From: Candidatus Nomurabacteria bacterium GW2011_GWE2_34_25
GTDB taxonomy: Bacteria > Patescibacteriota > Minisyncoccia > Phycocordibacterales > UBA9973
DNA: 64,000 bases
Reading direction: 5' to 3'
NCBI GenBank assembly: GCA_000990325.1
Contig: LBPS01000005.1
Coordinates: 17,161 to 81,160 of the forward strand
Translations under genes and position numbers: made by a program
The notes under the pieces: generated by a model
What the model was told of the DNA's origin: nothing
Databases searched by the model: none
What the model saw: only the letters and a program-made list of their open reading frames with translations
Part shown: piece by piece, positions 1 through 64,000 of the stretch
Position numbering within the stretch: the stretch's first letter is position 1
Layout of the letters: the number at the start of each line of letters is the position of its first letter

Positions 1-17
1 CTTTTTTTGTTGGAGTT

Positions 18-1115
18 TTGTATTTATTGTCGACATTTTTTTTAATGGCAAAAGTAACTATTGTTGCTAAAAATAACAATTTCGAATTAAAACATCAGAA
101 ATTTAATGCTGGGAAGATGAAGCCAGGTGTTCCTTTTGAGCTTATGATTGTGTCCGACAGTGAATACAGAGACGTTGTCCTGACAAATGCCAAAGAAGTA
201 TCAGACAAGGCTAAGGGTGATATAACTTTATATAATGAATACAACACCAAAGCACAGAAGATAGTGGCTGGTACTTTCGTGGCTGATGAAAAGGGTAAAA
301 CTTATAAAACAAATACGACTGTTTCTATACCAGGCTATACTCTAGATAAATCAAAAAATATAATTCCAGGACAAATTTCTGTTGGTGTTACAGCATTTCT
401 CCATGGTGATGCTTACAATGGAAATCCAGAATCATTCTATATAAGTTCATTTAAGGGAACAGATAAATATAAAAAAATATATGGAAAAGCAAAAACCTCT
501 ATAAATGGAGGAATGACGGGGTTAGTATATCTTTTAGGTAATGAAGAAAAAGAAGATCTTTTACTAAAGACAGCTTCTTTCAAGGAGAAATTAATACGCA
601 AACTTTCTGCCCAAGTTCCAGCTGATTATATCTTATATCCTGATGCCGTTAGTTTCTCATATGAATTTGGAGAGAATTTATTATCTAAAACTCCAGATGC
701 CAAGATAGAAATGAAGGGTACTCTCAGTGCTTTTCTTTTGAAAGAAAATGGATTATCAGATTCTATTATTAGTAAATTATTACCAGGTATTTCCTCTTTT
801 GAAAAATCAGAAATAATAGGACCGAATCTTTCCAATTTATCTTTTAGATTTACAGATAAATCACAAATGGTAAATAAAGATATTGAAAATTTTGAATTTG
901 AATTAACTGGTAATTTACCCTTAAGCTGGAATCCGAATGTAGAGTTATTAAAGGGATTGTTGGTCAATAAACCCAAAAGTGAAGTATCAAAAATATTTAA
1001 ACAAGATCCTGGTATTGTATCAGCGACGGTGTCGATAATGCCATTTTGGTCTAAGATTTTACCAAAAGACATTAAAAATATAAATATAATAATAAAAAAA
1101 TTTGACGAAAAATAG
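18..1115 (+). CDS. hypothetical secreted/membrane-anchored protein; may start upstream of the window
   Basis: 365-aa ORF with a hydrophobic N-terminus (LLSTFFLMA). The frame is open back to position 1. I recognise no family. Confidence 0.4.
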   Translation: MYLLSTFFLMAKVTIVAKNNNFELKHQKFNAGKMKPGVPFELMIVSDSEYRDVVLTNAKEVSDKAKGDITLYNEYNTKAQKIVAGTFVADEKGKTYKTNTTVSIPGYTLDKSKNIIPGQISVGVTAFLHGDAYNGNPESFYISSFKGTDKYKKIYGKAKTSINGGMTGLVYLLGNEEKEDLLLKTASFKEKLIRKLSAQVPADYILYPDAVSFSYEFGENLLSKTPDAKIEMKGTLSAFLLKENGLSDSIISKLLPGISSFEKSEIIGPNLSNLSFRFTDKSQMVNKDIENFEFELTGNLPLSWNPNVELLKGLLVNKPKSEVSKIFKQDPGIVSATVSIMPFWSKILPKDIKNINIIIKKFDEK

Positions 1116-1143
1116 AATTTTTGTTATGATGTATTTACATTAA

Positions 1144-1359
1144 ATGAATCAAAGAGACGACAACAATACTGCCATAGGCATAGTTACAGAAGCCCTCCCA
1201 AATACACTCTTTCGAGTAGATATAGGTGGTGGTAAAATCATCATCAGCTATTTGTCTGGGAAGATGCGAATGCATAGGATTAAGGTTCTGTTGGGAGACA
1301 AAGTTGAAGTCCTTCTTGATCCGTATGGTGGTAAGGGAAGAATTATTAAGAGAGGGTAA
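1144..1359 (+). CDS. infA: translation initiation factor IF-1
   Basis: 71 aa; S1-like OB motif ...GKMR...RIKVLLGDKVEVLLDPYGGKGRII matches IF-1. Confidence 0.9.
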   Translation: MNQRDDNNTAIGIVTEALPNTLFRVDIGGGKIIISYLSGKMRMHRIKVLLGDKVEVLLDPYGGKGRIIKRG

Positions 1360-1466
1360 TGCCTCTTGCATTTTTATTTAAATAGTGTAATATAATTCGG
1401 TAATACGAAAGTTTCAATACAGGGTAGAACCCTTTATTTTTTCTTTCGCTTTATAGAGAGAAAAAT

Positions 1467-1577
1467 ATGAAAATTAAATCAGCTGTCAAAAAAATCTGTG
1501 CGAAATGTAAAATGGTAAAACGGGAAGGTCATCTCCGTGTTATTTGTACTAATCCTAAACATAAACAAAAACAATAA
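1467..1577 (+). CDS. rpmJ: 50S ribosomal protein L36
   Basis: Hand-translated 36-aa [39 protein letters not shown]. It has the zinc-ribbon CxxC...C...H signature of L36 and sits between infA and rpsM. It is below the 60-aa cutoff of the ORF track. Confidence 0.85.
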
Positions 1578-1583
1578 TTATAT

Positions 1584-1964
1584 ATGAGAATTCTTGGTAT
1601 AACAATCCCTAATAATAAACACCTAGACGTTGGGCTCACTGCTCTTTTTGGTATAGGTATTTCTAGAGCTCGTGCTATTTTAAAAGAAGTTGATATTGAT
1701 CCAAATATCAAGGCAGATACTCTAACAGTAGATCAAGAAAATGCTATACGTAAAGTTATAGAAACAATGTCTATAGAAGGGTCTCTAAAACGTGAAATTG
1801 CTTCCAATGTAAAAAGATTGAAAGATATCAAATCATACAGAGGAGTCAGACACATGAGAAGATTACCAGTCAACGGTCAGCGTACTAAAACAAACTCCAG
1901 AACTATTAGAGGTAATGTACGTAAAACAATGGCATCTGGTCGCCGAAAAGAAAGTAAGACATAG
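1584..1964 (+). CDS. rpsM: 30S ribosomal protein S13
   Basis: ILGITIPNNKHLDVGLTALFGIG...YRGVRHMRRLPVNGQRTKTN is a canonical S13. Confidence 0.95.
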   Translation: MRILGITIPNNKHLDVGLTALFGIGISRARAILKEVDIDPNIKADTLTVDQENAIRKVIETMSIEGSLKREIASNVKRLKDIKSYRGVRHMRRLPVNGQRTKTNSRTIRGNVRKTMASGRRKESKT

Positions 1965-2009
1965 GTCAAGTGACCAAGTAGAAAGTTATAAACTTTAAGA
2001 ATTAAAATT

Positions 2010-2462
2010 ATGGGAAAAGTAAAAATTATAAATAAAGAAGAGGAAGCTAAAACAGTAGTAGAAGAAGCTACTTTAGACACAGCGCCCAAAGCCGGGATTA
2101 AAGTACCTAAAAAGAAGGTTGTTGCAGGTACTTTACACGTAGAAGCCACTTTTAATAATACTAAGGTTGTACTTTCTGACAAAGAAGGCAATACATTATT
2201 CTGGACTTCAGCCGGATCTCTTGGTTTCAAAGGTGCAAAGAAGGGAACTCCTTTTGCGGCTTCAAAAGCTGGTTCAGTAGTAGGTGAAAAAGCAAAGGCT
2301 CTTGGTATAAAAGAAGTTGATGTAAAAGTAAAAGGGGTTGGTTCGGGACGAGAGCCTACGATTCGTGCATTTATGGCTTATGATATTGAAATTTCAGGAG
2401 TAAGAGATATGACGCCAGTTCCTCACAATGGTCCAAAACCTAAGAAACCACGCAGAGTATAA
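2010..2462 (+). CDS. rpsK: 30S ribosomal protein S11
   Basis: HVEATFNNTKVVLSD...GREPTIRA matches S11, with an N-terminal extension. Confidence 0.93.
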   Translation: MGKVKIINKEEEAKTVVEEATLDTAPKAGIKVPKKKVVAGTLHVEATFNNTKVVLSDKEGNTLFWTSAGSLGFKGAKKGTPFAASKAGSVVGEKAKALGIKEVDVKVKGVGSGREPTIRAFMAYDIEISGVRDMTPVPHNGPKPKKPRRV

Positions 2463-2517
2463 TATAATTACGAATTAAGAATCAGAATTAAGAATTTAGA
2501 AAGACAAAAAACAACAA

Positions 2518-3126
2518 ATGAAAACAGTAAAAAAATACAAAATAGGTAGAAGATTGGGTGCTGGAGTATTTGAAAAATGCCAGACAGCTAAATTCGTTGC
2601 TTCTGAAGCTCGTCATGCGAAGAATTCAAAAAATAAAAGACCCAAGATGCTTTCTGGATATGCCCTTCAGTTCGTAGAAAAACAAAAAGTTCGTTTTATG
2701 TATGGTATCAGTGAAAAGCAATTTTCTAACTATGTAAAAGAAGCTGTGTCAACTAAAGGAACTCTTGCAACTGAAACCCTTTTTGAATTACTTGAAACCA
2801 GACTTGATAATGTTGTTTACAGATTAGGACTTGCTCATACTCGTCGCCTTTCTCGTCAAATGACTTCCCACGGACACATCACGGTAAATGGAAAGAAAAC
2901 AACAGTACCTTCTCTTCGTGTTAAGGTTGGAGATGTTATCGTAGTACGTGCTGGCAGTCAAAAGAGTGTTATGTTTGCAGATATGGTAAAGAAAATGAAA
3001 GAATACACTTGTCCAAACTGGCTTACTATGAATGGAGAAACATTGACCGGAAAAGTTGTTGGCAAGCCTAAAAATATAGAAGGTTTCCTTGATCTCAACA
3101 CAGTCCTTGAATTTTATAGTCGTTAA
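2518..3126 (+). CDS. rpsD: 30S ribosomal protein S4
   Basis: LETRLDNVVYRLGLAHTRRLSRQ...VNGKK...PSLRVKVGD matches the S4 domain. Confidence 0.95.
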   Translation: MKTVKKYKIGRRLGAGVFEKCQTAKFVASEARHAKNSKNKRPKMLSGYALQFVEKQKVRFMYGISEKQFSNYVKEAVSTKGTLATETLFELLETRLDNVVYRLGLAHTRRLSRQMTSHGHITVNGKKTTVPSLRVKVGDVIVVRAGSQKSVMFADMVKKMKEYTCPNWLTMNGETLTGKVVGKPKNIEGFLDLNTVLEFYSR

Positions 3127-3241
3127 TATTAGTAACGTATGGTTAATTTTAATAAATAATCTATTGCGAGTTTACTCGTAAATAAAATATGTCAGATTTA
3201 AATATCATATTACCATCCAAATTATCCATCGTTTCCATACC

Positions 3242-4114
3242 TTGGGCAATTCTCTACGCCGTATAATCCTTTCGTCATTATCAGGTTCTGCTATTACTAC
3301 TCTCAAGATAGAGGGAGCAAATCATGAGTTCTCTGTCTTAGATGGAGTTAAGGAAGATGTTATTACAATCCTGCTTCATTTAAAGCAAGTTCGTTTTCGT
3401 CTTCTTACTGACGAACCTCAAACAGTCAAACTTGTAGTCAAAGGGCCAAAGCTAGTAACAGCTTCCGACATAGAAGTCGGTGGTCAAGTAGAGGTTTTAA
3501 ATAAAGATTTATATATTGCAGAAGTTACATCAAAAGCCAATCTTTCAATAGAAATGACCATAGAGAAAGGTCTTGGTTTCGTATCAAAAGAAGTTCATCA
3601 AAAAGAAAAGAATGATGTTGGCACTATATCTGTAGACGCTATTTTCACACCTATCAGACGTGTTGCATATGAAGTTGAAAACATGCGCGTTGGAGATAAG
3701 ACTAACCACAATCGCCTACGTATGACTATAGAGACAGACGGCACACTTACCCCTCGTGAAGCGCTAGAGAAGGCTATTGTTATAATGGTAGAGCAGTTAC
3801 AAGCTATTATAGGATTTACTGTTACCAATCGATCATTACCTAAAGAAGAAAATGAAGAAGTTTCAAAAATAAAAAAGGAATCAGATGAAGAAAAAGGAGA
3901 AGGCAATGAATTTACAGATATATTGAAAACTCGTATTGATACCCTAACTCTTTCTACTAGAACACTCAATGCATTGACAGACGCCAACATCCGCACCATC
4001 GGAGGTATAGCAAGAAAAAAGAAAGAAGACTTGCTTGAGATAGATGGTATCGGAGATAAAGGAATTCAAGAGATAAAGAAAGTTCTTGGAGAATATGGCA
4101 TAACACTAAAGTAA
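3242..4114 (+). CDS. rpoA: DNA-directed RNA polymerase alpha subunit (5' boundary uncertain)
   Basis: HTLGNSLRRIILSS and an alpha-CTD LTLSTRTLNAL...GDKGIQEIKKVLGEYGI. The track start is a TTG inside the conserved TLGN motif, so the N-terminus is unresolved (see findings). Confidence 0.9.
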   Translation: MGNSLRRIILSSLSGSAITTLKIEGANHEFSVLDGVKEDVITILLHLKQVRFRLLTDEPQTVKLVVKGPKLVTASDIEVGGQVEVLNKDLYIAEVTSKANLSIEMTIEKGLGFVSKEVHQKEKNDVGTISVDAIFTPIRRVAYEVENMRVGDKTNHNRLRMTIETDGTLTPREALEKAIVIMVEQLQAIIGFTVTNRSLPKEENEEVSKIKKESDEEKGEGNEFTDILKTRIDTLTLSTRTLNALTDANIRTIGGIARKKKEDLLEIDGIGDKGIQEIKKVLGEYGITLK

Positions 4115-4177
4115 TTAAGAATTAGGAATTAATAATTAAGAATTAACATATGAGACACGGAAATAATGTAAGAAAAT

Positions 4178-4450
4178 TTGGGAGAAATAAGAATCAGAAC
4201 AAGTGAAGCTAAGGCCAAGGAGCTTCGTCCTGCAATAGAGAAAATGATTACCAAAGCAAATCTTGGAACTCTAGCATCACGAAGACTTGTAATTTCACGT
4301 TTATATGGTTTGACAGCAGAAGCAAGTAAATTAATCGATACCATTGCTCCAAAGTACAAAGGTCGTACTGGAGGCTATACACGCATCACAAAGCTTGGAG
4401 CTCGTGCTAGTGGAGATGCAAGCAAGATGGCAGTAATTGAATTTATATAA
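4178..4450 (+). CDS. rplQ: 50S ribosomal protein L17 (5' boundary uncertain)
   Basis: ...AKAKELRP...[26 protein letters not shown] is the L17 C-terminal core. It uses a TTG start, and an L17-like N-terminus ([18 protein letters not shown]) lies in another frame at 4150-4206. Confidence 0.85.
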
Positions 4451-4805
4451 TATTATGACAACAGTACATACAATCGATGCAGAGGGGAAAGTATTGGGAC
4501 GCGTAGCAAGTGCTGCTGCGAAGGCTCTTATGGGTAAAACATCAGCAGAGTATACAGCAAACAAAGTTGCAGATGTTCGTGTATATATTAAGAATGTGTC
4601 CAAGACTAAGGTTACAGAAAAGAGATTGAAAGAGACTCTCCATGAGACTTATTCAGGTCAGCCAGGAGGATTCAAACAAAAGACGAACGAAAAGATAATC
4701 GAGAAGAAAGGTTGGACAAAATTATACGAACTCGCAGTATATGGAATGCTTCCATCTAACAAACTTCGACCTCTAATGATGAAACGTTTAACAATAACTG
4801 AATAA
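4437..4805 (+). CDS. rplM: 50S ribosomal protein L13
   Basis: [13 protein letters not shown]...AEYT...GGFKQ...AVYGMLP matches L13. Confidence 0.9.
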
Positions 4806-4810
4806 TAAAT

Positions 4811-5236
4811 ATGGCTGAGAAAAAAACAACAACTAAAGAGAAAGGCAAAGAATACTTCAGAGCTATCGGTCGCAGAAAGACTGCTGTAGCTGTGGTACGT
4901 TTGTATAAGGCAACAAAGACTACTTATAAAGTAAATGGTAAAGATTTTACAGAATATTTCGGAACTCCCGAATTGAAGAAGATAGTGACAGGTGCATTTG
5001 AAACAGCAACACCAGCGGAGAAGTTTGAAGTGGTAGTTACTACAAAGGGTGGAGGTTCACATGCTCAAGCTGAAGCTGTCCGTCACGGTATCTCTCGTGC
5101 GTTGGTTCTATATGATGCAGAACTACGTTCTAGTCTTAAGAAAGCTAAAATGCTTAAGCGTGATCCTCGTACAGTTGAACGTAAAAAATTCGGACTCAAG
5201 AAAGCAAGAAAGAGCCCACAATGGAGTAAACGTTAA
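4811..5236 (+). CDS. rpsI: 30S ribosomal protein S9
   Basis: GGGSHAQAEAVRHGISRAL...KKARKSPQWSKR is the canonical S9 C-terminus. Confidence 0.95.
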   Translation: MAEKKTTTKEKGKEYFRAIGRRKTAVAVVRLYKATKTTYKVNGKDFTEYFGTPELKKIVTGAFETATPAEKFEVVVTTKGGGSHAQAEAVRHGISRALVLYDAELRSSLKKAKMLKRDPRTVERKKFGLKKARKSPQWSKR

Positions 5237-5264
5237 TAAAAAGACCTCGAAAGAGGTCTTTTTA
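5237..5264 (+). terminator. rho-independent terminator after rpsI
   Basis: aagacctc-gaaa-gaggtctt hairpin followed by a T run. Confidence 0.8.
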
Positions 5265-5277
5265 AGTTTACTCCATT

Positions 5278-5480
5278 GTGGGGAGAAAGGGGTCGGGGAA
5301 ACTCCGGTTTCCTTACAGGAACTGTCCGCTCATTGGATTTTATGTGTGAGTACATACAAAAAACCTCAATGAGCCTTGCGGAGTTCCAAGTATTCACTCC
5401 TCACCCCGTGGAGGAAGGCAGGGTACTCCCGTTGGAAAACCGTGGGTTTCCAAAGAGCCGGAGGCGACCACATTGGTCAA
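5278..5480 (+). ncRNA. candidate structured ncRNA (GC-rich island)
   Basis: A ~200-nt GC-rich segment in an AT-rich genome with multiple nested complementary helices. Examples are GGAACTgtCCGC/GCGGAGTTCC, GCTCATTG/CAATGAGC, and 5' GGAAACTCCGG against 3' CCGGAGG. It is flanked by a duplicated rpsI 3' end, and its own terminator lies at 5494-5524. Confidence 0.4.
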
Positions 5481-5493
5481 AACGTTAATATAC

Positions 5494-5524
5494 AAAAAAC
5501 TTCCTGCATGGGAAGTTTTTTTTG
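5494..5524 (+). terminator. rho-independent terminator
   Basis: aacttcc-tgcatg-ggaagtt followed by T8. Confidence 0.8.
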
Positions 5525-5556
5525 TATAAATATATTGAAATGATATAATATTTTAT

Positions 5557-6420
5557 ATGCAAAATCTATCATGGTTTCCATTTTCAATTATTGCAGTTAT
5601 CTGTTTTGGTTTTTCTATGGCTTTCTATAAATTTCCAGCTGCTAAAAACCAGAGTAGGTACTCAGTATCTTTTTGGCAATTATTTATATCTTTCCTATTA
5701 TCTTTAGTTGTTTTCTATAAATATATTCCTGCTACAAATTTAACCACTATAATATATGGCTCTTTATGGGGTTTCTCTTTTTTGTGTTTATCTGTGCTTC
5801 AAATGAAAGCTCTAAAGGAAATAGATACAAATATGTTATACCCAGTTACAACATCCCTAAGTCTAGTTATTTCTGTAATGTTTGGAGTGTTATTTTTTAG
5901 GGATGCTATATCTTGGCTTCAGATTATTGGAATAATTCTAGTAATAATGGTTGTTTATTTATTTTCATATAAAGGTAAAAGTCTACAATATTCAAATAAG
6001 ATTTTAATTATAGGGTTAGGAGTAATTTCATTGTCTACATTCGGTAAAATAATTCAAAAATTTGCTACAGGAGTAAGTTCTGTAAATATAAATACACTTC
6101 AGGTTTACCAGTATCTTTCAGCTGCAATATTCTCATTACTGTTGTACTTATATATAAATAGAAATAAAGCAAACAAAAAACCACATATTGGCTCTATTAT
6201 TTCTGGAGCAATGATTGCTATACCAAGTTTTTTGGGTGGCTTTATGTGGTTAATTGCTTTAAAACGCGGACCGTTTTCTCTGGTGTCTTCTGTTCATTCT
6301 CTTTATATTTTAGTGGTGGCGGTGATTGCGTATTTTATGTTTAAGGAAAAACTAACGTTTAAAAAAATAATATTAATTTTAATTGCCATTTTAGCAATGA
6401 TTTTAATAAAAGTTGGATAA
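5557..6420 (+). CDS. DMT/EamA-like integral membrane transporter
   Basis: 287 aa with about 10 hydrophobic helices in two repeated halves. This is typical of drug/metabolite transporters; family assignment is by architecture only. Confidence 0.45.
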   Translation: MQNLSWFPFSIIAVICFGFSMAFYKFPAAKNQSRYSVSFWQLFISFLLSLVVFYKYIPATNLTTIIYGSLWGFSFLCLSVLQMKALKEIDTNMLYPVTTSLSLVISVMFGVLFFRDAISWLQIIGIILVIMVVYLFSYKGKSLQYSNKILIIGLGVISLSTFGKIIQKFATGVSSVNINTLQVYQYLSAAIFSLLLYLYINRNKANKKPHIGSIISGAMIAIPSFLGGFMWLIALKRGPFSLVSSVHSLYILVVAVIAYFMFKEKLTFKKIILILIAILAMILIKVG

Positions 6421-6440
6421 TAAACTCATCTCTAGTTGTT

Positions 6441-7153
6441 TCCAGCCTTGCTGGTAAAATTATGCATGATATAATACAAAAATGTCAATACGTAAGGTAA
6501 ATTTTGTTCACGGGGAATATTATCACATATATAATCGTGGAAATAGTAAACAAAAAATATTTCAAGATAAGGAAGATTATGAATATTTTCTTAAATTGCT
6601 TTTTATTGCAAATGGTGAAGAAAAATTTAAATTTCATTTTTTAGAAGGTAATGTTTATGAAGCTAAAAGAGGGAATCAACTTGTTGGTATTGGTGCTTAT
6701 GTTTTAATGCCAAATCATTTCCATATACTTATAACCGAAACCCAAGAAGGTGGTATAAGTAAATTTTTACATAAAGTTTCAAGTGGTTATTCTCACTATT
6801 ATAATAAAAAATACGAAAGAACAGGATCTTTATTTGAAGGAAAGTTCAAATCAGAATATATAGATAATAATCGTTATTTTAAATATCTGTTCTCATATAT
6901 TCATCTAAATCCTATTAAGTTGATTCAGAAAAATTGGAAAGAAGAGGGTATCAAGGAGAAAGAAAATATTTTGTATTTTCTTAATGATTATAAATATTCT
7001 AGTTATAAAGATTATTTAAATATATCTAGACAAGAAAATTTAATTCTTAATAGAAAAGATTTTCCCAACTATTTTTCATCAAAAAATACATTTTTAAAAG
7101 AAATATTTGACTGGATTAAGATAGAATTGTAAAATTTTACCAGCAAGGCTGGA
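6441..7153 (+). mobile_element. RAYT-type (IS200-like Y1 transposase) unit bounded by 21-bp perfect inverted REP-like hairpin repeats
   Basis: 6441-6461 TCCAGCCTTGCTGGTAAAATT is the exact reverse complement of 7133-7153. Each arm contains the hairpin CCAGC-CTT-GCTGG. Confidence 0.7.
6482..7132 (+). CDS. IS200/REP-associated tyrosine (Y1, HuH) transposase-like protein
   Basis: YHIYNRGN...KIF, HuH motif LMPNHFHILI, ...RTGSLFEGKFKS... and a catalytic-Tyr region YIHLNPIK. This matches the Y1_Tnp (IS200-like) / RAYT fold. Confidence 0.75.
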   Translation: MSIRKVNFVHGEYYHIYNRGNSKQKIFQDKEDYEYFLKLLFIANGEEKFKFHFLEGNVYEAKRGNQLVGIGAYVLMPNHFHILITETQEGGISKFLHKVSSGYSHYYNKKYERTGSLFEGKFKSEYIDNNRYFKYLFSYIHLNPIKLIQKNWKEEGIKEKENILYFLNDYKYSSYKDYLNISRQENLILNRKDFPNYFSSKNTFLKEIFDWIKIEL

Positions 7154-7214
7154 ATAATATGATTTTTAAAAACAAAGACTTGAAAAAGTCTCTATTTTTG
7201 TATAAGATAAGAAT

Positions 7215-7868
7215 ATGAAAGATGAAGAAATAATAGATAATGAGAAATCTACAGAGGAAAAAGAAAGTATTATAAAGAGAGAAGATCGTTTTAATCCCAT
7301 TGAACTGTCTTCTGGGGAACTTCACGTTGAACCAGACATGATATATGTTGATAGTGATGAAGATGGAGATGCATTGCCATCAAAAGATGTTGTAAAAAAA
7401 CTACGTGAAGAATTAAAAACTTTAAGAAAGGAGAAAGAAGAATATTTGACAGGCTGGCAGAGAGCGAAAGCAGACTATGTGAATTTACAGAAAGAGCTTG
7501 ATTTAGCCCGAATAAATATATCTATTTTAACTAAAGAAAAAATGGTAGAGAAGTTGCTTCCAAGTCTCGATAGTTTCGAGATGGCGTTTTCAAATAAAGA
7601 ACATTGGGAGAAAATAGACAAAGATTGGCAAAATGGCATAACTTCTATATATCAGCAACTTACCTCTGGGTTATCTGAAGCAGGAATTGAAAAAATAGAT
7701 CAGATTGGAATTCCATTTGATCCTAACGTTCATCAGTCTATAAGCATCGTAGCTACAGAAGACCAGACGAAAGATCACACGGTAGAAAAAGTTCTACAAG
7801 TAGGATATAAAATAGGAGAAAGAGTTATTCGCCCAGCCAAAGTCACTATTTTTGAATACAAGAAATAA
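7215..7868 (+). CDS. grpE: nucleotide exchange factor GrpE
   Basis: Coiled-coil N-terminus, then LTGWQRAKADYVN...VIRPAKVTIF, the GrpE signature. It lies upstream of dnaK. Confidence 0.9.
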   Translation: MKDEEIIDNEKSTEEKESIIKREDRFNPIELSSGELHVEPDMIYVDSDEDGDALPSKDVVKKLREELKTLRKEKEEYLTGWQRAKADYVNLQKELDLARINISILTKEKMVEKLLPSLDSFEMAFSNKEHWEKIDKDWQNGITSIYQQLTSGLSEAGIEKIDQIGIPFDPNVHQSISIVATEDQTKDHTVEKVLQVGYKIGERVIRPAKVTIFEYKK

Positions 7869-8367
7869 ATTCTTTTTCGGTTTCTTCATCTATTTTGTCT
7901 GTCACTATAATTATAAGTTCAGTGGAGAGATTTAAATCCTTTTTTATATTTGTAAAGAGATGTTCGAAAGGGTACATAGATATCCAGACAGAATTTTTCA
8001 AGCAGGCGAAGCCTGCTTTCTTAAGCAAGTAACGAAGTGCTTCACGTTCGCTCTTTCTATCCTCAGGCATATCAAGTAGAATTATTCTCCAAAATCCGTC
8101 CCAGGTATTGCTAATAAGAGCATTCTCACATTCAAGCTTCAAACTATTTGCTCGTTTTTTACCTTCTTTTGTGAGCTTTGTATATTGATTTTGCCCTGAA
8201 TATATACTTTCTATCAATCCTGCATCCTTTAGACCCTTTATAGAACGATTTAAGGCATATTGGCTATCCTTATCAAGGACTATCTTTTTTTCTAGTTCTC
8301 CAGCAGATATTGCTGGTTTTTCTGATAGGATTTTTATAATTTTCTTTGAAAAATCACGCTTTTTCAT
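7846..8367 (-). CDS. PaaX-like winged-helix transcriptional regulator
   Basis: C-terminal TWDGFWRIILLDMPEDRKSEREALRYLLKKAGFACLKNSVWISMYP matches the PaaX C-terminal domain pattern (WDGxW...PE...R..LR..L...GF..L.NSVW..P). It is divergent from dnaK. Confidence 0.55.
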   Translation of the reverse strand: MKKRDFSKKIIKILSEKPAISAGELEKKIVLDKDSQYALNRSIKGLKDAGLIESIYSGQNQYTKLTKEGKKRANSLKLECENALISNTWDGFWRIILLDMPEDRKSEREALRYLLKKAGFACLKNSVWISMYPFEHLFTNIKKDLNLSTELIIIVTDKIDEETEKEFISCIQK

Positions 8368-8405
8368 GGTATTGACAGTGTATCATATATGAATATAATA
8401 TTCAA

Positions 8406-8433
8406 CAAGTATTTAGCGGTCGCTAAATACTTG
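8406..8433. promoter_or_regulatory. 28-bp palindromic operator (13-nt arms) between the divergent regulator and dnaK
   Basis: CAAGTATTTAGCG-gt-CGCTAAATACTTG. It overlaps the -35 (TTGTCA 8431-8436) of a promoter with -10 TATAAT at 8453-8458 and a 16-nt spacer. Confidence 0.6.
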
Positions 8434-8485
8434 TCAAAAATTAAAGTTAGTATATAATGAGATAGTGTTTAAAAATAATTAACTT

Positions 8486-8555
8486 CGCAGAAATATTAAA
8501 ATTTTCACAGCTTTACCCTAAAGGGCTCCGACGCTGATAAAAATTTTAACATTTC
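8486..8555 (+). repeat. conserved upstream motif, copy 1 (upstream of dnaK)
   Basis: GCTTTACCC-loop-GGG...ACG...TTTnAACATTTnTnCTCCGTTA, enclosed by an inverted repeat gcagaaatattaaaattttcacag / ctgataaaaattttaacatttctgc. The second copy is at 38161-38233. Confidence 0.6.
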
Positions 8556-8594
8556 TGCTCCGTTAATAATATTATTAATTAATTATAAAAACAT

Positions 8595-10490
8595 ATGAGT
8601 AAAATTATAGGTATCGATTTGGGTACAACAAATAGTGCAGTGGCTATCATTGAAGGTGGTCAACCAAAAATTATTGAGAATATCGAGGGTGCTCGTACAA
8701 CTCCATCAGTGGTAGCAATTACCAAGAATGGTGATCGTATGGTGGGTCTTCTAGCGAAGCGTCAAGCAGTGACGAATCCTGAAAATACTGTTTACGGTAT
8801 TAAGAGATTCATTGGTCACATGTACGATGATCCAGAAATTCAGAAAGACGAGAAGACTATTCCTTACAAAATTCAGAAAGGAAGTACTGGTGGAGTAGAA
8901 ACAAAGATTGGAGATAGTTGGCTACGCCCAGAAGAGATTTCCGCTATGATTTTAAGTAAGATTAAGGCAGATGTAGAAGCAAAGCTCGGTGAGAAGATTA
9001 CTGAAGCAGTTATTACAGTTCCTGCATATTTCAACGATGCTCAGAGAAAGGCTACAAAAGACGCAGGGATCATCGCAGGACTTGATGTAAAACGTATTAT
9101 CAATGAACCTACTGCAGCTGCTCTTGCTTATGGATTTAATACAAAGAAAAATGAGAAGATTGTTGTCTACGACTTTGGAGGAGGTACGTTTGACGTGTCA
9201 GTTCTTGAAGTCGGCGATGATGTTATTGAAGTGAAGTCTACCGATGGCGATTCACACATGGGTGGTGAAGACATTGACCAGAAAATTGTGAAGTGGATTG
9301 CCGATGAATACAAGAAAGAATCAGGTATAGATGTTACTAAAGATATGCTCGCATTGCAACGTCTAAAGGAGGCTGCTGAGAAGACAAAGCATGAACTTTC
9401 AACAACAACAGATTCAGAAATAAATATTCCATTTATTACTTCAGATGCATCAGGACCAAAACATTTACTCTTGAAAATGTCTCGTGCGGTTCTAGAGTCT
9501 CTTGCAGAAGAGTATGTAACTCGTTCGATAGAAATTACAAAAAGAGCAGTTGAAGCTTCTCCATTTAAAATGGATGAAATTCATGAGATCATATTGGTTG
9601 GAGGTCAGACAAGAATGCCAAAGATTGTGGAAGAAGTAAAGAAATTGTTTGGTAAAGAACCAAATCGTTCAATCAATCCAGATGAAGTAGTAGCTCTCGG
9701 TGCTGCAGTACAAGCTGGAGTCCTACAGGGCGACGTACGCGACGTTCTTCTTCTAGACGTTATTCCACTATCTCTTGGAATAGAAACTCTTGGGAGGGTC
9801 GCCACAAAGCTCGTAGAACGCAACACAACCATACCTTCATCTAAGTCACAAATATTCTCAACTGCCGCAGACAATCAGACAAGCGTAGAAATACACATTA
9901 CTCAAGGTGAGCGTCCAATGGCAAGTGACAACAAGTCTCTCGGTAGATTTATCTTAGATGGTATTCCACCTTCACCACGAGGTATTCCTCAGGTGGAAGT
10001 TACCTTCGATGTAGATGCCAATGGAATCTTAAATGTGAAAGCCATGGACAAAGCTTCAGGCAAAGTTCAGTCAATTCGTATTGAAGCAAGTTCAGGACTT
10101 ACAGAAGCAGATATTAAAAAGATGCGAGATGAAGCAGAAGCTCATGCTGAAGAAGACGCTAAAAAGAAAGAATTAGCTGATCATAAGAATACAGCTGAAA
10201 TGATGATTTTCACAGCTGAGAAATCAGTCAAAGAATATGGCGACAAAGTTACTCCAGAAATAAAGACAGAAATAGAAAGTAAAATAACTGCGTTAAAAAC
10301 TGCAAAAGAAGGCAACGACATGGAAGCTATAAAGAAAGCAACAGAAGAACTTTCAAATGAAATGTCGAAAATTGGCGATAAGGCTCCAGAAGAGCAAGGC
10401 CCAGAAATAAGAGATGCGGAAACTACTGAAAGTAGTGCAGGTGCTGACAAAGGAAGTGCAGAAGTAAATGAAAATCCAGAACAGAAATAG
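8595..10490 (+). CDS. dnaK: molecular chaperone DnaK (Hsp70)
   Basis: [18 protein letters not shown], and 631 aa in length. Confidence 0.97.
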
Positions 10491-10514
10491 GAAATTGAAT
10501 AAATAAAAGACTTA

Positions 10515-10623
10515 CTGAAAACAGCTTCTCCTCTCGGGTCCGCATAATTTCTTGCTAGAAATTTGCTCATTGCTCGGCTCGTCAGCCTGCGCCGGCCCCT
10601 CGCTGAAAACTATTTTCATGCAG
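10515..10623 (+). ncRNA. conserved structured intergenic element, copy 1 (after dnaK)
   Basis: Core GGGTCCGCATAATTTCTTGCTAGAAATTTGCTCATTGCTC... ending CGCCGGCCCCT. The 40-nt core is identical to the copy at 49744-49783. Flanking terminal stems are complementary but differ in sequence between the two copies (covariation). Confidence 0.5.
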
Positions 10624-10651
10624 TCTTTGTATTTATGCTAATATATAAACT

Positions 10652-11740
10652 ATGCCCAAAGATTATTACAAAACATTAGGAGTAGATAAGAATGCTTCGA
10701 AGGAAGAGATTAAGAAAGCTTTCCATAAGCTGGCTCATGCTCATCATCCAGACAAGAATAAAGGTGATGATAAAAAGTTTAAGGAAATAAATGAAGCTTA
10801 TCAGGTTCTTTCGGATGACAAGAAGCGAGCTTCTTTCGATCAATTTGGTAATGCCGATGGACCTCAGGGCTTCGGTGGCGGAGGATTTGGGGGACAAGGA
10901 GGATTTGGAGGGTTTGATTTCACAGGGCAGAATGGTGGAGTGGAATTTGATATGGGTAACCTAGGAGATATCTTCGGAGACTTTTTCGGTGGGGGTATGG
11001 GACGTAGTCAAAAAGTTAAGAAAGGTAGAGACGTACAGACGGAAATAACCCTAACTTTCGAAGAAGCTATTTTTGGTGTAGATAAAAATATAAAAATAAA
11101 TAAGCAGTCAGTCTGTAGTATTTGTGGTGGTACAGGGGCGAAAGTTGGCACCAAAATGAATACTTGTAACACTTGCGATGGGCAAGGGCAAGTACGAGAG
11201 GTTCGTCGTTCTATACTTGGCAACTTTGCGACGACGAAAACTTGCGAGACTTGTTTTGGAAAAGGAAAAGTTCCTTCTGAAAAGTGTAGTAACTGTAAGG
11301 GTGCTGGTGTAGTAAGGAAAGATGAAGAAATAAGTCTAAATATTCCGTCAGGTATAAATAATGCTGAGACTCTTCGTGTACGTGGGAGGGGCGAAGCTAT
11401 ACAAGGAGGAGAGGCTGGGGATTTGTACGTGAAGCTCGATGTGAAGTCGCACCCTGTTTACACTCGTGAAGGGCAAAACTTAATGATGGATTTGAATATT
11501 AAACTCACAGATGCACTCCTCGGTATGACTTACAACTTGAAAACTCTTGATGGGAAGAACATGGAAGTGAAAATTCCTGAAGGTATAAACAATGGTGAGA
11601 TGCTTCGTGTAAAAGGTAAAGGTGTACCAACTACTCACGGCAAAGGCGATACCATCATCCGTATTCACGTAAACATGCCATCCAAACTTTCCCGCAAAGC
11701 AAAAGAGTCTATCGAAAAGCTAAAAGAAGAGGGAATCTAA
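10652..11740 (+). CDS. dnaJ: chaperone DnaJ (Hsp40)
   Basis: J-domain HPDKN, a G/F-rich linker, four CxxCxGxG zinc-finger repeats, and a C-terminal domain. Confidence 0.95.
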
Positions 11741-11776
11741 CCAGATAGGGGTTAAACCCCTATCTGGTTTTTCTTT
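11741..11776 (+). terminator. rho-independent terminator after dnaJ
   Basis: ccagatagggg-ttaaa-cccctatctgg followed by tttttcttt. Confidence 0.85.
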
Positions 11777-11877
11777 ACAAATTCGCTCATTTTGTTATGA
11801 TATATTCTATTATTATGTTTATTACAGGCCTAAGTACTACGAGATATTTTCTGGTGCAGATGGTTTGGTAAAATGAA

Positions 11878-13263
11878 ATGACAAAACGTTCAATTACTTC
11901 TAAGAAACTTTGGAAGCTAGGGGTCAATGATTTCAACACTCAATATTTTGATTTTAATAAGGAGGGGGATCTAATTATAAAGGAGGGGCACAATATATAT
12001 AATGTTAAATATTTGGCCGAAAAATTTGGGACATCATTAGAAATATTGATGCCTTTTGTCATTGAAGAAAGACTGGAAGACTTCCTAGATCTTACAGCTG
12101 CACTTTCAAAGAAAGTAGGATACAAGGGTAAATTCTTCTACCACTATCCGATGAAAGTAAACCAGAGTAAGGAGATAGTCATGTCTATCGTCGGTGAAGG
12201 TGCTCACCTTGAGACTTCGTCTTACAACGAACTTTGGCTTGTGAAGAAGATGCTTGAACAAGAAACCTTCAATCCAAACATTCGTATTCTTTGCTCCGGA
12301 CCAAAAACTGATAAATATATAAATCTTATAGACGATCTTCAACACAAAGGAGTGAAGATCTTTCCACTTATTGAAGGCCCCAATGAGCTTAAGTTTTTAC
12401 AGTATTCTAAATACGATGTTGGCATAAGACTTGATATGCCTATCAAGGCAAGCTCGTACTGGAACAAGCCGATAGACCGCTTTGGATTCTCCTCTAAAGA
12501 AATTCTAGAAATGGGCTCATTTAAGAATCTAAAAATTCTTCACTATCACATAGGTTCACAGATTGAGAAGCTCTCAGATGTCTTGGGTCCTATAAAGTAT
12601 GCTCTTGATGTATTCTTTAAGCTTAAAGAGAAGAATCCATCACTTGATACTCTAGATATCGGTGGAGGTATGCCTATCCCTTACATGAGGACAAAGGGTT
12701 ACCCTGTCGATAAATTAATGGAGAAAATTTTGAAACTTATAAAAACAGAATCAGAAAAGAGGGAACTTCCTCATCCAAATCTAGTTTGTGAATGGGGTCG
12801 CTATATAGTAGCACCAGCTCAAATTTCAGTATTTAAAGTTATTGATACGAAAAGGATTTCAAATAAAAAGAGTCCAGCTAAGAAGTGGTACGTTATCGAT
12901 GGAAGCTTCATGAACGACCTGCTTGATACTTGGTCTATTGGTCAGAAGTGGGCTATTTCTCCGGTAAATAATAAAAGAGACGGAGAACTTACAGATGTAT
13001 GGCTAGCAGGCTCTTCGTGTGACTCAGATGATGTATATACAGGTATTGATGGTTCAGTAACTCTTCCGGATTATAATTCAAATAATGGCGACGGAGAGCC
13101 TATGTACATAGTAGTCTACGATACTGGAGCTTACCAGACTTCGCTTGCTGCTCAGCATTGTATGCTTTCCTCCCCAATGAAAATAGTAGCTGAGAACGGG
13201 CATATTGTAGTTGCTCGTAAGCATGAATCCCCTGAAGATATTGGGAAAAACTTTGGGTGGTAG
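11878..13263 (+). CDS. PLP-dependent Orn/DAP/Arg decarboxylase family protein (arginine decarboxylase-like)
   Basis: Alanine-racemase-fold decarboxylase motifs HIGSQ and DIGGGMP. Its position ahead of aguB/aguA suggests an ADC role. Confidence 0.6.
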   Translation: MTKRSITSKKLWKLGVNDFNTQYFDFNKEGDLIIKEGHNIYNVKYLAEKFGTSLEILMPFVIEERLEDFLDLTAALSKKVGYKGKFFYHYPMKVNQSKEIVMSIVGEGAHLETSSYNELWLVKKMLEQETFNPNIRILCSGPKTDKYINLIDDLQHKGVKIFPLIEGPNELKFLQYSKYDVGIRLDMPIKASSYWNKPIDRFGFSSKEILEMGSFKNLKILHYHIGSQIEKLSDVLGPIKYALDVFFKLKEKNPSLDTLDIGGGMPIPYMRTKGYPVDKLMEKILKLIKTESEKRELPHPNLVCEWGRYIVAPAQISVFKVIDTKRISNKKSPAKKWYVIDGSFMNDLLDTWSIGQKWAISPVNNKRDGELTDVWLAGSSCDSDDVYTGIDGSVTLPDYNSNNGDGEPMYIVVYDTGAYQTSLAAQHCMLSSPMKIVAENGHIVVARKHESPEDIGKNFGW

Positions 13264-13305
13264 TATAATACAATAATTAATAATTACTAATTAATAATTA
13301 AATTT

Positions 13306-14325
13306 ATGCAAAATACAAATTTACCTACATTAGAATTTATTCTAAAGAATTATAAGAACTTCAATTCTCGTGCTACCAAGGATGCAACTATTGCTTACTG
13401 GCGACACATAGAGCGCGGTGGCAAGATGTTCTGGGCTGTCGGAGGGGCTATGTCTTCAGCACAGATGGGTATTACTCTTGCTCCAGCTATTCGCGAAGGA
13501 CTTATCTCTGGTATGTCTGTAACAGGTGCAAACTTGGAAGAATCTCTCTTTCGTCTTGTTGCTCATAATTCTTATAAAGATTTCCCAGATTACAGATATT
13601 TCACAAAAGAAGATGATACAAAGATTCTAGAAGATCGTATGCGTCGTGTGACAGATACAAGTATTCCTGAAGATGAAGCTTTCCGAGTGGTAGAGAAGCA
13701 GATAGTTCCTGTATGGAAAGAAAATACAGCCAATGGAGTTCGCAAATTCTGGCATGAGTACTTTTATGATCTTATAAAGAATATCGACAAAGAAAAGCAT
13801 GAAGGTAGGGCAGATGAGTGCTGGCTTCTTGCGGCCGCCGAGAACAATATTCCTATAGTTGTTCCAGGACATGAGGATTCAACTTTTGGAAATATTTTTG
13901 CTTCATATGTAAAGACTGGTGAGTGTAGTCCTAATATCGTAAAGTCAGGTATTGAGTATATGGCAGAGTTTTATGATCAATATCAAGAACTTTCCAAGGG
14001 TGAAGGAGTTGGATTCTTCCAAATTGGTGGTGGTATTTCAGGAGATTTTCCAATCTGCGTAGTTCCATCTATAAAATATGACTTACAAAAAGAAGTAAAG
14101 CCATGGGCTTATTTCTGTCAGATTTCAGATTCGACTACTTCATATGGTTCATACTCAGGAGCAACTCCAAACGAGAAGATAACTTGGGACAAGCTTACTA
14201 AGGATACTCCAATGTTCGTGATAGAATCCGATGCCACTATCGTATCACCACTTATGCTTACTGCTCTTCTAGAATGTAAAGCAAATCCTGAAAAAGCAAA
14301 TGAATTGATTAAAAAATTAGCATAA
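13306..14325 (+). CDS. deoxyhypusine synthase-like protein (DHS/homospermidine synthase family)
   Basis: 339 aa. ...AVGGAMSSAQMGITLAPAIREGLISGMSVTGANLEE... resembles the DHS NAD-binding core. It is embedded in the polyamine cluster. Confidence 0.5.
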   Translation: MQNTNLPTLEFILKNYKNFNSRATKDATIAYWRHIERGGKMFWAVGGAMSSAQMGITLAPAIREGLISGMSVTGANLEESLFRLVAHNSYKDFPDYRYFTKEDDTKILEDRMRRVTDTSIPEDEAFRVVEKQIVPVWKENTANGVRKFWHEYFYDLIKNIDKEKHEGRADECWLLAAAENNIPIVVPGHEDSTFGNIFASYVKTGECSPNIVKSGIEYMAEFYDQYQELSKGEGVGFFQIGGGISGDFPICVVPSIKYDLQKEVKPWAYFCQISDSTTSYGSYSGATPNEKITWDKLTKDTPMFVIESDATIVSPLMLTALLECKANPEKANELIKKLA

Positions 14326-14345
14326 AGCTTCGCTTTTAAAATCAG

Positions 14346-15218
14346 ATGTTAAAGAAAAAATTAGTAAAAGTAGGATTGATACAAAGTAAGGTATCAAATG
14401 ATTTAAAATCAAATTTAGAGAAAACTTTAAAGATGGTAGAATCTGTTGCTAAGAAGGGTGCAGAGATTATTTGCCTTCAGGAGCTTTACAAAACTCCGTA
14501 CTTTCCAAACAAAAAAGGAGTAGATGTAGGTATTTTCACCGAGACTATTCCCGGAGAGTCCACTGAAGCATTTAAGAATATTTCTAAGAAGTATGGATGT
14601 TCTATAATTCTACCAATTTACGAGAAATCTAAGTCAGGTAAATTATTTAATACAGTAGTTGTCTTAAATGATAAGGGTGAACTCCAGCCAAGCTATCGCA
14701 AGATTCATATTCCTCATGACCCATCTTTTTATGAAAAAGATTATTTTGAGGAAGGGGACAATGGCTATCAACTTTTTAAACATAAAGATATCACTTTTGC
14801 AGTACTGATATGTTTTGACCAATGGTTTCCAGAGGCTGCTCGTATGGCTAAGCTCTCTGGTGCAGAAATAGTTTTCTACCCTACAGCTATAGGTACGATC
14901 ATAGGTGAGAAGCAAGTGGAAGGCGATTGGCACAATGCTTGGGAGACTGTCATGCGTGGGCATGCTATAGCCAATAGCTTCCCTGTGGTGGCAGTGAATA
15001 GAACGGGGGTTGAAGGTAAGTCGAAGTTCTGGGGTCAGTCTTTTATAACGGACGCTTTTGGAAAAGTTCTTAAGAGAGCAAGTAAAGACAATGACGAAGC
15101 TATCGTAGGGACCTTGGATTTATCCATGAATGATTATATATCTGAAAGTTGGGGCTTTTTAAGGAATCGCAGACCAGATACATACAAATTAATAACTGAT
15201 AAAAATATTAAGAAATAG
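14346..15218 (+). CDS. aguB: N-carbamoylputrescine amidase (carbon-nitrogen hydrolase family)
   Basis: Nitrilase-superfamily motifs IICLQEL and catalytic Cys in ICFDQWFPE. It is adjacent to aguA. Confidence 0.75.
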   Translation: MLKKKLVKVGLIQSKVSNDLKSNLEKTLKMVESVAKKGAEIICLQELYKTPYFPNKKGVDVGIFTETIPGESTEAFKNISKKYGCSIILPIYEKSKSGKLFNTVVVLNDKGELQPSYRKIHIPHDPSFYEKDYFEEGDNGYQLFKHKDITFAVLICFDQWFPEAARMAKLSGAEIVFYPTAIGTIIGEKQVEGDWHNAWETVMRGHAIANSFPVVAVNRTGVEGKSKFWGQSFITDAFGKVLKRASKDNDEAIVGTLDLSMNDYISESWGFLRNRRPDTYKLITDKNIKK

Positions 15219-16271
15219 ATGACAGAAACCCCGAAAGAATTAGGTTATAGTATGCCAGCAGAATGGGAAAAGCATTCAGCTGTTTGGCTTGCATGGCCGT
15301 ATGATGTTACGACTTTTCCAAACATTGTTCCAGATGTAGAAATTAGTTATTGTGAGATTATAAAGGCATTAGAAGGAAGTGAGAAGGTGAATTTAATAAT
15401 CCGCACAAGTGGAAAAGAAAGAATAGAAAAGATGCTTATAGATTCTGGTGCGGATATGAATAATATTGTTTTCTTTGAGGAGAATTATGGAGATGTCTGG
15501 ACTCGCGACTATGCTCCTATAACACTATTTAATAAAGAAAAGAATAATAAAGTTTATGTAAAGTGGAACTACAATGTTTATGGAAAGGGACACGAAGCAT
15601 ATTTTGCTGACTTAGTGAAGGATGATAAAGTTTTCAACAACATTATAGATGAATCAAAATACAAAGTTTACAGGCCTGAGGTAGTCCTCGAAGGTGGAGC
15701 CATAGAGAGTAATGGCCGTGGTACTCTTATGACGACAGAGCAATGCCTTCTTAATTTCAATAGGAATGGAGATTTCAGTAAGGAGCAATATGAAAAATAT
15801 TTAAAGGATTACTTAGGGGTAGAAAATATTATCTGGTTGAAGAATGGTATTATCAATGATCATACCGATGGGCACATAGACGAAGTGGCTCGTTTTGTTG
15901 CCCCAGATACGATAGTCTGTGCATATGAAGATGATATAAATGACCCTAATTTCCATATTTTAGATGATAATTTCAGTATTCTGACAAATGCTGTTGATAA
16001 AGATGGCAATAAATTTAAGGTTATAAAGCTCCCTATGCCTCATATGGATTATGACGATGGAGTGAAGGCTCCTGTGTCATATGCCAATTTTTATATTGGA
16101 AACTCTGTTGTATTAATGTCAGTTTTTAATGACGAGAATGATGAGAAAGCGAAAGGTATTATTCAGTCTTTGTTCCCAAATCATAAAATAATAGGTATTG
16201 ATTGCACTAAAATCATTTACGGGGGTGGAGCTATCCATTGCATGACAATGCAGGAATATTCAGATAGATAA
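15219..16271 (+). CDS. aguA: agmatine deiminase
   Basis: N-terminal MPAEWEKHSAVWLAWPY signature and C-terminal GGGAIHCMTMQ catalytic Cys. Confidence 0.8.
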   Translation: MTETPKELGYSMPAEWEKHSAVWLAWPYDVTTFPNIVPDVEISYCEIIKALEGSEKVNLIIRTSGKERIEKMLIDSGADMNNIVFFEENYGDVWTRDYAPITLFNKEKNNKVYVKWNYNVYGKGHEAYFADLVKDDKVFNNIIDESKYKVYRPEVVLEGGAIESNGRGTLMTTEQCLLNFNRNGDFSKEQYEKYLKDYLGVENIIWLKNGIINDHTDGHIDEVARFVAPDTIVCAYEDDINDPNFHILDDNFSILTNAVDKDGNKFKVIKLPMPHMDYDDGVKAPVSYANFYIGNSVVLMSVFNDENDEKAKGIIQSLFPNHKIIGIDCTKIIYGGGAIHCMTMQEYSDR

Positions 16272-16341
16272 TTATAATTTAGTCCTACATTCAATAAGTA
16301 ATTATTTATAATTTGTGATATAATATACTCACAATTAATTT

Positions 16342-16962
16342 ATGGATATAGATATCAGATTTTTACTAGGTATTGTTGCGGGAGTTATAGCTTTTTCTGC
16401 GTACATTATTTATATCATTTCTATCATACGCGGTGGATCAAAACCCAATAGGGCAACTTGGTGGATTTGGTCTTTTATGGGATTAGTTTTAGCTGTTAGT
16501 TACTATTTTTCAGGAGCAGGGAATACAATTTGGGTTCCAATTGTTGAATTTATTGGACCATTTTCTATTGCGATTCTTTCTATTAAATATGGTGAGGGTG
16601 GGCTTGAAAATAAAACAGATTTATATTGTATTTTTGGTGCAGTATTAAGTATTATACTTTGGATTATTTTTGATAATGCTGTTATTGCTTTAGTGACAAA
16701 TCTTATAACTGATACATTTGCAATAATTCCAACCATTAGAAAATCTTATAATAGACCAGAGGGAGAAGATTTTTCTGCTTGGTTTGGTACAGGATTAGCT
16801 GATACCATGAATTTATTTGCGGTTGAAAGAGGAACATTTGGAATATTGGTTTATCCTATATATATGCTTGTTTCTGATTTGATTATTATTATTATTTTAT
16901 TAATTAAGAAACCCAAGAAAGGTCTCTTTAACTTTTTACGTAAAGAAAATGGAAATATATAA
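16342..16962 (+). CDS. hypothetical multi-pass membrane protein
   Basis: 206 aa with 5-6 predicted TM helices. I recognise no family. Confidence 0.35.
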   Translation: MDIDIRFLLGIVAGVIAFSAYIIYIISIIRGGSKPNRATWWIWSFMGLVLAVSYYFSGAGNTIWVPIVEFIGPFSIAILSIKYGEGGLENKTDLYCIFGAVLSIILWIIFDNAVIALVTNLITDTFAIIPTIRKSYNRPEGEDFSAWFGTGLADTMNLFAVERGTFGILVYPIYMLVSDLIIIIILLIKKPKKGLFNFLRKENGNI

Positions 16963-17488
16963 AGGTGAAAGTAAGTTGCACGGTGTTGGATTGTTTGCTT
17001 TAAAAAACATAAAGAAAGGAAAGATTGTTTTAGTTGTAAAGGGGGAAAGAATAAAATTTTTAATTGATAGTGATGATCAGGCAAAAACTGCTGAATTAAA
17101 TTGGTTTGGATTTTCAAAGAACACTTGGATTGGTGTTAGTAATAATCTTTGTGATTTTATTAATCATTCTTGTAATCCTAATGTAGGAGTTAAAGGTCAG
17201 GTTACTCTTGTTGCCATAAGAGATATCAAGAAAGACGAAGAAATTACATTAGACTACTCTTTAAATGAAGCTGATATATTTTGGAACATGAAATGTAATT
17301 GTGGAGAGAAAAATTGTCGTAAGATTATAAAATCAATACAATTTATATCTAAAGAAAAATATAAAAAATATAAAAAATATATTCCTCAGTATTTTAAGAA
17401 TGTATTTTTAAATTTTAATATATTAAACTTTAAAAACATAGAAGAACTCAAAATTAAATGGGTGGATTTCTTAAAAAGTAATTTTTAG
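16949..17488 (+). CDS. SET-domain protein (putative protein lysine methyltransferase)
   Basis: FINHSCNPN (the NHSCxPN SET signature), ITLDYS (the ELTFDY-like motif), and a post-SET CNCGEKNC cysteine cluster. Confidence 0.7.
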   Translation: MEIYKGESKLHGVGLFALKNIKKGKIVLVVKGERIKFLIDSDDQAKTAELNWFGFSKNTWIGVSNNLCDFINHSCNPNVGVKGQVTLVAIRDIKKDEEITLDYSLNEADIFWNMKCNCGEKNCRKIIKSIQFISKEKYKKYKKYIPQYFKNVFLNFNILNFKNIEELKIKWVDFLKSNF

Positions 17489-17658
17489 TATATAATATAT
17501 TTATGATTGATAAAAAGTCTAAAATTTTTCTAGGAGTACTTTCTTTTCTTGCCATGATTTCAATAGTTGCTGTTTATTATAAATATGTAATTATTAAAGA
17601 TTTTAATATAATTATAGATGAAGCTGAATTCAATCAATCCCTATCTGAAGAATAATTT

Positions 17659-19335
17659 ATGGAAACATCAATACAAAAATTTATAGAATTATGTCAGTGG
17701 GATCCTTCAAGATTTTTGATTTTATCAAATAATGTGTTTGGGTCATTAATTTATTATTCTCATTTTATAGCTTTATTATTAGCGCTTATTGTTGGTGTTT
17801 ATGTATTTATTGTTGACAAAAAATCATTAGTTAATCGATTGTTATTTTTTATAATGATAGCTTTTTCAATTTGGGTTCTTTTAGATTTAGTTCTTTGGGC
17901 AAATGAGAAAAATTATCTTATAATGTTTTTTTGGTCACTAATTCTATTGGTTGAACCACTCATATATGCATTAAGTGTTTATTTTATTGATGTATTTATT
18001 GAAGGTAAGGATATAAGTTTCAAAAAGAAAGTTGGAATTTTTTCATTATTATTACCAATTATAATTTTATTACCTACTAAATTATCTTTGGTTGGATTTA
18101 ATTTGATGAATTGTTATAGAGAACCAATAGAAGGATTTATTGCAACTTATTATGTGTATTTTATTGAGATTTTATATATTTTTTGGATTATGTTTTTTAT
18201 CTTTAAGAAATATAAACAAGCAAAATCTGACAATAAAAAACAAATCTTTTTTATTGCATTTGGTGTTATATTATTTTTATTAAGTTTTGCTTCTGGAAAT
18301 ATCATAGGTAGTATTACTGATAATTGGACACTTGCACAGATTGGATTATTTAGTATGCCTATATTTGCAGGTTTTATAGGTTATATGATTGTCAGATTTA
18401 AAACATTTAATGTTAAATTACTTGGAGCAGAAGCACTTGTTTTTGCCCTAGGATTTATGGTTACTGCGATGCTTTTTGTTCGAAGAATAGAGAATGTGAA
18501 GGGTGTAGTTATTGCTACTCTCGTGTTTGTTATTATCCTTGGTTATATTCTTATAAAATCTGTTAAAAAAGAGGTTATGCAACGGGAGCAATTACAAATA
18601 CTGACTGAGCAACTTTTTGATGCCAATGAAAAATTAAAAGGGTTGGATAAGCTTAAGACAGAGTTCGTGTCACTTGCTTCACATCAGCTCCGAAGTCCTC
18701 TTACTGCTATAAAAGGCTATACTTCAATGCTTATAGATGGAGACTATGGAGAAATAAATAAGGAAGCAAAGGGCACAATAGAGAGGATTTTGGAATCTAG
18801 TAACAATTTGACAAAGGTTGTTGAGGATCTATTGAATGTTTCAAAAATCGAATCAGGTGGTATGAAATACGAGATGGCACCATTTGACTTAAATGAAATT
18901 GCTTCATCAATGGCAAAAGATCTGTCTATTACTGCGGAGAAGAAGGGCCTCAAGCTCAACTTCCTATCAGAAGGAGCTGCCGATTGTATTATAAAAGGGG
19001 ATAAGGAGAAGCTTCGCCAGGTAGTTCTTAACTTTATAGATAATTCTATTAAATACACAAAGACAGGTGAGATAAATGTGAAAGTAGAGAAAGTTAATAA
19101 CAAAGTGATATTCTCAGTGAAAGATACCGGAATGGGGATGACTCCAGAAATAAAGGAAACATTATTCCAAAAGTTCGCTCGTGGTGATGGAGCTCGCATG
19201 AATACATCAGGTTCGGGACTTGGTCTATATCTTACAAAAGAAATAGCCGAGGCTCACGGTGGCCGTGTATACGTTGAATCAGAAGGTATGGGTAAGGGTT
19301 CTACATTCTTCATGGAATTGAATGCAGTAAAGTAG
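17659..19335 (+). CDS. sensor histidine kinase (multi-TM sensor, HisKA + HATPase_c)
   Basis: N-terminal ~8 TM helices. H-box LASHQLRSPLTAIKGY, N-box KYTKTG, G-boxes DTGMGM and GSGLGLYL. No response regulator is adjacent. Confidence 0.85.
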   Translation: METSIQKFIELCQWDPSRFLILSNNVFGSLIYYSHFIALLLALIVGVYVFIVDKKSLVNRLLFFIMIAFSIWVLLDLVLWANEKNYLIMFFWSLILLVEPLIYALSVYFIDVFIEGKDISFKKKVGIFSLLLPIIILLPTKLSLVGFNLMNCYREPIEGFIATYYVYFIEILYIFWIMFFIFKKYKQAKSDNKKQIFFIAFGVILFLLSFASGNIIGSITDNWTLAQIGLFSMPIFAGFIGYMIVRFKTFNVKLLGAEALVFALGFMVTAMLFVRRIENVKGVVIATLVFVIILGYILIKSVKKEVMQREQLQILTEQLFDANEKLKGLDKLKTEFVSLASHQLRSPLTAIKGYTSMLIDGDYGEINKEAKGTIERILESSNNLTKVVEDLLNVSKIESGGMKYEMAPFDLNEIASSMAKDLSITAEKKGLKLNFLSEGAADCIIKGDKEKLRQVVLNFIDNSIKYTKTGEINVKVEKVNNKVIFSVKDTGMGMTPEIKETLFQKFARGDGARMNTSGSGLGLYLTKEIAEAHGGRVYVESEGMGKGSTFFMELNAVK

Positions 19336-19357
19336 TAAGTAGTAAGAGTTATGCAAA

Positions 19358-19405
19358 CAAAAATTAAAATGCACTAGGTCTTGCCTAGTGCATTTTAATT
19401 TTTCA
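19358..19405. terminator. bidirectional terminator between the kinase gene (+) and cysS (-)
   Basis: aaaattaaaatgcactagg-tcttg-cctagtgcattttaatttt, a long perfect hairpin flanked by A/T runs. Confidence 0.8.
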
Positions 19406-19428
19406 TACTACATTCTGCTAGCTACTAT

Positions 19429-20853
19429 CTACATTTTACTTATTTCATACCCTCCATTTACATCTTTTACTTCATATCCAAGTTCTGTTATCTTATCTCT
19501 GAGTTCATCGCTTTTTTGCCAGTTTTTATTATTTCGAGCAAGGAGTCTATCTTCTGCTAATTTTTTAATATCTTCAGGAATTACTTCTTCTGTTGATAAA
19601 TTATCTATAATATTTAAATTAAGCCCTAGAACTTTATCAAAGTCGAGTATTGTGGCAAGTTTGTCGGCATTTGAAATTCCATATTTAAAAACCTCGTTTA
19701 GAGTTGCAAGTGCTTTCGGCATATTTAAATCATCATTGATACTATCTAGGAATCTCTCCCTTAGTTCCATATTTATAAAACCTACATCCTTACCTAAAGC
19801 TTTCACTTTATTTAAAAGATTGTTATAACTTGTCTCTGTAGAAGCAACTATCTCATTATTCCATTCCATTTGTTTTCTATAGTGCACTCCAAATGTAGCT
19901 AAGCGATAGACCAGAGGATTTATGTCTTTGTCTAGAAATTCACTTTTAAGAGTGAGGAAGTTGCCAGTACTTTTCGCCATCTTCTCGCCATCTTTCATGT
20001 TTAAAAATTCTCCATGCATCCAGTAGTTGACCCAAGGCTTTATTCCTGTAGCACTTTCAGTTTGGGCAAGCTCATTTGTATGATGCAGGTTGATAAAGTC
20101 TACTCCACCTGCATGTATATCAAAGTGTTCGCCTAGGTACTTTACACTCATAGCCGAGCATTCTATGTGCCAGCCAGGGAATCCGATACCCCAAGGACTA
20201 TCCCATTCCATCTGTCTTTTTGTTTCTTTAGAAGAGAATTTCCAAAGAGCGAAGTCTGTCGCATTCCTTTTCTCATCATTTACTTCTACTCGTGCACCTT
20301 CTTTTAAATCCTCTAATTTTTGACCAGATAGTTTTGTATAATCAGGCACTTTTCCGGTATCAAAGTATATACCATCACTTGTTTTGTATGTAAAACCTTT
20401 CTTTTCAAGAACTTCTATCATTTCTATTTGTTCGTCTATATTCTCTGTCGCCTTACAAAGGATATCAGGAAAAATAATATTTAAGTTTAGTAAATCTTCT
20501 TTAAATTTTTCTGTATAAAATTCTGCTATTTGCCAAGCAGATTTATTTTCTTTCTTTGATTCCTTTTCTATTTTATCTTCACCCATATCTCGATCACCAG
20601 TCAGGTGTCCAACGTCGGTAATGTTCATGACATGCTTTACTCTGTAATCGTTGTAAGTGAGCACTTTCTTCAGCACATCCTCAAATACGTAAGTACGCAT
20701 GTTACCTATATGGGCATAGTTGTAAACCGTTGGCCCGCAAGTATATAAGCCAACCTCAAGTTCGGATATTGGTTTGAATTCTTCTTTCTCTCTAGTTAAA
20801 GTGTTGTATAATTTTAAAGCCATATGAATATAATTAATAGTAGTATTAGACAA
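19429..20853 (-). CDS. cysS: cysteinyl-tRNA synthetase
   Basis: YTCGPTVYNYAHIGNMR (HIGH) and KMAKSTGN (KMSKS), with class I CysRS architecture. Confidence 0.95.
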   Translation of the reverse strand: MSNTTINYIHMALKLYNTLTREKEEFKPISELEVGLYTCGPTVYNYAHIGNMRTYVFEDVLKKVLTYNDYRVKHVMNITDVGHLTGDRDMGEDKIEKESKKENKSAWQIAEFYTEKFKEDLLNLNIIFPDILCKATENIDEQIEMIEVLEKKGFTYKTSDGIYFDTGKVPDYTKLSGQKLEDLKEGARVEVNDEKRNATDFALWKFSSKETKRQMEWDSPWGIGFPGWHIECSAMSVKYLGEHFDIHAGGVDFINLHHTNELAQTESATGIKPWVNYWMHGEFLNMKDGEKMAKSTGNFLTLKSEFLDKDINPLVYRLATFGVHYRKQMEWNNEIVASTETSYNNLLNKVKALGKDVGFINMELRERFLDSINDDLNMPKALATLNEVFKYGISNADKLATILDFDKVLGLNLNIIDNLSTEEVIPEDIKKLAEDRLLARNNKNWQKSDELRDKITELGYEVKDVNGGYEISKM

Positions 20854-21305
20854 ATGATAATAATGGACTTTATTTTAATCTTTCTTTTGTTTTTATTCAA
20901 CTCTTCTTTTAAATTCTGAATCTCGTTTACTCTCGATGTTAATTCTTTGTGATTGTTAAGGTGTATATTTTTTATAAGATGAGCTAATAATAATTTATGG
21001 CTGTTTATCTTTTCTCCTCCCACCACATCTAGCTCAACTTCATTTGAGAATTCACTGAATGCATCCATTCTTTCGTCATGAATAGATAAGAAGAAGTTGT
21101 CAGTTACAAAGAATACTAGCTTTCCCGGTACTGAGATATAGGTATAATCGTAATTTATATCGACACAATCCTCTCTGTTATCAATAATTATTCTTTCTTT
21201 TACAGAATTTGGTATAGGGTATAAATCAAGGGCGTGCTCGATCTCTTCTTTACTTGGTGACTCCAAATCAATCCAATTAAGCTCTTTATGGTTGTATTTT
21301 GAAAT
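20814..21305 (-). CDS. hypothetical protein with C-terminal TM anchor (weak CorA-N-terminal-like start)
   Basis: The likely start is MISKYNHKELNWIDLESPSKEEIEHALDL. It has a single C-terminal TM and no GMN motif. Confidence 0.3.
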   Translation of the reverse strand: MSKYNHKELNWIDLESPSKEEIEHALDLYPIPNSVKERIIIDNREDCVDINYDYTYISVPGKLVFFVTDNFFLSIHDERMDAFSEFSNEVELDVVGGEKINSHKLLLAHLIKNIHLNNHKELTSRVNEIQNLKEELNKNKRKIKIKSIIIICLILLLIIFIWL

Positions 21306-21413
21306 CATATAGATACAGTATACAGCGGGGGTTGCTTTTTTCAAAATATTTGTGTATTATGAGTCCTGTGGAAAACCTTAAATATCTAAGGTTTTCTATA
21401 ATATATAATATTT

Positions 21414-21776
21414 ATGGTTACAGCTAAAAAAACAACTAAAGTAGTAAAGGAGGAAAGCAAGGAATTTGCTGTAATTCTTACAGGCGGAAAGCAATACAAA
21501 GTCGCAGTTGGCGACATCTTGAAAGTTGAGAAACTAGAAGGGGATTTCGCTATTGGAGATAAGATAACTTTTGATAAAGTTTTACTAGTAGACAATGGCG
21601 TAGATACAACAATCGGTACCCCTTATATTAAAGGAGCTACTGTAGAATCACTATTTGTTAAGCTAGGCAAACACAAAACAGTCAAAGTAGTCAAATACCT
21701 ACAAAAAAGCCGATACTTGAAGAAGAACGGTCACCGCCAGCCTTTCATAGAAGTCAAAATCTCAGCAATCAAATAA
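21414..21776 (+). CDS. rplU: 50S ribosomal protein L21
   Basis: FAVILTGGKQYKVAVGDILKVEKL matches L21. Confidence 0.9.
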   Translation: MVTAKKTTKVVKEESKEFAVILTGGKQYKVAVGDILKVEKLEGDFAIGDKITFDKVLLVDNGVDTTIGTPYIKGATVESLFVKLGKHKTVKVVKYLQKSRYLKKNGHRQPFIEVKISAIK

Positions 21777-21799
21777 ACTCTTACAATAATACTCGTTAA

Positions 21800-21840
21800 A
21801 AACCCCAGCCCTAAGCCACGCTTAGGGCTGGTTTCCTATT
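21800..21840 (+). terminator. rho-independent terminator after rplU
   Basis: cagccctaag-ccacg-cttagggctg followed by gtttcctattt. Confidence 0.75.
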
Positions 21841-21945
21841 TGACAAGACCCAGTTTTAAGTGTAATCTGGGCTTAAAATTCGGAATAAATATTTTAATTT
21901 TCTTATCTATAAACCGAACCAAAAGGTTCATTAAATCAAATTATT

Positions 21946-22869
21946 ATGGATGTATTAGATTTTCGCTTTCGTTTTGCAAAAAAACAACTCGAGTTAATGA
22001 CACTCTTATGTGTGGGTCTTGACCCCGACATAGCTTTACTACCAGCGGTATATCAAGCAAAAATTGAAAAAGCCGGTTCTGATGAAGAAAAAGCATATAT
22101 TGTGTTAGATTGGGCAAAAGAAATTGTTGATGCTACGATTGAACATGTTTGTATGTATAAACCTCAAATTGCACACTGGGAAGCACTTGGAACAAGTGGA
22201 TTAAAAGTACTCACGTTACTTGTGTCATATATACACGCGAAAGATCCATGGGTAGTCGTTTTTTTAGACTGCAAAAGGGGAGACATCGACAACACTCAGG
22301 ACAAATATGGAGTAGCCTGCTTCGAAAAGTATGGAGTTGATGGAATGAACTTTAGCCCATATATGGGAAAAAGTTGCATGAAAGCTTTATATAATAAAAA
22401 CCATCCGGAAAGATCTTTGGTTGGGCTATGTTATACAAGTAATCCCGATGCTCGAGAAATGCAAGATGTCGTACTAGCAGACAGTGGTGATACTTATTGG
22501 CAGTATACTGCTAAGCGTACATTAGCATGGGCCGAAGAATTAGGCCTTGGTGTTTTGAATAATGCTGGATTAGTTATGGCTGCTGCATACCCTGACAAAA
22601 ATAACCCAGAAATTATTCATAGTGAACATCTTGTAATTTGTCGTAAAATTGTAGGTGACAAATTATGGTTTTTAATCCCAGGCATTGGAGCACAAGGTGG
22701 TCTAATGAAGGAAACAATTGTAAAATCATATACTGAACCAGGGTCAATTGTCGTCACTGAAAGCCGAAGTATTATTTTTGCAAGTAAAGGTGATGACTAT
22801 GCTCTATCAGCCAATTTGGCTGCTGAAAAATCTCATAATACAATGAAGCAAGTATTAGCTTCAATGTAG
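21946..22869 (+). CDS. pyrF: orotidine 5'-phosphate decarboxylase (type 2, long form)
   Basis: LCVGLDP and FLDCKRGDIDNT, the type-2 OMPdecase signature. Confidence 0.8.
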   Translation: MDVLDFRFRFAKKQLELMTLLCVGLDPDIALLPAVYQAKIEKAGSDEEKAYIVLDWAKEIVDATIEHVCMYKPQIAHWEALGTSGLKVLTLLVSYIHAKDPWVVVFLDCKRGDIDNTQDKYGVACFEKYGVDGMNFSPYMGKSCMKALYNKNHPERSLVGLCYTSNPDAREMQDVVLADSGDTYWQYTAKRTLAWAEELGLGVLNNAGLVMAAAYPDKNNPEIIHSEHLVICRKIVGDKLWFLIPGIGAQGGLMKETIVKSYTEPGSIVVTESRSIIFASKGDDYALSANLAAEKSHNTMKQVLASM

Positions 22870-22896
22870 TGCTGTCAGAATTTTAACAAAAAATAA

Positions 22897-22930
22897 GAGC
22901 GTATGAGAAAATTTTCTCATACGCTCTTTA
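22897..22930. terminator. bidirectional terminator between pyrF (+) and the PRTase gene (-)
   Basis: agagcgtatgagaaaa/ttttctcatacgctct perfect hairpin with flanking T/A runs. Confidence 0.8.
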
Positions 22931-22948
22931 TTTTTTACTACTTAAATT

Positions 22949-23986
22949 TTAACTCATTTCTTTTTCGGCAAGGAACGATTTATATCTCTTATCGAAACCA
23001 TTGATTTCATCAATCATAGCCTTGATAGTTTTATGAGGGTAAAAATGCAGTCTTTGTATTTCGCCATTCAAAACCCAAAAAGGAAGAAGGGAATCAATTT
23101 CGCACACCTCGGCTAATCGCACCTCTTTATTGCTGATATTAATTTCTCCGGAAAATTGTTTTTTGAGACAATCAAATCCGTATGAAAATATCGAAAAACA
23201 ATAATTGCAAATCATTCCCGCCTGGCGTGCCTTATAAACCTCAAATGCAGATGAACCTCCTGTCGAAAACAAATCTTCAATAACTACAGCTTTTAGCCCT
23301 ACTAATTGATAGGAATCCATTTTCCGATGCATGTATCCTGTAAAATAACTTCCGGAAAGTTGTAATCTGAATTCGTTTTTAAGAATAGAAATTGAATTTC
23401 TTGAATCCTCATTTTCCTCAGAAGAGTATAAGAAGATAAATTTCATTCCCGGTTTAACAATGCCTTCAATCAGCATCTTTTTACCATGATCTTTAGTTTC
23501 GTTTCTTACGTATGCAAATGGTTTCCTAAATTTATTCGCATATTGTATTCCATAGGGTATTGATGCTACATTTGTAATAACAACATCAAATTCCTGATCA
23601 TTAAGAATTGAGACTATTTCTTTGTCACATAGTTCAATTTCATAAGCATAATATTCATCTTTTTGATGAATCAAAAGTTCTTTTGATAGAGCCTTGGCGA
23701 CAGCAGTAGCAGGTGCAATACCGGAAGTTGAAGTTCCAATGATAAAATCTGGGTTGATTTTATTTTTCCAGATTAAATTTACAAAACCTTTTGTAATTCT
23801 CATACGGTGCTTGAAATTTCCTAGCATCATACGATTGTCGTTGTAAATTCTCATGAGCATTCCACATGCCCACTTGTAGGGATCCTCAGTCAGTTTTTTG
23901 AAGGTTGTTGCTTTAATAAAAAGCATAGTTCTTGCAATTTTCATTGCTAACCAAAACTCAAATACCAATGCTGGTTTCTTCTTCAT
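22949..23986 (-). CDS. orotate phosphoribosyltransferase-like protein with tandem PRT-type halves
   Basis: PRPP-binding motif VVIEDLFSTGGSS in the C-terminal half and a degenerate PRT-like N-terminal half (IIGTSTSGIAPATAVAKAL). At 345 aa it is about 1.7x a normal OPRT. Adjacent to pyrF. Confidence 0.5.
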   Translation of the reverse strand: MKKKPALVFEFWLAMKIARTMLFIKATTFKKLTEDPYKWACGMLMRIYNDNRMMLGNFKHRMRITKGFVNLIWKNKINPDFIIGTSTSGIAPATAVAKALSKELLIHQKDEYYAYEIELCDKEIVSILNDQEFDVVITNVASIPYGIQYANKFRKPFAYVRNETKDHGKKMLIEGIVKPGMKFIFLYSSEENEDSRNSISILKNEFRLQLSGSYFTGYMHRKMDSYQLVGLKAVVIEDLFSTGGSSAFEVYKARQAGMICNYCFSIFSYGFDCLKKQFSGEINISNKEVRLAEVCEIDSLLPFWVLNGEIQRLHFYPHKTIKAMIDEINGFDKRYKSFLAEKEMS

Positions 23987-24095
23987 TTTTTAGTTTTTTT
24001 ATGAGCTATTTCTAAGCTCGGGGTTTATATTACAAGATTCATTTTTTCTTCATATTACCTTTTAGTGACGATTTGTCAAACTGCTACTTGAATAT

Positions 24096-24140
24096 TATAA
24101 AAGGCAGATTCATAATAAATGAATTCTGCCTTTTAAATTT
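24096..24140 (-). terminator. terminator after recR
   Basis: ggcagattcat-aataa-atgaatctgcc perfect hairpin with a T run on the minus strand. Confidence 0.75.
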
Positions 24141-24141
24141 T

Positions 24142-24756
24142 TTATGCTCTATTTCTTAATGCATTTTTGATTGTTTCAGAGTCTGAGTATTCTAGTTCTG
24201 TGCCGGTGGAGAGGCCTCGGCCGAGAGAGACAATGTTGAAACTGTATTTATCTTTTAAGGGCGTTAGTATTTCACGTAAATACATATCAGTGTGCTCACC
24301 TTGAGGGTTTAATGACAGAGCAATGATAACTTCTTTTAACCCATTTTGCTTGACTTGATTTTCAATATTACGGAGAAGTTCTTTTGTTCGGACATAGTTG
24401 GGGGTATCTTTGGTAACTATTGGCACAAGACCACCTAATATAAAATACATGCCACTATAATTACGACTTCTTCTTATATTTTCATAGTCAGCATCTTTTT
24501 CAACAATTAGAAGGGAGGTCTTGTCGGTTTTAGGATTACTACACACATCACAAAGTTGGTCTTGAGTCGACTGGAAGAATAGGAAGCAAGAAGGGCACTG
24601 GTGAATAGTATTTTTCAAATCAAGAATTTTATCTCCGAGTTCTTTCACATAACTTGGATTTTTGTGTAGCAAAAAATACACAAAACGCTTGGCTTGCCTC
24701 TCGCCAATCCCTGGAAATTCTTTAAAATGTTCTGTAAGTTTATTAATCGGATCCAT
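24142..24756 (-). CDS. recR: recombination protein RecR
   Basis: N-terminal HhH (FKEFPGIGERQAKRFVYFLL), a C4 zinc finger CPSC...CDVC, and a Toprim domain. The start is set to MDPINK; the track's GTG extension runs into the palindrome. Confidence 0.9.
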   Translation of the reverse strand: MDPINKLTEHFKEFPGIGERQAKRFVYFLLHKNPSYVKELGDKILDLKNTIHQCPSCFLFFQSTQDQLCDVCSNPKTDKTSLLIVEKDADYENIRRSRNYSGMYFILGGLVPIVTKDTPNYVRTKELLRNIENQVKQNGLKEVIIALSLNPQGEHTDMYLREILTPLKDKYSFNIVSLGRGLSTGTELEYSDSETIKNALRNRA

Positions 24757-24765
24757 ATGTTTACC

Positions 24766-24807
24766 GAAGCCTTGCTTCGGTGAGCTCACCGAAGCAAGGC
24801 TTCGGTA
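24766..24807. repeat. 42-nt perfect palindrome (REP-like double hairpin) between dnaB and recR
   Basis: CCGAAGCCTTGCTTCGGTGA-GC-TCACCGAAGCAAGGCTTCGG. Each arm also self-folds as CCGAAGC-CTT-GCTTCGG, which has the same CTTGCT core as the RAYT-flanking hairpin. Confidence 0.7.
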
Positions 24808-24833
24808 ACGCTAATAAATGCTAATAAATTTAA

Positions 24834-26225
24834 TTAAAACTGATCCATGTCTCCGCCACTATTTCCTGTTGGAACGTATTGATGTCCACCTGTTTTATCT
24901 ATCGATACGAAAGTTGTAGTCTTCTCGTCGAAGTAAAGATCAACCTTACCAACTGGGCCATTTCTATGCTTTTCAATAAGTATTTCAGCGATGTTTGTCT
25001 TCTCACTTTCATCTTTACCTTTATCTTCTCTGTGTATGAACATAACGATGTCGGCATCCTGCTCGATAGATCCTGAGTCACGGAGGTCAGAAAGGCGAGG
25101 ACGTCCTCCACGAGATTCAACAGCACGAGAAAGCTGAGAGAGAGCAAGCACTGGCACGTCGAATTCTTTCGCAAGAGATTTGAGAGAACGTGAAATTTCT
25201 GTCACTTGGTTTACCATGTTGTCATAATTCTTTGAAGTAGACATAAGCTGTAAATAGTCAACAATAATGAGCCCTATACCATGCTCAGCCCTGATACGAC
25301 GACAAACAGAACGCATACGAACGATAGAGTTACCAGCTAAGTCGTCGACGAAAATAGGAGCCTTAGAAAGGCTATCGAGAGAGTCACGGATTTTAGCAAA
25401 TTCACTTTCAGCTGTTAAGTTTCCAGTACGAAGATTCCAAGCATTGACTCGTGATTGAGCGGCGAGCATTCTATCTACAAGCTGTTGAGTACTCATTTCA
25501 AGAGAAAAGATAACGGTAGGAGTTCCGTGATTCATTGCTGCTTGGCGAGCGATATCGAGTGCAAGAGTTGTCTTACCCATAGAAGGACGAGCTGCAAGAA
25601 TAATCAAGTCAGACTTCTGAAGACCAGAAAGGTATTGATCGAGATCGTGGAAGCCTGTTGGTACTCCACGAAGCTCACCCTTACTTTCATGAAGCTTCTC
25701 CAAGCGTTCCCATGCTTCAGGCAAGCTGTCTTTCAGAGAAGTGAAAGCATGCCCGGACATATTATTGTTGATACCCATCATTCTCTTTTCAGCTTGATCT
25801 AGAATTTCGAAGACATTCTCTACTTCTTCGGTAAAACCGAGCTCAGAAATATCACCTCCCGCGTCAATAATTTTTCTTAAGAGATGTTTCTGTGCTACTA
25901 AGTCCGCATAATATTTAATATTGGTAGATGCAGGCACAGAATTACTAAGCTCAGTTAGGTAACTATTACCACCGACAGAATCGAGCATTCCTTTTTCTTT
26001 AAGTTTATTTGAGACAGTAAGAAGGTCAATAGGGTCACCCTTACTTGAAAGCTCGAGCATTATCTTGTAAATATTTGAATGTTTGGCAACATAAAAAGAG
26101 TCAACATTGATGATATCATTGATTTCATGAATAGCTGAAGGGCGAAGCATTATAGAACCGAGAACTGCCTTTTCTCCATCAATGCTTTGTGGAGGAATAC
26201 GAATATTTGTTTTTTTGTCTGACAT
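24834..26225 (-). CDS. dnaB: replicative DNA helicase DnaB
   Basis: Walker A PSMGKT, GLIIVDYLQLM, and RecA-like core motifs across 463 aa. Confidence 0.95.
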   Translation of the reverse strand: MSDKKTNIRIPPQSIDGEKAVLGSIMLRPSAIHEINDIINVDSFYVAKHSNIYKIMLELSSKGDPIDLLTVSNKLKEKGMLDSVGGNSYLTELSNSVPASTNIKYYADLVAQKHLLRKIIDAGGDISELGFTEEVENVFEILDQAEKRMMGINNNMSGHAFTSLKDSLPEAWERLEKLHESKGELRGVPTGFHDLDQYLSGLQKSDLIILAARPSMGKTTLALDIARQAAMNHGTPTVIFSLEMSTQQLVDRMLAAQSRVNAWNLRTGNLTAESEFAKIRDSLDSLSKAPIFVDDLAGNSIVRMRSVCRRIRAEHGIGLIIVDYLQLMSTSKNYDNMVNQVTEISRSLKSLAKEFDVPVLALSQLSRAVESRGGRPRLSDLRDSGSIEQDADIVMFIHREDKGKDESEKTNIAEILIEKHRNGPVGKVDLYFDEKTTTFVSIDKTGGHQYVPTGNSGGDMDQF

Positions 26226-26328
26226 AGGCCTTATTGTATCACAGTAAAAATTATGTCCAATCTTGTTATTCGAATAAATGTGTGGGTAAAATGTGCAAAA
26301 CTATTGATATTTTGGTATTATATAGAGT

Positions 26329-27336
26329 ATGTCAAAAGATATTAAAATTGTTATGACGGGAGATCGTCCAACAGGTAGATTACACCTTGGGCATTTTGTT
26401 GGTTCTATCCAAAATAGAGTTAAATTACAAGATGAAGCTGAGCAATCGTTTTATATGATAGCTGATTTACAAGCTTTGACAGATAATGCAAATAATCCAG
26501 AAAAAGTAAGTTCCAATGTTTTAGAAGTAGCTCTCGACAATCTAGCTTGTGGAGTTGATCCTAAAAAGACGATAATGTTCGTTCAGTCTAAAATTCCAGA
26601 GATAGCAGAACTTACAGTTTTATTTTTAAATCTTGTAACACTCGCTCGCTTAAAGAGAAATCCAACCGTCAAAGATGAAATGAGGCAAAAAGGCTTTGGA
26701 GAAAATGTTCCTGCTGGCTTTTTAGCTTATCCAGTCTCTCAAGCTGCTGATATTTTATTCTGTAAAAGTAATTTGATCCCAGTAGGTGAGGATCAGCTAC
26801 CAGTTATAGAACAAGTTAACGAAATAGTAGATGATTTTAATCGTTTCTATGGAAAAACTTTTGATCGAGTTAAGCATTTAGTTGGAGATACTCCTCGGTT
26901 GCTTGGTATTGATGGAAATGTAAAGATGAGTAAATCTTTGAATAATGGAATTTATCTTTCTGACAGTTTTGAAGAAATATCCAAAAAAGTTATGAGTATG
27001 TACACTGATCCAAAGCATATTCATGTAAAAGACAAGGGAGAAGTTAAGGGTAATGTTGTGTTTTCTTATCTTGATATTTTTGATCCAAATAAAGAAGAAG
27101 TTGCAGAATTAAAAACTCAATATAAAAAAGGTGGATTAGGGGATGTTATTATCAAGAAAAGATTAATAGGGGTCCTTGAAAATATAATTGGTCCAATAAG
27201 AAAGAAAAGGGAAGAATTAGCTAAAAATCCTAAAGAAGTTATGAAAATTCTAGAAGAAGGAACTAATCAAGCTCAAAAAATTGCACAAGAAACAATGGTC
27301 GAAGTGCGGAAGGCATTAAAAATTAATTATTTTTAA
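26329..27336 (+). CDS. trpS: tryptophanyl-tRNA synthetase
   Basis: TGDRPTGRLHLGH (HIGH-type) and KMSKS; ~335 aa, a class Ic size. Confidence 0.9.
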   Translation: MSKDIKIVMTGDRPTGRLHLGHFVGSIQNRVKLQDEAEQSFYMIADLQALTDNANNPEKVSSNVLEVALDNLACGVDPKKTIMFVQSKIPEIAELTVLFLNLVTLARLKRNPTVKDEMRQKGFGENVPAGFLAYPVSQAADILFCKSNLIPVGEDQLPVIEQVNEIVDDFNRFYGKTFDRVKHLVGDTPRLLGIDGNVKMSKSLNNGIYLSDSFEEISKKVMSMYTDPKHIHVKDKGEVKGNVVFSYLDIFDPNKEEVAELKTQYKKGGLGDVIIKKRLIGVLENIIGPIRKKREELAKNPKEVMKILEEGTNQAQKIAQETMVEVRKALKINYF

Positions 27337-27339
27337 TTT

Positions 27340-27555
27340 ATGAAATTTGTACGCATCTTACTAACGATAGTATTTGGAGTTATCTATTGGCCTGTTAATT
27401 TACTCCATACAAAGGTTCAAAAATGGTATTTTGCAGAGAAGAAAAGGGACATCGTAGTTTGGTATTTATTTACTCCTATTTATTGGATAATTGTTGCAAT
27501 TACTTTTATTATTTCCGTTCCTTATGAATTTGTCATAGCCCGAGATTTACATTAA
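27340..27555 (+). CDS. small hypothetical membrane protein
   Basis: 71 aa with two predicted TM helices. Confidence 0.3.
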   Translation: MKFVRILLTIVFGVIYWPVNLLHTKVQKWYFAEKKRDIVVWYLFTPIYWIIVAITFIISVPYEFVIARDLH

Positions 27556-27591
27556 TCATTTTTATTATTAATATTATTATTCAATATACAT

Positions 27592-28938
27592 ATGCAGCGC
27601 ACATACATTAAAGATTTAAAAGATTTTATAGGAGAAACTATCAGTATTTCAGGCTGGGTAGATGTTCGTCGTGATCAGGGAAAGATGATATTTTTAGATT
27701 TTCGTGATATGACAGGGAAAGTACAAGGAGTTATCTTGCCAAATTACACAGATACTATAGAAGTAGGTAAAACTTTACGCAATGAATTCGCTGTGAAGAT
27801 TAATGGTAAGGTTAACAAAAGACCTGAAAGGAATATAAAAGAAGGAGTTTTGAATGGTGATATAGAGCTTGAAATACAAGAAATAGAAGTGCTAGCTTCA
27901 TCGGCACCTTTACCTTTTGATATATCTCTTAGTGGTTATAATTTGGAATTAACAACAGAACTTGATAACAGAGCTTTAGTTTTAAGACAACCAAAAGTTC
28001 AAGCTATATTTAAAATAGAAGAGACTGTCATAGACTCATTTCGTGATTTTATGAAGCAAAATAATTTCTTCGAATTTCAAGCGCCCTCGATGGTACCAGC
28101 TACTGCTGAAGGCGGAGCAGAAGTATTCCAAATAGATTACTTTGGTAAAAAGGCATACTTATCACAATCACCTCAACTTTACAAACAAATAGTAATGTCA
28201 GCTTTTGAAAGATGCTTCTCTGTGAACAAGGTGTTCCGTGCTGAGCCATCTTCAACAACAAGACATTTGACGGAGATAGTATCACTTGATGCTGAGATGG
28301 CATTTATTGATTCATGGCTTGACGTTCGTGATTTAGCTGAAAATACAGTTAAACATATCTTGAAACAAGTAGAAGTGAGAAATGCTGAACATTTAAAATT
28401 ATTAGAAGTAGAGCTTCCTGTCATGATAGAGAAAACACCAACTCTTTCGCTTAGAGAAGTTCAGCAAAAGATTTTTGATAAATTTGATCGTGATGTTCGT
28501 GGTGAAAAAGACACAAACGCACAAGACGAGAGAGAGATCTGTGAAATAATTAAAGAAGAAACAGGTTCAGACTTTGTATTCATATATGGATATCCAACTC
28601 GCAAAAAGCCTTTCTATATTTATCCAAACCCAGATGAACCAGAATATAACGAAGGAATGGACTTAATCTGTCGTGGAGTTGAATGGCTTTCTGGCGGTAG
28701 AAGAATCAATAATTATGATCAATTACAAAAACATGTAGAACTTTGGAATATGGATCCAAGTAAAGTCAAAATGTTCCTTGAAGCCTTTAAATATGGTGTT
28801 CCTCCAGAAGGAGGCTTCGCCTTTGGAGCAGAACGTATCACAATGCAATTATTGGGCCTTAAAAATATTCGTGAGGCCTGTATGTTCCCAAGAGATATGA
28901 ATCGAATTGATGAAAGATTAACAGATGAAGGATATTAA
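27592..28938 (+). CDS. aspartyl/asparaginyl-tRNA synthetase (class IIb, archaeal/eukaryotic-type AspRS/AsnRS)
   Basis: N-terminal OB anticodon-binding fold (GWV...RDQGKMIFLDFRD), motif 2 FRAEPSSTTRHLTE, motif 3 GGFAFGAERI. Confidence 0.85.
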   Translation: MQRTYIKDLKDFIGETISISGWVDVRRDQGKMIFLDFRDMTGKVQGVILPNYTDTIEVGKTLRNEFAVKINGKVNKRPERNIKEGVLNGDIELEIQEIEVLASSAPLPFDISLSGYNLELTTELDNRALVLRQPKVQAIFKIEETVIDSFRDFMKQNNFFEFQAPSMVPATAEGGAEVFQIDYFGKKAYLSQSPQLYKQIVMSAFERCFSVNKVFRAEPSSTTRHLTEIVSLDAEMAFIDSWLDVRDLAENTVKHILKQVEVRNAEHLKLLEVELPVMIEKTPTLSLREVQQKIFDKFDRDVRGEKDTNAQDEREICEIIKEETGSDFVFIYGYPTRKKPFYIYPNPDEPEYNEGMDLICRGVEWLSGGRRINNYDQLQKHVELWNMDPSKVKMFLEAFKYGVPPEGGFAFGAERITMQLLGLKNIREACMFPRDMNRIDERLTDEGY

Positions 28939-28943
28939 TTAAT

Positions 28944-29720
28944 ATGGAAGATACAGGTCTCACGTCTACCTATAAAGTTAAAGCGGGTACTTTTGAAGGG
29001 CCACTTGATATACTTCTTTCTTTAATTGAACAAAGAAAGCTTTTCGTGAATGAAATATCACTTGCAGAAGTTACCAACGATTACATTGCTTATGTAAAAT
29101 CTATTTCAGACACAAATAGGAGTATCAACGATGTCTCATACTTTGTACTTATCGCTGCTACACTTATCCTGATCAAATCCAAATCATTACTTCCAAATCT
29201 CACACTAACAGAAGATGAGACAGAAAAGATAGTTGACCTCGAAGCAAGACTTAGACTTTATCAGATTATCAAAAACGCAGGTGTTGATATAAAAGCAAAT
29301 TTTGGGACTAAAATTATATTTACTCCCACTGATCGTATTTGGAGTGAGCCCATCTTTTCACCTGACCCGCTTATAACTGTTCCGAATATTTTTTCATCTA
29401 TACAAAGTGTTTTAGCAGAGGTTCCTAAAAAAGAAACAAAACTTCCAGAAATTGAGATAAAAAAGATTATAAATATAGATCAAGTTATCAATAGTTTAAC
29501 CGATCGTATACAAAATGCCATGAATATTTCCTTCCGTGAATTTTCAAAAAGTCATGGAGCAGGGGATGCCGAAGAGGCTAAGGTGCACGTTATAGTTTCT
29601 TTCTTAGCCATGTTAGAATTAGTTAGAGAAGGATTGATAGATGTCATACAGAAAGCTTCTTTTGAGGATATAGAAATAAATAAACAGCAAGAACCTACCT
29701 TGGAAATTATTAATAATTAA
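28944..29720 (+). CDS. scpA: segregation and condensation protein A (kleisin)
   Basis: FEGPLDILLSLIEQRKLFVNEISLAEVTNDYIAYV, the ScpA N-terminal signature. Confidence 0.8.
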   Translation: MEDTGLTSTYKVKAGTFEGPLDILLSLIEQRKLFVNEISLAEVTNDYIAYVKSISDTNRSINDVSYFVLIAATLILIKSKSLLPNLTLTEDETEKIVDLEARLRLYQIIKNAGVDIKANFGTKIIFTPTDRIWSEPIFSPDPLITVPNIFSSIQSVLAEVPKKETKLPEIEIKKIINIDQVINSLTDRIQNAMNISFREFSKSHGAGDAEEAKVHVIVSFLAMLELVREGLIDVIQKASFEDIEINKQQEPTLEIINN

Positions 29721-29761
29721 TTAATACTAGAAGCTAGAACCTAGTTACTAGAACCTAACCT

Positions 29762-30301
29762 ATGGAATTAGAATCAAAAATTGAAGGATTACTTTTTTAT
29801 AAAGGGGAAGATGTCTCTATCAAGAAATTGGCAGAACTTTTAAATGTAAATGAAGAGGCCATAAAAGAATCTCTAAATAAACTTGAACAATCTCTAGTAG
29901 GAAGAGGTTTAGTACTCGTTCGCAAGGACGATAAAGTTGTACTCGGTATAACTGGTGAACTTTCGAGCTTGATAGAATCAATCCGAAAAGAAGAAATCAC
30001 AAAAGAACTTTCACGGGCAACACTCGAGACCCTCTCTATCGTTTTATATAAAAATGGCGTATCTCGAAGTGAGATAGACTATATAAGAGGAGTGAACTCA
30101 AGCTTTATACTTCGTAATTTACTAGTTCGTGGACTTGTTGAGAAAGTGGTAGACAGTAAAGACAGCAGAAGAATACTATATCGACCGACATTTGAAACAT
30201 TATCATATATGAACATAACTTCTATTGATCAATTACCAAACTATATAAACATAGTCTCTTCATTAACAGGTGTTATAAATCAAAACGAAAACAATGACTA
30301 A
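29762..30301 (+). CDS. scpB: segregation and condensation protein B
   Basis: Two winged-helix repeats (LLFYKGEDVSIKKLAELL...); size and position after scpA fit. Confidence 0.8.
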   Translation: MELESKIEGLLFYKGEDVSIKKLAELLNVNEEAIKESLNKLEQSLVGRGLVLVRKDDKVVLGITGELSSLIESIRKEEITKELSRATLETLSIVLYKNGVSRSEIDYIRGVNSSFILRNLLVRGLVEKVVDSKDSRRILYRPTFETLSYMNITSIDQLPNYINIVSSLTGVINQNENND

Positions 30302-31352
30302 TGCTATTAAAATTTTCTTACCAGCGGTTATTAGTTTTATTGTTGGGATTCTTTTAACCCCAATTGCTACACATTATTTCTATAAATATCGAATGTGGCG
30401 TCGAATTTCTCGTAACAACAATTTACCAGAAAAAGAAGTTCCGGGTTTTGCAAAGATTCATGATTGTAACGCTGAAATTTCAACTCCCCGGACTGGTGGA
30501 ATGATAATATGGATTTCTGTAATATTAACCTTAGCAATTATTAGCTTGATCGACTATCTTTTTGTCGCTGATACCACAAACAAAATGTATTTTATTAGTC
30601 GCAGTCAAACACTCCTACCATTTTTTACTTTGATTGTTGCCTCTTTGATAGGTCTGGGAGATGATTTTTTACAAATTTTTGGGCGTGGAAAGTGGACAAC
30701 TGATCCTATTGTTTTGCGTTATATTAAAATAGGAATTATCCTACTTCTAGGATTAATTATTAGTTTTTGGTTTTATTTTAAACTTGGTTATACAGAATTA
30801 TATATTCCTTGGTATGGATTTATCAATCTCGGTTATTTTTTTATTCCATTTTTTCTTTTAATTATGGTGTCACTATGGTCATCAAGTGTTATTGATGGAG
30901 TTGATGGTCTTTCAGGGGGAGTTCTAGCTTCTATTTTCACTGCTTATACTCTTATTGCTTTCTTTAATGGTCAAACAGACTTGGCCACATTTTGTGCTGT
31001 AATTACAGGTAGCACACTAGCTTTTCTTTGGTTTAATATTCCACCAGCTAGGTTTTATATGGGAGAGACAGGTATGATCGGACTCACTGTTACCCTAGCT
31101 GTTATTGCTTTTTTGACTGATACAGTTCTCCTTCTTCCTATCATCGCATTTCCTTTATTTATTACATCTCTTTCAGATGTTATTCAAATAGGTTCAAGGA
31201 AACTTCGAAATGGCAAAAAAGTTTTTCTTTTTGCACCACTCCATCATCATTTTGAGGCACTTGGTTGGCCCAAATATAAAGTAACAATGCGTTATTGGAT
31301 TGTTGGAATCATAACAGCTATTTTAGGAGTTATTATTTCGCTTATAAGTTAA
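30294..31352 (+). CDS. mraY: phospho-N-acetylmuramoyl-pentapeptide transferase
   Basis: 10-TM GT4-family protein with GLGDDF, DGVDGLSGG and the HHHFE motif. Confidence 0.85.
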   Translation: MTNAIKIFLPAVISFIVGILLTPIATHYFYKYRMWRRISRNNNLPEKEVPGFAKIHDCNAEISTPRTGGMIIWISVILTLAIISLIDYLFVADTTNKMYFISRSQTLLPFFTLIVASLIGLGDDFLQIFGRGKWTTDPIVLRYIKIGIILLLGLIISFWFYFKLGYTELYIPWYGFINLGYFFIPFFLLIMVSLWSSSVIDGVDGLSGGVLASIFTAYTLIAFFNGQTDLATFCAVITGSTLAFLWFNIPPARFYMGETGMIGLTVTLAVIAFLTDTVLLLPIIAFPLFITSLSDVIQIGSRKLRNGKKVFLFAPLHHHFEALGWPKYKVTMRYWIVGIITAILGVIISLIS

Positions 31353-31367
31353 ATTAAAAATTAAATA

Positions 31368-32492
31368 ATGGCATCTAATGATAAAAATAAAATAGACAAG
31401 ATATTTTTCGGAATAGTACTTTCTCTTGTTATCATTGGTTTGATAATGTTTATTTCTGCTTCGCTTGGAATTTTAAATAAAAATGAATCAAAATTTTATG
31501 GGGTTATGTTCAATCAAGTCATCTATGGATTATTTGGAGGACTTGTAGCTTTATATTTTGGACTAAAAATCCCGTATAAATTTTGGCGACAATATTCTTT
31601 ACCTTTATTTATAATATCTATAATTGCGACGACTCTTGTATTTGTTCCAGGCTTAGGTATGGAGCACGGAGGATCACGCAGGTGGATTGAAGTTTTTGGT
31701 ATTTCCCTGCAACCAGTTGAATTTTTAAAAATAGGATTTGTTATTTACTTTGCCGCTTGGCTTTCTTGGGTCAAAGGTAGAGTACAAGATTTCCGTTTTA
31801 GCTTATTGCCACTTATCGTACTTCTTGGGATTATCACCGCAGTTCTCATAAATCAACCTGATACAAAAAGTTTAATTTTAATTACCACAACAGCTATGAT
31901 CATGCTTTTTGTTTCCGGTACTCCATGGAAGTATATTCTTGGACTATTTGCTGTTAGTATCTTGGCTTTTGCTATTCTAGCTTTTACTACTCCTTATCTT
32001 CAGAGTCGGATAAAAACTTTTATAAATCCCAATGAAAACGGCAGTACTTCCTCTTATCAAATACAACAATCTTTAATAGCAGTAGGAACAGGTGGTATAG
32101 CTGGCAGGGGCCTCGGGCAGAGTATCCAAAAGTTTAATTATCTTCCTGAACCACAAGGAGACTCCATATTTGCTGTGATAGGAGAGGAGGTAGGATTTAT
32201 CGGTGGAGCTATAATTATTTGCTTGTATGTCGCATTTGCACTTCGTGGCTACCGTATAGCTCACTATGCACCTGACTCATTTTCTAAACTTTTTGTTATT
32301 GGAACTATCACCATCATCACTGCTCAGTCATTTATGAATATTGCGTCTATCATTGGCGTCTTTCCATTAACTGGTGTTCCACTTGTCTTCATGTCTCACG
32401 GTGGTACCGCTTTACTCCTCGATATTGGTCTAATGGGTATAGTCCTCAACATTTCAAAATTTCAAAAATCTCCAACACTAGAGAAAAAATAA
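31368..32492 (+). CDS. ftsW: SEDS-family peptidoglycan polymerase FtsW/RodA
   Basis: 10-TM protein with ...GGSRRWIEVFGISLQPVEFLKIGFVIYFAAW...; it lies between mraY and murG. Confidence 0.85.
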   Translation: MASNDKNKIDKIFFGIVLSLVIIGLIMFISASLGILNKNESKFYGVMFNQVIYGLFGGLVALYFGLKIPYKFWRQYSLPLFIISIIATTLVFVPGLGMEHGGSRRWIEVFGISLQPVEFLKIGFVIYFAAWLSWVKGRVQDFRFSLLPLIVLLGIITAVLINQPDTKSLILITTTAMIMLFVSGTPWKYILGLFAVSILAFAILAFTTPYLQSRIKTFINPNENGSTSSYQIQQSLIAVGTGGIAGRGLGQSIQKFNYLPEPQGDSIFAVIGEEVGFIGGAIIICLYVAFALRGYRIAHYAPDSFSKLFVIGTITIITAQSFMNIASIIGVFPLTGVPLVFMSHGGTALLLDIGLMGIVLNISKFQKSPTLEKK

Positions 32493-32514
32493 AAAATAGG
32501 TTAAAATATAAAAT

Positions 32515-33645
32515 ATGAAAATATTACTTACAGGAGGGGGAACTGGCGGACACTTTTATCCGCTTATTGCTATAGCCGAGAAATTGATTGAGATATCTGA
32601 CAAGGAAAAGATCATTGATTTGAAGCTATACTATATGGCAGACAAACCGTACGATAAACGAATGCTTTTTGAGAATACTATTACTTTTATACAAGTTCCA
32701 GCCGGTAAAATGCGTCTTTATTTTTCGCTGAAAAATATTTCAGATCTATTTAAAACAATGTCGGGTTTATTTTTAGGATTCTTTTCAATGTTTTTTATTT
32801 ATCCCGATGTTGTTATCTCTAAAGGAGGTTATGCAGCCTTTCCAGCAGTTTTTGCATCAAAGTTGCTTCGTATTCCTGTAATAGTTCATGAATCAGATTC
32901 TTATCCTGGTAGATTAAATGTTTGGACTGCTAAATTTGCCCAAAAGGTAGCAATCTCTTGGCCAGAAGCTATTGAATATCTTCCAAAAGAAAAAACAGCA
33001 CACACAGGTCAACCTATTAGGAAAAATATTTTACACGGTGATAGTGCTGGGGCTTTTGAATTTTTTAAGCTAGATTCTTCCTTACCTGTAATTTTAGTAA
33101 TAGGTGGTTCGTCTGGAGCAGAAATAATAAATAATATTATTATAGAAGTTTTACCTGAATTACTGTCAAAATATCAAATAATTCACCAAACTGGTATCAA
33201 TAATATTGATGACGTGTCAGCTAGATCGAAGCTTGTAATGGAAAATAATGAGAATATTTCTCGATATGTAGCTGTCCCATATTTAAACAACTTAGCGACT
33301 AGAATGGCAGCTGGAATCGCCACTATAGTTATATCTAGAGCTGGTTCAGCGATTTTTGAAATTGCATCATGGGGGATACCTTCAATTATTATTCCAATAA
33401 CTAATTCAAATGGAAATCATCAGAGGAAAAATGCTTATAATTATGCCCGAACAAAGGCGTGTGAAGTCATAGAGGAAGCAAATCTTACACCACATGTTTT
33501 AATTTCAGAGATAGATAAGATTATAAATAATAAAGAAAAGCTTGCTTTAATGAAAGAGGGCGCGTTAAATTTTGCAAATCCTGATGCAGCTCATAAAATA
33601 GCATTAGAGGCAATCCAAATAGCTCAATCTCACGAAGAAATATAA
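32515..33645 (+). CDS. murG: UDP-GlcNAc:undecaprenyl-PP-MurNAc-pentapeptide GlcNAc transferase
   Basis: MKILLTGGGTGGHFYPLIAIAEKL N-terminal G-loop and a GT28 fold. Confidence 0.9.
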   Translation: MKILLTGGGTGGHFYPLIAIAEKLIEISDKEKIIDLKLYYMADKPYDKRMLFENTITFIQVPAGKMRLYFSLKNISDLFKTMSGLFLGFFSMFFIYPDVVISKGGYAAFPAVFASKLLRIPVIVHESDSYPGRLNVWTAKFAQKVAISWPEAIEYLPKEKTAHTGQPIRKNILHGDSAGAFEFFKLDSSLPVILVIGGSSGAEIINNIIIEVLPELLSKYQIIHQTGINNIDDVSARSKLVMENNENISRYVAVPYLNNLATRMAAGIATIVISRAGSAIFEIASWGIPSIIIPITNSNGNHQRKNAYNYARTKACEVIEEANLTPHVLISEIDKIINNKEKLALMKEGALNFANPDAAHKIALEAIQIAQSHEEI

Positions 33646-33646
33646 T

Positions 33647-35086
33647 ATGGAAAATCAAACACAAAAAGTAGTTACACGTTTTGCTCCGTCCCCAACAGGA
33701 TTTGTTCATATTGGTAATATTCGCACAGCTTTATATGCTTGGGCTTTTGCTCGCAAAAATAATGGTACTTTCATATTAAGAGTAGAAGATACTGACAAGG
33801 CACGTGAAGTAGATGGTTCCATAGAACACGTTATTGCTTCTCTTAAGTGGCTAGGAATAGATTGGGATGAAGGTCCCGATATAGGAGGCTCAAATGCTCC
33901 ATATAAACAATCCGAAAGATTAGAATCTTATATTAAATATGCAAAAATCCTTATAGAAAAAGGTTTAGCTTATAGCGACCCTTATACAGAAGAAGAAGTT
34001 GAGGCTTTCCGTAAAAAAGCCGACGAAGAGAAAAGGCCATTCTTGTATCGTGATCACAGACCAGAGAATACACCAGTCTGGGACGGTACTAAGCCACTTC
34101 GTTTTAAAGTTACAGATATTAAAAGTTATGAATGGATTGACGTAGTTCGTGGCCATTTGAAAGCTGGACCTGAAGCACTTGATGATTTTATTTTAATAAA
34201 AAGTGACGGATATCCAACTTATAACTTTGCTCATATTATAGATGACCTAGAAATGGGAGTGACTCATGTTATGCGTGGAGATGAATTTATATCTTCAACA
34301 CCTAAATTCTTATCGATCTTTGATGCCTTAGAAATACAAAGACCAGAATTCGTAACACTTCCTCCAATAATGGGAGTTGATGGAAAGAAGAAGCTAGGTA
34401 AACGAGATGGCGCAAAAGACTTTCTTGAATACAAAGAAGAGGGATATTTACCATCAGCAATGATGAACTTCCTAGCCTTCATCGGGTGGAGTCCAGAGGG
34501 AGAGCAAGAAATACTTACACCCGAAGAATTCATAAATCTTTTTGATATTAAAAAGATTCACATAAGCGGAGGTAAGTATAACGAAGAAAAGCTTGATTGG
34601 ATAAACAAGGAACATATCAAAAAGTTATCACCAGAAGAATTAGAGAAAAATATTTTCTATTGGTTACCGACAGAACTTCAAATTAGGAAAATTGTTCCAC
34701 TTATTATGGAGAGGATTTCTAAATTTGGTGATATTAAAAATATGGTAGATAGTGGTGAACTGGACTTCTTTTACAAAGAACCAGAGTACGAAACATCTAA
34801 GTTGATATATAAAGATGTCCCTTTGTCAAAAATTAAAAGTAATTTAGAAGAAGCATTAGGCACTCTACAAAATACAGAAGAGGCTGACTTCACTTTTGAG
34901 AAAATTAAAGCCTTGCTTATGGAAATAGCAAATCATATGGATTCTAGGGGTGAAGTGCTTCACCCACTTCGCTTTGCACTCTCTGGACTCGATAAATCTC
35001 CAGATCCATTCATTTTAGCTGATATTTTAGGTAAAAAAGAAACAATTTCTCGTATTAATAAAGCTATTTCTCTTTTAAATTCATAA
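33647..35086 (+). CDS. gltX: glutamyl-tRNA synthetase
   Basis: RFAPSPTGFVHIGNIRTALYAWAFAR (HIGH) and KLGKRDG (KMSKS variant). Confidence 0.95.
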   Translation: MENQTQKVVTRFAPSPTGFVHIGNIRTALYAWAFARKNNGTFILRVEDTDKAREVDGSIEHVIASLKWLGIDWDEGPDIGGSNAPYKQSERLESYIKYAKILIEKGLAYSDPYTEEEVEAFRKKADEEKRPFLYRDHRPENTPVWDGTKPLRFKVTDIKSYEWIDVVRGHLKAGPEALDDFILIKSDGYPTYNFAHIIDDLEMGVTHVMRGDEFISSTPKFLSIFDALEIQRPEFVTLPPIMGVDGKKKLGKRDGAKDFLEYKEEGYLPSAMMNFLAFIGWSPEGEQEILTPEEFINLFDIKKIHISGGKYNEEKLDWINKEHIKKLSPEELEKNIFYWLPTELQIRKIVPLIMERISKFGDIKNMVDSGELDFFYKEPEYETSKLIYKDVPLSKIKSNLEEALGTLQNTEEADFTFEKIKALLMEIANHMDSRGEVLHPLRFALSGLDKSPDPFILADILGKKETISRINKAISLLNS

Positions 35087-35119
35087 AGTAGTAAAATATG
35101 TAGTATAATAAAGATAGTA

Positions 35120-36394
35120 ATGAAAAAGATTATTTTCAGTACAATTTTTATCGGTATTATTATTTTAGGCTTTTATTCATATTCGTCTGCTCAAACAGTT
35201 GAGGAACTTCAGGCACAAATAAGTAATACAAATAGCCAGATAGAGAAGCTCAATAAGGAGATAGCCGCTCTATCGGGGCAAATAGCAGAAACAGGCCAAC
35301 AGAAGAATACTCTAGCTAATGCCATTAAAGATCTAACCCTTAAGAGAAATAAACTTATTAAAGAAAGAGAGCAGACAGAGAAAAAGATAACAGCGACTGG
35401 ATTAGTAATTAAAACTCTAGATAGTGAAATAGACACTAAAATTACCATTTTAAATAAATCAAAAGAATCTTTGGCCAACTTAATTAAAAATCTTAACCAA
35501 CAAGACGACCAAACCATTCTTCAAAAATTACTATCTCAAGAAAATTTAAGTGATTTAAGTCGTGAATATAATAATATAATTAATTTAAATACTCAATTAA
35601 AAAATTATATAAATAATATTTCTTTACAAAAAGAAAATTTAACTGTATCGAAAGATAAAAAAGAGGAAGAAAAAAATGTTTTAACTACACTCAAAAAGAC
35701 TTTGACAGTCAAAGAAATGGAAATATCTGCTAATAAAAAAGAAAAGGATACTCTACTTAAGGAAACTCAAAACAAAGAATCAGAATATAAGAAACTTTTA
35801 GCTGAAACAGAGAAGAGAAAAGATGCCTTTGAGAAGGCTATTGAAGATTATGAAGCTCAGATTAAATTTATTTTAAATCCTAAATCAATTCCAAAAGAAG
35901 GTTCAGGTGTATTGTCTTTTCCACTTAGTTCTATATTAGTCACATCTCCTTTTGGAGCCAGATGGGGAAGATTTCATTATGGGATAGATTTCCGAGCAAA
36001 AGTTGGAACTCCTGTCATGGCTATGGCAACGGGTACAGTTCTAGGGACTGGCGATACAGATACTGCTTGTAAGGGAGCTTCATTTGGTAAATGGGTTTTT
36101 ATAAAATACAACAATGGGCTTTCAAGTACCTACGGCCACTTATCTTCTATTTCAGCTAATGTTGGAGATAAAGTAAGTTCAGGCGACGTCGTCGCTCTCT
36201 CTGGTAATACTGGATCATCAACTGGTCCGCATCTACACGTAGCTGTATATGCCTCTGACGGAGTAAAGGTGGATACTGTGCCTAGTAAAAGTTGTGGTGG
36301 CAAAATCTTCACTCAGCCAATTTCAGCCTTAAGTGCATACCTAAATCCAGGGTTATATTTACCTAAAATACTAGCAAGTATGATAAAGAAATAA
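35120..36394 (+). CDS. M23 peptidase (LytM domain) with N-terminal signal/TM and long coiled coil (EnvC-like)
   Basis: HYGIDFRAKVGTPVMAMATGTV...GHLSSI...STGPHLH, the M23 zinc-ligand motifs. Confidence 0.8.
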   Translation: MKKIIFSTIFIGIIILGFYSYSSAQTVEELQAQISNTNSQIEKLNKEIAALSGQIAETGQQKNTLANAIKDLTLKRNKLIKEREQTEKKITATGLVIKTLDSEIDTKITILNKSKESLANLIKNLNQQDDQTILQKLLSQENLSDLSREYNNIINLNTQLKNYINNISLQKENLTVSKDKKEEEKNVLTTLKKTLTVKEMEISANKKEKDTLLKETQNKESEYKKLLAETEKRKDAFEKAIEDYEAQIKFILNPKSIPKEGSGVLSFPLSSILVTSPFGARWGRFHYGIDFRAKVGTPVMAMATGTVLGTGDTDTACKGASFGKWVFIKYNNGLSSTYGHLSSISANVGDKVSSGDVVALSGNTGSSTGPHLHVAVYASDGVKVDTVPSKSCGGKIFTQPISALSAYLNPGLYLPKILASMIKK

Positions 36395-36448
36395 AGTTGT
36401 AAAAAAATAAAAAATATGTAATTATATTAAAGTATTTGTTATATATAT

Positions 36449-36530
36449 GCCCGAGTGGCGGAACTGGTATACGCGCACGACTTAAAATCGTGTCTCGTAA
36501 GGGATGTGGGTTCGATTCCCACCTCGGGCA
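36449..36530 (+). tRNA. tRNA-Leu (anticodon UAA)
   Basis: Hand-folded: acceptor GCCCGAG/CTCGGGC, anticodon stem CACGA/TCGTG with loop CTTAAAA, a 13-nt variable arm (class II), T-arm GTGGG-TTCGATT-CCCAC. No encoded CCA. Confidence 0.85.
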
Positions 36531-36601
36531 CAAAATAAAAAAGACGACGAAAGTCGGTCTTTTTTATTTTGTGCCCGAAACGAGTGAACTACTTCACTCG
36601 T

Positions 36602-36687
36602 GAGGTGGAAATCGAAAGACTTTTTGTTCTCTGGTATTAACCAGAGCAAAAAGTACCAGCGACCATAGGGCGAGATACTCCCACCTC
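36602..36687 (+). ncRNA. candidate structured RNA element between tRNA-Leu and gatB
   Basis: Closed by GAGGTGG...CCACCTC. The interior has GACTTTTTG/CAAAAAGT and CTCTGGT-atta-ACCAGAG helices. Long hairpins at 36521-36600 precede it. Confidence 0.3.
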
Positions 36688-36726
36688 TATTTTCCCAATT
36701 ATTAAAATTTTGCTATACTCATACAT

Positions 36727-38142
36727 ATGTCAAAAGAATACTATACTACCATCGGCCTTGAGATACATGCGGAACTAAATACCAATTCTAAAATGTTTTG
36801 TGGTTGCAAGAACGACCCAGACGAAGTAAAACCAAATGTAAATATCTGCCCAGTTTGTATGGCTCATCCTGGTACTCTGCCTGTTATAAACAAGAAGGCA
36901 GTAGAGAGCGTTATAAAGGTAGGGCTTGCGCTCGGGGCCAATATTGCAGACTTTACAGAATTTGATAGAAAAAATTACTTTTATCCAGATATTCCAAAAG
37001 CTTACCAGATCTCACAATATAAATACCCAATCGTTTCTGGTGGCTCTCTTAAGGGAGTAGACATTACTCGTGTGCACCTAGAAGAAGATACCGCTACAAG
37101 TAAACATGACAGAGGGGATTATTCTCTTGTAGATTTTAATCGATGTGGGGTGCCTTTGATGGAGCTTGTGACCGAACCAGTAATTCATTCTTCTAAACAA
37201 GCTGGGGACTTCGGGAGAGAATTACAAACAGTCCTTCGGTACTTAGGAGTATCTGAAGCTAATATGGAAAAAGGTCAGATGAGAGTAGAACTCAACATTT
37301 CAATATCAGAAGACCCTAAGGTTTTTGGTACAAAGGTAGAAGTTAAAAATATTAATTCTTTCAAGGCGATGGAGCGTGCGGCAGAATATGAGATAAAAAG
37401 AATGTCCGCACTACTTGATACAGGAGAAGGAGATAAAATAGTTCAGGAAACTCGTGGTTGGGATGAAAGTAAACAGTCTACCTTCTCTCAGCGAAAGAAA
37501 GAAAATGCCAACGACTATAGATACTTCCCAGATCCAGATTTACCAAAACTATTTTTAAGTAAAGTTTTTGATATAGAAAAGATGAGAAGTGAACTTCCAG
37601 AACTTCCAGAAGCAAGAAGAAATAGATATAGGAATGATTGTGGAATTAAAGATGAAGATATAGAGAGTTATATTGTGGACAAAGAACTTGGCGACTGGTT
37701 CGAGAAAGTAGCAGGGGAGCTAAAAGATAAAAATAAAATTAAAATAGCCTCAAATTATATTACTTCTGATTATTTAGGCCTTAAAAAAGTAAATATGGAA
37801 GTCGGACTTCCATATGTTAAAAATTTTGCTGAGCTTATAGAGATGGTAGTAGAGAATAAAATTTCTTCTCGTGGAGCCAAAGATATCCTTGCTATGATAG
37901 TTATTAAAGATGAATCTCCACTTAAAGTAGCGACTGAAAAAGGGTTACTACAGAATCACGACGAAGGCGCACTCAAAGAAATAATAAAGAAAATTATAGA
38001 TGCCAACCCTACTGTTGTAGAAACCTACAAAGGAGGCAAAGAGAATGCTATAATGTCTCTAGTTGGTCAAGTTATGAAGGAAAGTAAAGGTAGTGCAAAT
38101 CCACAAATGGTTCAAAAATTATTAAAAGAATTATTAAGTTAA
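36727..38142 (+). CDS. gatB: Asp-tRNA(Asn)/Glu-tRNA(Gln) amidotransferase subunit B
   Basis: YYTTIGLEIHAELNTNSKMFCGCKN, the canonical GatB N-terminus, plus a C-terminal YqeY-like tail. Confidence 0.95.
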   Translation: MSKEYYTTIGLEIHAELNTNSKMFCGCKNDPDEVKPNVNICPVCMAHPGTLPVINKKAVESVIKVGLALGANIADFTEFDRKNYFYPDIPKAYQISQYKYPIVSGGSLKGVDITRVHLEEDTATSKHDRGDYSLVDFNRCGVPLMELVTEPVIHSSKQAGDFGRELQTVLRYLGVSEANMEKGQMRVELNISISEDPKVFGTKVEVKNINSFKAMERAAEYEIKRMSALLDTGEGDKIVQETRGWDESKQSTFSQRKKENANDYRYFPDPDLPKLFLSKVFDIEKMRSELPELPEARRNRYRNDCGIKDEDIESYIVDKELGDWFEKVAGELKDKNKIKIASNYITSDYLGLKKVNMEVGLPYVKNFAELIEMVVENKISSRGAKDILAMIVIKDESPLKVATEKGLLQNHDEGALKEIIKKIIDANPTVVETYKGGKENAIMSLVGQVMKESKGSANPQMVQKLLKELLS

Positions 38143-38160
38143 AATAACTACATAAAAATA

Positions 38161-38233
38161 TTCAAATTCTTCGCGCTTTACCCAGATTACTGGGACCTAC
38201 GCGACTCAGAATTTCAACATTTTTACTCCGTTA
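38161..38233 (+). repeat. conserved upstream motif, copy 2 (upstream of gap)
   Basis: Same GCTTTACCC-loop-GGG...ACG...TTTnAACATTTnTnCTCCGTTA pattern as 8486-8555. The outer stem co-varies (ttcaaattcttcgcg / cgcga..gaatttcaa). Confidence 0.6.
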
Positions 38234-38253
38234 TTTTGTGATATAATTATTAT

Positions 38254-39294
38254 ATGAAAAAGATAAAAGTTGCGATAAATGGTTTTGGGAGAATTGGAAG
38301 AGCATTTTTGAAGATTGCTTGGGAGAGGGAGGACATAGAGATAGTAGCAGTGAATGACTTGGGTTCTATTGAGAGTCTTTCTTATCTTCTTCGTCATGAT
38401 ACTGTTTATCGTAATTGGGGACATCCCGTGCGAATTGAAGCCAATTCTAATGGGACAAGCAACCTGCTTATTGACGACAAGAAAGTATTGTTCATTTCAG
38501 AAAAAGATACAACAAAACTTCCTTGGAAAGATTTGGATATTGATGTAGTTGTAGAATCCACAGGCCTCTTTACTTCATTTGATAAAGCAAAATTCCACCT
38601 TGATTGTGGAGCTAAAAAGGTAGTTATCAGTGCGCCCTCAAAAGGAGCTGAGAGTACAACTAAAGGTGAGACTATTATCCTTGGTGTTAACGAAGATAAA
38701 TTTGGAACATGTGACATCACTTCCAACGCATCTTGTACTAGTAACGCTGCTTCTCCGCTTATCGCGATCATGGATGAATCTATTGGTATTGAAAAGGCAG
38801 TTTTAAACACTGTCCACGGCTATACTGCTGCTCAGGTCCTCGTAGACGGCCCAAGTAAGAAAGACCTTCGTGAAGGTCGTGCAGCAGCTCAGAATATCGT
38901 TCCAAGCTCTACAGGAGCAGCTATCGCTTTGACTGAAGCCTTCCCAAGTCTTAAGGGATTATTCGACGGTCTAGCTATTCGTGTACCAGTTGTCGACGGG
39001 TCAATTGTAGATGTTACATTTATTGCGAAGAGAAATACCACAAAAGAAGAGGTTAATGAGATAATGAAAAAAGCAGCAAAAGATCCTCGATGGGAAAAAT
39101 TGTTTACTGTTACAGAAGACAATCTTGTTTCCTCAGATATTCTTGGAGAAAGTCATGCTTGTATAGCTGATATTGATCTGACTCGTGTCGTCGGAGGCAA
39201 CCTTGTGAAAGTCCTCGGCTGGTATGATAACGAAATGGGGTATACATACACTCTTGTTGATCATGTAGTTAAAACAGGTAATACTATAAAATAA
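38254..39294 (+). CDS. gap: glyceraldehyde-3-phosphate dehydrogenase
   Basis: INGFGRIGR and the ASCTSNA active-site motif. An extended -10 (TGTGATATAAT, 38237-38247) sits 6 nt before the ATG, suggesting a leaderless mRNA. Confidence 0.95.
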   Translation: MKKIKVAINGFGRIGRAFLKIAWEREDIEIVAVNDLGSIESLSYLLRHDTVYRNWGHPVRIEANSNGTSNLLIDDKKVLFISEKDTTKLPWKDLDIDVVVESTGLFTSFDKAKFHLDCGAKKVVISAPSKGAESTTKGETIILGVNEDKFGTCDITSNASCTSNAASPLIAIMDESIGIEKAVLNTVHGYTAAQVLVDGPSKKDLREGRAAAQNIVPSSTGAAIALTEAFPSLKGLFDGLAIRVPVVDGSIVDVTFIAKRNTTKEEVNEIMKKAAKDPRWEKLFTVTEDNLVSSDILGESHACIADIDLTRVVGGNLVKVLGWYDNEMGYTYTLVDHVVKTGNTIK

Positions 39295-39296
39295 CT

Positions 39297-39632
39297 ATGA
39301 AAAAATTTATCTATATTGGGCTTATTTCTGGAATAATAGTTGGTTCAATTTTATTATTTAAATCAGATATAAGATTTATTCCCAAAATAATATATCTAGA
39401 AATAATAGCTGTTTCTTTATCTGTAGCCTTGAGTATAATTGTTTATTTTATTTTGGAAAAGATTGGAATATTAAAAAAACCAAGTTTTAATCTAAATAAT
39501 CAAAATGTAATCAACAAAAATAACTATTTTTTAAAAATTTTTAAATTTATTATTTTAGGATTTCTTATTATATATTTAGTAATCTATATATTAGGTTTTC
39601 TTATTGGTTTATTTTATAACGGTGGAATTTAA
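39297..39632 (+). CDS. small hypothetical membrane protein
   Basis: 111 aa with three hydrophobic helices. Confidence 0.3.
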   Translation: MKKFIYIGLISGIIVGSILLFKSDIRFIPKIIYLEIIAVSLSVALSIIVYFILEKIGILKKPSFNLNNQNVINKNNYFLKIFKFIILGFLIIYLVIYILGFLIGLFYNGGI

Positions 39633-40469
39633 ATTTAATTGCGATATCTCTCCCTTAAATACAAAAGTTGCTGGGCCGCGTAGTAATACGTGGCCTTGTT
39701 CGTTTTCAGATAAATATAGCTTTCCACCAGGGAATTCGAGAGTTATTTCTTCCCCTAGGCACGGCTTAGGGGAAAGTTTATTTAATATCGAATAGACTGC
39801 ACAGGCGCCAGTACCACAAGCAAGAGTTGCTCCGCAACCTCGCTCCCAGACTTTTACTTTGTAATAGTCTTCGCTGATTTTTTCTACAAACTCTACATTT
39901 ATTTTATTAGGAAAGTTTTCATCAATTTCTACCTTTGGGCCAATAGTTTTCAAATCTAATTTATTTAAGTCTTCTACTATTGTAACTGCATGCGGATTAC
40001 CCATAGATACACAATTAAAATCAAAACCCTCTATGTTTATCTTTTTGTCACAGGTCAGACCTGTGACAGTAGGAAAATCAGGGCTTTCAAATATAGGAGC
40101 ACCCATATTTACAGAATAAGTATCATCTTCGTTTACTTTTATATTTTTTATACCAGCTCTCGTTTCTATATTTAATTCAATCTTGCGTGAGGCAAGGCCT
40201 AACGCAGAAGTTTGTTCTAGGAAGAATTTGGCTGTACAACGAGCACCATTACCACACATTTCAGCTAGAGTTCCATCAGAATTATAGTAATTCATAAAAC
40301 AATCAGCTTTATCGCTTGGCTCTAAAAGAATGACTCCATCAGCACCGATGCCAAAATTTCTATCACAAAATTGCTTGATTTGTTCAGGTACTAAGGTAAC
40401 ACTTTTATCCAGATTATTAATCATTATAAAGTCGTTCCCCGCACCGTGGTATTTATGGAATATTGTCAT
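39609..40469 (-). CDS. dapF: diaminopimelate epimerase
   Basis: FHKYHGAGNDF and EMCGNGARC catalytic Cys motifs. The start is set at MTIFHKYHG. Confidence 0.85.
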   Translation of the reverse strand: MTIFHKYHGAGNDFIMINNLDKSVTLVPEQIKQFCDRNFGIGADGVILLEPSDKADCFMNYYNSDGTLAEMCGNGARCTAKFFLEQTSALGLASRKIELNIETRAGIKNIKVNEDDTYSVNMGAPIFESPDFPTVTGLTCDKKINIEGFDFNCVSMGNPHAVTIVEDLNKLDLKTIGPKVEIDENFPNKINVEFVEKISEDYYKVKVWERGCGATLACGTGACAVYSILNKLSPKPCLGEEITLEFPGGKLYLSENEQGHVLLRGPATFVFKGEISQLNLNSTVIK

Positions 40470-40490
40470 AAAATGTATTATAATATAAAT

Positions 40491-41126
40491 ATGAAAATTT
40501 ATATAGGCAGTGATCATGCTGGATTTGCACTAAAAGAAAAACTTAAAATATTTATAAAAGAACTTGGGTACGAAGTAGAAGACAAGGGAGCTTTTTCTTT
40601 AGAACCAACGGATGATTATCCTGATTTTATAATTCCTGTCGCTAAAGAGGTGGCTCTCCACCCAGATTCTCTTGGAATAATACTAGGGGGTAGCGGTGAA
40701 GGAGAGCAAATTTCAGCCAATAAAATAGATGGAGTCAGAGCTATTGAATATTATGGTGGTAATTTGGAAATTGTAAAACTGGGCCGTGAACACAATGATG
40801 CCAACGTTCTTTCTCTCGGTGTTCGTTTTATAGAAGAGGAAGAAGGAAAAGAAGCTATAAAAATATTTATAAATACTCCATTTTCAAATGAAGAAAGGCA
40901 CGTACGAAGATTAAAGGAAATTGGTAAAATAAATAAAAATTTTAAGATACTTTATTACATAGGCACCCTTATTTTGTTCATAATTGGTCTTATTTTTTAT
41001 GTTTTAAAAACATCTTCTATTGAAGAATTTCCTAAAAAAATTAATTACTTAGAATTATGGCCTATTTTTATTCTAATAATTTTCATTTCATTATTTATAA
41101 TAAAAGCTAATCGTAAGATTAAATAA
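40491..41126 (+). CDS. rpiB: ribose-5-phosphate isomerase B with unusual C-terminal two-TM extension
   Basis: MKIYIGSDHAGFALKEK...ANKIDGVRA forms an RpiB/LacAB core (~150 aa). It is followed by about 70 aa containing two hydrophobic helices. Confidence 0.7.
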   Translation: MKIYIGSDHAGFALKEKLKIFIKELGYEVEDKGAFSLEPTDDYPDFIIPVAKEVALHPDSLGIILGGSGEGEQISANKIDGVRAIEYYGGNLEIVKLGREHNDANVLSLGVRFIEEEEGKEAIKIFINTPFSNEERHVRRLKEIGKINKNFKILYYIGTLILFIIGLIFYVLKTSSIEEFPKKINYLELWPIFILIIFISLFIIKANRKIK

Positions 41127-41128
41127 TT

Positions 41129-41821
41129 ATGATTGAAGTTATACCAGCAGTATTAGCTAAAGATATAAATGACCTAAGGCAAAAGATTGCCAATGTTGTA
41201 AATGTGACACATATAGTACAAATAGATATCTGTGATGGCAAGTTTGTAGAATCTATAAGCTGGCCTATGAGTCCTTATGATGCCCAAAGTGTCGCCCCTA
41301 TATTAGAAGAGGAAGAAGGCTTACCGTACTGGGAAAACTTAGACTTTGAATTTGATCTAATGGTTAAAGATGCTATCAAACAATTCGACTTTTTTGTTCG
41401 GCTCGGAGCGAAAAGAATAATATTCCACCTAGAAGCTGAGGACCAAAATGAACTTAAGGATTTTATTAATGCTATCGACCCATATACTAGAGAGAATTTA
41501 GAAATAGGAATAGCTATAAATACAACAACGAAGATAGAGGAATTATTCCCTTACATAAATTCGATAGATTTTGTACAATGTATGGGTATCGAGCACATAG
41601 GATTCCAAGGTGAACCTTTCGATGAAAAAGTTTTGGCTCAGATAAAAAGTTTAAAAGAAAAATATCCAGATTTGATTGTAAGTGTGGATGGTAGTGTCAA
41701 TGAAGATACTGCTCCGCGATTAGTAGAAGCAGGCGCAGACAGGCTCGTCACAGGGAGTCTACTTATGAGAAGTTTTGATGTCAAAGAAACGATAAAAGAA
41801 TTAAGTGAACTAGGTTCTTAG
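41129..41821 (+). CDS. rpe: ribulose-phosphate 3-epimerase-like TIM-barrel protein
   Basis: IPAVLAKDINDL...VQIDICDGKFVESISW...GADRLVTGS fits the Rpe family pattern. It lies between rpiB and tkt. Confidence 0.6.
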   Translation: MIEVIPAVLAKDINDLRQKIANVVNVTHIVQIDICDGKFVESISWPMSPYDAQSVAPILEEEEGLPYWENLDFEFDLMVKDAIKQFDFFVRLGAKRIIFHLEAEDQNELKDFINAIDPYTRENLEIGIAINTTTKIEELFPYINSIDFVQCMGIEHIGFQGEPFDEKVLAQIKSLKEKYPDLIVSVDGSVNEDTAPRLVEAGADRLVTGSLLMRSFDVKETIKELSELGS

Positions 41822-41919
41822 AAAGCTACACAAATTATATTTTAAAAAAAGTCCTCGGATGAGGGAGGACGAGGAGCCAGACTAGTTTTTTATAAAATAA
41901 TTTGTTTCGCTTAAATACA

Positions 41920-42768
41920 ATGGAAACATTAAACGACAATAGAATAAAAGAATTACAAATAATAGCGAATAATATTCGTAAGAGTATTATCAATATGCTT
42001 TATGAGGCAAAATCTGGACACACAGCCGGCGCCCTTGGTATGGCAGATATATTTACTTATTTATATTTTGAAGCTTTAAAACATCAGCCAGAAAATCCTT
42101 TTTGGCCAGATAGAGACAGATTAGTATTGTCCAATGGTCATATTTGTCCAGTACTTTATGCCACAATGGCTCATGCAGGATACTTCCCAGTAGAAGAACT
42201 TAATACGCTCCGCAAATTTAGTAGTAGACTCCAAGGACATCCTCACAGAGAATTCTTGCCTATACTAGAGACCTCTTCAGGACCACTTGGCGAAGGGCTT
42301 TCCCAAGCAGTAGGTATGGCTATTGCATCTCGCATGGAGAGGGGAATTGATAAGAAAATATATTGTCTCCTAGGTGACGGGGAACTAAACGAAGGTCAGA
42401 ACTGGGAAGCGATCATGCTCGCCTCAAAAGAGAAGTTAAACAATTTAATTGTAATAGTAGATAGAAACTTTATTCAAATAGATGGTAGTACTGAGATAGT
42501 TATGCCAATGGGAGACATGCTTTCTAAATTTAAAGAATTTGGATGGAATGGTGAACAAATAAATGGACATGATTTAATTCAAATCAATCACGCAATTTAT
42601 AATGCTAAAAATAACAAAGAGAGACCTTATGTGATAATTGCAAAAACAATTCCAAGTAAAGGAGTAAAAGAATGGGAAGGGAATTATAAATGGCATGGAA
42701 TAGCTCCAAGTAAAGAGGAGAAAGACATGGCAATTAAAGAATTAGAAAAATTAGTTTCTAGTTTCTAG
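41920..42768 (+). CDS. transketolase, N-terminal (TPP-binding) subunit
   Basis: GHTAGALGMADIF, GDGELNEGQNWEA. A split tkt. Confidence 0.9.
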   Translation: METLNDNRIKELQIIANNIRKSIINMLYEAKSGHTAGALGMADIFTYLYFEALKHQPENPFWPDRDRLVLSNGHICPVLYATMAHAGYFPVEELNTLRKFSSRLQGHPHREFLPILETSSGPLGEGLSQAVGMAIASRMERGIDKKIYCLLGDGELNEGQNWEAIMLASKEKLNNLIVIVDRNFIQIDGSTEIVMPMGDMLSKFKEFGWNGEQINGHDLIQINHAIYNAKNNKERPYVIIAKTIPSKGVKEWEGNYKWHGIAPSKEEKDMAIKELEKLVSSF

Positions 42769-42798
42769 TGGCTAGGTTCTAGTAATTATAAAAACAAA

Positions 42799-43788
42799 AT
42801 GCTTAATCAAAAATTAAAACTAAATACAAAAATATTTAATTCTGATGTAGAGAAGAAATCTACTCGTCTCGGCTTTGGTGAAGGGTTACTCATTGCTGGA
42901 ACACAAAATGAAAACATCGTAGGACTTTGTGCTGACTTAGTAGAATCTACTAAGATGAACTTATTTGCTGACAAATTCCCTGATAGATTTATAGAATTAG
43001 GAATTGCTGAACAAAACTTAGCGTCTGTGGCAAGTGGCATGGCTTCTATGGGCAAAATTCCTTTTATTGCTTCTTATGCAATTTATAGTCCTGGACGTAA
43101 TTGGGAACAAATACGCACAACTATTTGTTTTAATGGAGAACCTGTTAAGATTATCGGCACACATGCAGGTCTTTCTGTGGGTCCTGATGGAGGAAGCCAC
43201 CAATGCCTAGAAGACATTGCTCTTACTCGCGTACTTCCTAACATGGTAGTTATTTCTCCTTGTGACGCTATCGAAGCTAAGAAGGCAACTATTGTAATGT
43301 CAAAAACAAAAAGCCCGACATACCTACGGTGTGCCAGGAATGATACTCCAATAATAACAACAGAGGAAACTCCATTTGAAATAGGTAAAGCACAAATAGT
43401 TTTCCAGCCTGAAAATGGACTCGCCCAATTGGGAATAATCGCTACAGGACCATCAGTATACAATGCGCTAATAGTAGCTAAAAATTTAGAAAGTGAAGGA
43501 ATAAAGGTGAAGGTTATGAATCTATCCACTATAAAACCTTTAGACAGTGATGCTATTATGGCCTTAGCAAAAGAAACCAAAAAAATAGTAACAGTGGAAG
43601 ACCATCAAATTGCTGGCGGTATGGGAGGAGCTGTTGCTGAATGCCTAGCTCAAAACTATCCTACTAGAATAGAGTTTGTGGGAGTAAAAGACAAATTTGG
43701 ACAGTCAGGTATACCTGAAGAACTCGCAAAATATTACGAAATAGACCAAGAGGCGATACTTAGGGCTGTAAGAAAAATATTGAAATAA
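42799..43788 (+). CDS. transketolase, C-terminal (Pyr/C-terminal domain) subunit
   Basis: GIAEQNLASVASGMAS and FVGVKDKFGQSG. Confidence 0.9.
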   Translation: MLNQKLKLNTKIFNSDVEKKSTRLGFGEGLLIAGTQNENIVGLCADLVESTKMNLFADKFPDRFIELGIAEQNLASVASGMASMGKIPFIASYAIYSPGRNWEQIRTTICFNGEPVKIIGTHAGLSVGPDGGSHQCLEDIALTRVLPNMVVISPCDAIEAKKATIVMSKTKSPTYLRCARNDTPIITTEETPFEIGKAQIVFQPENGLAQLGIIATGPSVYNALIVAKNLESEGIKVKVMNLSTIKPLDSDAIMALAKETKKIVTVEDHQIAGGMGGAVAECLAQNYPTRIEFVGVKDKFGQSGIPEELAKYYEIDQEAILRAVRKILK

Positions 43789-43802
43789 AAATAATAAAAA
43801 AT

Positions 43803-43830
43803 AAGGAAGTCGGACTTCCTTATTTTTTAT
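43803..43830. terminator. bidirectional terminator between tkt (+) and the kinase gene (-)
   Basis: aaggaagtccggacttcctt perfect palindrome followed by a T run. Confidence 0.8.
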
Positions 43831-43835
43831 TACTT

Positions 43836-44834
43836 TTATTTAATTTGAGTTAGTTTATAATTTTCAGGAGCATTCGTTAAATATTCTTCTAATTTTTCTC
43901 TTGAGAGAAGTCCTTTTTGAGGTCCAACTTGTAAGACAACAGACATGGCATTGATAGGTCCCCACGTTAAGGCCTCTTTTAAATCTTTTTCTAATATTAA
44001 GGCCGAGACAACAGCCGAAGCAAAAGCATCACCAGCTCCCGTTGATTCAAAAGAGGATGTGCTGTATACAGGAATAAACCAGATATTGATTCCATCATCT
44101 AAATAAGCCCCCCTAAGCCCATCTGTCATTATTATATTCTTTGGACCAATAGACCTCAACATGGTCATCAATTTAACAGCATCATTTTCTTCGGTTTCTA
44201 AGATTTTTTGAGCTTCAACTAAATTACAGAAGAGTATTTCTGTTTTTTGATATATATCCCTTAAAGCTTCAATTCCAAGTTTAATTTGAAATGTTCCAGG
44301 TTGAAAAGCTAATTTTACCTCAGGAAATTTATTTAAATAATCATTTATTTCTTTGTGATAATCGATTGAATTTGAAGCTAACGACGAAAGATAAACCCAT
44401 TTAGCTTGAGGAACATCTTCACCTAAAGAATAAGGGAATTCTGTATGCTTCACAAGAATTGTTCGCTCAGTTTCGTACCAAAGAACAAAATGATAATTGG
44501 ACTCCATACCAGGAACTATTTTCATATGATCTACATTGACACCATCTTTCATTAAAGATTCTAAGTCTTGTTTGCCTACAGTATCATCCCCAATATAAGA
44601 AACGAGGGACGACTTGAGACCAAGCTTACTTACACCAACTGCTACATTGGGACTGTTGCCTACAGCATGGCATACTTCTGCAGATTCATAGGGTACCTTT
44701 TCTCCGAAACGAAAACATATCTTGCAATGTTCCCCCTGTAAATCACAATTGGCTTCTGCATCAATAATCTTTATAAATGGCTCAGTTGCTATATCTCCTA
44801 TAGCTAGAAAATCTATTTGTTTATCTTTATCCAT
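43836..44834 (-). CDS. PfkB-family carbohydrate kinase
   Basis: Ribokinase-like fold with a C-terminal TGAGDAF motif. Confidence 0.75.
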   Translation of the reverse strand: MDKDKQIDFLAIGDIATEPFIKIIDAEANCDLQGEHCKICFRFGEKVPYESAEVCHAVGNSPNVAVGVSKLGLKSSLVSYIGDDTVGKQDLESLMKDGVNVDHMKIVPGMESNYHFVLWYETERTILVKHTEFPYSLGEDVPQAKWVYLSSLASNSIDYHKEINDYLNKFPEVKLAFQPGTFQIKLGIEALRDIYQKTEILFCNLVEAQKILETEENDAVKLMTMLRSIGPKNIIMTDGLRGAYLDDGINIWFIPVYSTSSFESTGAGDAFASAVVSALILEKDLKEALTWGPINAMSVVLQVGPQKGLLSREKLEEYLTNAPENYKLTQIK

Positions 44835-44870
44835 TTAAATATTATACCACAATGTGATATAATTATTAAT

Positions 44871-45761
44871 ATGATTAAAACTTTAAGAGAATATATAAAA
44901 GAAGCAGAGGGAAAAGGAATAGCCATCGGGCATTTTAATATTTCAAACATGGAAGGCTTGCATGGTATATATAATGCTTCTAAAAAACTATCGGAAGAAA
45001 CAGGTTCCCCAGTGCCTATTATCATTGGTGTCTCAGAAGGAGAGGAAGAATTTATTGGTAGAGATGAAGTTGCAGTGTTGGTCAAAATGATAAGAGAAAG
45101 AGATAACTATCCAATATTCTTAAATGCAGACCATCATTATACTTTTGAGTCTGTTAAAAAAGCTTTAGAGGCAGGATATGACGCGGCAATTCTAGATGCT
45201 GTAAAACTTCCTCTTGAGGAAAATATAATCCTTACAAAAAAGTGTGTAGAATATGCTAAAGAATTAGGTGATAAAGAAGGTAGGGACATACTAATAGAAG
45301 CCGAGCTAGGATTCATTGGACAGTCATCCAAACTACTTGATGCAATCCCAGAAGGAGTGAGTGAGGCAACAATGACAAAACCAGAGGATGCAAAATATTT
45401 TGTCGAACAAACTGATATAAACCTACTTGCGCCGTCAGTAGGTAATATTCATGGAATGATAAAAGGTGGTAACCCAAGATTAGATATAGAGAGAATTAAA
45501 GCTATCAGAGAAGCTTGTGGGGTTCCGTTGGTACTCCATGGAGGTTCAGGAATAGCAGATGAAGACTTCACAAGTGCAATAAAAGCTGGAATCTCAATAA
45601 TCCACATTAATACTGAGATACGCGTGGCTTATAAAAATGCATTAGAGAAATCATTAAAAGAAAATCCCAACGAAGTTGCTCCTTATAAATTCCTAAAAGG
45701 GGGAGTGGAGGCTGTAGAAGATGTGGTCTATAATCGTTTGAAATTATTCAACAATTTATAG
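44871..45761 (+). CDS. class II fructose/tagatose-bisphosphate aldolase
   Basis: LNADHH..., LVLHGGSG and a zinc aldolase core. The start is set at MIKTLREY. Confidence 0.8.
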   Translation: MIKTLREYIKEAEGKGIAIGHFNISNMEGLHGIYNASKKLSEETGSPVPIIIGVSEGEEEFIGRDEVAVLVKMIRERDNYPIFLNADHHYTFESVKKALEAGYDAAILDAVKLPLEENIILTKKCVEYAKELGDKEGRDILIEAELGFIGQSSKLLDAIPEGVSEATMTKPEDAKYFVEQTDINLLAPSVGNIHGMIKGGNPRLDIERIKAIREACGVPLVLHGGSGIADEDFTSAIKAGISIIHINTEIRVAYKNALEKSLKENPNEVAPYKFLKGGVEAVEDVVYNRLKLFNNL

Positions 45762-45979
45762 TATATGGTTATAGACATAGAACTTACATTGAATAGATGG
45801 GGATTTGGTAAAATTAATGAAAACAAATTTCAGTTTTTTTGTTTTAGATTCTCTAAGTGGAAAATCCCCAATAAGTATTCTATCTCTTTTGAAATAAATT
45901 GGAGGGGTAAAGATGAATCCAAATAATCAATTTTTGCTAAATTTGATATTATGAATAATGTATGTTATAATGACATTTC

Positions 45980-46498
45980 ATGAAATGGATTATATTTACA
46001 GGTACATGGCAATTAACTAATAAAGAGGTTGAAAATGATGTCAGACAAGCAGTTAGACGTGTTTTCGAGCGTGGTGATGGCCTAGCTACTGGTGGAGCAA
46101 CTGGAGTTGATTATTTTGCTATGGATGAGTTTGTAAAATTAAATCCAAGTTGTACTCGTATTAGAATTTTTATCCCTGCACGTCTTGATCATTTTATAGA
46201 CGATTATAGAAAAAGTTGGAAGCACAGTCCTATTAATGATACAGACATAGACAACTTGGAATATCTTTTAAAATTAATTAAGGAGAGAAATCCAAGTGCT
46301 GTATTTGAAGTAAGAAAAGAAAGTGGAGATATAAGTCAGGAAGAATATGATATTCGTCACAATGAGGAAGTGACCTTTTCTGATGAAATATATGCCTTTC
46401 AAGTCAATGATAGTAGTGGCACTAGCGACACTATAGAAAAAGCTAAAAAAGCAGGCTTACCTATAAGTCTGCACAAAACTTATACGATTGCTGAATAA
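45980..46498 (+). CDS. SLOG/DprA-like Rossmann-fold protein (hypothetical)
   Basis: GDGLATGGATGVDYFAMDEF resembles the GGxxGxD nucleotide-binding loop of the DprA/LOG/YpsA (SLOG) superfamily. It is a 172-aa standalone protein. Confidence 0.35.
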   Translation: MKWIIFTGTWQLTNKEVENDVRQAVRRVFERGDGLATGGATGVDYFAMDEFVKLNPSCTRIRIFIPARLDHFIDDYRKSWKHSPINDTDIDNLEYLLKLIKERNPSAVFEVRKESGDISQEEYDIRHNEEVTFSDEIYAFQVNDSSGTSDTIEKAKKAGLPISLHKTYTIAE

Positions 46499-46543
46499 TA
46501 TAAAATAAATATACCCCGCTTTTTGAGCAGGGCATGGCTTATT

Positions 46544-46939
46544 TTAGTTTACCTTATTTAATATTAACCTAACTAAAAATTTAGGGTATTTGCCCATAAA
46601 CTTATTGTAGTCAAGAATTTCTTCCTCGTAGTCTTCCTGATTGTGAATCATTTTCATCCTGGTGAGGTCTTTTGGATATTCCGAAGAAGAATTCAATTCC
46701 TCCAGGTAAAGATATTTTTGACGGAATTTTTCTGAAGCTAGTTTAATTTTTTTAACTTCATTATAAATATCAGATTGAACTTTTCGTATTTTTTTATAAG
46801 CAGAAAAGATGACAATCAAAGAAATTTCCCCAAAAATAATTTCTTCAAAAAACAATGAGTCCTTCGAAATTATTAAAAAATATACAAATACACATACAAG
46901 GCCTAAGCAAATAAATACATTTAAAATCTTTTTTTTCAT
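46544..46939 (-). CDS. hypothetical membrane-anchored protein
   Basis: 131 aa with an N-terminal TM helix; I recognise no domain. Confidence 0.35.
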   Translation of the reverse strand: MKKKILNVFICLGLVCVFVYFLIISKDSLFFEEIIFGEISLIVIFSAYKKIRKVQSDIYNEVKKIKLASEKFRQKYLYLEELNSSSEYPKDLTRMKMIHNQEDYEEEILDYNKFMGKYPKFLVRLILNKVN

Positions 46940-47341
46940 GAGATAGTATTTTTTAAATTAATTACTGTAGCATGCTGTACTCGTTTTTCCAATGAATAGC
47001 CTCTTTTTCATAATTGCAAAGAGTAAACATTAATTCTTTATTCTTTTTTCTGGTTGAATCAAGTCTTTTTTTGTGTTTTCGAAGCACGCGATAAAATTTT
47101 ATTTGCTCCATAAAAAATTCATTATTCTGCTTTTTTAATACAGCAATTTCCTTTTTACTCTTTTTCTAATTATCCTTTCCCTAATTAGTAGAGCAGATAA
47201 TACCACAAGAAAAATACCTAGACATAGAATAACAAAAAATGTTCCCATAGTTTTTTGATTTTTAAATTTTTCCTTATAATATAATCAATAAGTGATTTTG
47301 TCAATTGTTATCACTTGCAGAAAGAGGATTATAGTGTTAAT

Positions 47342-48016
47342 ATGGCGTCTATGAATACATTAACCGCAACAAAGCGAAGTAAGACGGAGAAGCTAAGTGT
47401 CATACGAAATAACGGTATGATCCCAGCTGTCGTCTATGGCGCTCAAGTGGAAAACCAGCTCGTTTCCGTTTTGAGTACTGACTTCGTTAAAACATTAAGA
47501 ATCGCAGGTGAGACAAGTACAATAGTACTTGATATCGCTGGCACAACAGAAAAGGAAAAGGCCGTCAAAGTTGATGTTCTTATCCACGAAGTGCAGGTAG
47601 ATCCAGTTAAAGGATTTCCTATACACGTAGATTTCCTTGCTGTTGATATGAACAAACCTGTCGAAGTGGCTATTCCACTTATTTTCATCGGCATTGCCAA
47701 AGCTGAAAAAGATGGTCTAGGTACTCTCGTCAAGGTCTTACACGAAATTGAGATTGAAGCTCTTCCTAAAGACCTTCCTCATAATATTGAGATAGATGTA
47801 ACTATCATTGCTACACTTGAAGACTTGATTCATGTCAAAGACATAAAACTTCCAAAGGGTGTAACTCTAGTAACTGATGGTGAAGAAGTTGTAGCTCTCG
47901 TAGCTGCTGCTAAAGAAGAAAAAGAAGAGGAAGTAGTAGTAGATCTTTCGGCTATTGAAGTAGAAAAGAAGGGTAAGAAAGAAGAGGAAGCTCCAGAGTC
48001 AACAGAAGCAAAATAA
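47342..48016 (+). CDS. rplY: 50S ribosomal protein L25 / general stress protein Ctc form
   Basis: LTATKRSKTEKLSVIRNNGMIPAVVYG is the L25 N-terminus; it has a long acidic C-terminal extension (Ctc type). Confidence 0.85.
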   Translation: MASMNTLTATKRSKTEKLSVIRNNGMIPAVVYGAQVENQLVSVLSTDFVKTLRIAGETSTIVLDIAGTTEKEKAVKVDVLIHEVQVDPVKGFPIHVDFLAVDMNKPVEVAIPLIFIGIAKAEKDGLGTLVKVLHEIEIEALPKDLPHNIEIDVTIIATLEDLIHVKDIKLPKGVTLVTDGEEVVALVAAAKEEKEEEVVVDLSAIEVEKKGKKEEEAPESTEAK

Positions 48017-48081
48017 CATTATTGAATGAACATAAATCACTCTCAACTTTGGTTGAGGGTGATTTATGCTATAATAGAGGA

Positions 48082-49458
48082 ATGAATCGATACATTTTAT
48101 ACCTTTTCTCTTTTTTCTTTATATTTACATCAATTTTTGGAAATTTCATTTATCAAATACCAAAAGTTCATGCTGGCCAGGAGCTTGAAAATGCCCAAGC
48201 CGATAGAGCCAGGCTAGAAAGTGAGCTATCAAACCTGGAAAAGGAAATAGCCGCAAAACAAAAGGAGCTTTCTACACAGAAGGGCCAATCCACCTCTCTT
48301 TCTCGTGATATAGCGATCCTAACAACTCAAATTAAAAAATCCAAATTAGACATTCAAGCCAAGAATCTAATAATCAAAAAACTGGGAGGTGAAATAATTG
48401 AGAAAAGTCAGAAAATTAATACTTTAAATGACAGATTAGACAGCATTAAAGAATCTTTGGCTCAATTAATCCGTAAAAACAGAGAAATAGATGATAAATC
48501 AATACTCGCGTTAATACTTTCAAAAAATAATATCTCCGATGCTTATGGAGACATTGATGCCTTTTCTTCTATAAAAAGAAGCATTGGTAAATCTGTAGAT
48601 GAAATCAGAGGAGTAAAGTCTCTCACTGAAGAAGAAAAAAATCTCCTCGAGCAAAAGAAAAACAAAGAAGTAGATACCAAAGTACAACTAGAAACAGCCA
48701 AAAGAGAAGTTGAGATGAATGAAAAAGATAAACAACAATTATTATCAATTAGTAAAGACAAAGAAAAAGCTTATCAAAAACTTTTAGATGATAAAGCAAG
48801 AAGACGCGCGGAAATACTTTCAATGTTATTTAATCTTCGTGACGTTTCTGCTATTCCTTTTGAAAAAGCTTTGGAATATGCAAAATTAGCTGAAGAAAAA
48901 CTAGGAATTAGGCCTGCATTTCTACTTGCAATACTTACCCAAGAAAGTAATTTGGGTACTGACCAAGGATCTTGTTATGTTACCAACATCGAAACTGGAT
49001 CCGGTATAAGTTCTAAAAGCGGTAAGGCATTTGCAAACGTTATGAAGCCAACCAGAGATGTAAAACCTTTCTTTGATATTACTACGTCTGTCGGAAGAGA
49101 TCCATATAAAACTCTAGTCTCTTGCCCTATAGGAGGTTCTGGGTATGGAGGAGCTATGGGTCCAGCACAATTTATCCCTTCAACATGGCAATTGCTTAAA
49201 TCTCGAATCGCAAATATTCTTGGAATAAAAACCCCTGATCCATGGTATGCAAAGGATGCTTTCATGGCCTCAGCTATTTATCTTACAGATCTAGGCGCCA
49301 AAGGAAGTAGCTATACAAGCGAAAGAAATGCTGCTTGTAGATATTATTCAGGTCGTAAATGTGACAATAAAAAGCCAAATAATAGCTTTTATGGGGACAG
49401 TGTTATGAAGAAAGCAACTAATATTCAAACGAAATACATTGACCCATTGCAAAACTAA
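48082..49458 (+). CDS. secreted coiled-coil protein with C-terminal lytic transglycosylase-like domain
   Basis: Signal peptide MNRYILYLFSFFFIF...; a long coiled coil; C-terminal ILTQESNLG...GAMGPAQFIPSTW, which resembles the SLT/MltB catalytic region. Confidence 0.55.
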   Translation: MNRYILYLFSFFFIFTSIFGNFIYQIPKVHAGQELENAQADRARLESELSNLEKEIAAKQKELSTQKGQSTSLSRDIAILTTQIKKSKLDIQAKNLIIKKLGGEIIEKSQKINTLNDRLDSIKESLAQLIRKNREIDDKSILALILSKNNISDAYGDIDAFSSIKRSIGKSVDEIRGVKSLTEEEKNLLEQKKNKEVDTKVQLETAKREVEMNEKDKQQLLSISKDKEKAYQKLLDDKARRRAEILSMLFNLRDVSAIPFEKALEYAKLAEEKLGIRPAFLLAILTQESNLGTDQGSCYVTNIETGSGISSKSGKAFANVMKPTRDVKPFFDITTSVGRDPYKTLVSCPIGGSGYGGAMGPAQFIPSTWQLLKSRIANILGIKTPDPWYAKDAFMASAIYLTDLGAKGSSYTSERNAACRYYSGRKCDNKKPNNSFYGDSVMKKATNIQTKYIDPLQN

Positions 49459-49484
49459 TAAAAGCGTGATAATATAACAAAATT

Positions 49485-49712
49485 ATGAAGAAAAACATTC
49501 ACCCAAAATATAACAATAAATCAGTAGTCACATGTGCATGTGGAGCTACTTTCCCCGTAGGATCTACCATGGATAGCATTACAGTTGAAATATGCAGTCA
49601 GTGCCACCCTTTCTATACCGGTAATGAAAAGGTTCTCGACACAGCAGGACGTGTAGACCGCTTCAAGAAGCGTGCAGCCGCAGGTGCAAAGGCAACAAAA
49701 ACAAAAAAGTAA
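49485..49712 (+). CDS. rpmE: 50S ribosomal protein L31
   Basis: MKKNIHPKY...CxC...[10 protein letters not shown] matches zinc-ribbon L31. Confidence 0.9.
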
Positions 49713-49721
49713 CTTAAAAAA

Positions 49722-49827
49722 ATCATAAATAGCTCTTCTCAGAGGGTCCGCATAATTTCTTGCTAGAAATTTGCTCATTGCTCAGTCCGTCGACCTCCGC
49801 CGGCCCCTCTGATAAGACTATTTATGA
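49722..49827 (+). ncRNA. conserved structured intergenic element, copy 2 (after rpmE)
   Basis: The same 40-nt core as 10536-10575, plus a conserved CGCCGGCCCCT. Terminal inverted repeats atcataaatag...cagaggg / ccctctg...ctatttatgat are perfect here. Confidence 0.5.
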
Positions 49828-49864
49828 TTTTTTTAATACTCTTTTATTTGATATAATAAAAAAT

Positions 49865-50839
49865 ATGAATTTAGATTTAGAACAACTCAAGAAAGATCAC
49901 AAGACTAGCTATTTCGCTCTAGAATACGAGCGCCTTTTAATTGAAGAAGAAAAAGTAAATGATATGGTAGCTCTTGATGAAAGTCTACGTGACCTTGCAG
50001 AAGAGGAAATCCAAAATATTAAATTTCAAAAGGAAGCAATTGAAAGACAATTAGAAGAAATAATGAAAAGGGATATAGAGGAAGAAGAGTTCCCCAATGA
50101 AATTATCCTTGAAGTTCGCGCTGGAGCTGGAGGGGATGAAGCTTCACTTTTCGCATGGGAGCTTGCTCATATGTACGAAAGATTCTCTGAAGAGAAAAAT
50201 TGGAATTGGAAAATTCTCAATGAATCCTTAAGTAGTGCTGGTGGGTACAAAGAAGCATCGATAGAAGTAAAAGGTAAAGATGTATACAAGCTTCTACGCT
50301 ACGAGACCGGAGTTCATAGAGTACAACGTATTCCTGCCACAGAGAAAAATGGAAGAATACATACTTCGACAGCGTCAGTTGCTGTTCTTCCTTTGAAAAA
50401 GAAAACAACAATAGTCATAAATCCTGCAGATATAGAGATAGAGTACTCACGCTCAGGTGGAGCAGGAGGGCAGAATGTAAACAAAGTAGAGACAGCTGTT
50501 CGTCTTATACATAAGCCGACAGGAGAAGATGTTCGTTGTACTACGGAGAGAACCCAACTTGGCAACAGAGAAAAGGCTATGATGATGCTTACCTCTAAGC
50601 TTCAAATGATTAAAGATGAGGAAGATGCTAAAAAATATTCAGGGGACAGAAAAGCTCAAATAGGTACAAATGATAGAAGTGAGAAGATCCGCACCTACAA
50701 CTTCCCGCAAGATAGAGTCACCGACCACCGCATCAAGCAATCTTGGTCCAATATTCCTGGAATAATGGAGGGGAATATAAGTAGAATCATAGAAGCCCTT
50801 TCAAGTGGACAAGTAGGGGATGCAGAGGAAGAGGAGTAA
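49865..50839 (+). CDS. prfA: peptide chain release factor 1
   Basis: PAT tripeptide motif (PATE) and GGQ ([19 protein letters not shown]). The start is set at the first ATG downstream of the repeat element, so the N-terminal domain is short. Confidence 0.88.
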
Positions 50840-50993
50840 TTCCTTGCTATATTTTCCTATCTCTGGTATAATTCCACCCAGTAGTTAGCTTATGTTTTGG
50901 TATTAGTTTCATTCTTCGTTGTGCTAAATTCTTTTGGACATTGAGGTATGTAAATGAAATCAGCTTCGCGATTACGAGAATACATTGTCATAT

Positions 50994-51278
50994 ATGGCAA
51001 AAAAGTTGTATGTAGGTGGTCTTCCTTATAAGACTACCAACGATGAGCTAAGTGCTCATTTCAGTGCTGCAGGAGCTGTCGCTTCAGCAACTATTATTAT
51101 GGATAAGATGACAGGTCGCTCAAAAGGCTTTGGTTTCGTTGAAATGGAAAACGATTCAGATGCAGCTACAGCTATCTCAATGTTTGATGGAAAGGACTTC
51201 GAAGGAAGAAACCTTACAGTAAACGAAGCTCGTCCTATGGAAGAGCGTCCACAAAATGGTGGAGGTTTCCGCAGATAA
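50994..51278 (+). CDS. RRM-type RNA-binding protein
   Basis: RNP2 LYVGGL and RNP1 KGFGFVEM, with a Gly-rich tail. Confidence 0.8.
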   Translation: MAKKLYVGGLPYKTTNDELSAHFSAAGAVASATIIMDKMTGRSKGFGFVEMENDSDAATAISMFDGKDFEGRNLTVNEARPMEERPQNGGGFRR

Positions 51279-51295
51279 TTAACATTATCCTGAAT

Positions 51296-51330
51296 AAAAA
51301 TCCCTTACTCGAAAGAGCGAGGGATTTTAG
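51296..51330 (+). terminator. rho-independent terminator
   Basis: aaaaatccc...gggatttt hairpin followed by Ts. Confidence 0.7.
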
Positions 51331-51396
51331 TTTGACATATATCAATAGATGTTGTAAGATAGAAGAAAAATTTCATTCACATAAATATTAAAAGTT

Positions 51397-51915
51397 ATGA
51401 AAAAACAGAAGAAACTTTTGTATGAGTTACCTGAGGTACTTTTTTATCAGTTTTTAAATTATTTGGGAATAAAAGATGTAAAGGCTTTTGTTCTTAAGTA
51501 CAAAAATGGTAGAGAATCAAAAATTGCTTGTCTGTATGCAACTTTACCTCGACATGGAAAATATGAAAATCCGACTCTCGTATTGTTAGATTTGAGAAGT
51601 AGAGTTAATGAAACTCAACTGATCATACTAACTGAACCTCCTGTAATTATAGATGGCGAGGTAAAAAATTTATGTAACTATGCAAACATTTCAGCAAAAC
51701 AAAATGGTAGTAAAGATGAGGTCTTTGATATTACATTAACTGCCAATATGTCATATCTTGGTTCTGCCACAATTGGAGATCCCTTCAACAGATTCTCTTT
51801 TCTTTATATGTTAGAACTATCACAAAAAGCTGATGAACTGTTCCATTCGAAACAATTTGAATGGGTAAGTCAATACAAGAAAGAATTATCAGAAAATTAT
51901 GTATTCTTGTATTAA
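51397..51915 (+). CDS. hypothetical protein
   Basis: 172-aa ORF; I recognise no motif. Confidence 0.3.
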   Translation: MKKQKKLLYELPEVLFYQFLNYLGIKDVKAFVLKYKNGRESKIACLYATLPRHGKYENPTLVLLDLRSRVNETQLIILTEPPVIIDGEVKNLCNYANISAKQNGSKDEVFDITLTANMSYLGSATIGDPFNRFSFLYMLELSQKADELFHSKQFEWVSQYKKELSENYVFLY

Positions 51916-51974
51916 TCCAATAGCAATTAGTTTTAAACCCACAAAAAAGGACCAGATGATTCTGGTTCTTTATT

Positions 51975-51991
51975 TTTGTGCGTGTGCTTGG
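51975..51991. repeat. direct repeat of the tRNA-Ile 3' end (att-like)
   Basis: TTGTGCGTGTGCTTGGA is identical to 52157-52173 and covers the tRNA's 3' acceptor/T-arm. The second copy is 168 bp downstream of the tRNA. Confidence 0.6.
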
Positions 51992-52159
51992 ATCGCGAGT
52001 ACGCTTATCTCGCCCTACGGTAGCGGGTACTTTTCAATCTTCGATAATGAAAAGTCTTCCGATTCTCCTCACGGTTCGATTTACTAATCGCAAGATGCAA
52101 ACAAAGCAGTTTGTTTGCTCACGCGCACTTAAAAATCCCACAAGGGGATTTTTAAATTG

Positions 52160-52231
52160 TGCGTGTGCTTGGAATCGGACCAAGGACCTCTGTCTTATCA
52201 GGACAGCGTTCTACCACTGAACTACACACGC
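52160..52231 (-). tRNA. tRNA-Ile (anticodon GAU)
   Basis: Hand-folded from the reverse complement: acceptor GCGTGTG/CACACGC, D-arm GTTC-AGTGGTA-GAAC, anticodon stem CTGTC/GACAG with loop CTGATAA, T-arm CTTGG-TCCGATT-CCAAG. Confidence 0.85.
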
Positions 52232-52296
52232 AAAATACACAATTCAACTCAATTAAAACTCTTTATATATAAAGACTATACCAATATAGCAAAAAC

Positions 52297-52602
52297 TTGA
52301 AAATATCGCAATTATTTGATATAGTAGGGTCGGCCATAAGCCATTTTCTTTTTATGAATAATGATGACAAAAAGCAGAAAAAGGAATCATTGTTGAATAG
52401 TGAATATTTACAAGTATTTGCAAGGGTTTCGGCTTGGATTATTACGCCAGTTATCTTCAGTTTAATTATTGGCAAATACTTGGATAATAAATTCGATACA
52501 ACACCATGGATTTTATGTGTATCATTGGCCACCACGTTTACACTCTCAATGTTTATGATTATAAAAATTGCCAAGAAATACATGGATAAAGATTTAAAAT
52601 AA
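52297..52602 (+). CDS. AtpI/AtpZ-like small membrane protein preceding atpB
   Basis: 101 aa with two TM helices, located immediately upstream of the F0 a subunit gene. Confidence 0.4.
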   Translation: MKISQLFDIVGSAISHFLFMNNDDKKQKKESLLNSEYLQVFARVSAWIITPVIFSLIIGKYLDNKFDTTPWILCVSLATTFTLSMFMIIKIAKKYMDKDLK

Positions 52603-53531
52603 TGAGCCAAATTAATATAGAAAATCAAATAGGAGAGGCAGAAGCAGTAAACACAGTAGGAACTGGAGCTAGTGAGGAAATATCTCATGAATCCACTTTA
52701 TACGCTGAACCGATAGGACATATCGGTAACTTTACAATCACCAACTCAGTATTTACTACTTGGATAGTTGTTCTAATTGTCCTAGTTGTAACTCTTGCTA
52801 TTAAAATTAAAGCTAAGAAAATTCCAAAGGGAATCCAGAATGGATTTGAAATTATTATAGAGGGAGCAATGAATCTAGCTGATCAGGTCACAGGCAGTAA
52901 GAAGATAACTGCTAAAGTTTTCCCTCTAGCCTTTTCTATTTTCATCTTTGTCCTTATTAGCAACTGGTTAGGAATTTTACCTCTTGGTGGATTTGGGCTA
53001 ATAGAGACTACCGAACACGGAAAAGCATTTATACCATTTATCCGCAGTGGAACAGCTGATATCAATACAACCCTAGCTCTTGGAATCATGTCTGTCATCG
53101 GGGCAAATATCTTTGGTATATTATCTATCGGTGTATGGAAAATGTTCAATAAATATGTTAATGTAAATGCGTTTGGAGAAATGATAAGGAAAGTGAGGAA
53201 GGAGCCAGCGATCCTTATTTCAGCTCCAATCATGTTCTTCGTAGGAGTATTGGAACTTATAGGTGAATTTGCAAAAATAGCTTCACTTTCATTCCGTCTT
53301 TTCGGTAACGTTTTTGCGGGTGAGGTCTTGCTCATGTCTATGAGTGCCATTCTTGCGTATGGATTACCATTACCATTTATGGGGCTTGAGTTATTCGTGG
53401 GATTTATACAGGCATTCATCTTCTCTATATTAACTCTCGTATATTTCACAATTGCCGCTCAAGATCATGATGAACACGAAGAGCACAACGAAAAAGACAA
53501 GTCTACTCATAAAGAGCAAGCCTTGGTGTAG
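52602..53531 (+). CDS. atpB: ATP synthase F0 subunit a
   Basis: SLSFRLFGNVFAGEVLL contains the conserved Arg motif. Confidence 0.9.
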   Translation: MSQINIENQIGEAEAVNTVGTGASEEISHESTLYAEPIGHIGNFTITNSVFTTWIVVLIVLVVTLAIKIKAKKIPKGIQNGFEIIIEGAMNLADQVTGSKKITAKVFPLAFSIFIFVLISNWLGILPLGGFGLIETTEHGKAFIPFIRSGTADINTTLALGIMSVIGANIFGILSIGVWKMFNKYVNVNAFGEMIRKVRKEPAILISAPIMFFVGVLELIGEFAKIASLSFRLFGNVFAGEVLLMSMSAILAYGLPLPFMGLELFVGFIQAFIFSILTLVYFTIAAQDHDEHEEHNEKDKSTHKEQALV

Positions 53532-53575
53532 TAAAGTAAAGGTCAAACATTATTAGTTAATTGTATCTGAGTTAA

Positions 53576-53815
<240 letters not shown>

Positions 53816-53939
53816 TTTACTGTTTACATCTGGTCGTTTGTATCCTTGTCCGTCTGAAGTTCTATCATTCTTTCGGATTAGGATATCTCAAATGACTAGG
53901 AGTAAGAAGTAAAAATTATTAATCATTAATTATAAAATC

Positions 53940-54431
53940 ATGGATTCATTTATATCAACATTTCACATAGATTGGAAAATTCTTATAGCTCAAGCAATAA
54001 ACTTCGGTTTAGTTTTTCTTTTAATTTATTTCTTTGCCTTAAAACCAATAAAGAAAATAATGAAAGAAAGAACTGATAGTATAGAAGGAGGTCTGACGGA
54101 TGCAGTTAAAAATGCAGAATTATTAAAGAAAACGAAAAATGAATATGAGGAGGTCTTGGCAAATGCACGCATAGAAGCCAACACTATCTTCCAAGAAGGG
54201 AAAAAGGAGGCCGAAGACAAGAAAAGGGTAATGATTGAGGATGCAAATAAAGAAATAGGAGAAATGATAGAAAAAGGGAAAAAGTCACTTGAGTCTGAAA
54301 AAACCAAAATGATAGAAGAAGCCAAGAATGAAATAGTATCTCTCGTAGTTAAAGCAACAGAAAAGCTTCTAGAATCCCACAAAGATGCATCCTTCGATGA
54401 GAAAACATTAGAACAAATCAAGAAAATGTAA
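53940..54431 (+). CDS. atpF: ATP synthase F0 subunit b
   Basis: A single N-terminal TM followed by a long charged helix. Confidence 0.85.
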   Translation: MDSFISTFHIDWKILIAQAINFGLVFLLIYFFALKPIKKIMKERTDSIEGGLTDAVKNAELLKKTKNEYEEVLANARIEANTIFQEGKKEAEDKKRVMIEDANKEIGEMIEKGKKSLESEKTKMIEEAKNEIVSLVVKATEKLLESHKDASFDEKTLEQIKKM

Positions 54432-54438
54432 CAATTTT

Positions 54439-54846
54439 ATGGCAAGTATTTCAATTAAAAATCTAGCAAGTGCAATATATGAATCCTCACAAGATAAAGA
54501 AGGAGCGGATCTTGAGTCTGCTATTTTAAAGTGTGCTACATATCTTAAAAACAAGAACTTACTTGGGAAAAAAGAAGAGATATTGAAAGCATTACAAAAA
54601 ATCGTAAATAAGGACAATGGAATAATAAATGCAAAAGTAAGTACTGAAATAGAAATCAAAGTTGGAGCAAAAAAAGAAATAGAAGAATTTATAAAGAAAA
54701 GATATAAAGCAAAAGAAGTAATACTAGAAGAGAAGATTGATCCAAAATTACTAGGCGGAATAAAGATAGAAATAGGGGACGAAATCATAGACGCAACACT
54801 AGCCAACAAAATACACCAATTACAAGATTATTTAATAAAAAACTAA
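54439..54846 (+). CDS. atpH: ATP synthase F1 delta subunit (short)
   Basis: Position between atpF and atpA; OSCP-like C-terminal region. It is 135 aa, shorter than typical. Confidence 0.7.
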
Positions 54847-54847
54847 C

Positions 54848-56350
54848 ATGAGCAAAAATCACATTGTAGAAAATTTAAGAAAGCAGATAGAGAAATTCCA
54901 AGCCGACACTAAGGTTGAAAAGGTAGGGCACGTAGTTGAAATATTTGACGGTATTGCTCGTGTTTCTGGTCTTTCAGACTTGAAAGCATCAGAAATGGTT
55001 AGCTTCGCTAGTGGATCACTCGGTGTTGCTCTTAACCTAGAAGAAGACACTGTGGGTATAATAGTTCTTGGTGACTTCTCAAAAATTCACGAAGGGGAGG
55101 AAGTTAAAGCCACAGGGAATATCCTTTCTGTACCAGTATCTGATCTACAAATCGGCAGAGTATTGAATGCACTAGGAGAACCAATTGATGGTAAAGGAGT
55201 TATAAAGACAGATAAAAGAAATCCTATTGAAAAAGTAGCCCCAGGGGTTATTACACGTCTTTCGGTTGACCAACCAGTTCAGACAGGTATTAAAGCTATT
55301 GATGCACTTATCCCTATCGGCCGTGGTCAACGTGAGCTTATCATTGGTGACCGTCAGACAGGCAAGACCGCTATCGCTATCGACACAATCTTAAACCAAA
55401 AGGGCCAGAACATGATTTGTGTTTATGTCTCTATCGGGCAGAAAGATTCAAAACTTCGTAAACTACAAACAAGACTAGAAGAAGGAGGTGCCATGAACTA
55501 CACAATCATGGTATCAGCAGGAGCATCAGAGCCAGCAGCACTTGCATATATTGCACCTTACACAGGAGTATCTATCGCTGAATACTTTATGGATCAAGGA
55601 AAAGATGTATTAATTATTTATGATGACTTGTCTAAACACGCTGTGGCTTACCGTGAAATTTCACTTCTACTTCGTCGTCCACCAGGCCGTGAAGCTTACC
55701 CAGGGGACGTCTTCTATTTGCACTCACGTCTTCTAGAACGTGCTTGTAGAAGAAACAAAGAATATGGAGGTGGATCTATTACAGCATTACCAATTATCGA
55801 AACTCAGGCTGGAGACGTATCTGCATATATTCCTACAAACGTTATTTCAATAACTGATGGACAGATCTTCCTTGAAACAGATTTGTTCTACAAGGGCATA
55901 AGACCAGCTGTGAACGTTGGACTTTCAGTATCACGTGTAGGAGGAAATGCTCAAATCAAAGCTATGAAAAAAGTAGCTGGTAAAATCAAGCTTGAGCTTG
56001 CTCAGTATCGTGAACTTGAAGCTTTCGCACAATTCGGCTCTGATCTTGATGAAGGAACAAAGCGTCAACTAGAACGTGGTAAAAGAGCAGTGGAAGTACT
56101 AAAGCAACCTCAATACGCACCAGTAGGAACTGTAGACCAAATTGTAACTCTCTATGCTCTTATCAATGGATTCATTGATGAAGTAAAAGTTGAGAAAGTA
56201 AAAGAATTTGAAGCAGGTCTTGCAGAATACGCAAGTAGAAACGCAAAAACTTTCTATAAAGAAGTAAATGAAACAAAAATGTGGACAGATGCCGGTGAAG
56301 CTGAACTTAAAAAAGTAATCGAAGAATTCGTAGTAAGTTTTAATAAATAA
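54848..56350 (+). CDS. atpA: ATP synthase F1 alpha subunit
   Basis: Walker A GDRQTGKT. Confidence 0.97.
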
Positions 56351-56352
56351 AT

Positions 56353-57303
56353 ATGGCGGGAACAAAAGAAATAAAACAAAGAATAAAGAGTGTGAAGAAC
56401 ACAAAGAAGATTACAAAAGCGATGGAACTCGTAGCAGCTTCGAAGATGAAGCGTGCTATATTTAAAGCTCTATCTTCTCGTTTATATGCAAATTATTCTT
56501 GGGATTTACTTACGTCTTTATCTGAAAGATTAGATGAGGTGAACAGTCCTTTCTTTGTTGAACAAAAGGTAAATGAAGATTCAAAAACTCTTTTTGTTCT
56601 TATTACCTCTAACGGTGGACTGTGTGGAGCTTATAATTCTCAAATAATAAAGAAAACTGTCTTAGCTCTTAAGGATTCTGCCCAGGTCGGACCTGTGCAA
56701 ATCGATATAATAACAGTTGGAAAGAAGGGGGACAATGCCATGAGAAGAATTGGCCAGAACGTTACCGCTTCATTCTTAGAAATACCAGACAATAGCGCGC
56801 TTTCTGACTTAATACCGATGTCAAAAATGATTATTGACGAATACAAATCGGGTAAATATAATAAAGTTTACATAGCATATACAGACTTTGTTTCAGCTCT
56901 TACGCAAAAACCTCATGTCAAACAAATTCTACCTATTGTAAAAGAAGACTTGAAAGAATTGATAGATGAGTTAGGAGATTCCCCAAAGGCCGGGCCTTTG
57001 GGTACTCCCAAAAGTCCGGTCTTTGGGGAAAATTCGATAAATAAAGTTCCATACATTTTTGAGGGAGATATGAATACAATAGTAGAATCCCTTGCAGAGA
57101 AATTAGTCCGAATGCAGATATACCATATGATACTTGAGTCCAGTGCTAGTGAACAATCCTCTCGTATGATGGCCATGAAGAATGCCTCAGAAGCTGCCGG
57201 AGAAATGATAGACGACCTGACATTAGTATTTAACAAAGCACGTCAGGCAGGTATTACAAGAGAGATATCAGAGATTAGTGCAGGAATGGCGTCAATTAAT
57301 TAA
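56353..57303 (+). CDS. atpG: ATP synthase F1 gamma subunit
   Basis: MAGTKEIKQRIKSVKNTKKITKAMELVAASKMKRA is the canonical gamma N-terminus. Confidence 0.9.
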   Translation: MAGTKEIKQRIKSVKNTKKITKAMELVAASKMKRAIFKALSSRLYANYSWDLLTSLSERLDEVNSPFFVEQKVNEDSKTLFVLITSNGGLCGAYNSQIIKKTVLALKDSAQVGPVQIDIITVGKKGDNAMRRIGQNVTASFLEIPDNSALSDLIPMSKMIIDEYKSGKYNKVYIAYTDFVSALTQKPHVKQILPIVKEDLKELIDELGDSPKAGPLGTPKSPVFGENSINKVPYIFEGDMNTIVESLAEKLVRMQIYHMILESSASEQSSRMMAMKNASEAAGEMIDDLTLVFNKARQAGITREISEISAGMASIN

Positions 57304-57355
57304 GAATTAAAAATCAGGAATTAAGAATTTATTATCAATATTATTAGAAAGCTAG

Positions 57356-58723
<1,368 letters not shown>

Positions 58724-58750
58724 TTAATAATTACTAATTACCAATTACTA

Positions 58751-59197
58751 ATGAGTAAACTACTACAACTTAAAATAGTTACACCAGAAAAACTTATCCT
58801 CGAAGAGGAGGTAGAGTCTGTAACTATACCTACCAAAGAAGGAGAGATAACCATTTTGCCAGATCATGTGCCCCTTATCGCTCCTTTAGCTTCTGGAGAT
58901 ATCGTTTCTTTTGTAAATGGAGAGCATGTGCCAGTCGCTGTCGTAGGTGGATTTGTAGAAGTGAAAACTGGAGATAAAGGTACTACAGAAGTCGCTATCT
59001 TAGCTGACTTTGCTGAACATGTAGGAGACATCACAGAGGAAGCAATTGATAAAGCAAAAACTAAATCGGAAGAACTGCGTAAGCTTGCAGAGAACAAAGA
59101 AGTGGTAGACTTTGAACACTTTGAATCCGAACTCGAACGCTCACTCACAAGAGTTAAAATAGCTGATAAGTGGAAGAATAAAAAATATAGGAGATAA
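58751..59197 (+). CDS. atpC: ATP synthase F1 epsilon subunit
   Basis: LKIVTPEK...PDHVPLIAPL. Confidence 0.9.
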   Translation: MSKLLQLKIVTPEKLILEEEVESVTIPTKEGEITILPDHVPLIAPLASGDIVSFVNGEHVPVAVVGGFVEVKTGDKGTTEVAILADFAEHVGDITEEAIDKAKTKSEELRKLAENKEVVDFEHFESELERSLTRVKIADKWKNKKYRR

Positions 59198-59203
59198 AAG
59201 AAT

Positions 59204-59241
59204 AGGCCTGCCAGATAAAATCTGGCAGGCCTATTTTATTT
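59204..59241 (+). terminator. rho-independent terminator of the atp operon
   Basis: aggcctgccagat-aaaa-tctggcaggcct followed by attttattt. Confidence 0.85.
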
Positions 59242-59597
59242 ATTAGTAAAAAACACTAAAAAAAAGAAATCCAAAAGATCCTCAAACCTCTTAGGAAATA
59301 AATACGCAAGAAAAGCTGTTGCTGGAAATAAAACCAACAACAAAATTACAATAATCTGATAATTTTCCATAACAAATATTTTTTAATTTTTTTGACGAAA
59401 AATTATTTTTTTTATCAAAGAGAACAAGATGTTGCCAATTAAGGCTATAGTGGCACACACACCAGCAATAATCATAAAAGAAATTATATCTTTTTCCATT
59501 GGGTCAATTTTTTTAATGTTAGTTTCTTTAACTATATTACTCTATGAAGCGCTAGTCAAGTGATAAAAATTTTAAATAATGATGATATAATCTACCT

Positions 59598-60746
59598 ATG
59601 GAACCCCTAGCTTCAAAAATCAGACCCAGAAGTTTGAAAGAGTTTGTCGGGCAAGAACATCTCGTAGGAGAGAGTAAGCCACTTTCTATTGCTATCAAAG
59701 AGAGGCACATATTCTCATTCATTCTCTGGGGCCCACCAGGTGTCGGGAAAACAACACTAGCTAGAATATATGCAAAAGCTTTAAATGCTGACTATCACGA
59801 ACTCTCGGCTGTCTCTGCTGGTAAAGATGACATCCGACAAATAGTTGAAGGTAAAACAAGCGGCTCACTCCTAGGTCCACGAATTCTTTTCCTCGATGAA
59901 ATTCACCGTTTTAATAAAGCCCAACAAGATTTCCTGCTCCCTTATGTAGAGAGTGGGAGACTTGTACTCATAGGTGCAACTACTGAAAATCCTAGCTTTG
60001 AGGTTATCCCCGCACTTCTTTCTCGTTGTCGTGTCTTTGTAATGGAAGAACTTACCAACGAGGACATGAGAAAAATAATAAAAAGTACAGGACACAAAAT
60101 GAAGAAAGATGCATCAGAATGGCTTGTGTCTATGGCAAAGGGGGACGCTCGCCAAGCTCTCGCCATGATAGAAAACACTATCTCTTTGTATAAAGATATA
60201 ACCATAGAGAATTTCAAAAATACTCTCCAATCTAAGTATCTTCGTTATGATAAAAAAGGGGATGAACACTACAATACTATAAGTGCATTTATAAAGAGTA
60301 TGCGAGCCTCACAACCTGATGCAGCGCTTTACTATATGAACAGAATGTTAGAAGCAGGAGAGGATCCCAAGTTCATAGCTCGTCGGATGGTTATATTTGC
60401 AAGTGAAGATATAGGGCTCGCCTTGCCTACGGCCCTTGTAGTCGCAAATGCTGTGTTCCAAGCTGTTACAACTATCGGTATGCCTGAATGCGGAGAAAAC
60501 TTGGCTCACGGAGTCGTCTATCTTTCAGAAGCTCCTAAAGACAGGAGGGCATACGATGCTTATTTAAAGTCAAAAGATGATGTCATAAAATATGGGAATT
60601 TACCTATACCACTTGAAATAAGGAACCCTGCCACGAAATTAAATAAAAACTTAGGTTATGGTAAAAATTATGAGAAATATACTAGTAAAGATCTCATGCC
60701 GGAGAAACTAAAAAATAGAAAATATTTAGAGATTAAGAAAAAATAA
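59598..60746 (+). CDS. rarA: replication-associated recombination protein A (AAA+ ATPase)
   Basis: LASKIRPRSLKEFVGQEHL, Walker A GPPGVGKTT, Walker B LFLDEIHRFNK. Confidence 0.85.
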   Translation: MEPLASKIRPRSLKEFVGQEHLVGESKPLSIAIKERHIFSFILWGPPGVGKTTLARIYAKALNADYHELSAVSAGKDDIRQIVEGKTSGSLLGPRILFLDEIHRFNKAQQDFLLPYVESGRLVLIGATTENPSFEVIPALLSRCRVFVMEELTNEDMRKIIKSTGHKMKKDASEWLVSMAKGDARQALAMIENTISLYKDITIENFKNTLQSKYLRYDKKGDEHYNTISAFIKSMRASQPDAALYYMNRMLEAGEDPKFIARRMVIFASEDIGLALPTALVVANAVFQAVTTIGMPECGENLAHGVVYLSEAPKDRRAYDAYLKSKDDVIKYGNLPIPLEIRNPATKLNKNLGYGKNYEKYTSKDLMPEKLKNRKYLEIKKK

Positions 60747-60837
60747 AAGAATTTTTTAATTTTTTTCTTAACCACTTATTAAATAATTAGTAAAATCCGG
60801 AAGAGTAGTTTTCTTATATAAATGATATAATTAGATT

Positions 60838-61608
60838 ATGGAAAACTTATACAAAGTTAAACAAATTGGCATTATTATACTTATTATTATCATAATTGGG
60901 GCAATTGTCTTAAGTATTAAAACTAATATGGAGAATGAGGTAATCATTCAAAATGAAAACCCTGTTAATAATACAGTAGAAGAAATAACCCCTGTATCTA
61001 TTTGTTACTATCGAGCAGATAAAACAGATAGGGGCTTTTACGATAAAGCTTGGCTTAAGTTAAATATTTTAGGTAATAAGGTTACAGGTGAATTCCAGCA
61101 TCTACCAGCCGAATCAGATTCAAAAGTTGGAACCTTTGAGGGCATTATTAGTCCCTTAAACCAAAAATCGATGTCTCGCTCATCTCTTGTTTGGTGGAAT
61201 TCACGAGCTGAAGGCATGGAAGTCAAAGAAGAATTGGATATCAAGTGGGGAGATGGTAGCGCTACTGTCGGATTTGGAGAAATGATTGATCGTGGTGATG
61301 GTGTATACGTTTATAAGAATAAAGACAACCTGTCATACATAAAATCTATGAGCCAAATAGACTGTGAGTATTTAGATGAGCAATTATTTGTTGAAAATTA
61401 TATTCGCGATAATATCGCAACCATTGTGACGAACAAGCCAGTCTTGGGAGGCACTTGGTACACAATAGCGATAAGTATTAACCCTTCAACAAAAACAGGT
61501 GAGGTGACATACGAGGATGGGCATATACAAAGTAAGGCAAGCTTTATCTACTCATACAACAAGTCTAATGGGGAAATTCTTTTTCCAAAATTTGAAATAA
61601 AAAAATAA
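60838..61608 (+). CDS. hypothetical membrane-anchored/secreted protein
   Basis: N-terminal TM IGIIILIIIIIGAIVL; the remainder has no recognised domain. Confidence 0.3.
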   Translation: MENLYKVKQIGIIILIIIIIGAIVLSIKTNMENEVIIQNENPVNNTVEEITPVSICYYRADKTDRGFYDKAWLKLNILGNKVTGEFQHLPAESDSKVGTFEGIISPLNQKSMSRSSLVWWNSRAEGMEVKEELDIKWGDGSATVGFGEMIDRGDGVYVYKNKDNLSYIKSMSQIDCEYLDEQLFVENYIRDNIATIVTNKPVLGGTWYTIAISINPSTKTGEVTYEDGHIQSKASFIYSYNKSNGEILFPKFEIKK

Positions 61609-61717
61609 TTAATCTATAATATAAATATTACAAATAATAATTTAATAAATCATATGGCAAAAGGTGACGGACATAGAAAAGAAGTTAAGAAACCAAAGAA
61701 AGTTAAGGCTAAATAAT

Positions 61718-61754
61718 ATCAAAAAATACTCATAGATTATGAGTATTTTTTGAT
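61718..61754 (+). terminator. rho-independent terminator
   Basis: atcaaaaaatactcata-gat-tatgagtattttttgat is a perfect 17-bp hairpin. Confidence 0.8.
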
Positions 61755-61780
61755 TAGGAGACTTATCCACAGGTATTTTC

Positions 61781-61809
61781 TTGACTGTGAACGTTCGTTC
61801 ACATATACT
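61781..61809 (+). promoter_or_regulatory. sigma70-like promoter with LexA (Cheo-type) box in the spacer
   Basis: -35 TTGACT (61781-86), a 17-nt spacer containing GAACgttcGTTC (61789-61800; GAAC-N4-GTTC), and -10 TATACT (61804-09). Confidence 0.75.
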
Positions 61810-61892
61810 ATATATGTAAGTGATTAATAGTAATTAAGGGGTCCGTCGCGTTTCAATGGACGTTAACGCGACACGATTTCGTAAAATCGTAT

Positions 61893-62105
61893 ATGACAAG
61901 AGAACAATATTTAAAAATAATAGAACGTGAGATTCACAACATCAATAAAAGGATTGATGTCAAAATCCTTCAAGGGGAAGACTATTCAAAAGAGGCCCGC
62001 GAACACAAACAACTTCTTCATAAAATCCGCCAACACAAAAGGAGAGGGTTCTTGGGAAATTTTCTTAATTTACTAAATAGACTTCCACAATTTTCTAATA
62101 TCTAA
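61893..62105 (+). CDS. small SOS-operon protein (70 aa, helical, basic)
   Basis: First ORF downstream of the LexA-box promoter, immediately upstream of lexA. I recognise no family. Confidence 0.4.
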   Translation: MTREQYLKIIEREIHNINKRIDVKILQGEDYSKEAREHKQLLHKIRQHKRRGFLGNFLNLLNRLPQFSNI

Positions 62106-62120
62106 TATACTAAAAGTTAT

Positions 62121-62690
62121 ATGTACAATAATTACAAAGAGAAATTAGTCCGTTTTTATAACAGAGACAAACGCATGCCTACATATACAGAGATGCTAGA
62201 TCTATTCGGATTCAAATCCAAGAACGCAGTAGCTAGACTCGTGGATAAATTCATTGAGGAAGGAATAGTTACGAAAGACCACTTGGGTCGCCTCCTTGCT
62301 GATGCATCATTTAATTCTATTCCAATGTTAGGGTCCGTTAAAGCAGGCTTTCCAGAAGATGTAGCAGAAGAAATGAAAGAGACTATCAACATCGAAGACT
62401 ATCTAATTGCCAAAAAAGAAAATTCCTACATGCTTACAGTTGATGGCGACTCTATGATTGACGCTCACATCGCCGATGGTGATATGGTCTTAGTCGAGAA
62501 AACGAACACAGCCAAAGACGGACAGATAGTTATAGCAAATGTTGATGGAGAATTTACTATGAAATATTTTAGAAAAGACAAGAACAATAGAGTCTGGCTA
62601 GAACCTGCCAACAAAGACTTCAAACCCATCTATCCTAAAATATATTTAAACATTACTGCAGTAGTAAAAGCTGTCATTAGAAAATACTAA
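62121..62690 (+). CDS. lexA: LexA repressor (S24 peptidase)
   Basis: N-terminal wHTH; an Ala-Gly-type cleavage region SVKAGFPE; Ser-Lys dyad context GDSM...K. Confidence 0.9.
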   Translation: MYNNYKEKLVRFYNRDKRMPTYTEMLDLFGFKSKNAVARLVDKFIEEGIVTKDHLGRLLADASFNSIPMLGSVKAGFPEDVAEEMKETINIEDYLIAKKENSYMLTVDGDSMIDAHIADGDMVLVEKTNTAKDGQIVIANVDGEFTMKYFRKDKNNRVWLEPANKDFKPIYPKIYLNITAVVKAVIRKY

Positions 62691-62709
62691 TAAATGGTAT
62701 AATCGTCTC

Positions 62710-64000
62710 TATGACTCAAGAACAAGCTTTTAAAATACTGAAAACTGGAGTAAATATTTATCTTACAGGGAGTGCTGGTTCTGGTAAAACTTATCTCTTA
62801 AATCAATACATATCATACTTACAAGACCACGACATTGCCGTGGCTGTTACTGCTTCGACAGGTATTGCTGCTACACATATGAATGGTATGACTATTCACG
62901 GATGGTCTGGTATAGGGGTTAAAAGCTTTATGGGAGAGCATGAGCTAGAACAACTTGAAGAAAAGAAATATTTATGGAAAAGATTCGAGAAGGCTAGAGT
63001 ATTAATAATTGACGAAGTTTCTATGCTTCATGGATTTCAGCTGGACATGATAGAAAAAGTTTGTAAGAGATTCAAGAGGAATAGTAAACCTTTCGGTGGA
63101 CTCCAAGTTATTCTCTCTGGAGATTTCTTTCAACTTCCCCCAGTAGAGAAAAGAAAAGTGACACACGAAACGCCAGAAGTCGGACTTATGTCTGAATCTC
63201 TGGACATAAGTCCGACTTCTGGCTCAAATACAAAAAGTAGCATGGTTTATGAAAGTGAGGCTTGGAAAATACTTAACCCTGCTATTTGCTACTTAACTGA
63301 ACAACACCGCCAAGAGGACAATATCTTAACTGAAATATTGAACAATGTCCGAGGAAATAATTTAGAAGAGAAACATTATGAATATTTAGACAAATGTATA
63401 GACAGAGAGCTTTCTGGTATTAAGGCGACCAAGCTCTATACCCACAATGTAAATGTAGACAACGAAAACAATCTAGAGCTTGCAAAAATTTCTGGCACAG
63501 AGAAAGTCTACAATATGACCTCGAAAGGTCATGAAATAATCGTAGACATTCTAAAGAAAAGTTGTCTTGCTCATGAAGAACTCAAACTTAAAGTTGGAGC
63601 GGAAGTAATGTGTATTAAGAATAATTTTGATAAAGGCTACGTAAATGGTTCAAGGGGTAAGGTTATAGGATTTGAGGATGATACAAGCTACCCTATAGTG
63701 AAGCTATACAACGGATTGACTGTAACTATAGCCCCCGAGCTCTGGGCAATAGAAGAAGACGGGCGAGTAAAGGCCTCCATCACTCAATTCCCACTGAGAC
63801 TTGCATGGGCTATAACTATCCATAAAAGCCAAGGAATGTCCCTAGATAACGCAGAAATAGACCTTAGAAGCACTTTTACATATGGTATGGGATATGTTGC
63901 TCTTTCGAGAGTCCGAACCCTCTCTGGCATATGTTTAATAGGATTTACAAAGGAGTCACTTTTAGTAGATCCTAGAATTTTGGAGTTAGACCAAGAGCTC
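62710..64000 (+). CDS. Pif1/RecD-family 5'-3' DNA helicase (partial; continues beyond the window)
   Basis: Walker A GSAGSGKT, LIIDEVSM, LSGDFFQLPPV, AITIHKSQG, YVALSRV. There is no stop before the window end. Confidence 0.8.

What the first reader, a model, noticed from the sequence alone, without database searches (positions are those of the whole stretch)
10515..10623. ~105-nt structured element after dnaK (copy 1 of 2) with 40-nt core identical to a second locus
The 40-mer GGGTCCGCATAATTTCTTGCTAGAAATTTGCTCATTGCTC (10536-10575) plus ..CGTC..CCT.CGCCGGCCCCT recurs after rpmE at 49744-49808. The core holds an AATTTC-ttgcta-GAAATT hairpin and a GC-rich GGGTCCGC/GCCGGCCC pairing. The two copies have different terminal sequences, yet both are long inverted repeats: here ctgaaaacag.../...ctgaaaactattttca, there atcataaatag.../...ctatttatgat. 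Terminal stems that co-vary argue for a conserved RNA structure rather than a MITE with fixed TIRs. Both copies sit in the same orientation directly 3' of highly expressed genes and 5' of the next gene (dnaJ, prfA).
Basis: seen in the sequence. Interest (0 to 1): 0.65.

Follow-up and report, generated by a model that had tools for sequence, protein, structure and literature searches.

The report
Hairpin-tip repeat family in CPR bacteria
The two look-alike sequences after dnaK and rpmE belong to a large, apparently undescribed family of about 120-nt hairpin-forming intergenic repeats in tiny "candidate phyla radiation" bacteria, in which a conserved, structured cap sits on the tip of a hairpin whose stem differs at each locus.

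Summary
The 40-mer is identical at 10536-10575 and 49744-49783, and both copies are long hairpins directly after dnaK and rpmE. They are not a private pair. The same core occurs at least 8 times in a related 0.8-Mb Nomurabacteria genome, and a capped metagenome scan returned more than 120 places. All identifiable hosts are Patescibacteria (CPR). No Rfam family matches, viral contigs gave no hit, and four literature searches found nothing.

Anatomy: a long basal stem that differs between copies (median about 23 bp) carries a conserved core of about 65 nt. The core has two hairpins with near-invariant loops (UGCU, CGUC) and near-invariant junction strands. Across 119 members the stems covary strongly (87% paired against 65% when shuffled).

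Close relatives have a plain A-run/T-run terminator-type hairpin in the rpmE-prfA spacer, exactly where the window carries the capped one. The dnaK-dnaJ copy shares its base with the orthologous copy in another genome, but shares its cap with the window's rpmE copy.

Best reading: a REP/ERIC-like structured repeat that sits on tips of intergenic hairpins and is exchanged between loci. At these two loci it probably ends or protects the upstream mRNA. Function and mobility mechanism are inferred. G.U pairs are not favoured, so a DNA-level role is not excluded.

The parts
10506..10628 (+). Copy 1: the whole hairpin element in the dnaK-dnaJ spacer
   Evidence: Covariance-model hit at 10504-10626, 95.6 bits. 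Sequence, fold.
10509..10524 (+). Copy 1, 5' basal arm: outer stem GACT, internal loop TAC, inner stem TGAAAA, then CAG
   Evidence: Read. The arm is nearly identical to the orthologous arm in L142, although the cores differ.
10536..10575 (+). Copy 1: the 40-mer of the apical core, identical to copy 2
10546..10563 (+). Copy 1, hairpin P3: AATTTCT / loop TGCT / AGAAATT
   Evidence: Alignment columns 64-70 pair with 77-83. 98.7% of cells are paired across 119 members, and 5 of the 7 pairs show changes on both sides.
10564..10575 (+). Copy 1, junction strand TGCTC-ATTG-CTC. TTTGCTC and CTC are near-invariant. The last linker base G10572 pairs with C10592.
   Evidence: Column composition. Pair col92-col113: GC 55, AU 31, UA 14, CG 7, UG 3, 6 unpaired, 3 gaps.
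10576..10587 (+). Copy 1, hairpin P4: GGCT / loop CGTC / AGCC
   Evidence: 99.2% of cells paired. The two middle pairs switch among GC, CG, UA and AU.
10588..10601 (+). Copy 1: 3' junction TGCG plus the 3' strand of the upper basal stem (CCGGCCCCTC)
10610..10625 (+). Copy 1, 3' basal arm: CTA, inner stem TTTTCA, internal loop TGC, outer stem AGTC
49716..49834 (+). Copy 2: the whole hairpin element in the rpmE-prfA spacer
   Evidence: Covariance-model hit at 49712-49834, 106.8 bits. Fold -44.2 kcal/mol, z = -7.9.
49716..49728 (+). Copy 2, 5' basal arm AAAAAAATCATAA: A-run plus stem, terminator-type
   Evidence: Relatives have a plain A-run/T-run hairpin at this same place.
49729..49821 (+). Copy 2: the 93-nt unit ATAG...CTAT, whose sequence is shared by A-type copies at other loci and in other genomes
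49744..49783 (+). Copy 2: the 40-mer of the apical core. It contains P3 at 49754-49771; P4 follows at 49784-49795.
   Evidence: In P4, A49784 faces C; another strain (L001) has G there, which restores the pair.
49822..49834 (+). Copy 2, 3' basal arm TTATGATTTTTTT: stem plus T-run
8595..10490 (+). dnaK, upstream of copy 1
   Evidence: Pfam HSP70, E = 2.9e-241
10652..11740 (+). dnaJ, downstream of copy 1
   Evidence: Pfam DnaJ, DnaJ_C and DnaJ_CXXCXGXG
49485..49712 (+). rpmE (ribosomal protein L31), upstream of copy 2
   Evidence: Pfam Ribosomal_L31
49865..50839 (+). prfA (release factor 1), downstream of copy 2
   Evidence: Pfam PCRF and RF-1

Best explanation
Each of the two sequences is a member of a large family of structured intergenic repeats specific to Patescibacteria. 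A unit consists of two parts.

(i) A conserved apical cap of about 65 nt. It contains hairpin P3 (7 bp, loop UGCU) and hairpin P4 (4 bp, loop CGUC), joined by near-invariant strands: CRCAUAA, UUUGCUC..CUC and CUNCG. These form a three-way-junction-like core.

(ii) A long basal stem whose outer part is specific to the locus.

Shown: the cap sits on the tip of hairpins of the kind this organism uses after genes, which are long perfect stems with an A-run and a T-run. Caps are shared between loci within a genome, while bases are shared between orthologous loci in different genomes. The same spacers hold different caps, a second unrelated cap family, or a plain hairpin.

Inferred: the cap is a transferable module, moved between hairpins either by gene conversion or by an unknown tip-directed insertion mechanism. 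The composite hairpin acts like REP, ERIC or BOX elements. When transcribed at the end of dnaK and rpmE it gives a very stable 3' structure that ends and/or protects the upstream message and uncouples dnaJ and prfA, which have their own -10-like boxes. The invariant loops and junction are probably a docking site for a conserved host factor.
For: Family size and hosts:
- 14 loci in species-representative genomes, 8 of them in one Nomurabacteria genome.

Structure:
- 19 of 21 RNAalifold pairs have compensatory changes.
- 87.2% of cells are paired against 64.6% when shuffled; 782 cells changed on both sides against 254; 0 of 500 shuffles reach the observed values; slid controls give 32-51% paired.

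Tip-of-hairpin model:
- The rpmE-prfA spacer of relatives (PrfA 93% and 89% identical) is about 70 nt. It holds a plain 21-bp A-run/T-run hairpin exactly where the window has a 13-bp A/T-run stem plus the 93-nt unit. The covariance model finds nothing in those relatives.
- The window's other terminators have the same plain type.

Cap exchange:
- The window's dnaK-dnaJ copy shares arms and flanks with L142 but shares its cap with the window's rpmE copy.
- Closer relatives (L017, L140, L141) carry another cap subtype and different arms, although the dnaJ promoter region is identical.

Conserved placement:
- 5 of 9 dnaK-dnaJ spacers sampled through DnaJ alone carry the element, always with a sense copy.
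- Five further cases come from the pattern scans.
- The four without it hold family X or a plain long hairpin.

Genomic context: convergent spacers are enriched, 29 of 92 against an 18% baseline, p = 0.005.
Against: - No transcript data exist, so RNA-level action is inferred from position only.
- G.U is not favoured over A.C: 40 against 62 in the alignment, 100 against 151 in the arms, and about 5 against 8 in P3 and P4. This is atypical for a + strand RNA under selection.
- Family-wide, orientation is mixed (30 sense, 21 antisense) and core integrity is equal in both.
- Only about 20-25% of copies have a T-run or A-run at the hairpin base, so most are not canonical intrinsic terminators.
- In two filled/empty comparisons (L078 against L010, L017 against the window) the arms are missing together with the cap. 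Tip insertion is therefore not the only history.
- No mobilising enzyme was identified.
Confidence: 0.5

Rival explanations
1. A purely selfish, non-autonomous DNA element, like a MITE, REPIN or PATE. In this reading the hairpins are recognised as folded single-stranded DNA by a trans-acting enzyme, such as an HUH/Y1 transposase or a recombinase. The structure serves mobility, and any effect on neighbouring genes is incidental.
For: - Pairing is strictly Watson-Crick with no G.U excess on either strand.
- Both orientations occur with equally intact cores.
- Near-identical caps occur at many loci and in several genomes.
- Presence/absence differences exist between relatives.
- The same spacer can be occupied by different subtypes or in the opposite orientation.
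- Subterminal inverted repeats ATAGCTCTTCTC.../...GATAAGACTAT are conserved within subfamilies.
- A Xer-type recombinase gene is bordered by family members in 5 of 6 related genomes.
Against: - No target-site duplication was found, and the outermost arms are not conserved.
- No ORF-carrying version or recurrent neighbouring enzyme was seen in 976 kb, apart from one orthologous locus.
- The element is retained in sense orientation in the dnaK-dnaJ spacer across genomes whose DnaJ is only 55-96% identical. Orthologous copies show compensatory changes (L027 against L084, read) in genomes that are otherwise very compact.
- The cap motif is conserved across hosts of very different G+C content, which fits a conserved host factor better than a fast-evolving transposase.
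Confidence: 0.3
2. Independent small-RNA genes, or a structured RNA with a fold of its own (a protein-recruiting module or a new ribozyme). The long stem would be a processing stem, for example for RNase III, that releases the roughly 65-nt junction RNA.
For: - The junction and loop nucleotides are near-invariant while the stems covary, which is the signature of folded functional RNAs.
- Stems of 20-45 bp with a conserved small internal loop resemble RNase III substrates.
- Orientation independent of the neighbours would be expected for autonomous genes.
- No known Rfam family matches.
Against: - There is no G.U tolerance.
- No conserved promoter-like motif is evident upstream of copies in the sequences read.
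- No pseudoknot or other tertiary covariation was found, and the candidate CGCA/UNCG helix failed.
- The mismatch bias (Y.Y on the + strand, hence G.A on the - strand) does not identify a single coding strand consistent with the sense placement at dnaK-dnaJ.
Confidence: 0.12
3. Nothing more than ordinary Rho-independent terminators of dnaK and rpmE that happen to resemble each other.
For: - Copy 2 has a 7-A run, a long stem and a 7-T run, and it replaces a plain terminator-type hairpin seen in relatives.
- Copies are enriched at gene 3' ends.
Against: - The identical 40-mer has a chance expectation of 0.
- There are hundreds of homologous copies with a conserved branched cap.
- Only 20-25% of copies have a T-run or A-run.
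- 12 copies lie in divergent (promoter-side) spacers.
Confidence: 0.05

Closest known systems
ERIC / IRU (enterobacterial repetitive intergenic consensus) elements
   Same: - Imperfect palindromes of about 120-130 nt in transcribed intergenic regions.
- Found in either orientation.
- Highly conserved sequence across species, while the occupied sites differ between relatives.
- Thought to act on mRNA stability or processing.
The ERIC properties come from my own knowledge; the properties of this family come.
   Different: - No sequence similarity.
- Different hosts (CPR).
- Here the conserved part is apical and branched (two hairpins plus a junction), and the outer stem varies. ERIC has conserved ends.
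- No TA duplication was seen.
REP / BIME / REPIN elements with their RAYT transposases
   Same: - Dispersed extragenic hairpins at gene 3' ends and inside operons.
- Lineage-specific sequence variants.
- Compensatory evolution of the stems.
- Classical role as a 3' stabiliser giving differential expression within operons.
- In one related locus a single-copy enzyme gene is bordered by repeats.
   Different: - REPs are 20-40 nt simple palindromes with a conserved GTAG-type 5' tetranucleotide.
- No Y1/HUH gene was found here; the bordered gene is a Xer-type tyrosine recombinase.
- Copy number is about 15 per 0.8 Mb rather than hundreds.
MITEs such as Correia (Neisseria), RUP and BOX (Streptococcus)
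   Same: - Short non-coding dispersed repeats of about 100-150 bp that fold into long hairpins.
- Presence/absence polymorphism.
- Subfamilies and chimeric copies.
   Different: - MITEs have fixed terminal inverted repeats and direct target-site duplications.
- Here the outermost arms are copy-specific and inverted, and no duplication was found.
- Internal hairpins covary between copies.
Elements that target hairpin tips or terminators (IS1397/ISKpn1 inserting in REP loops; class C group II introns inserting next to terminators)
   Same: A resident intergenic palindrome is the landing site. This matches the plain hairpin in relatives against the capped hairpin in the window.
   Different: - Those elements are autonomous, protein-coding and kilobase-sized.
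- This cap is 65-93 nt and non-coding, and no partner is known.

Membership tests
Any Rfam 15 RNA family | Score at or above the family's gathering threshold, or at least a credible E-value | tested here: not met
   The window scan at gathering thresholds finds only two tRNAs. Copy 1 scanned at E up to 10 gives only noise hits, none better than E = 1.4. Ten loci with GC-rich members give no relevant hit at the elements.
MITE | Terminal inverted repeats of fixed sequence shared by all copies | tested here: not met
   The outermost arms differ in every copy. Only subterminal segments (ATAGCTCTTCTC.../...GATAAGACTAT) are shared, and only within subfamilies.
MITE | Direct target-site duplication flanking the insertion | tested here: not met
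   The flanks are inverted, not direct. No duplication appears at the L078/L010 junctions or at the window/L149 junctions.
MITE | Multiple dispersed copies with presence/absence differences between relatives | tested here: met
MITE | An autonomous partner element with the same ends that encodes a transposase | tested here: inconclusive
   None was seen in 976 kb of flanking DNA. Whole genomes could not be scanned.
REP/REPIN-RAYT | A 20-40 nt palindrome with a conserved 5' tetranucleotide, and a Y1 (RAYT) gene flanked by the repeats | tested here: not met
   The unit is about 120 nt with a branched cap. The only repeat-bordered gene found is a Phage_integrase/Xer-type protein. RAYT absence from complete genomes was not tested.
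Intrinsic (Rho-independent) terminator | A stable stem-loop directly followed by a U-run on the transcribed strand | tested here: inconclusive
   Copy 2 meets it (7 T after the stem). Copy 1 has only TTTGTATTT. Family-wide, 20-25% of copies have a run of 4 or more T or A, unrelated to gene context.
Integron attC site | Conserved R''/R' boxes (RYYYAAC / GTTRRRY) at the base and a variable tip | tested here: not met
   The arrangement is the opposite: the base varies and the tip is conserved. No R-box motif is seen in the sequences (checked by eye).
dif / Xer core site | A 28-bp site: two 11-bp arms (..CATAA / TTATG..) around a 6-bp centre, one per replicon | tested here: not met
   Only CGCATAA resembles the XerC arm. 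There is no TTATG partner, the P3 arms covary freely between copies of one genome, and there are many copies per genome.
Known self-cleaving ribozymes (hammerhead, twister, pistol, hatchet, HDV-like) | A match to the class consensus core | tested here: not met
   No Rfam hit on either strand. The CUGACGAG on the minus strand of copy 1 is part of the variable P4 stem and is absent from copy 2.

The most novel reading that the evidence does not exclude
The conserved 65-93-nt cap may be a new kind of mobile or convertible module that homes to the single-stranded tips of long intergenic (terminator-type) hairpins in CPR bacteria. At least two unrelated cap families (this one and 'family X') compete for the same hairpins. 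Alternatively, or in addition, the cap may be a new folded RNA/DNA domain that recruits a conserved host factor to mRNA 3' ends.
Probability: 0.25. Interest if true: 0.8.

Novelty: new variant of a known kind. Interest (0 to 1): 0.62.

Why it matters
CPR/Patescibacteria have genomes under 1 Mb with very little non-coding DNA, and almost nothing is known about their RNA biology or their mobile DNA. This family has at least 15 copies in a 0.8-Mb genome. Its placement in conserved operon spacers (dnaK-dnaJ, rpmE-prfA) persists across deep divergence, and its branched core has riboswitch-grade covariation. It is therefore either a widespread regulatory or processing signal of these organisms or a new way for selfish DNA to persist, by riding on terminator hairpins. 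It reverses the usual architecture of bacterial repeats: here the centre is conserved and the ends vary. It also gives a concrete, testable model for cap exchange between hairpins. In practice, the covariance model could annotate hundreds of intergenic regions in CPR genomes and serve as a lineage marker.

Tried and rejected
- Rfam at gathering and permissive thresholds, on AT-rich and GC-rich members: nothing.
- Hammerhead-like CUGACGAG on the minus strand of copy 1: it lies in the variable P4 stem and is not conserved.
- Helix CGCA/UNCG closing the core: no covariation, and 62 of 119 sequences are unpaired at one position.
- dif/Xer site, CIRCE operator and attC site: the motifs do not fit (by eye).
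- Target-site duplication, including the idea that the T-N-C triplets on both arms are a 3-bp duplication: by eye, the middle base agrees in only about 9 of 23 copies, roughly what chance would give.
- Autonomous partner or recurrent neighbouring enzyme: none, except a Xer-type gene at one orthologous locus.
- Arms acting as guides that match other sequences: within the fetched DNA, arms matched only other family members.
- Phage origin: 0 hits in viral contigs with two patterns.
- Canonical terminator: T-runs or A-runs occur in a minority of copies and are unrelated to context.
- Identifying the functional strand from wobble pairs: no asymmetry towards the + strand. Sense and antisense copies are equally intact.
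- Literature: four full-text searches found no description.

Full report
**1. The observation**

The 40-mer GGGTCCGCATAATTTCTTGCTAGAAATTTGCTCATTGCTC is present exactly twice, at 10536-10575 and 49744-49783, both on the + strand. Zero matches are expected by chance, and no further copy appears with up to three mismatches. The second shared block, CGCCGGCCCCTC, is at 10590-10601 and 49798-49809.

Copy 1 lies between DnaK (8595-10490) and DnaJ (10652-11740). Copy 2 lies between ribosomal protein L31 (49485-49712) and release factor 1 (49865-50839). All four genes were confirmed with Pfam.

Both copies fold into long hairpins. Copy 2 folds at -44.2 kcal/mol (z = -7.9). Copy 1 is weaker on the + strand (z = -1.0) than on the - strand (z = -4.3).

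The window has 30-39% G+C. It is identical to a contig of a groundwater MAG (GCA_003446925.1) and to several aquifer metagenome contigs. Among those strains the element is invariant except for one A-to-G difference that restores a base pair in the small GC-rich hairpin.

**2. It is a family, not a pair**

- A degenerate core pattern found 14 loci in species-representative genomes. Eight of them are in Candidatus Nomurabacteria GW2011_GWD2_36_14.
This gave 127 distinct copies.
- Two patterns gave no hit in 2.9 million viral contigs.
- No Rfam 15 family matches AT-rich or GC-rich members.
- Four full-text literature searches found no description.
- A covariance model built from 119 members finds only the two known copies in the window: 106.8 and 95.6 bits, with the next hit at 16.6 bits.

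**3. Anatomy**

The parts run from outside to inside. Columns refer to alignment A3.

- **Basal stem.** It has a median of about 23 bp and reaches 49 bp. The whole hairpin has a median length of 118 nt. Its outer part differs in every copy.
  - In the AT-rich subfamilies the layout is: outer stem of 2-6 bp, a 3x3 internal loop reading T-N-C on both arms, an inner stem of 5-7 bp, then ATAG...CTAT.
- **Upper stem.** It is conserved within each subfamily.
- **Core.** In order: C-R-C-A-U-A-A; hairpin P3 (7 bp, loop UGCU); UUUGCUC; a linker of 2-4 nt; CUC; hairpin P4 (4 bp, loop CGUC); C-U-N-C-G; then an A-A-G-like bulge.

Covariation:

- RNAalifold finds compensatory changes in 19 of 21 pairs.
- With my structure, 87.2% of cells are paired against 64.6% in shuffles.
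- 782 cells changed on both sides against 254 in shuffles, and 0 of 500 shuffles reach the observed values. Slid controls give 32-51% paired.
- P3 is 98.7% paired and P4 is 99.2% paired.
- One extra pair, between the last linker base and the base after UNCG, covaries cleanly: GC 55, AU 31, UA 14, CG 7.
- A helix CGCA/UNCG is not supported.

**4. Which strand, RNA or DNA?**

- G.U pairs are not favoured. There are about 40 G.U against 62 A.C cells in the alignment, and 100 against 151 in 126 pairs of arms. P3 and P4 have almost no wobble at all.
- Mismatches in the arms are biased: 308 pyrimidine-pyrimidine against 66 purine-purine on the + strand. This reflects the T-N-C loop, which would be G-N-A/G-N-A on the other strand.
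- Relative to flanking genes, 30 copies are sense and 21 antisense (binomial p = 0.26). Their core scores are equal, with medians of 54.1 and 51.9 (p = 1.0).
- Copies are enriched between convergent genes: 29 of 92 against an 18% baseline, chi-square p = 0.005.
- T-runs or A-runs at the hairpin base occur in only 20-25% of copies, whatever the context.

The family as a whole therefore does not behave like a sense-strand cis-RNA or like a canonical terminator.

**5. Conserved placement**

The dnaK-dnaJ spacer carries a family member in sense orientation in the window, L017, L096, L027, L035 and L084. DnaJ in those genomes ranges down to about 55% identity.

I also took a sample that does not depend on the element, using nine spacers reached through DnaJ homologues of 64-96% identity:

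- Five carry the element, each with a sense copy. One of them has a second, antisense copy.
- Two of the other four carry a different repeat, 'family X', which is also a long stem with a conserved tip.
- The remaining two carry plain long hairpins.

This spacer therefore always holds a long hairpin. The rpmE-prfA spacer carries the element in sense orientation in L111 as well. Orthologous copies such as L027 and L084 differ by compensatory changes in the basal stem, P3 and P4 (sequences).

**6. Caps and bases have different histories**

- **Relatives have a plain hairpin at the same site.** In relatives with PrfA 93% and 89% identical, the rpmE-prfA spacer is only about 70 nt.
  - It holds a plain perfect hairpin, AAAAAAGATAAAAGGCTCTTT-AAA-GGAGCTTTTTATCTTTTTT, at the position where the window has AAAAAAATCATAA-[93-nt ATAG..CTAT unit]-TTATGATTTTTTT.
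  - The -10-like box and the start of prfA follow in all of them.
  - The covariance model finds nothing in those relatives.
  - Other terminators of the window are of the same plain type.
- **Copy 1 is a chimera.** The window's dnaK-dnaJ copy shares its arms and flanks almost base for base with L142 (DnaJ 76% identical), but the two caps differ. Its cap is identical to that of the window's rpmE copy.
- **Closer relatives differ again.** L017, L140 and L141 (DnaJ 87-98% identical) carry another cap subtype and other arms, although the dnaJ promoter region is identical.
- **One spacer, several occupants.** One spacer is occupied by an A-type copy in L011, by another subtype in the opposite orientation in L093, by family X in L080, and by a simple hairpin in L007.
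- **Counter-examples.** In L078 against L010, and in L017 against the window, the arms are absent together with the cap. These are whole-unit gains or losses, so they also occur.

No target-site duplication, ORF-carrying version or recurrent neighbouring enzyme was found. The one exception is a Xer-type recombinase gene bordered by family members at one orthologous locus in 5 of 6 related genomes.

**7. Interpretation**

Shown:
- This is a dispersed, structured repeat family of CPR bacteria with a conserved branched cap on a locus-specific hairpin.
- Caps are exchanged between loci.
- Some spacers retain the element across deep divergence.

Inferred:
- At dnaK and rpmE the composite hairpin works as REP and ERIC elements do in enterobacteria. 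It provides a stable 3' structure that ends or protects the upstream mRNA and uncouples the downstream gene.
- The invariant loops dock a conserved host factor.
- Caps spread by gene conversion or by an unknown tip-directed insertion.

The main rival is a selfish ssDNA-recognised element. It is favoured by the strictly Watson-Crick covariation and by the indifference to orientation. It is disfavoured by the long retention in fixed orientation in operon spacers of very compact genomes. A stand-alone small RNA or a ribozyme is possible but unsupported. 'Just two terminators' is refuted as a complete explanation.

**8. Novelty**

The kind is known: interspersed intergenic hairpin repeats. This family appears undescribed, and it reverses the usual architecture, with a conserved branched centre and variable ends. 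It also points to a hairpin-tip lifestyle shared with a second family. I rate it a new variant of a known kind, with interest about 0.6.

Noticed in passing
L010 ~1255-1340; L078 ~11460-11540; L080 2097-2284; L144 ~905-985; L147 ~890-975: A second, unrelated repeat ('family X') has the same build: a long variable stem with a conserved tip. The tip reads CGCTTTACCCAGAGTACTGGGCTCCGACGCG, or GTCGGAGCCCAGTACTCTGGGTAAAGCG on the other strand. It occupies the dnaK-dnaJ spacer in two genomes that lack the main family, and it sits next to main-family sites elsewhere. It has no credible Rfam match (the best hit, snoR126, scored 20 bits at E = 0.39, below its threshold).
   Followed up: partly
window 19359-19403, 22888-22935, 43783-43841, 59193-59244: The ordinary intergenic hairpins of this genome are unusually long, near-perfect stems of about 18-24 bp flanked by an A-run and a T-run, with 3-4-nt loops. 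They look like bidirectional terminators.
   Followed up: partly
L011 4419-5408 (also L007, L032, L060, L073): A Xer-type tyrosine recombinase gene (Pfam Phage_integrase plus SAM-like N-terminal domain) is bordered by family members in 5 of 6 related genomes. In L011 there is one on each side, of different subtypes. This could be an insertion hot spot or a lead to the partner enzyme.
   Followed up: partly
L146 743-988: Two family members lie head to head (one sense, one antisense) within a single 255-nt dnaK-dnaJ spacer.
   Followed up: no
L020 2715-2837; L013 1537-1668; L032 1519-1640; L100 7700-7820: These variant members have an extra hairpin, GTGATTC-TG(C/G)T-GAATCAC, with the same UGCU-type loop. 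It replaces the 5' strand of the upper stem, as if the P3 module had been duplicated.
   Followed up: no
window 49784 versus L001 3300: The only difference among six strains in this spacer is A (window) against G (L001). It falls at the first base of P4 and turns an A.C mismatch into a G-C pair.
   Followed up: yes
L001 4558-4842 (about 200 nt downstream of prfA; corresponds to window ~51.0-51.3 kb): A 94-aa protein with a eukaryote-type RRM_1 RNA-binding domain is encoded just downstream of prfA (precomputed Pfam). It is a conceivable binder of single-stranded U/G-rich loops. This was not tested.
   Followed up: no
L037, L062, L113, L125, L135 (one identical locus): Next to one family member the only long ORF looks like a spurious reading frame, of the sort often seen across an rRNA gene. 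That element may therefore border an rRNA operon. This was not checked with Rfam.
   Followed up: no
window 36449-36530 (+), 52160-52231 (-): Two tRNA genes are the only Rfam matches in the window.
   Followed up: no

Follow-up and report, generated by a model that had tools for sequence, protein, structure and literature searches.

The structured element lying between rpmE and prfA in our window (the whole 64,000-nt stretch of Candidatus Nomurabacteria bacterium GW2011_GWE2_34_25 analysed here) is one copy of a multicopy family of intergenic hairpins found in Parcubacteria/Paceibacteria (CPR) genomes. This family is previously unlisted, and it is absent from the RNA family database that was searched (Rfam 15). 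Its members are about 90–200 nt long (median 120) and carry a conserved three-way junction of about 65 nt at their tip. Our preferred reading, held with modest confidence, is that they are mobile hairpin repeats similar to MITEs or REPINs, the tip of which would serve as a recognition module for a trans-acting partner. Two copies are present in the window, as follows:

49716..49834, minus strand (putative folding strand): element copy 2, whole hairpin, delimited by sequence, fold and covariance-model match
49744..49808, minus strand: conserved apical core (three-way junction) of copy 2, delimited by identity with copy 1 and family covariation
10508..10630, minus strand: element copy 1, in the dnaK-dnaJ spacer, delimited by alignment, fold and covariance-model match

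Copy 2 is a hairpin of about 119 nt, in which A7, a long stem, the apical three-way junction, the returning stem and T7 follow one another. The arms atcataaatag-ctcttct-cagaggg (49722–49746) and ccctctg-ataagac-ctatttatgat (49805–49829) pair with each other around a centre of 58 nt (49747–49804), and the pairing continues outward between A7 (49716–49722) and T7 (49828–49834). Read on the plus strand, the core contains the helix P2, GCATAATTTCT-TGCT-AGAAATTTGC (49750–49774), and the helix P3, GTC-CGTC-GAC plus an internal loop (about 49781–49799). Folding energies amount to -43.9 kcal/mol (plus strand, z = -8.4 against shuffled sequences) and -49.1 kcal/mol (minus strand, z = -7.3), and the covariance model of the family matches positions 49728–49821 of the minus strand (86.2 bits, E = 4.5e-27). 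Copy 1, which is matched at 10520–10613(-) with 78.7 bits and folds at -29.5 kcal/mol (plus) and -44.5 kcal/mol (minus), has the same core and a different outer stem. Overall, the pairwise alignment of the two copies shows 82% column identity, with compensatory substitutions in P3 (GGCT/AGCC in copy 1 vs. GTC/GAC in copy 2). Exactly two occurrences of the 40-nt core GGGTCCGCATAATTTCTTGCTAGAAATTTGCTCATTGCTC are present in the window (49744–49783 and 10536–10575), vs. none in 100 shuffles. The sequence is as described in the original prediction, which had reported near-perfect inverted repeats at 49722–49827 and 10515–10623, and its proposal of a non-coding structured element repeated after dnaK is borne out. 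No third copy was found in the 64-kb window by nhmmer, BLAST or the covariance model with filters off; a 15-bit match of the latter at 5472–5549 is a plain terminator and not a family member. As a side observation, two assemblies of the same species differ by an A/G polymorphism inside the element (window position 49784 vs. position 3300 of locus L001), the G variant allowing one more base pair in P3, as in copy 1.

The element overlaps the 5' end of the ORF initially listed for prfA, and three features have to be distinguished there:

49485..49712, plus strand: rpmE (ribosomal protein L31, 75 aa; Pfam PF01197, E = 8.5e-30), with its stop codon at 49710–49712
49760..49864, plus strand: spurious, non-coding 5' extension of the prfA ORF, with a TTG start inside the element; no ortholog aligns through it
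49865..50839, plus strand: prfA (RF1), true coding region, 324 aa, from ortholog lengths, N-termini, PCRF and RF-1 domains and PDB RF1 matches

Both ORFs mentioned in the original prediction exist, i.e., the TTG-initiated ORF of 359 aa that runs from 49760 into prfA and the 324-aa RF1 opened by the ATG at 49865. The latter is where orthologs place the start. Indeed, the best 120 RF1 homologs (81–94% identity), whose named hosts are Nomurabacteria or Paceibacterota, are 321–340 aa long, nearly all of them having 323–325 residues, while on public contigs of the same species (the identical L31 protein is found on 21 contigs) RF1 is given 324 aa by other gene callers. In an alignment of eight homologs, the N-termini, M(N/Q)..., fall at the Met encoded by 49865, and the few longer database entries carry short extensions unrelated to 49760–49864. 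Compared to structures in the PDB, this RF1 has about 30 N-terminal residues fewer than the 354-residue chain of 4v4r but only about 8 fewer than the 342-residue chain of 1rq0. To regard 49760–49864 as a genuine N-terminal extension of RF1, one can invoke the open frame running from the TTG into prfA. However, the 35 residues that it encodes have no counterpart in any of the aligned homologs (whereas orthologs aligning through this region would have spoken for a coding stretch), the Pfam PCRF domain starts only downstream of Met 49865, and the same sequence is found, without coding, after dnaK and, in one orientation or the other, at dozens of further sites, so that we give this option virtually no credence. 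The element had been suspected of either encoding part of RF1 or forcing a short RF1, and it does neither. Relatives with an element-free rpmE-prfA spacer of 69–71 bp, containing a plain terminator hairpin only, also have an RF1 of 323–324 aa, which implies that the short RF1 is a trait of the lineage rather than an effect of the element. Upstream of rpmE, in a position kept in all relatives examined, a gene at 48022–49458 encodes a protein of 478 aa, the long N-terminal part of which is coiled-coil and the C-terminal part an SLT_2 lytic transglycosylase domain.

The search for the family began with a pattern specific to one subtype (type A), which returned eight copies, all in Candidatus Nomurabacteria GW2011_GWD2_36_14 (hereafter GWD2), a species-representative genome. 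Five more copies, belonging to other subtypes, were found in the same eight 8-kb GWD2 loci, for 13 copies in all. The eight type-A copies have in common a unit of about 98 nt, AAATAGCTCTTCTCAGAGGGTCCGC...GCCGGCCCCTCTGATAAGACTATTT, beyond which the flanks differ but continue the inverted repeat; two of the GWD2 copies are identical over 98 nt and have different flanks, with matched A5/T5 vs. A4/T4 runs. A looser core pattern, built on the parts common with a diverged copy and run on metagenomes, hit at least 119 loci, of which about 100 are genuine, the others being mostly P-loop coding sequence. The covariance model (R1), built from an alignment of 92 distinct members, yielded 118 matches in 748 kb of loci, including some missed by the pattern. 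Both the abundance in metagenomes and the taxonomic breadth of the family are at-least values. The GC content of the element loci ranges from 30% to 58%, the most GC-rich one being a Kaiserbacteria contig according to its GyrB. Rfam 15 at gathering threshold returned only two tRNAs over the whole window, and the matches obtained at permissive E-values with copy 2 and a typical member were nothing but noise from miRNA hairpins, far under the threshold. Likewise, no family match was obtained in the viral contigs of IMG/VR, the phages of INPHARED/GenBank or the plasmids of PLSDB, and we found no description of the element in the literature on CPR/Parcubacteria repeats, hairpins, ncRNAs and REPIN/RAYT systems.

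The density of the element is uneven: 21 kb of either L015 or L017 contain no member, vs. four in 12 kb of L092. Several loci hold two to four copies, some of them adjacent or in tandem. Such tandem or adjacent copies (e.g., L029 4243–4434, L006 4603–4839, L010 573–793 and L092) belong to different subtypes and are often in opposite orientation, which suggests insertion hotspots. Chimeric members were also observed (L021 2728–2821, L127 11305–11393 and L139 7711–7807), in which the 5' part (in plus orientation) is swapped for an extra small hairpin, GGTGATTCTGCTGAATCAC, and which obtain lower covariance-model scores.

The fold common to all these copies can be broken down into the following parts:

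P1: the long basal stem
P2: a singly bulged helix of about 10 bp, closed by the loop AGCA
P3: four base pairs capped by the loop GACG and stacked over an internal loop of 3x2 nt, C[GNA]G/C[GA]G
Below the 3x2 loop: a helix of 2–3 bp between the nucleotides on either side of CGNAG and CGAG

On the folding strand, the consensus reads ...CGNAG-NNN-GACG-NNN-CGAG-N2-4-GAGCAAA-N5-AGCA-N5-UUAUGYG... or, in a finer version, ...CGnAG nnY GaCG Rnn cGAG nnn gAGcaAa nnuYY AgcA RRannu UAugYg... The GACG and AGCA loops and the junction nucleotides are invariant in the core, while conservation is highest at the centre of the hairpin and lowest at its ends, the long basal stem being conserved within subfamilies only and otherwise specific to each copy. 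The three-way-junction fold is real. P2 and P3 are paired in 98–99.5% of the cases, with two to five standard pair types per pair. Across the alignment fitted to R1, 91.5% of the cells are paired (66.1% in shuffles) and 711 cells show double-sided changes (206 ± 15 in shuffles), which are present in 23 of the 25 pairs, although the sequences counted are related and their alignment, being fitted to the model, leans towards it. Sliding the partners by one to three columns lowers the covariation score from 0.595 to 0.06–0.12. Moreover, whole subfamilies have an additional A on one side of P2, facing an additional U on the other. RNAalifold, when applied to a MAFFT alignment, recovered only P2 and P3. 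This is because the registers of P1 differ between copies, so that the pairs of P1 had to be entered manually in the model.

Which strand folds could be determined from G·U pairs, and first of all outside the conserved core, in the outer stems, which are independent of it. There, 127 transitions would produce G·U pairs on the reverse complement of the GGGTCCGC orientation, vs. 41 of the opposite kind; tallied per copy, the outcome is 56 vs. 15, with 26 ties. Within the core, again read on this strand, 75 of 114 copies have G-C and 37 have G·U at the pair 78/130, the 37 G·U copies becoming A·C mismatches if read on the other one. Single-sequence minimum free energies are also lower on the minus-type strand in 89 of 92 copies, these 92 values being non-independent since the core is common to all. 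Consequently, and this corrects the original description, the strand selected to fold is not that of rpmE/prfA but the minus strand of the window, which is antisense to rpmE/prfA and dnaK/dnaJ. As G·T is the mildest mismatch in DNA too, this result fixes the strand and is compatible with both RNA and single-stranded DNA.

The original prediction had gone on to suggest a translational or transcriptional regulatory structure for prfA and, by analogy, for dnaJ, and this is where the genomic context of the family has to be considered. A cis-acting leader or attenuator would be in line with both window copies being directly upstream of a gene on the same strand, as well as with a copy at 3250–3345 of the Kaiserbacteria contig L024, just upstream of a prfA-like ORF. 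In this contig (58% GC), the member is in sense orientation with respect to the RF1-like ORF (3386–4396), an adjacency that is probably a coincidence given the density of copies. Yet, when the family was looked for in front of other genes, it turned up beside unrelated genes in either orientation, without any specificity for prfA or dnaJ: between co-directional neighbours, 23 members are sense and 28 antisense, while 12 members are in convergent and seven in divergent contexts. Furthermore, the folding strand in the window is antisense to both prfA and dnaJ, close relatives without the element have the same RF1, and Rfam returned no leader or riboswitch match. Finally, a putative promoter element lies downstream of the hairpin:

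49849..49857, plus strand: putative extended -10 box TGaTATAAT for prfA, read from the sequence

This box, which ends 7 nt before the ATG of prfA, lies between the latter and the element, so that the element is probably outside the prfA leader and prfA may well have its own promoter downstream of it. A two-hexamer promoter scan of 49400–49950 did not call the box. In L015 and L017, a TATAAT is similarly found downstream of the T-tract of the terminator in the rpmE-prfA spacer and, elsewhere in the window, 5486–5560 displays the same layout as prfA, with a plain terminator hairpin followed by TGATATAAT and an ATG. The hairpin in question, ACAAAAAACTTCC-tgcat-GGGAAGTTTTTTTTGT, looks like a plain bidirectional terminator, and the ATG comes 8 nt after TGATATAAT, which is a near-leaderless arrangement as at prfA. 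Overall, the leader hypothesis appears very improbable, and cis-regulatory and coding readings alike are effectively excluded.

A role in transcription termination is another matter, at least for copy 2. The only hairpin between the stop codon of rpmE and the putative prfA promoter is copy 2 itself, and its plus-strand fold is followed by T7 (49828–49834), even if it was not called by a short-loop terminator scan of 49400–49950, its loop being longer than 8 nt. Given that A7 and T7 bracket the stem and that no other hairpin follows rpmE, copy 2 most likely serves, incidentally, as the rpmE terminator, and it is plausible that it insulates prfA by doing so. One might go further and argue that the element is nothing else than a long intrinsic bidirectional terminator of rpmE, devoid of any function at the family level. 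At the corresponding position, the relatives indeed have a plain terminator (A-tract, hairpin, T-tract), the arms of which are similar (ATAAAAGGCTC...GAGCTTTTTAT in L015 vs. ATAAATAGCTC...GACTATTTAT in the window), and the other spacers of the window also feature plain hairpin terminators. Nevertheless, termination does not need a covarying three-way junction of 65 nt in more than 100 copies, members also occur in divergent spacers, and a T-run follows the stem in only 8 of 90 members, A-runs before the stem being equally many, so that there is no family-wide bias at the feet of the hairpins. This makes the terminator role specific to the copy, and an explanation by termination alone unlikely.

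We also considered that the core might merely have been inserted into the loops of existing terminators. This idea was set aside because the G·U bias of the outer stems follows the orientation of the core, and because one site of the window is empty of the whole hairpin, outer stem included:

7846..7868, no strand assigned: empty site where two convergent genes overlap by 23 bp, from BLAST synteny, sequences and ORFs

The GWD2 locus L012 is syntenic with 1236–10840 of the window at 75–87% identity (BLAST). In the window, the convergent ORFs 7215..7868(+) and 7846..8367(-) overlap at the empty site, while a type-A hairpin is found between the same two convergent genes in L012 (3017–3151). Since both gene ends are intact in the window and in L012, about 23 bp have been duplicated around the insertion in the latter, which is long and resembles a target-site duplication. 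Other differences between relatives are in the same vein: the dnaK-dnaJ spacer of GWD2 houses another subtype, in which both P1 and P2 have undergone compensatory changes, and the rpmE-prfA spacers of L015 and L017 are element-free, with a terminator only. In two further relatives, this spacer has contents of its own, i.e., another GC-rich hairpin in L014 (~9905–9990) and, in L019 (~9905–9975), after a separate plain terminator, a sequence resembling a type-A copy that has lost its P2 half by a deletion between two GGTCCG repeats.

These observations fit a repeat of the MITE/REPIN kind, on the grounds that the family is multicopy, intergenic, indifferent to orientation and polymorphic between species, and that it shows subfamily-specific ends, decayed or chimeric copies and occasional flanking repeats. 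Under such a scenario, the family would be a non-autonomous mobile element that would spread among intergenic sites, often terminator-like ones, with copies being gained, lost and replaced between related species. Selection on the strand-specific fold would maintain the element, and the conserved tip would presumably be recognised by a trans-acting protein.

Several results fit this scenario less well. First, the clustering of about 750 ORFs from the vicinity of the elements revealed neither a transposase nor a parent insertion sequence. The clusters do not contain any RAYT (Y1/HUH) candidate either, and no gene family is linked to the element beyond local synteny, its neighbours being diverse. 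A Xer-like recombinase, Xth, a NYN-domain protein and PNPase were examined as possible partners and rejected, their recurrence reflecting Nomurabacteria synteny (xth-[element]-xer-like and NYN-[element]-pnp); in the xth/xer spacer, members are in either orientation. Second, signs of target-site duplication are weak and uneven: 16 copies are flanked by direct repeats of at least 7 nt, vs. about seven expected, and many copies show none. In one subfamily (L029, L052, L061, L111 and L118), GAGCGA abuts both feet of the hairpin, the stem of which ends with GGTATTG...CAATACC; this motif could be either a sequence-specific target duplicated upon insertion or a terminal motif of the element. Third, near-perfect palindromes extend past the conserved unit, which simple cut-and-paste does not explain. 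Fourth, the folding strand is not significantly biased with respect to local GC skew (25 vs. 37, p = 0.16), thus lending no support to a mechanism based on the replication fork or single-stranded DNA. Last, the middle of the hairpin is its most conserved part and covaries across lineages of contrasted GC content, which is more typical of a functional RNA.

This final point is also apparent when the family is compared to known systems. In classical MITEs and REPINs, the ends are conserved and the middle drifts. REP/REPIN elements (RAYT-mobilised; Enterobacteria, Pseudomonas) are extragenic multicopy hairpins of about 100 nt that often follow 3' ends, in one orientation or the other. They are stable within a lineage while varying in position, undergo compensatory changes that preserve the hairpin and can act as terminators or mRNA stabilisers, all of which recalls our family. 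A REPIN, however, has two inverted REPs of about 25 nt, with conserved ends and a variable spacer, while here the apex is conserved and the base variable; an architecture of two inverted REPs of about 20–40 nt with conserved ends and a variable spacer was not observed in the family. Members also lack a GTAG-type foot motif and a RAYT among neighbouring ORFs, and the family spans lineages of 30–58% GC with an unchanged core. The likeness to MITEs (e.g., Correia/NEMIS, RUP, ERIC and Nezha of IS630/Tc1 type) resides in short, non-coding, multicopy units with long inverted repeats, in presence/absence polymorphism between relatives and in occasional flanking direct repeats. Long inverted arms exist in every copy of our family, 13 copies exist in GWD2, empty and filled sites are observed, and the ends are common to subfamilies (TAGCTCTTCTC... 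in Nomurabacteria, GCCCGAAA... in another set), the conserved unit being bounded by TA in the Nomurabacteria subtypes. Unlike in MITEs, it is the internal core that is conserved family-wide and covarying, rather than the terminal repeats, no parent insertion sequence is known, the flanks continue the palindrome past the conserved unit and the signs of target duplication are weak. As for integron attC sites, they too are strand-specific folded hairpins after genes, conserving the structure of the stem more than its sequence. Nevertheless, attC sites conserve basal R/L boxes around a variable centre, i.e., the opposite of our family, and they form cassette arrays beside an integron integrase, whereas our elements are dispersed among housekeeping genes. 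The bases of their stems differ from each other, without R''/L'' and L'/R' boxes or arrays next to intI.

Orphan structured RNA motifs and self-cleaving ribozymes (hammerhead, twister) are similar to the family in their compact multi-helix junctions, invariant nucleotides and strong covariation, as well as in having many intergenic copies per genome in either orientation. They differ from it in that no Rfam 15 match was obtained and in that the very long perfect basal stem of the family is atypical. By eye, the junction strands fit neither the hammerhead nor a K-turn. The main competitor of a mobile hairpin is a set of small structured RNAs, each expressed independently and acting in trans or as a catalyst, for which the minus strand would be transcribed, the basal duplex would be a stem for processing (e.g., by RNase III) and the functional RNA would reside in the tip, the copies being paralogous genes kept by selection instead of transposition. 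We regard this as a serious, though less favoured, explanation. It would account well for the deeply conserved core, with its invariant loops and junction and its helices covarying across lineages of 30–58% GC, for the clear one-strand G·U asymmetry, for an orientation that is independent of the neighbours, as expected for self-standing genes, and for the 3x2 loop C[GNA]G/C[GA]G, which, as read from the alignment, could form tandem G·A pairs. On the other hand, the hairpins lack a conserved promoter or terminator signal (T-runs are rare and equal on both sides), elements are wedged within a few nucleotides of the adjoining genes, copy number and positions vary among close relatives (none in L015 and L017, four in L092), and there are tandem or adjacent, decayed and chimeric copies. 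The tip might, tentatively, represent a new class of functional RNA specific to CPR/Paceibacteria, protein-binding or catalytic, released from a long hairpin precursor and possibly self-spreading. The mobile hairpin repeat with a recognition module at its tip remains the reading that we prefer.

At the level of annotation, our analysis places the RF1 start at ATG 49865 and draws attention to an element that repeatedly gives rise to spurious ORFs and to false 5' extensions of genes in CPR genomes. More broadly, dispersed repeats are unexpected in the tiny streamlined genomes of CPR bacteria, yet this family reaches tens of copies per genome. If the tip were indeed a functional RNA, it would be a new class, absent from Rfam, with tens of copies per sub-megabase genome. 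CPR hosts are largely uncultured. Be it a mobile hairpin of DNA or a structured RNA of a new kind, the element offers a concrete, testable way into their genome dynamics or RNA biology, for which the model R1 and over 100 aligned members are already available.
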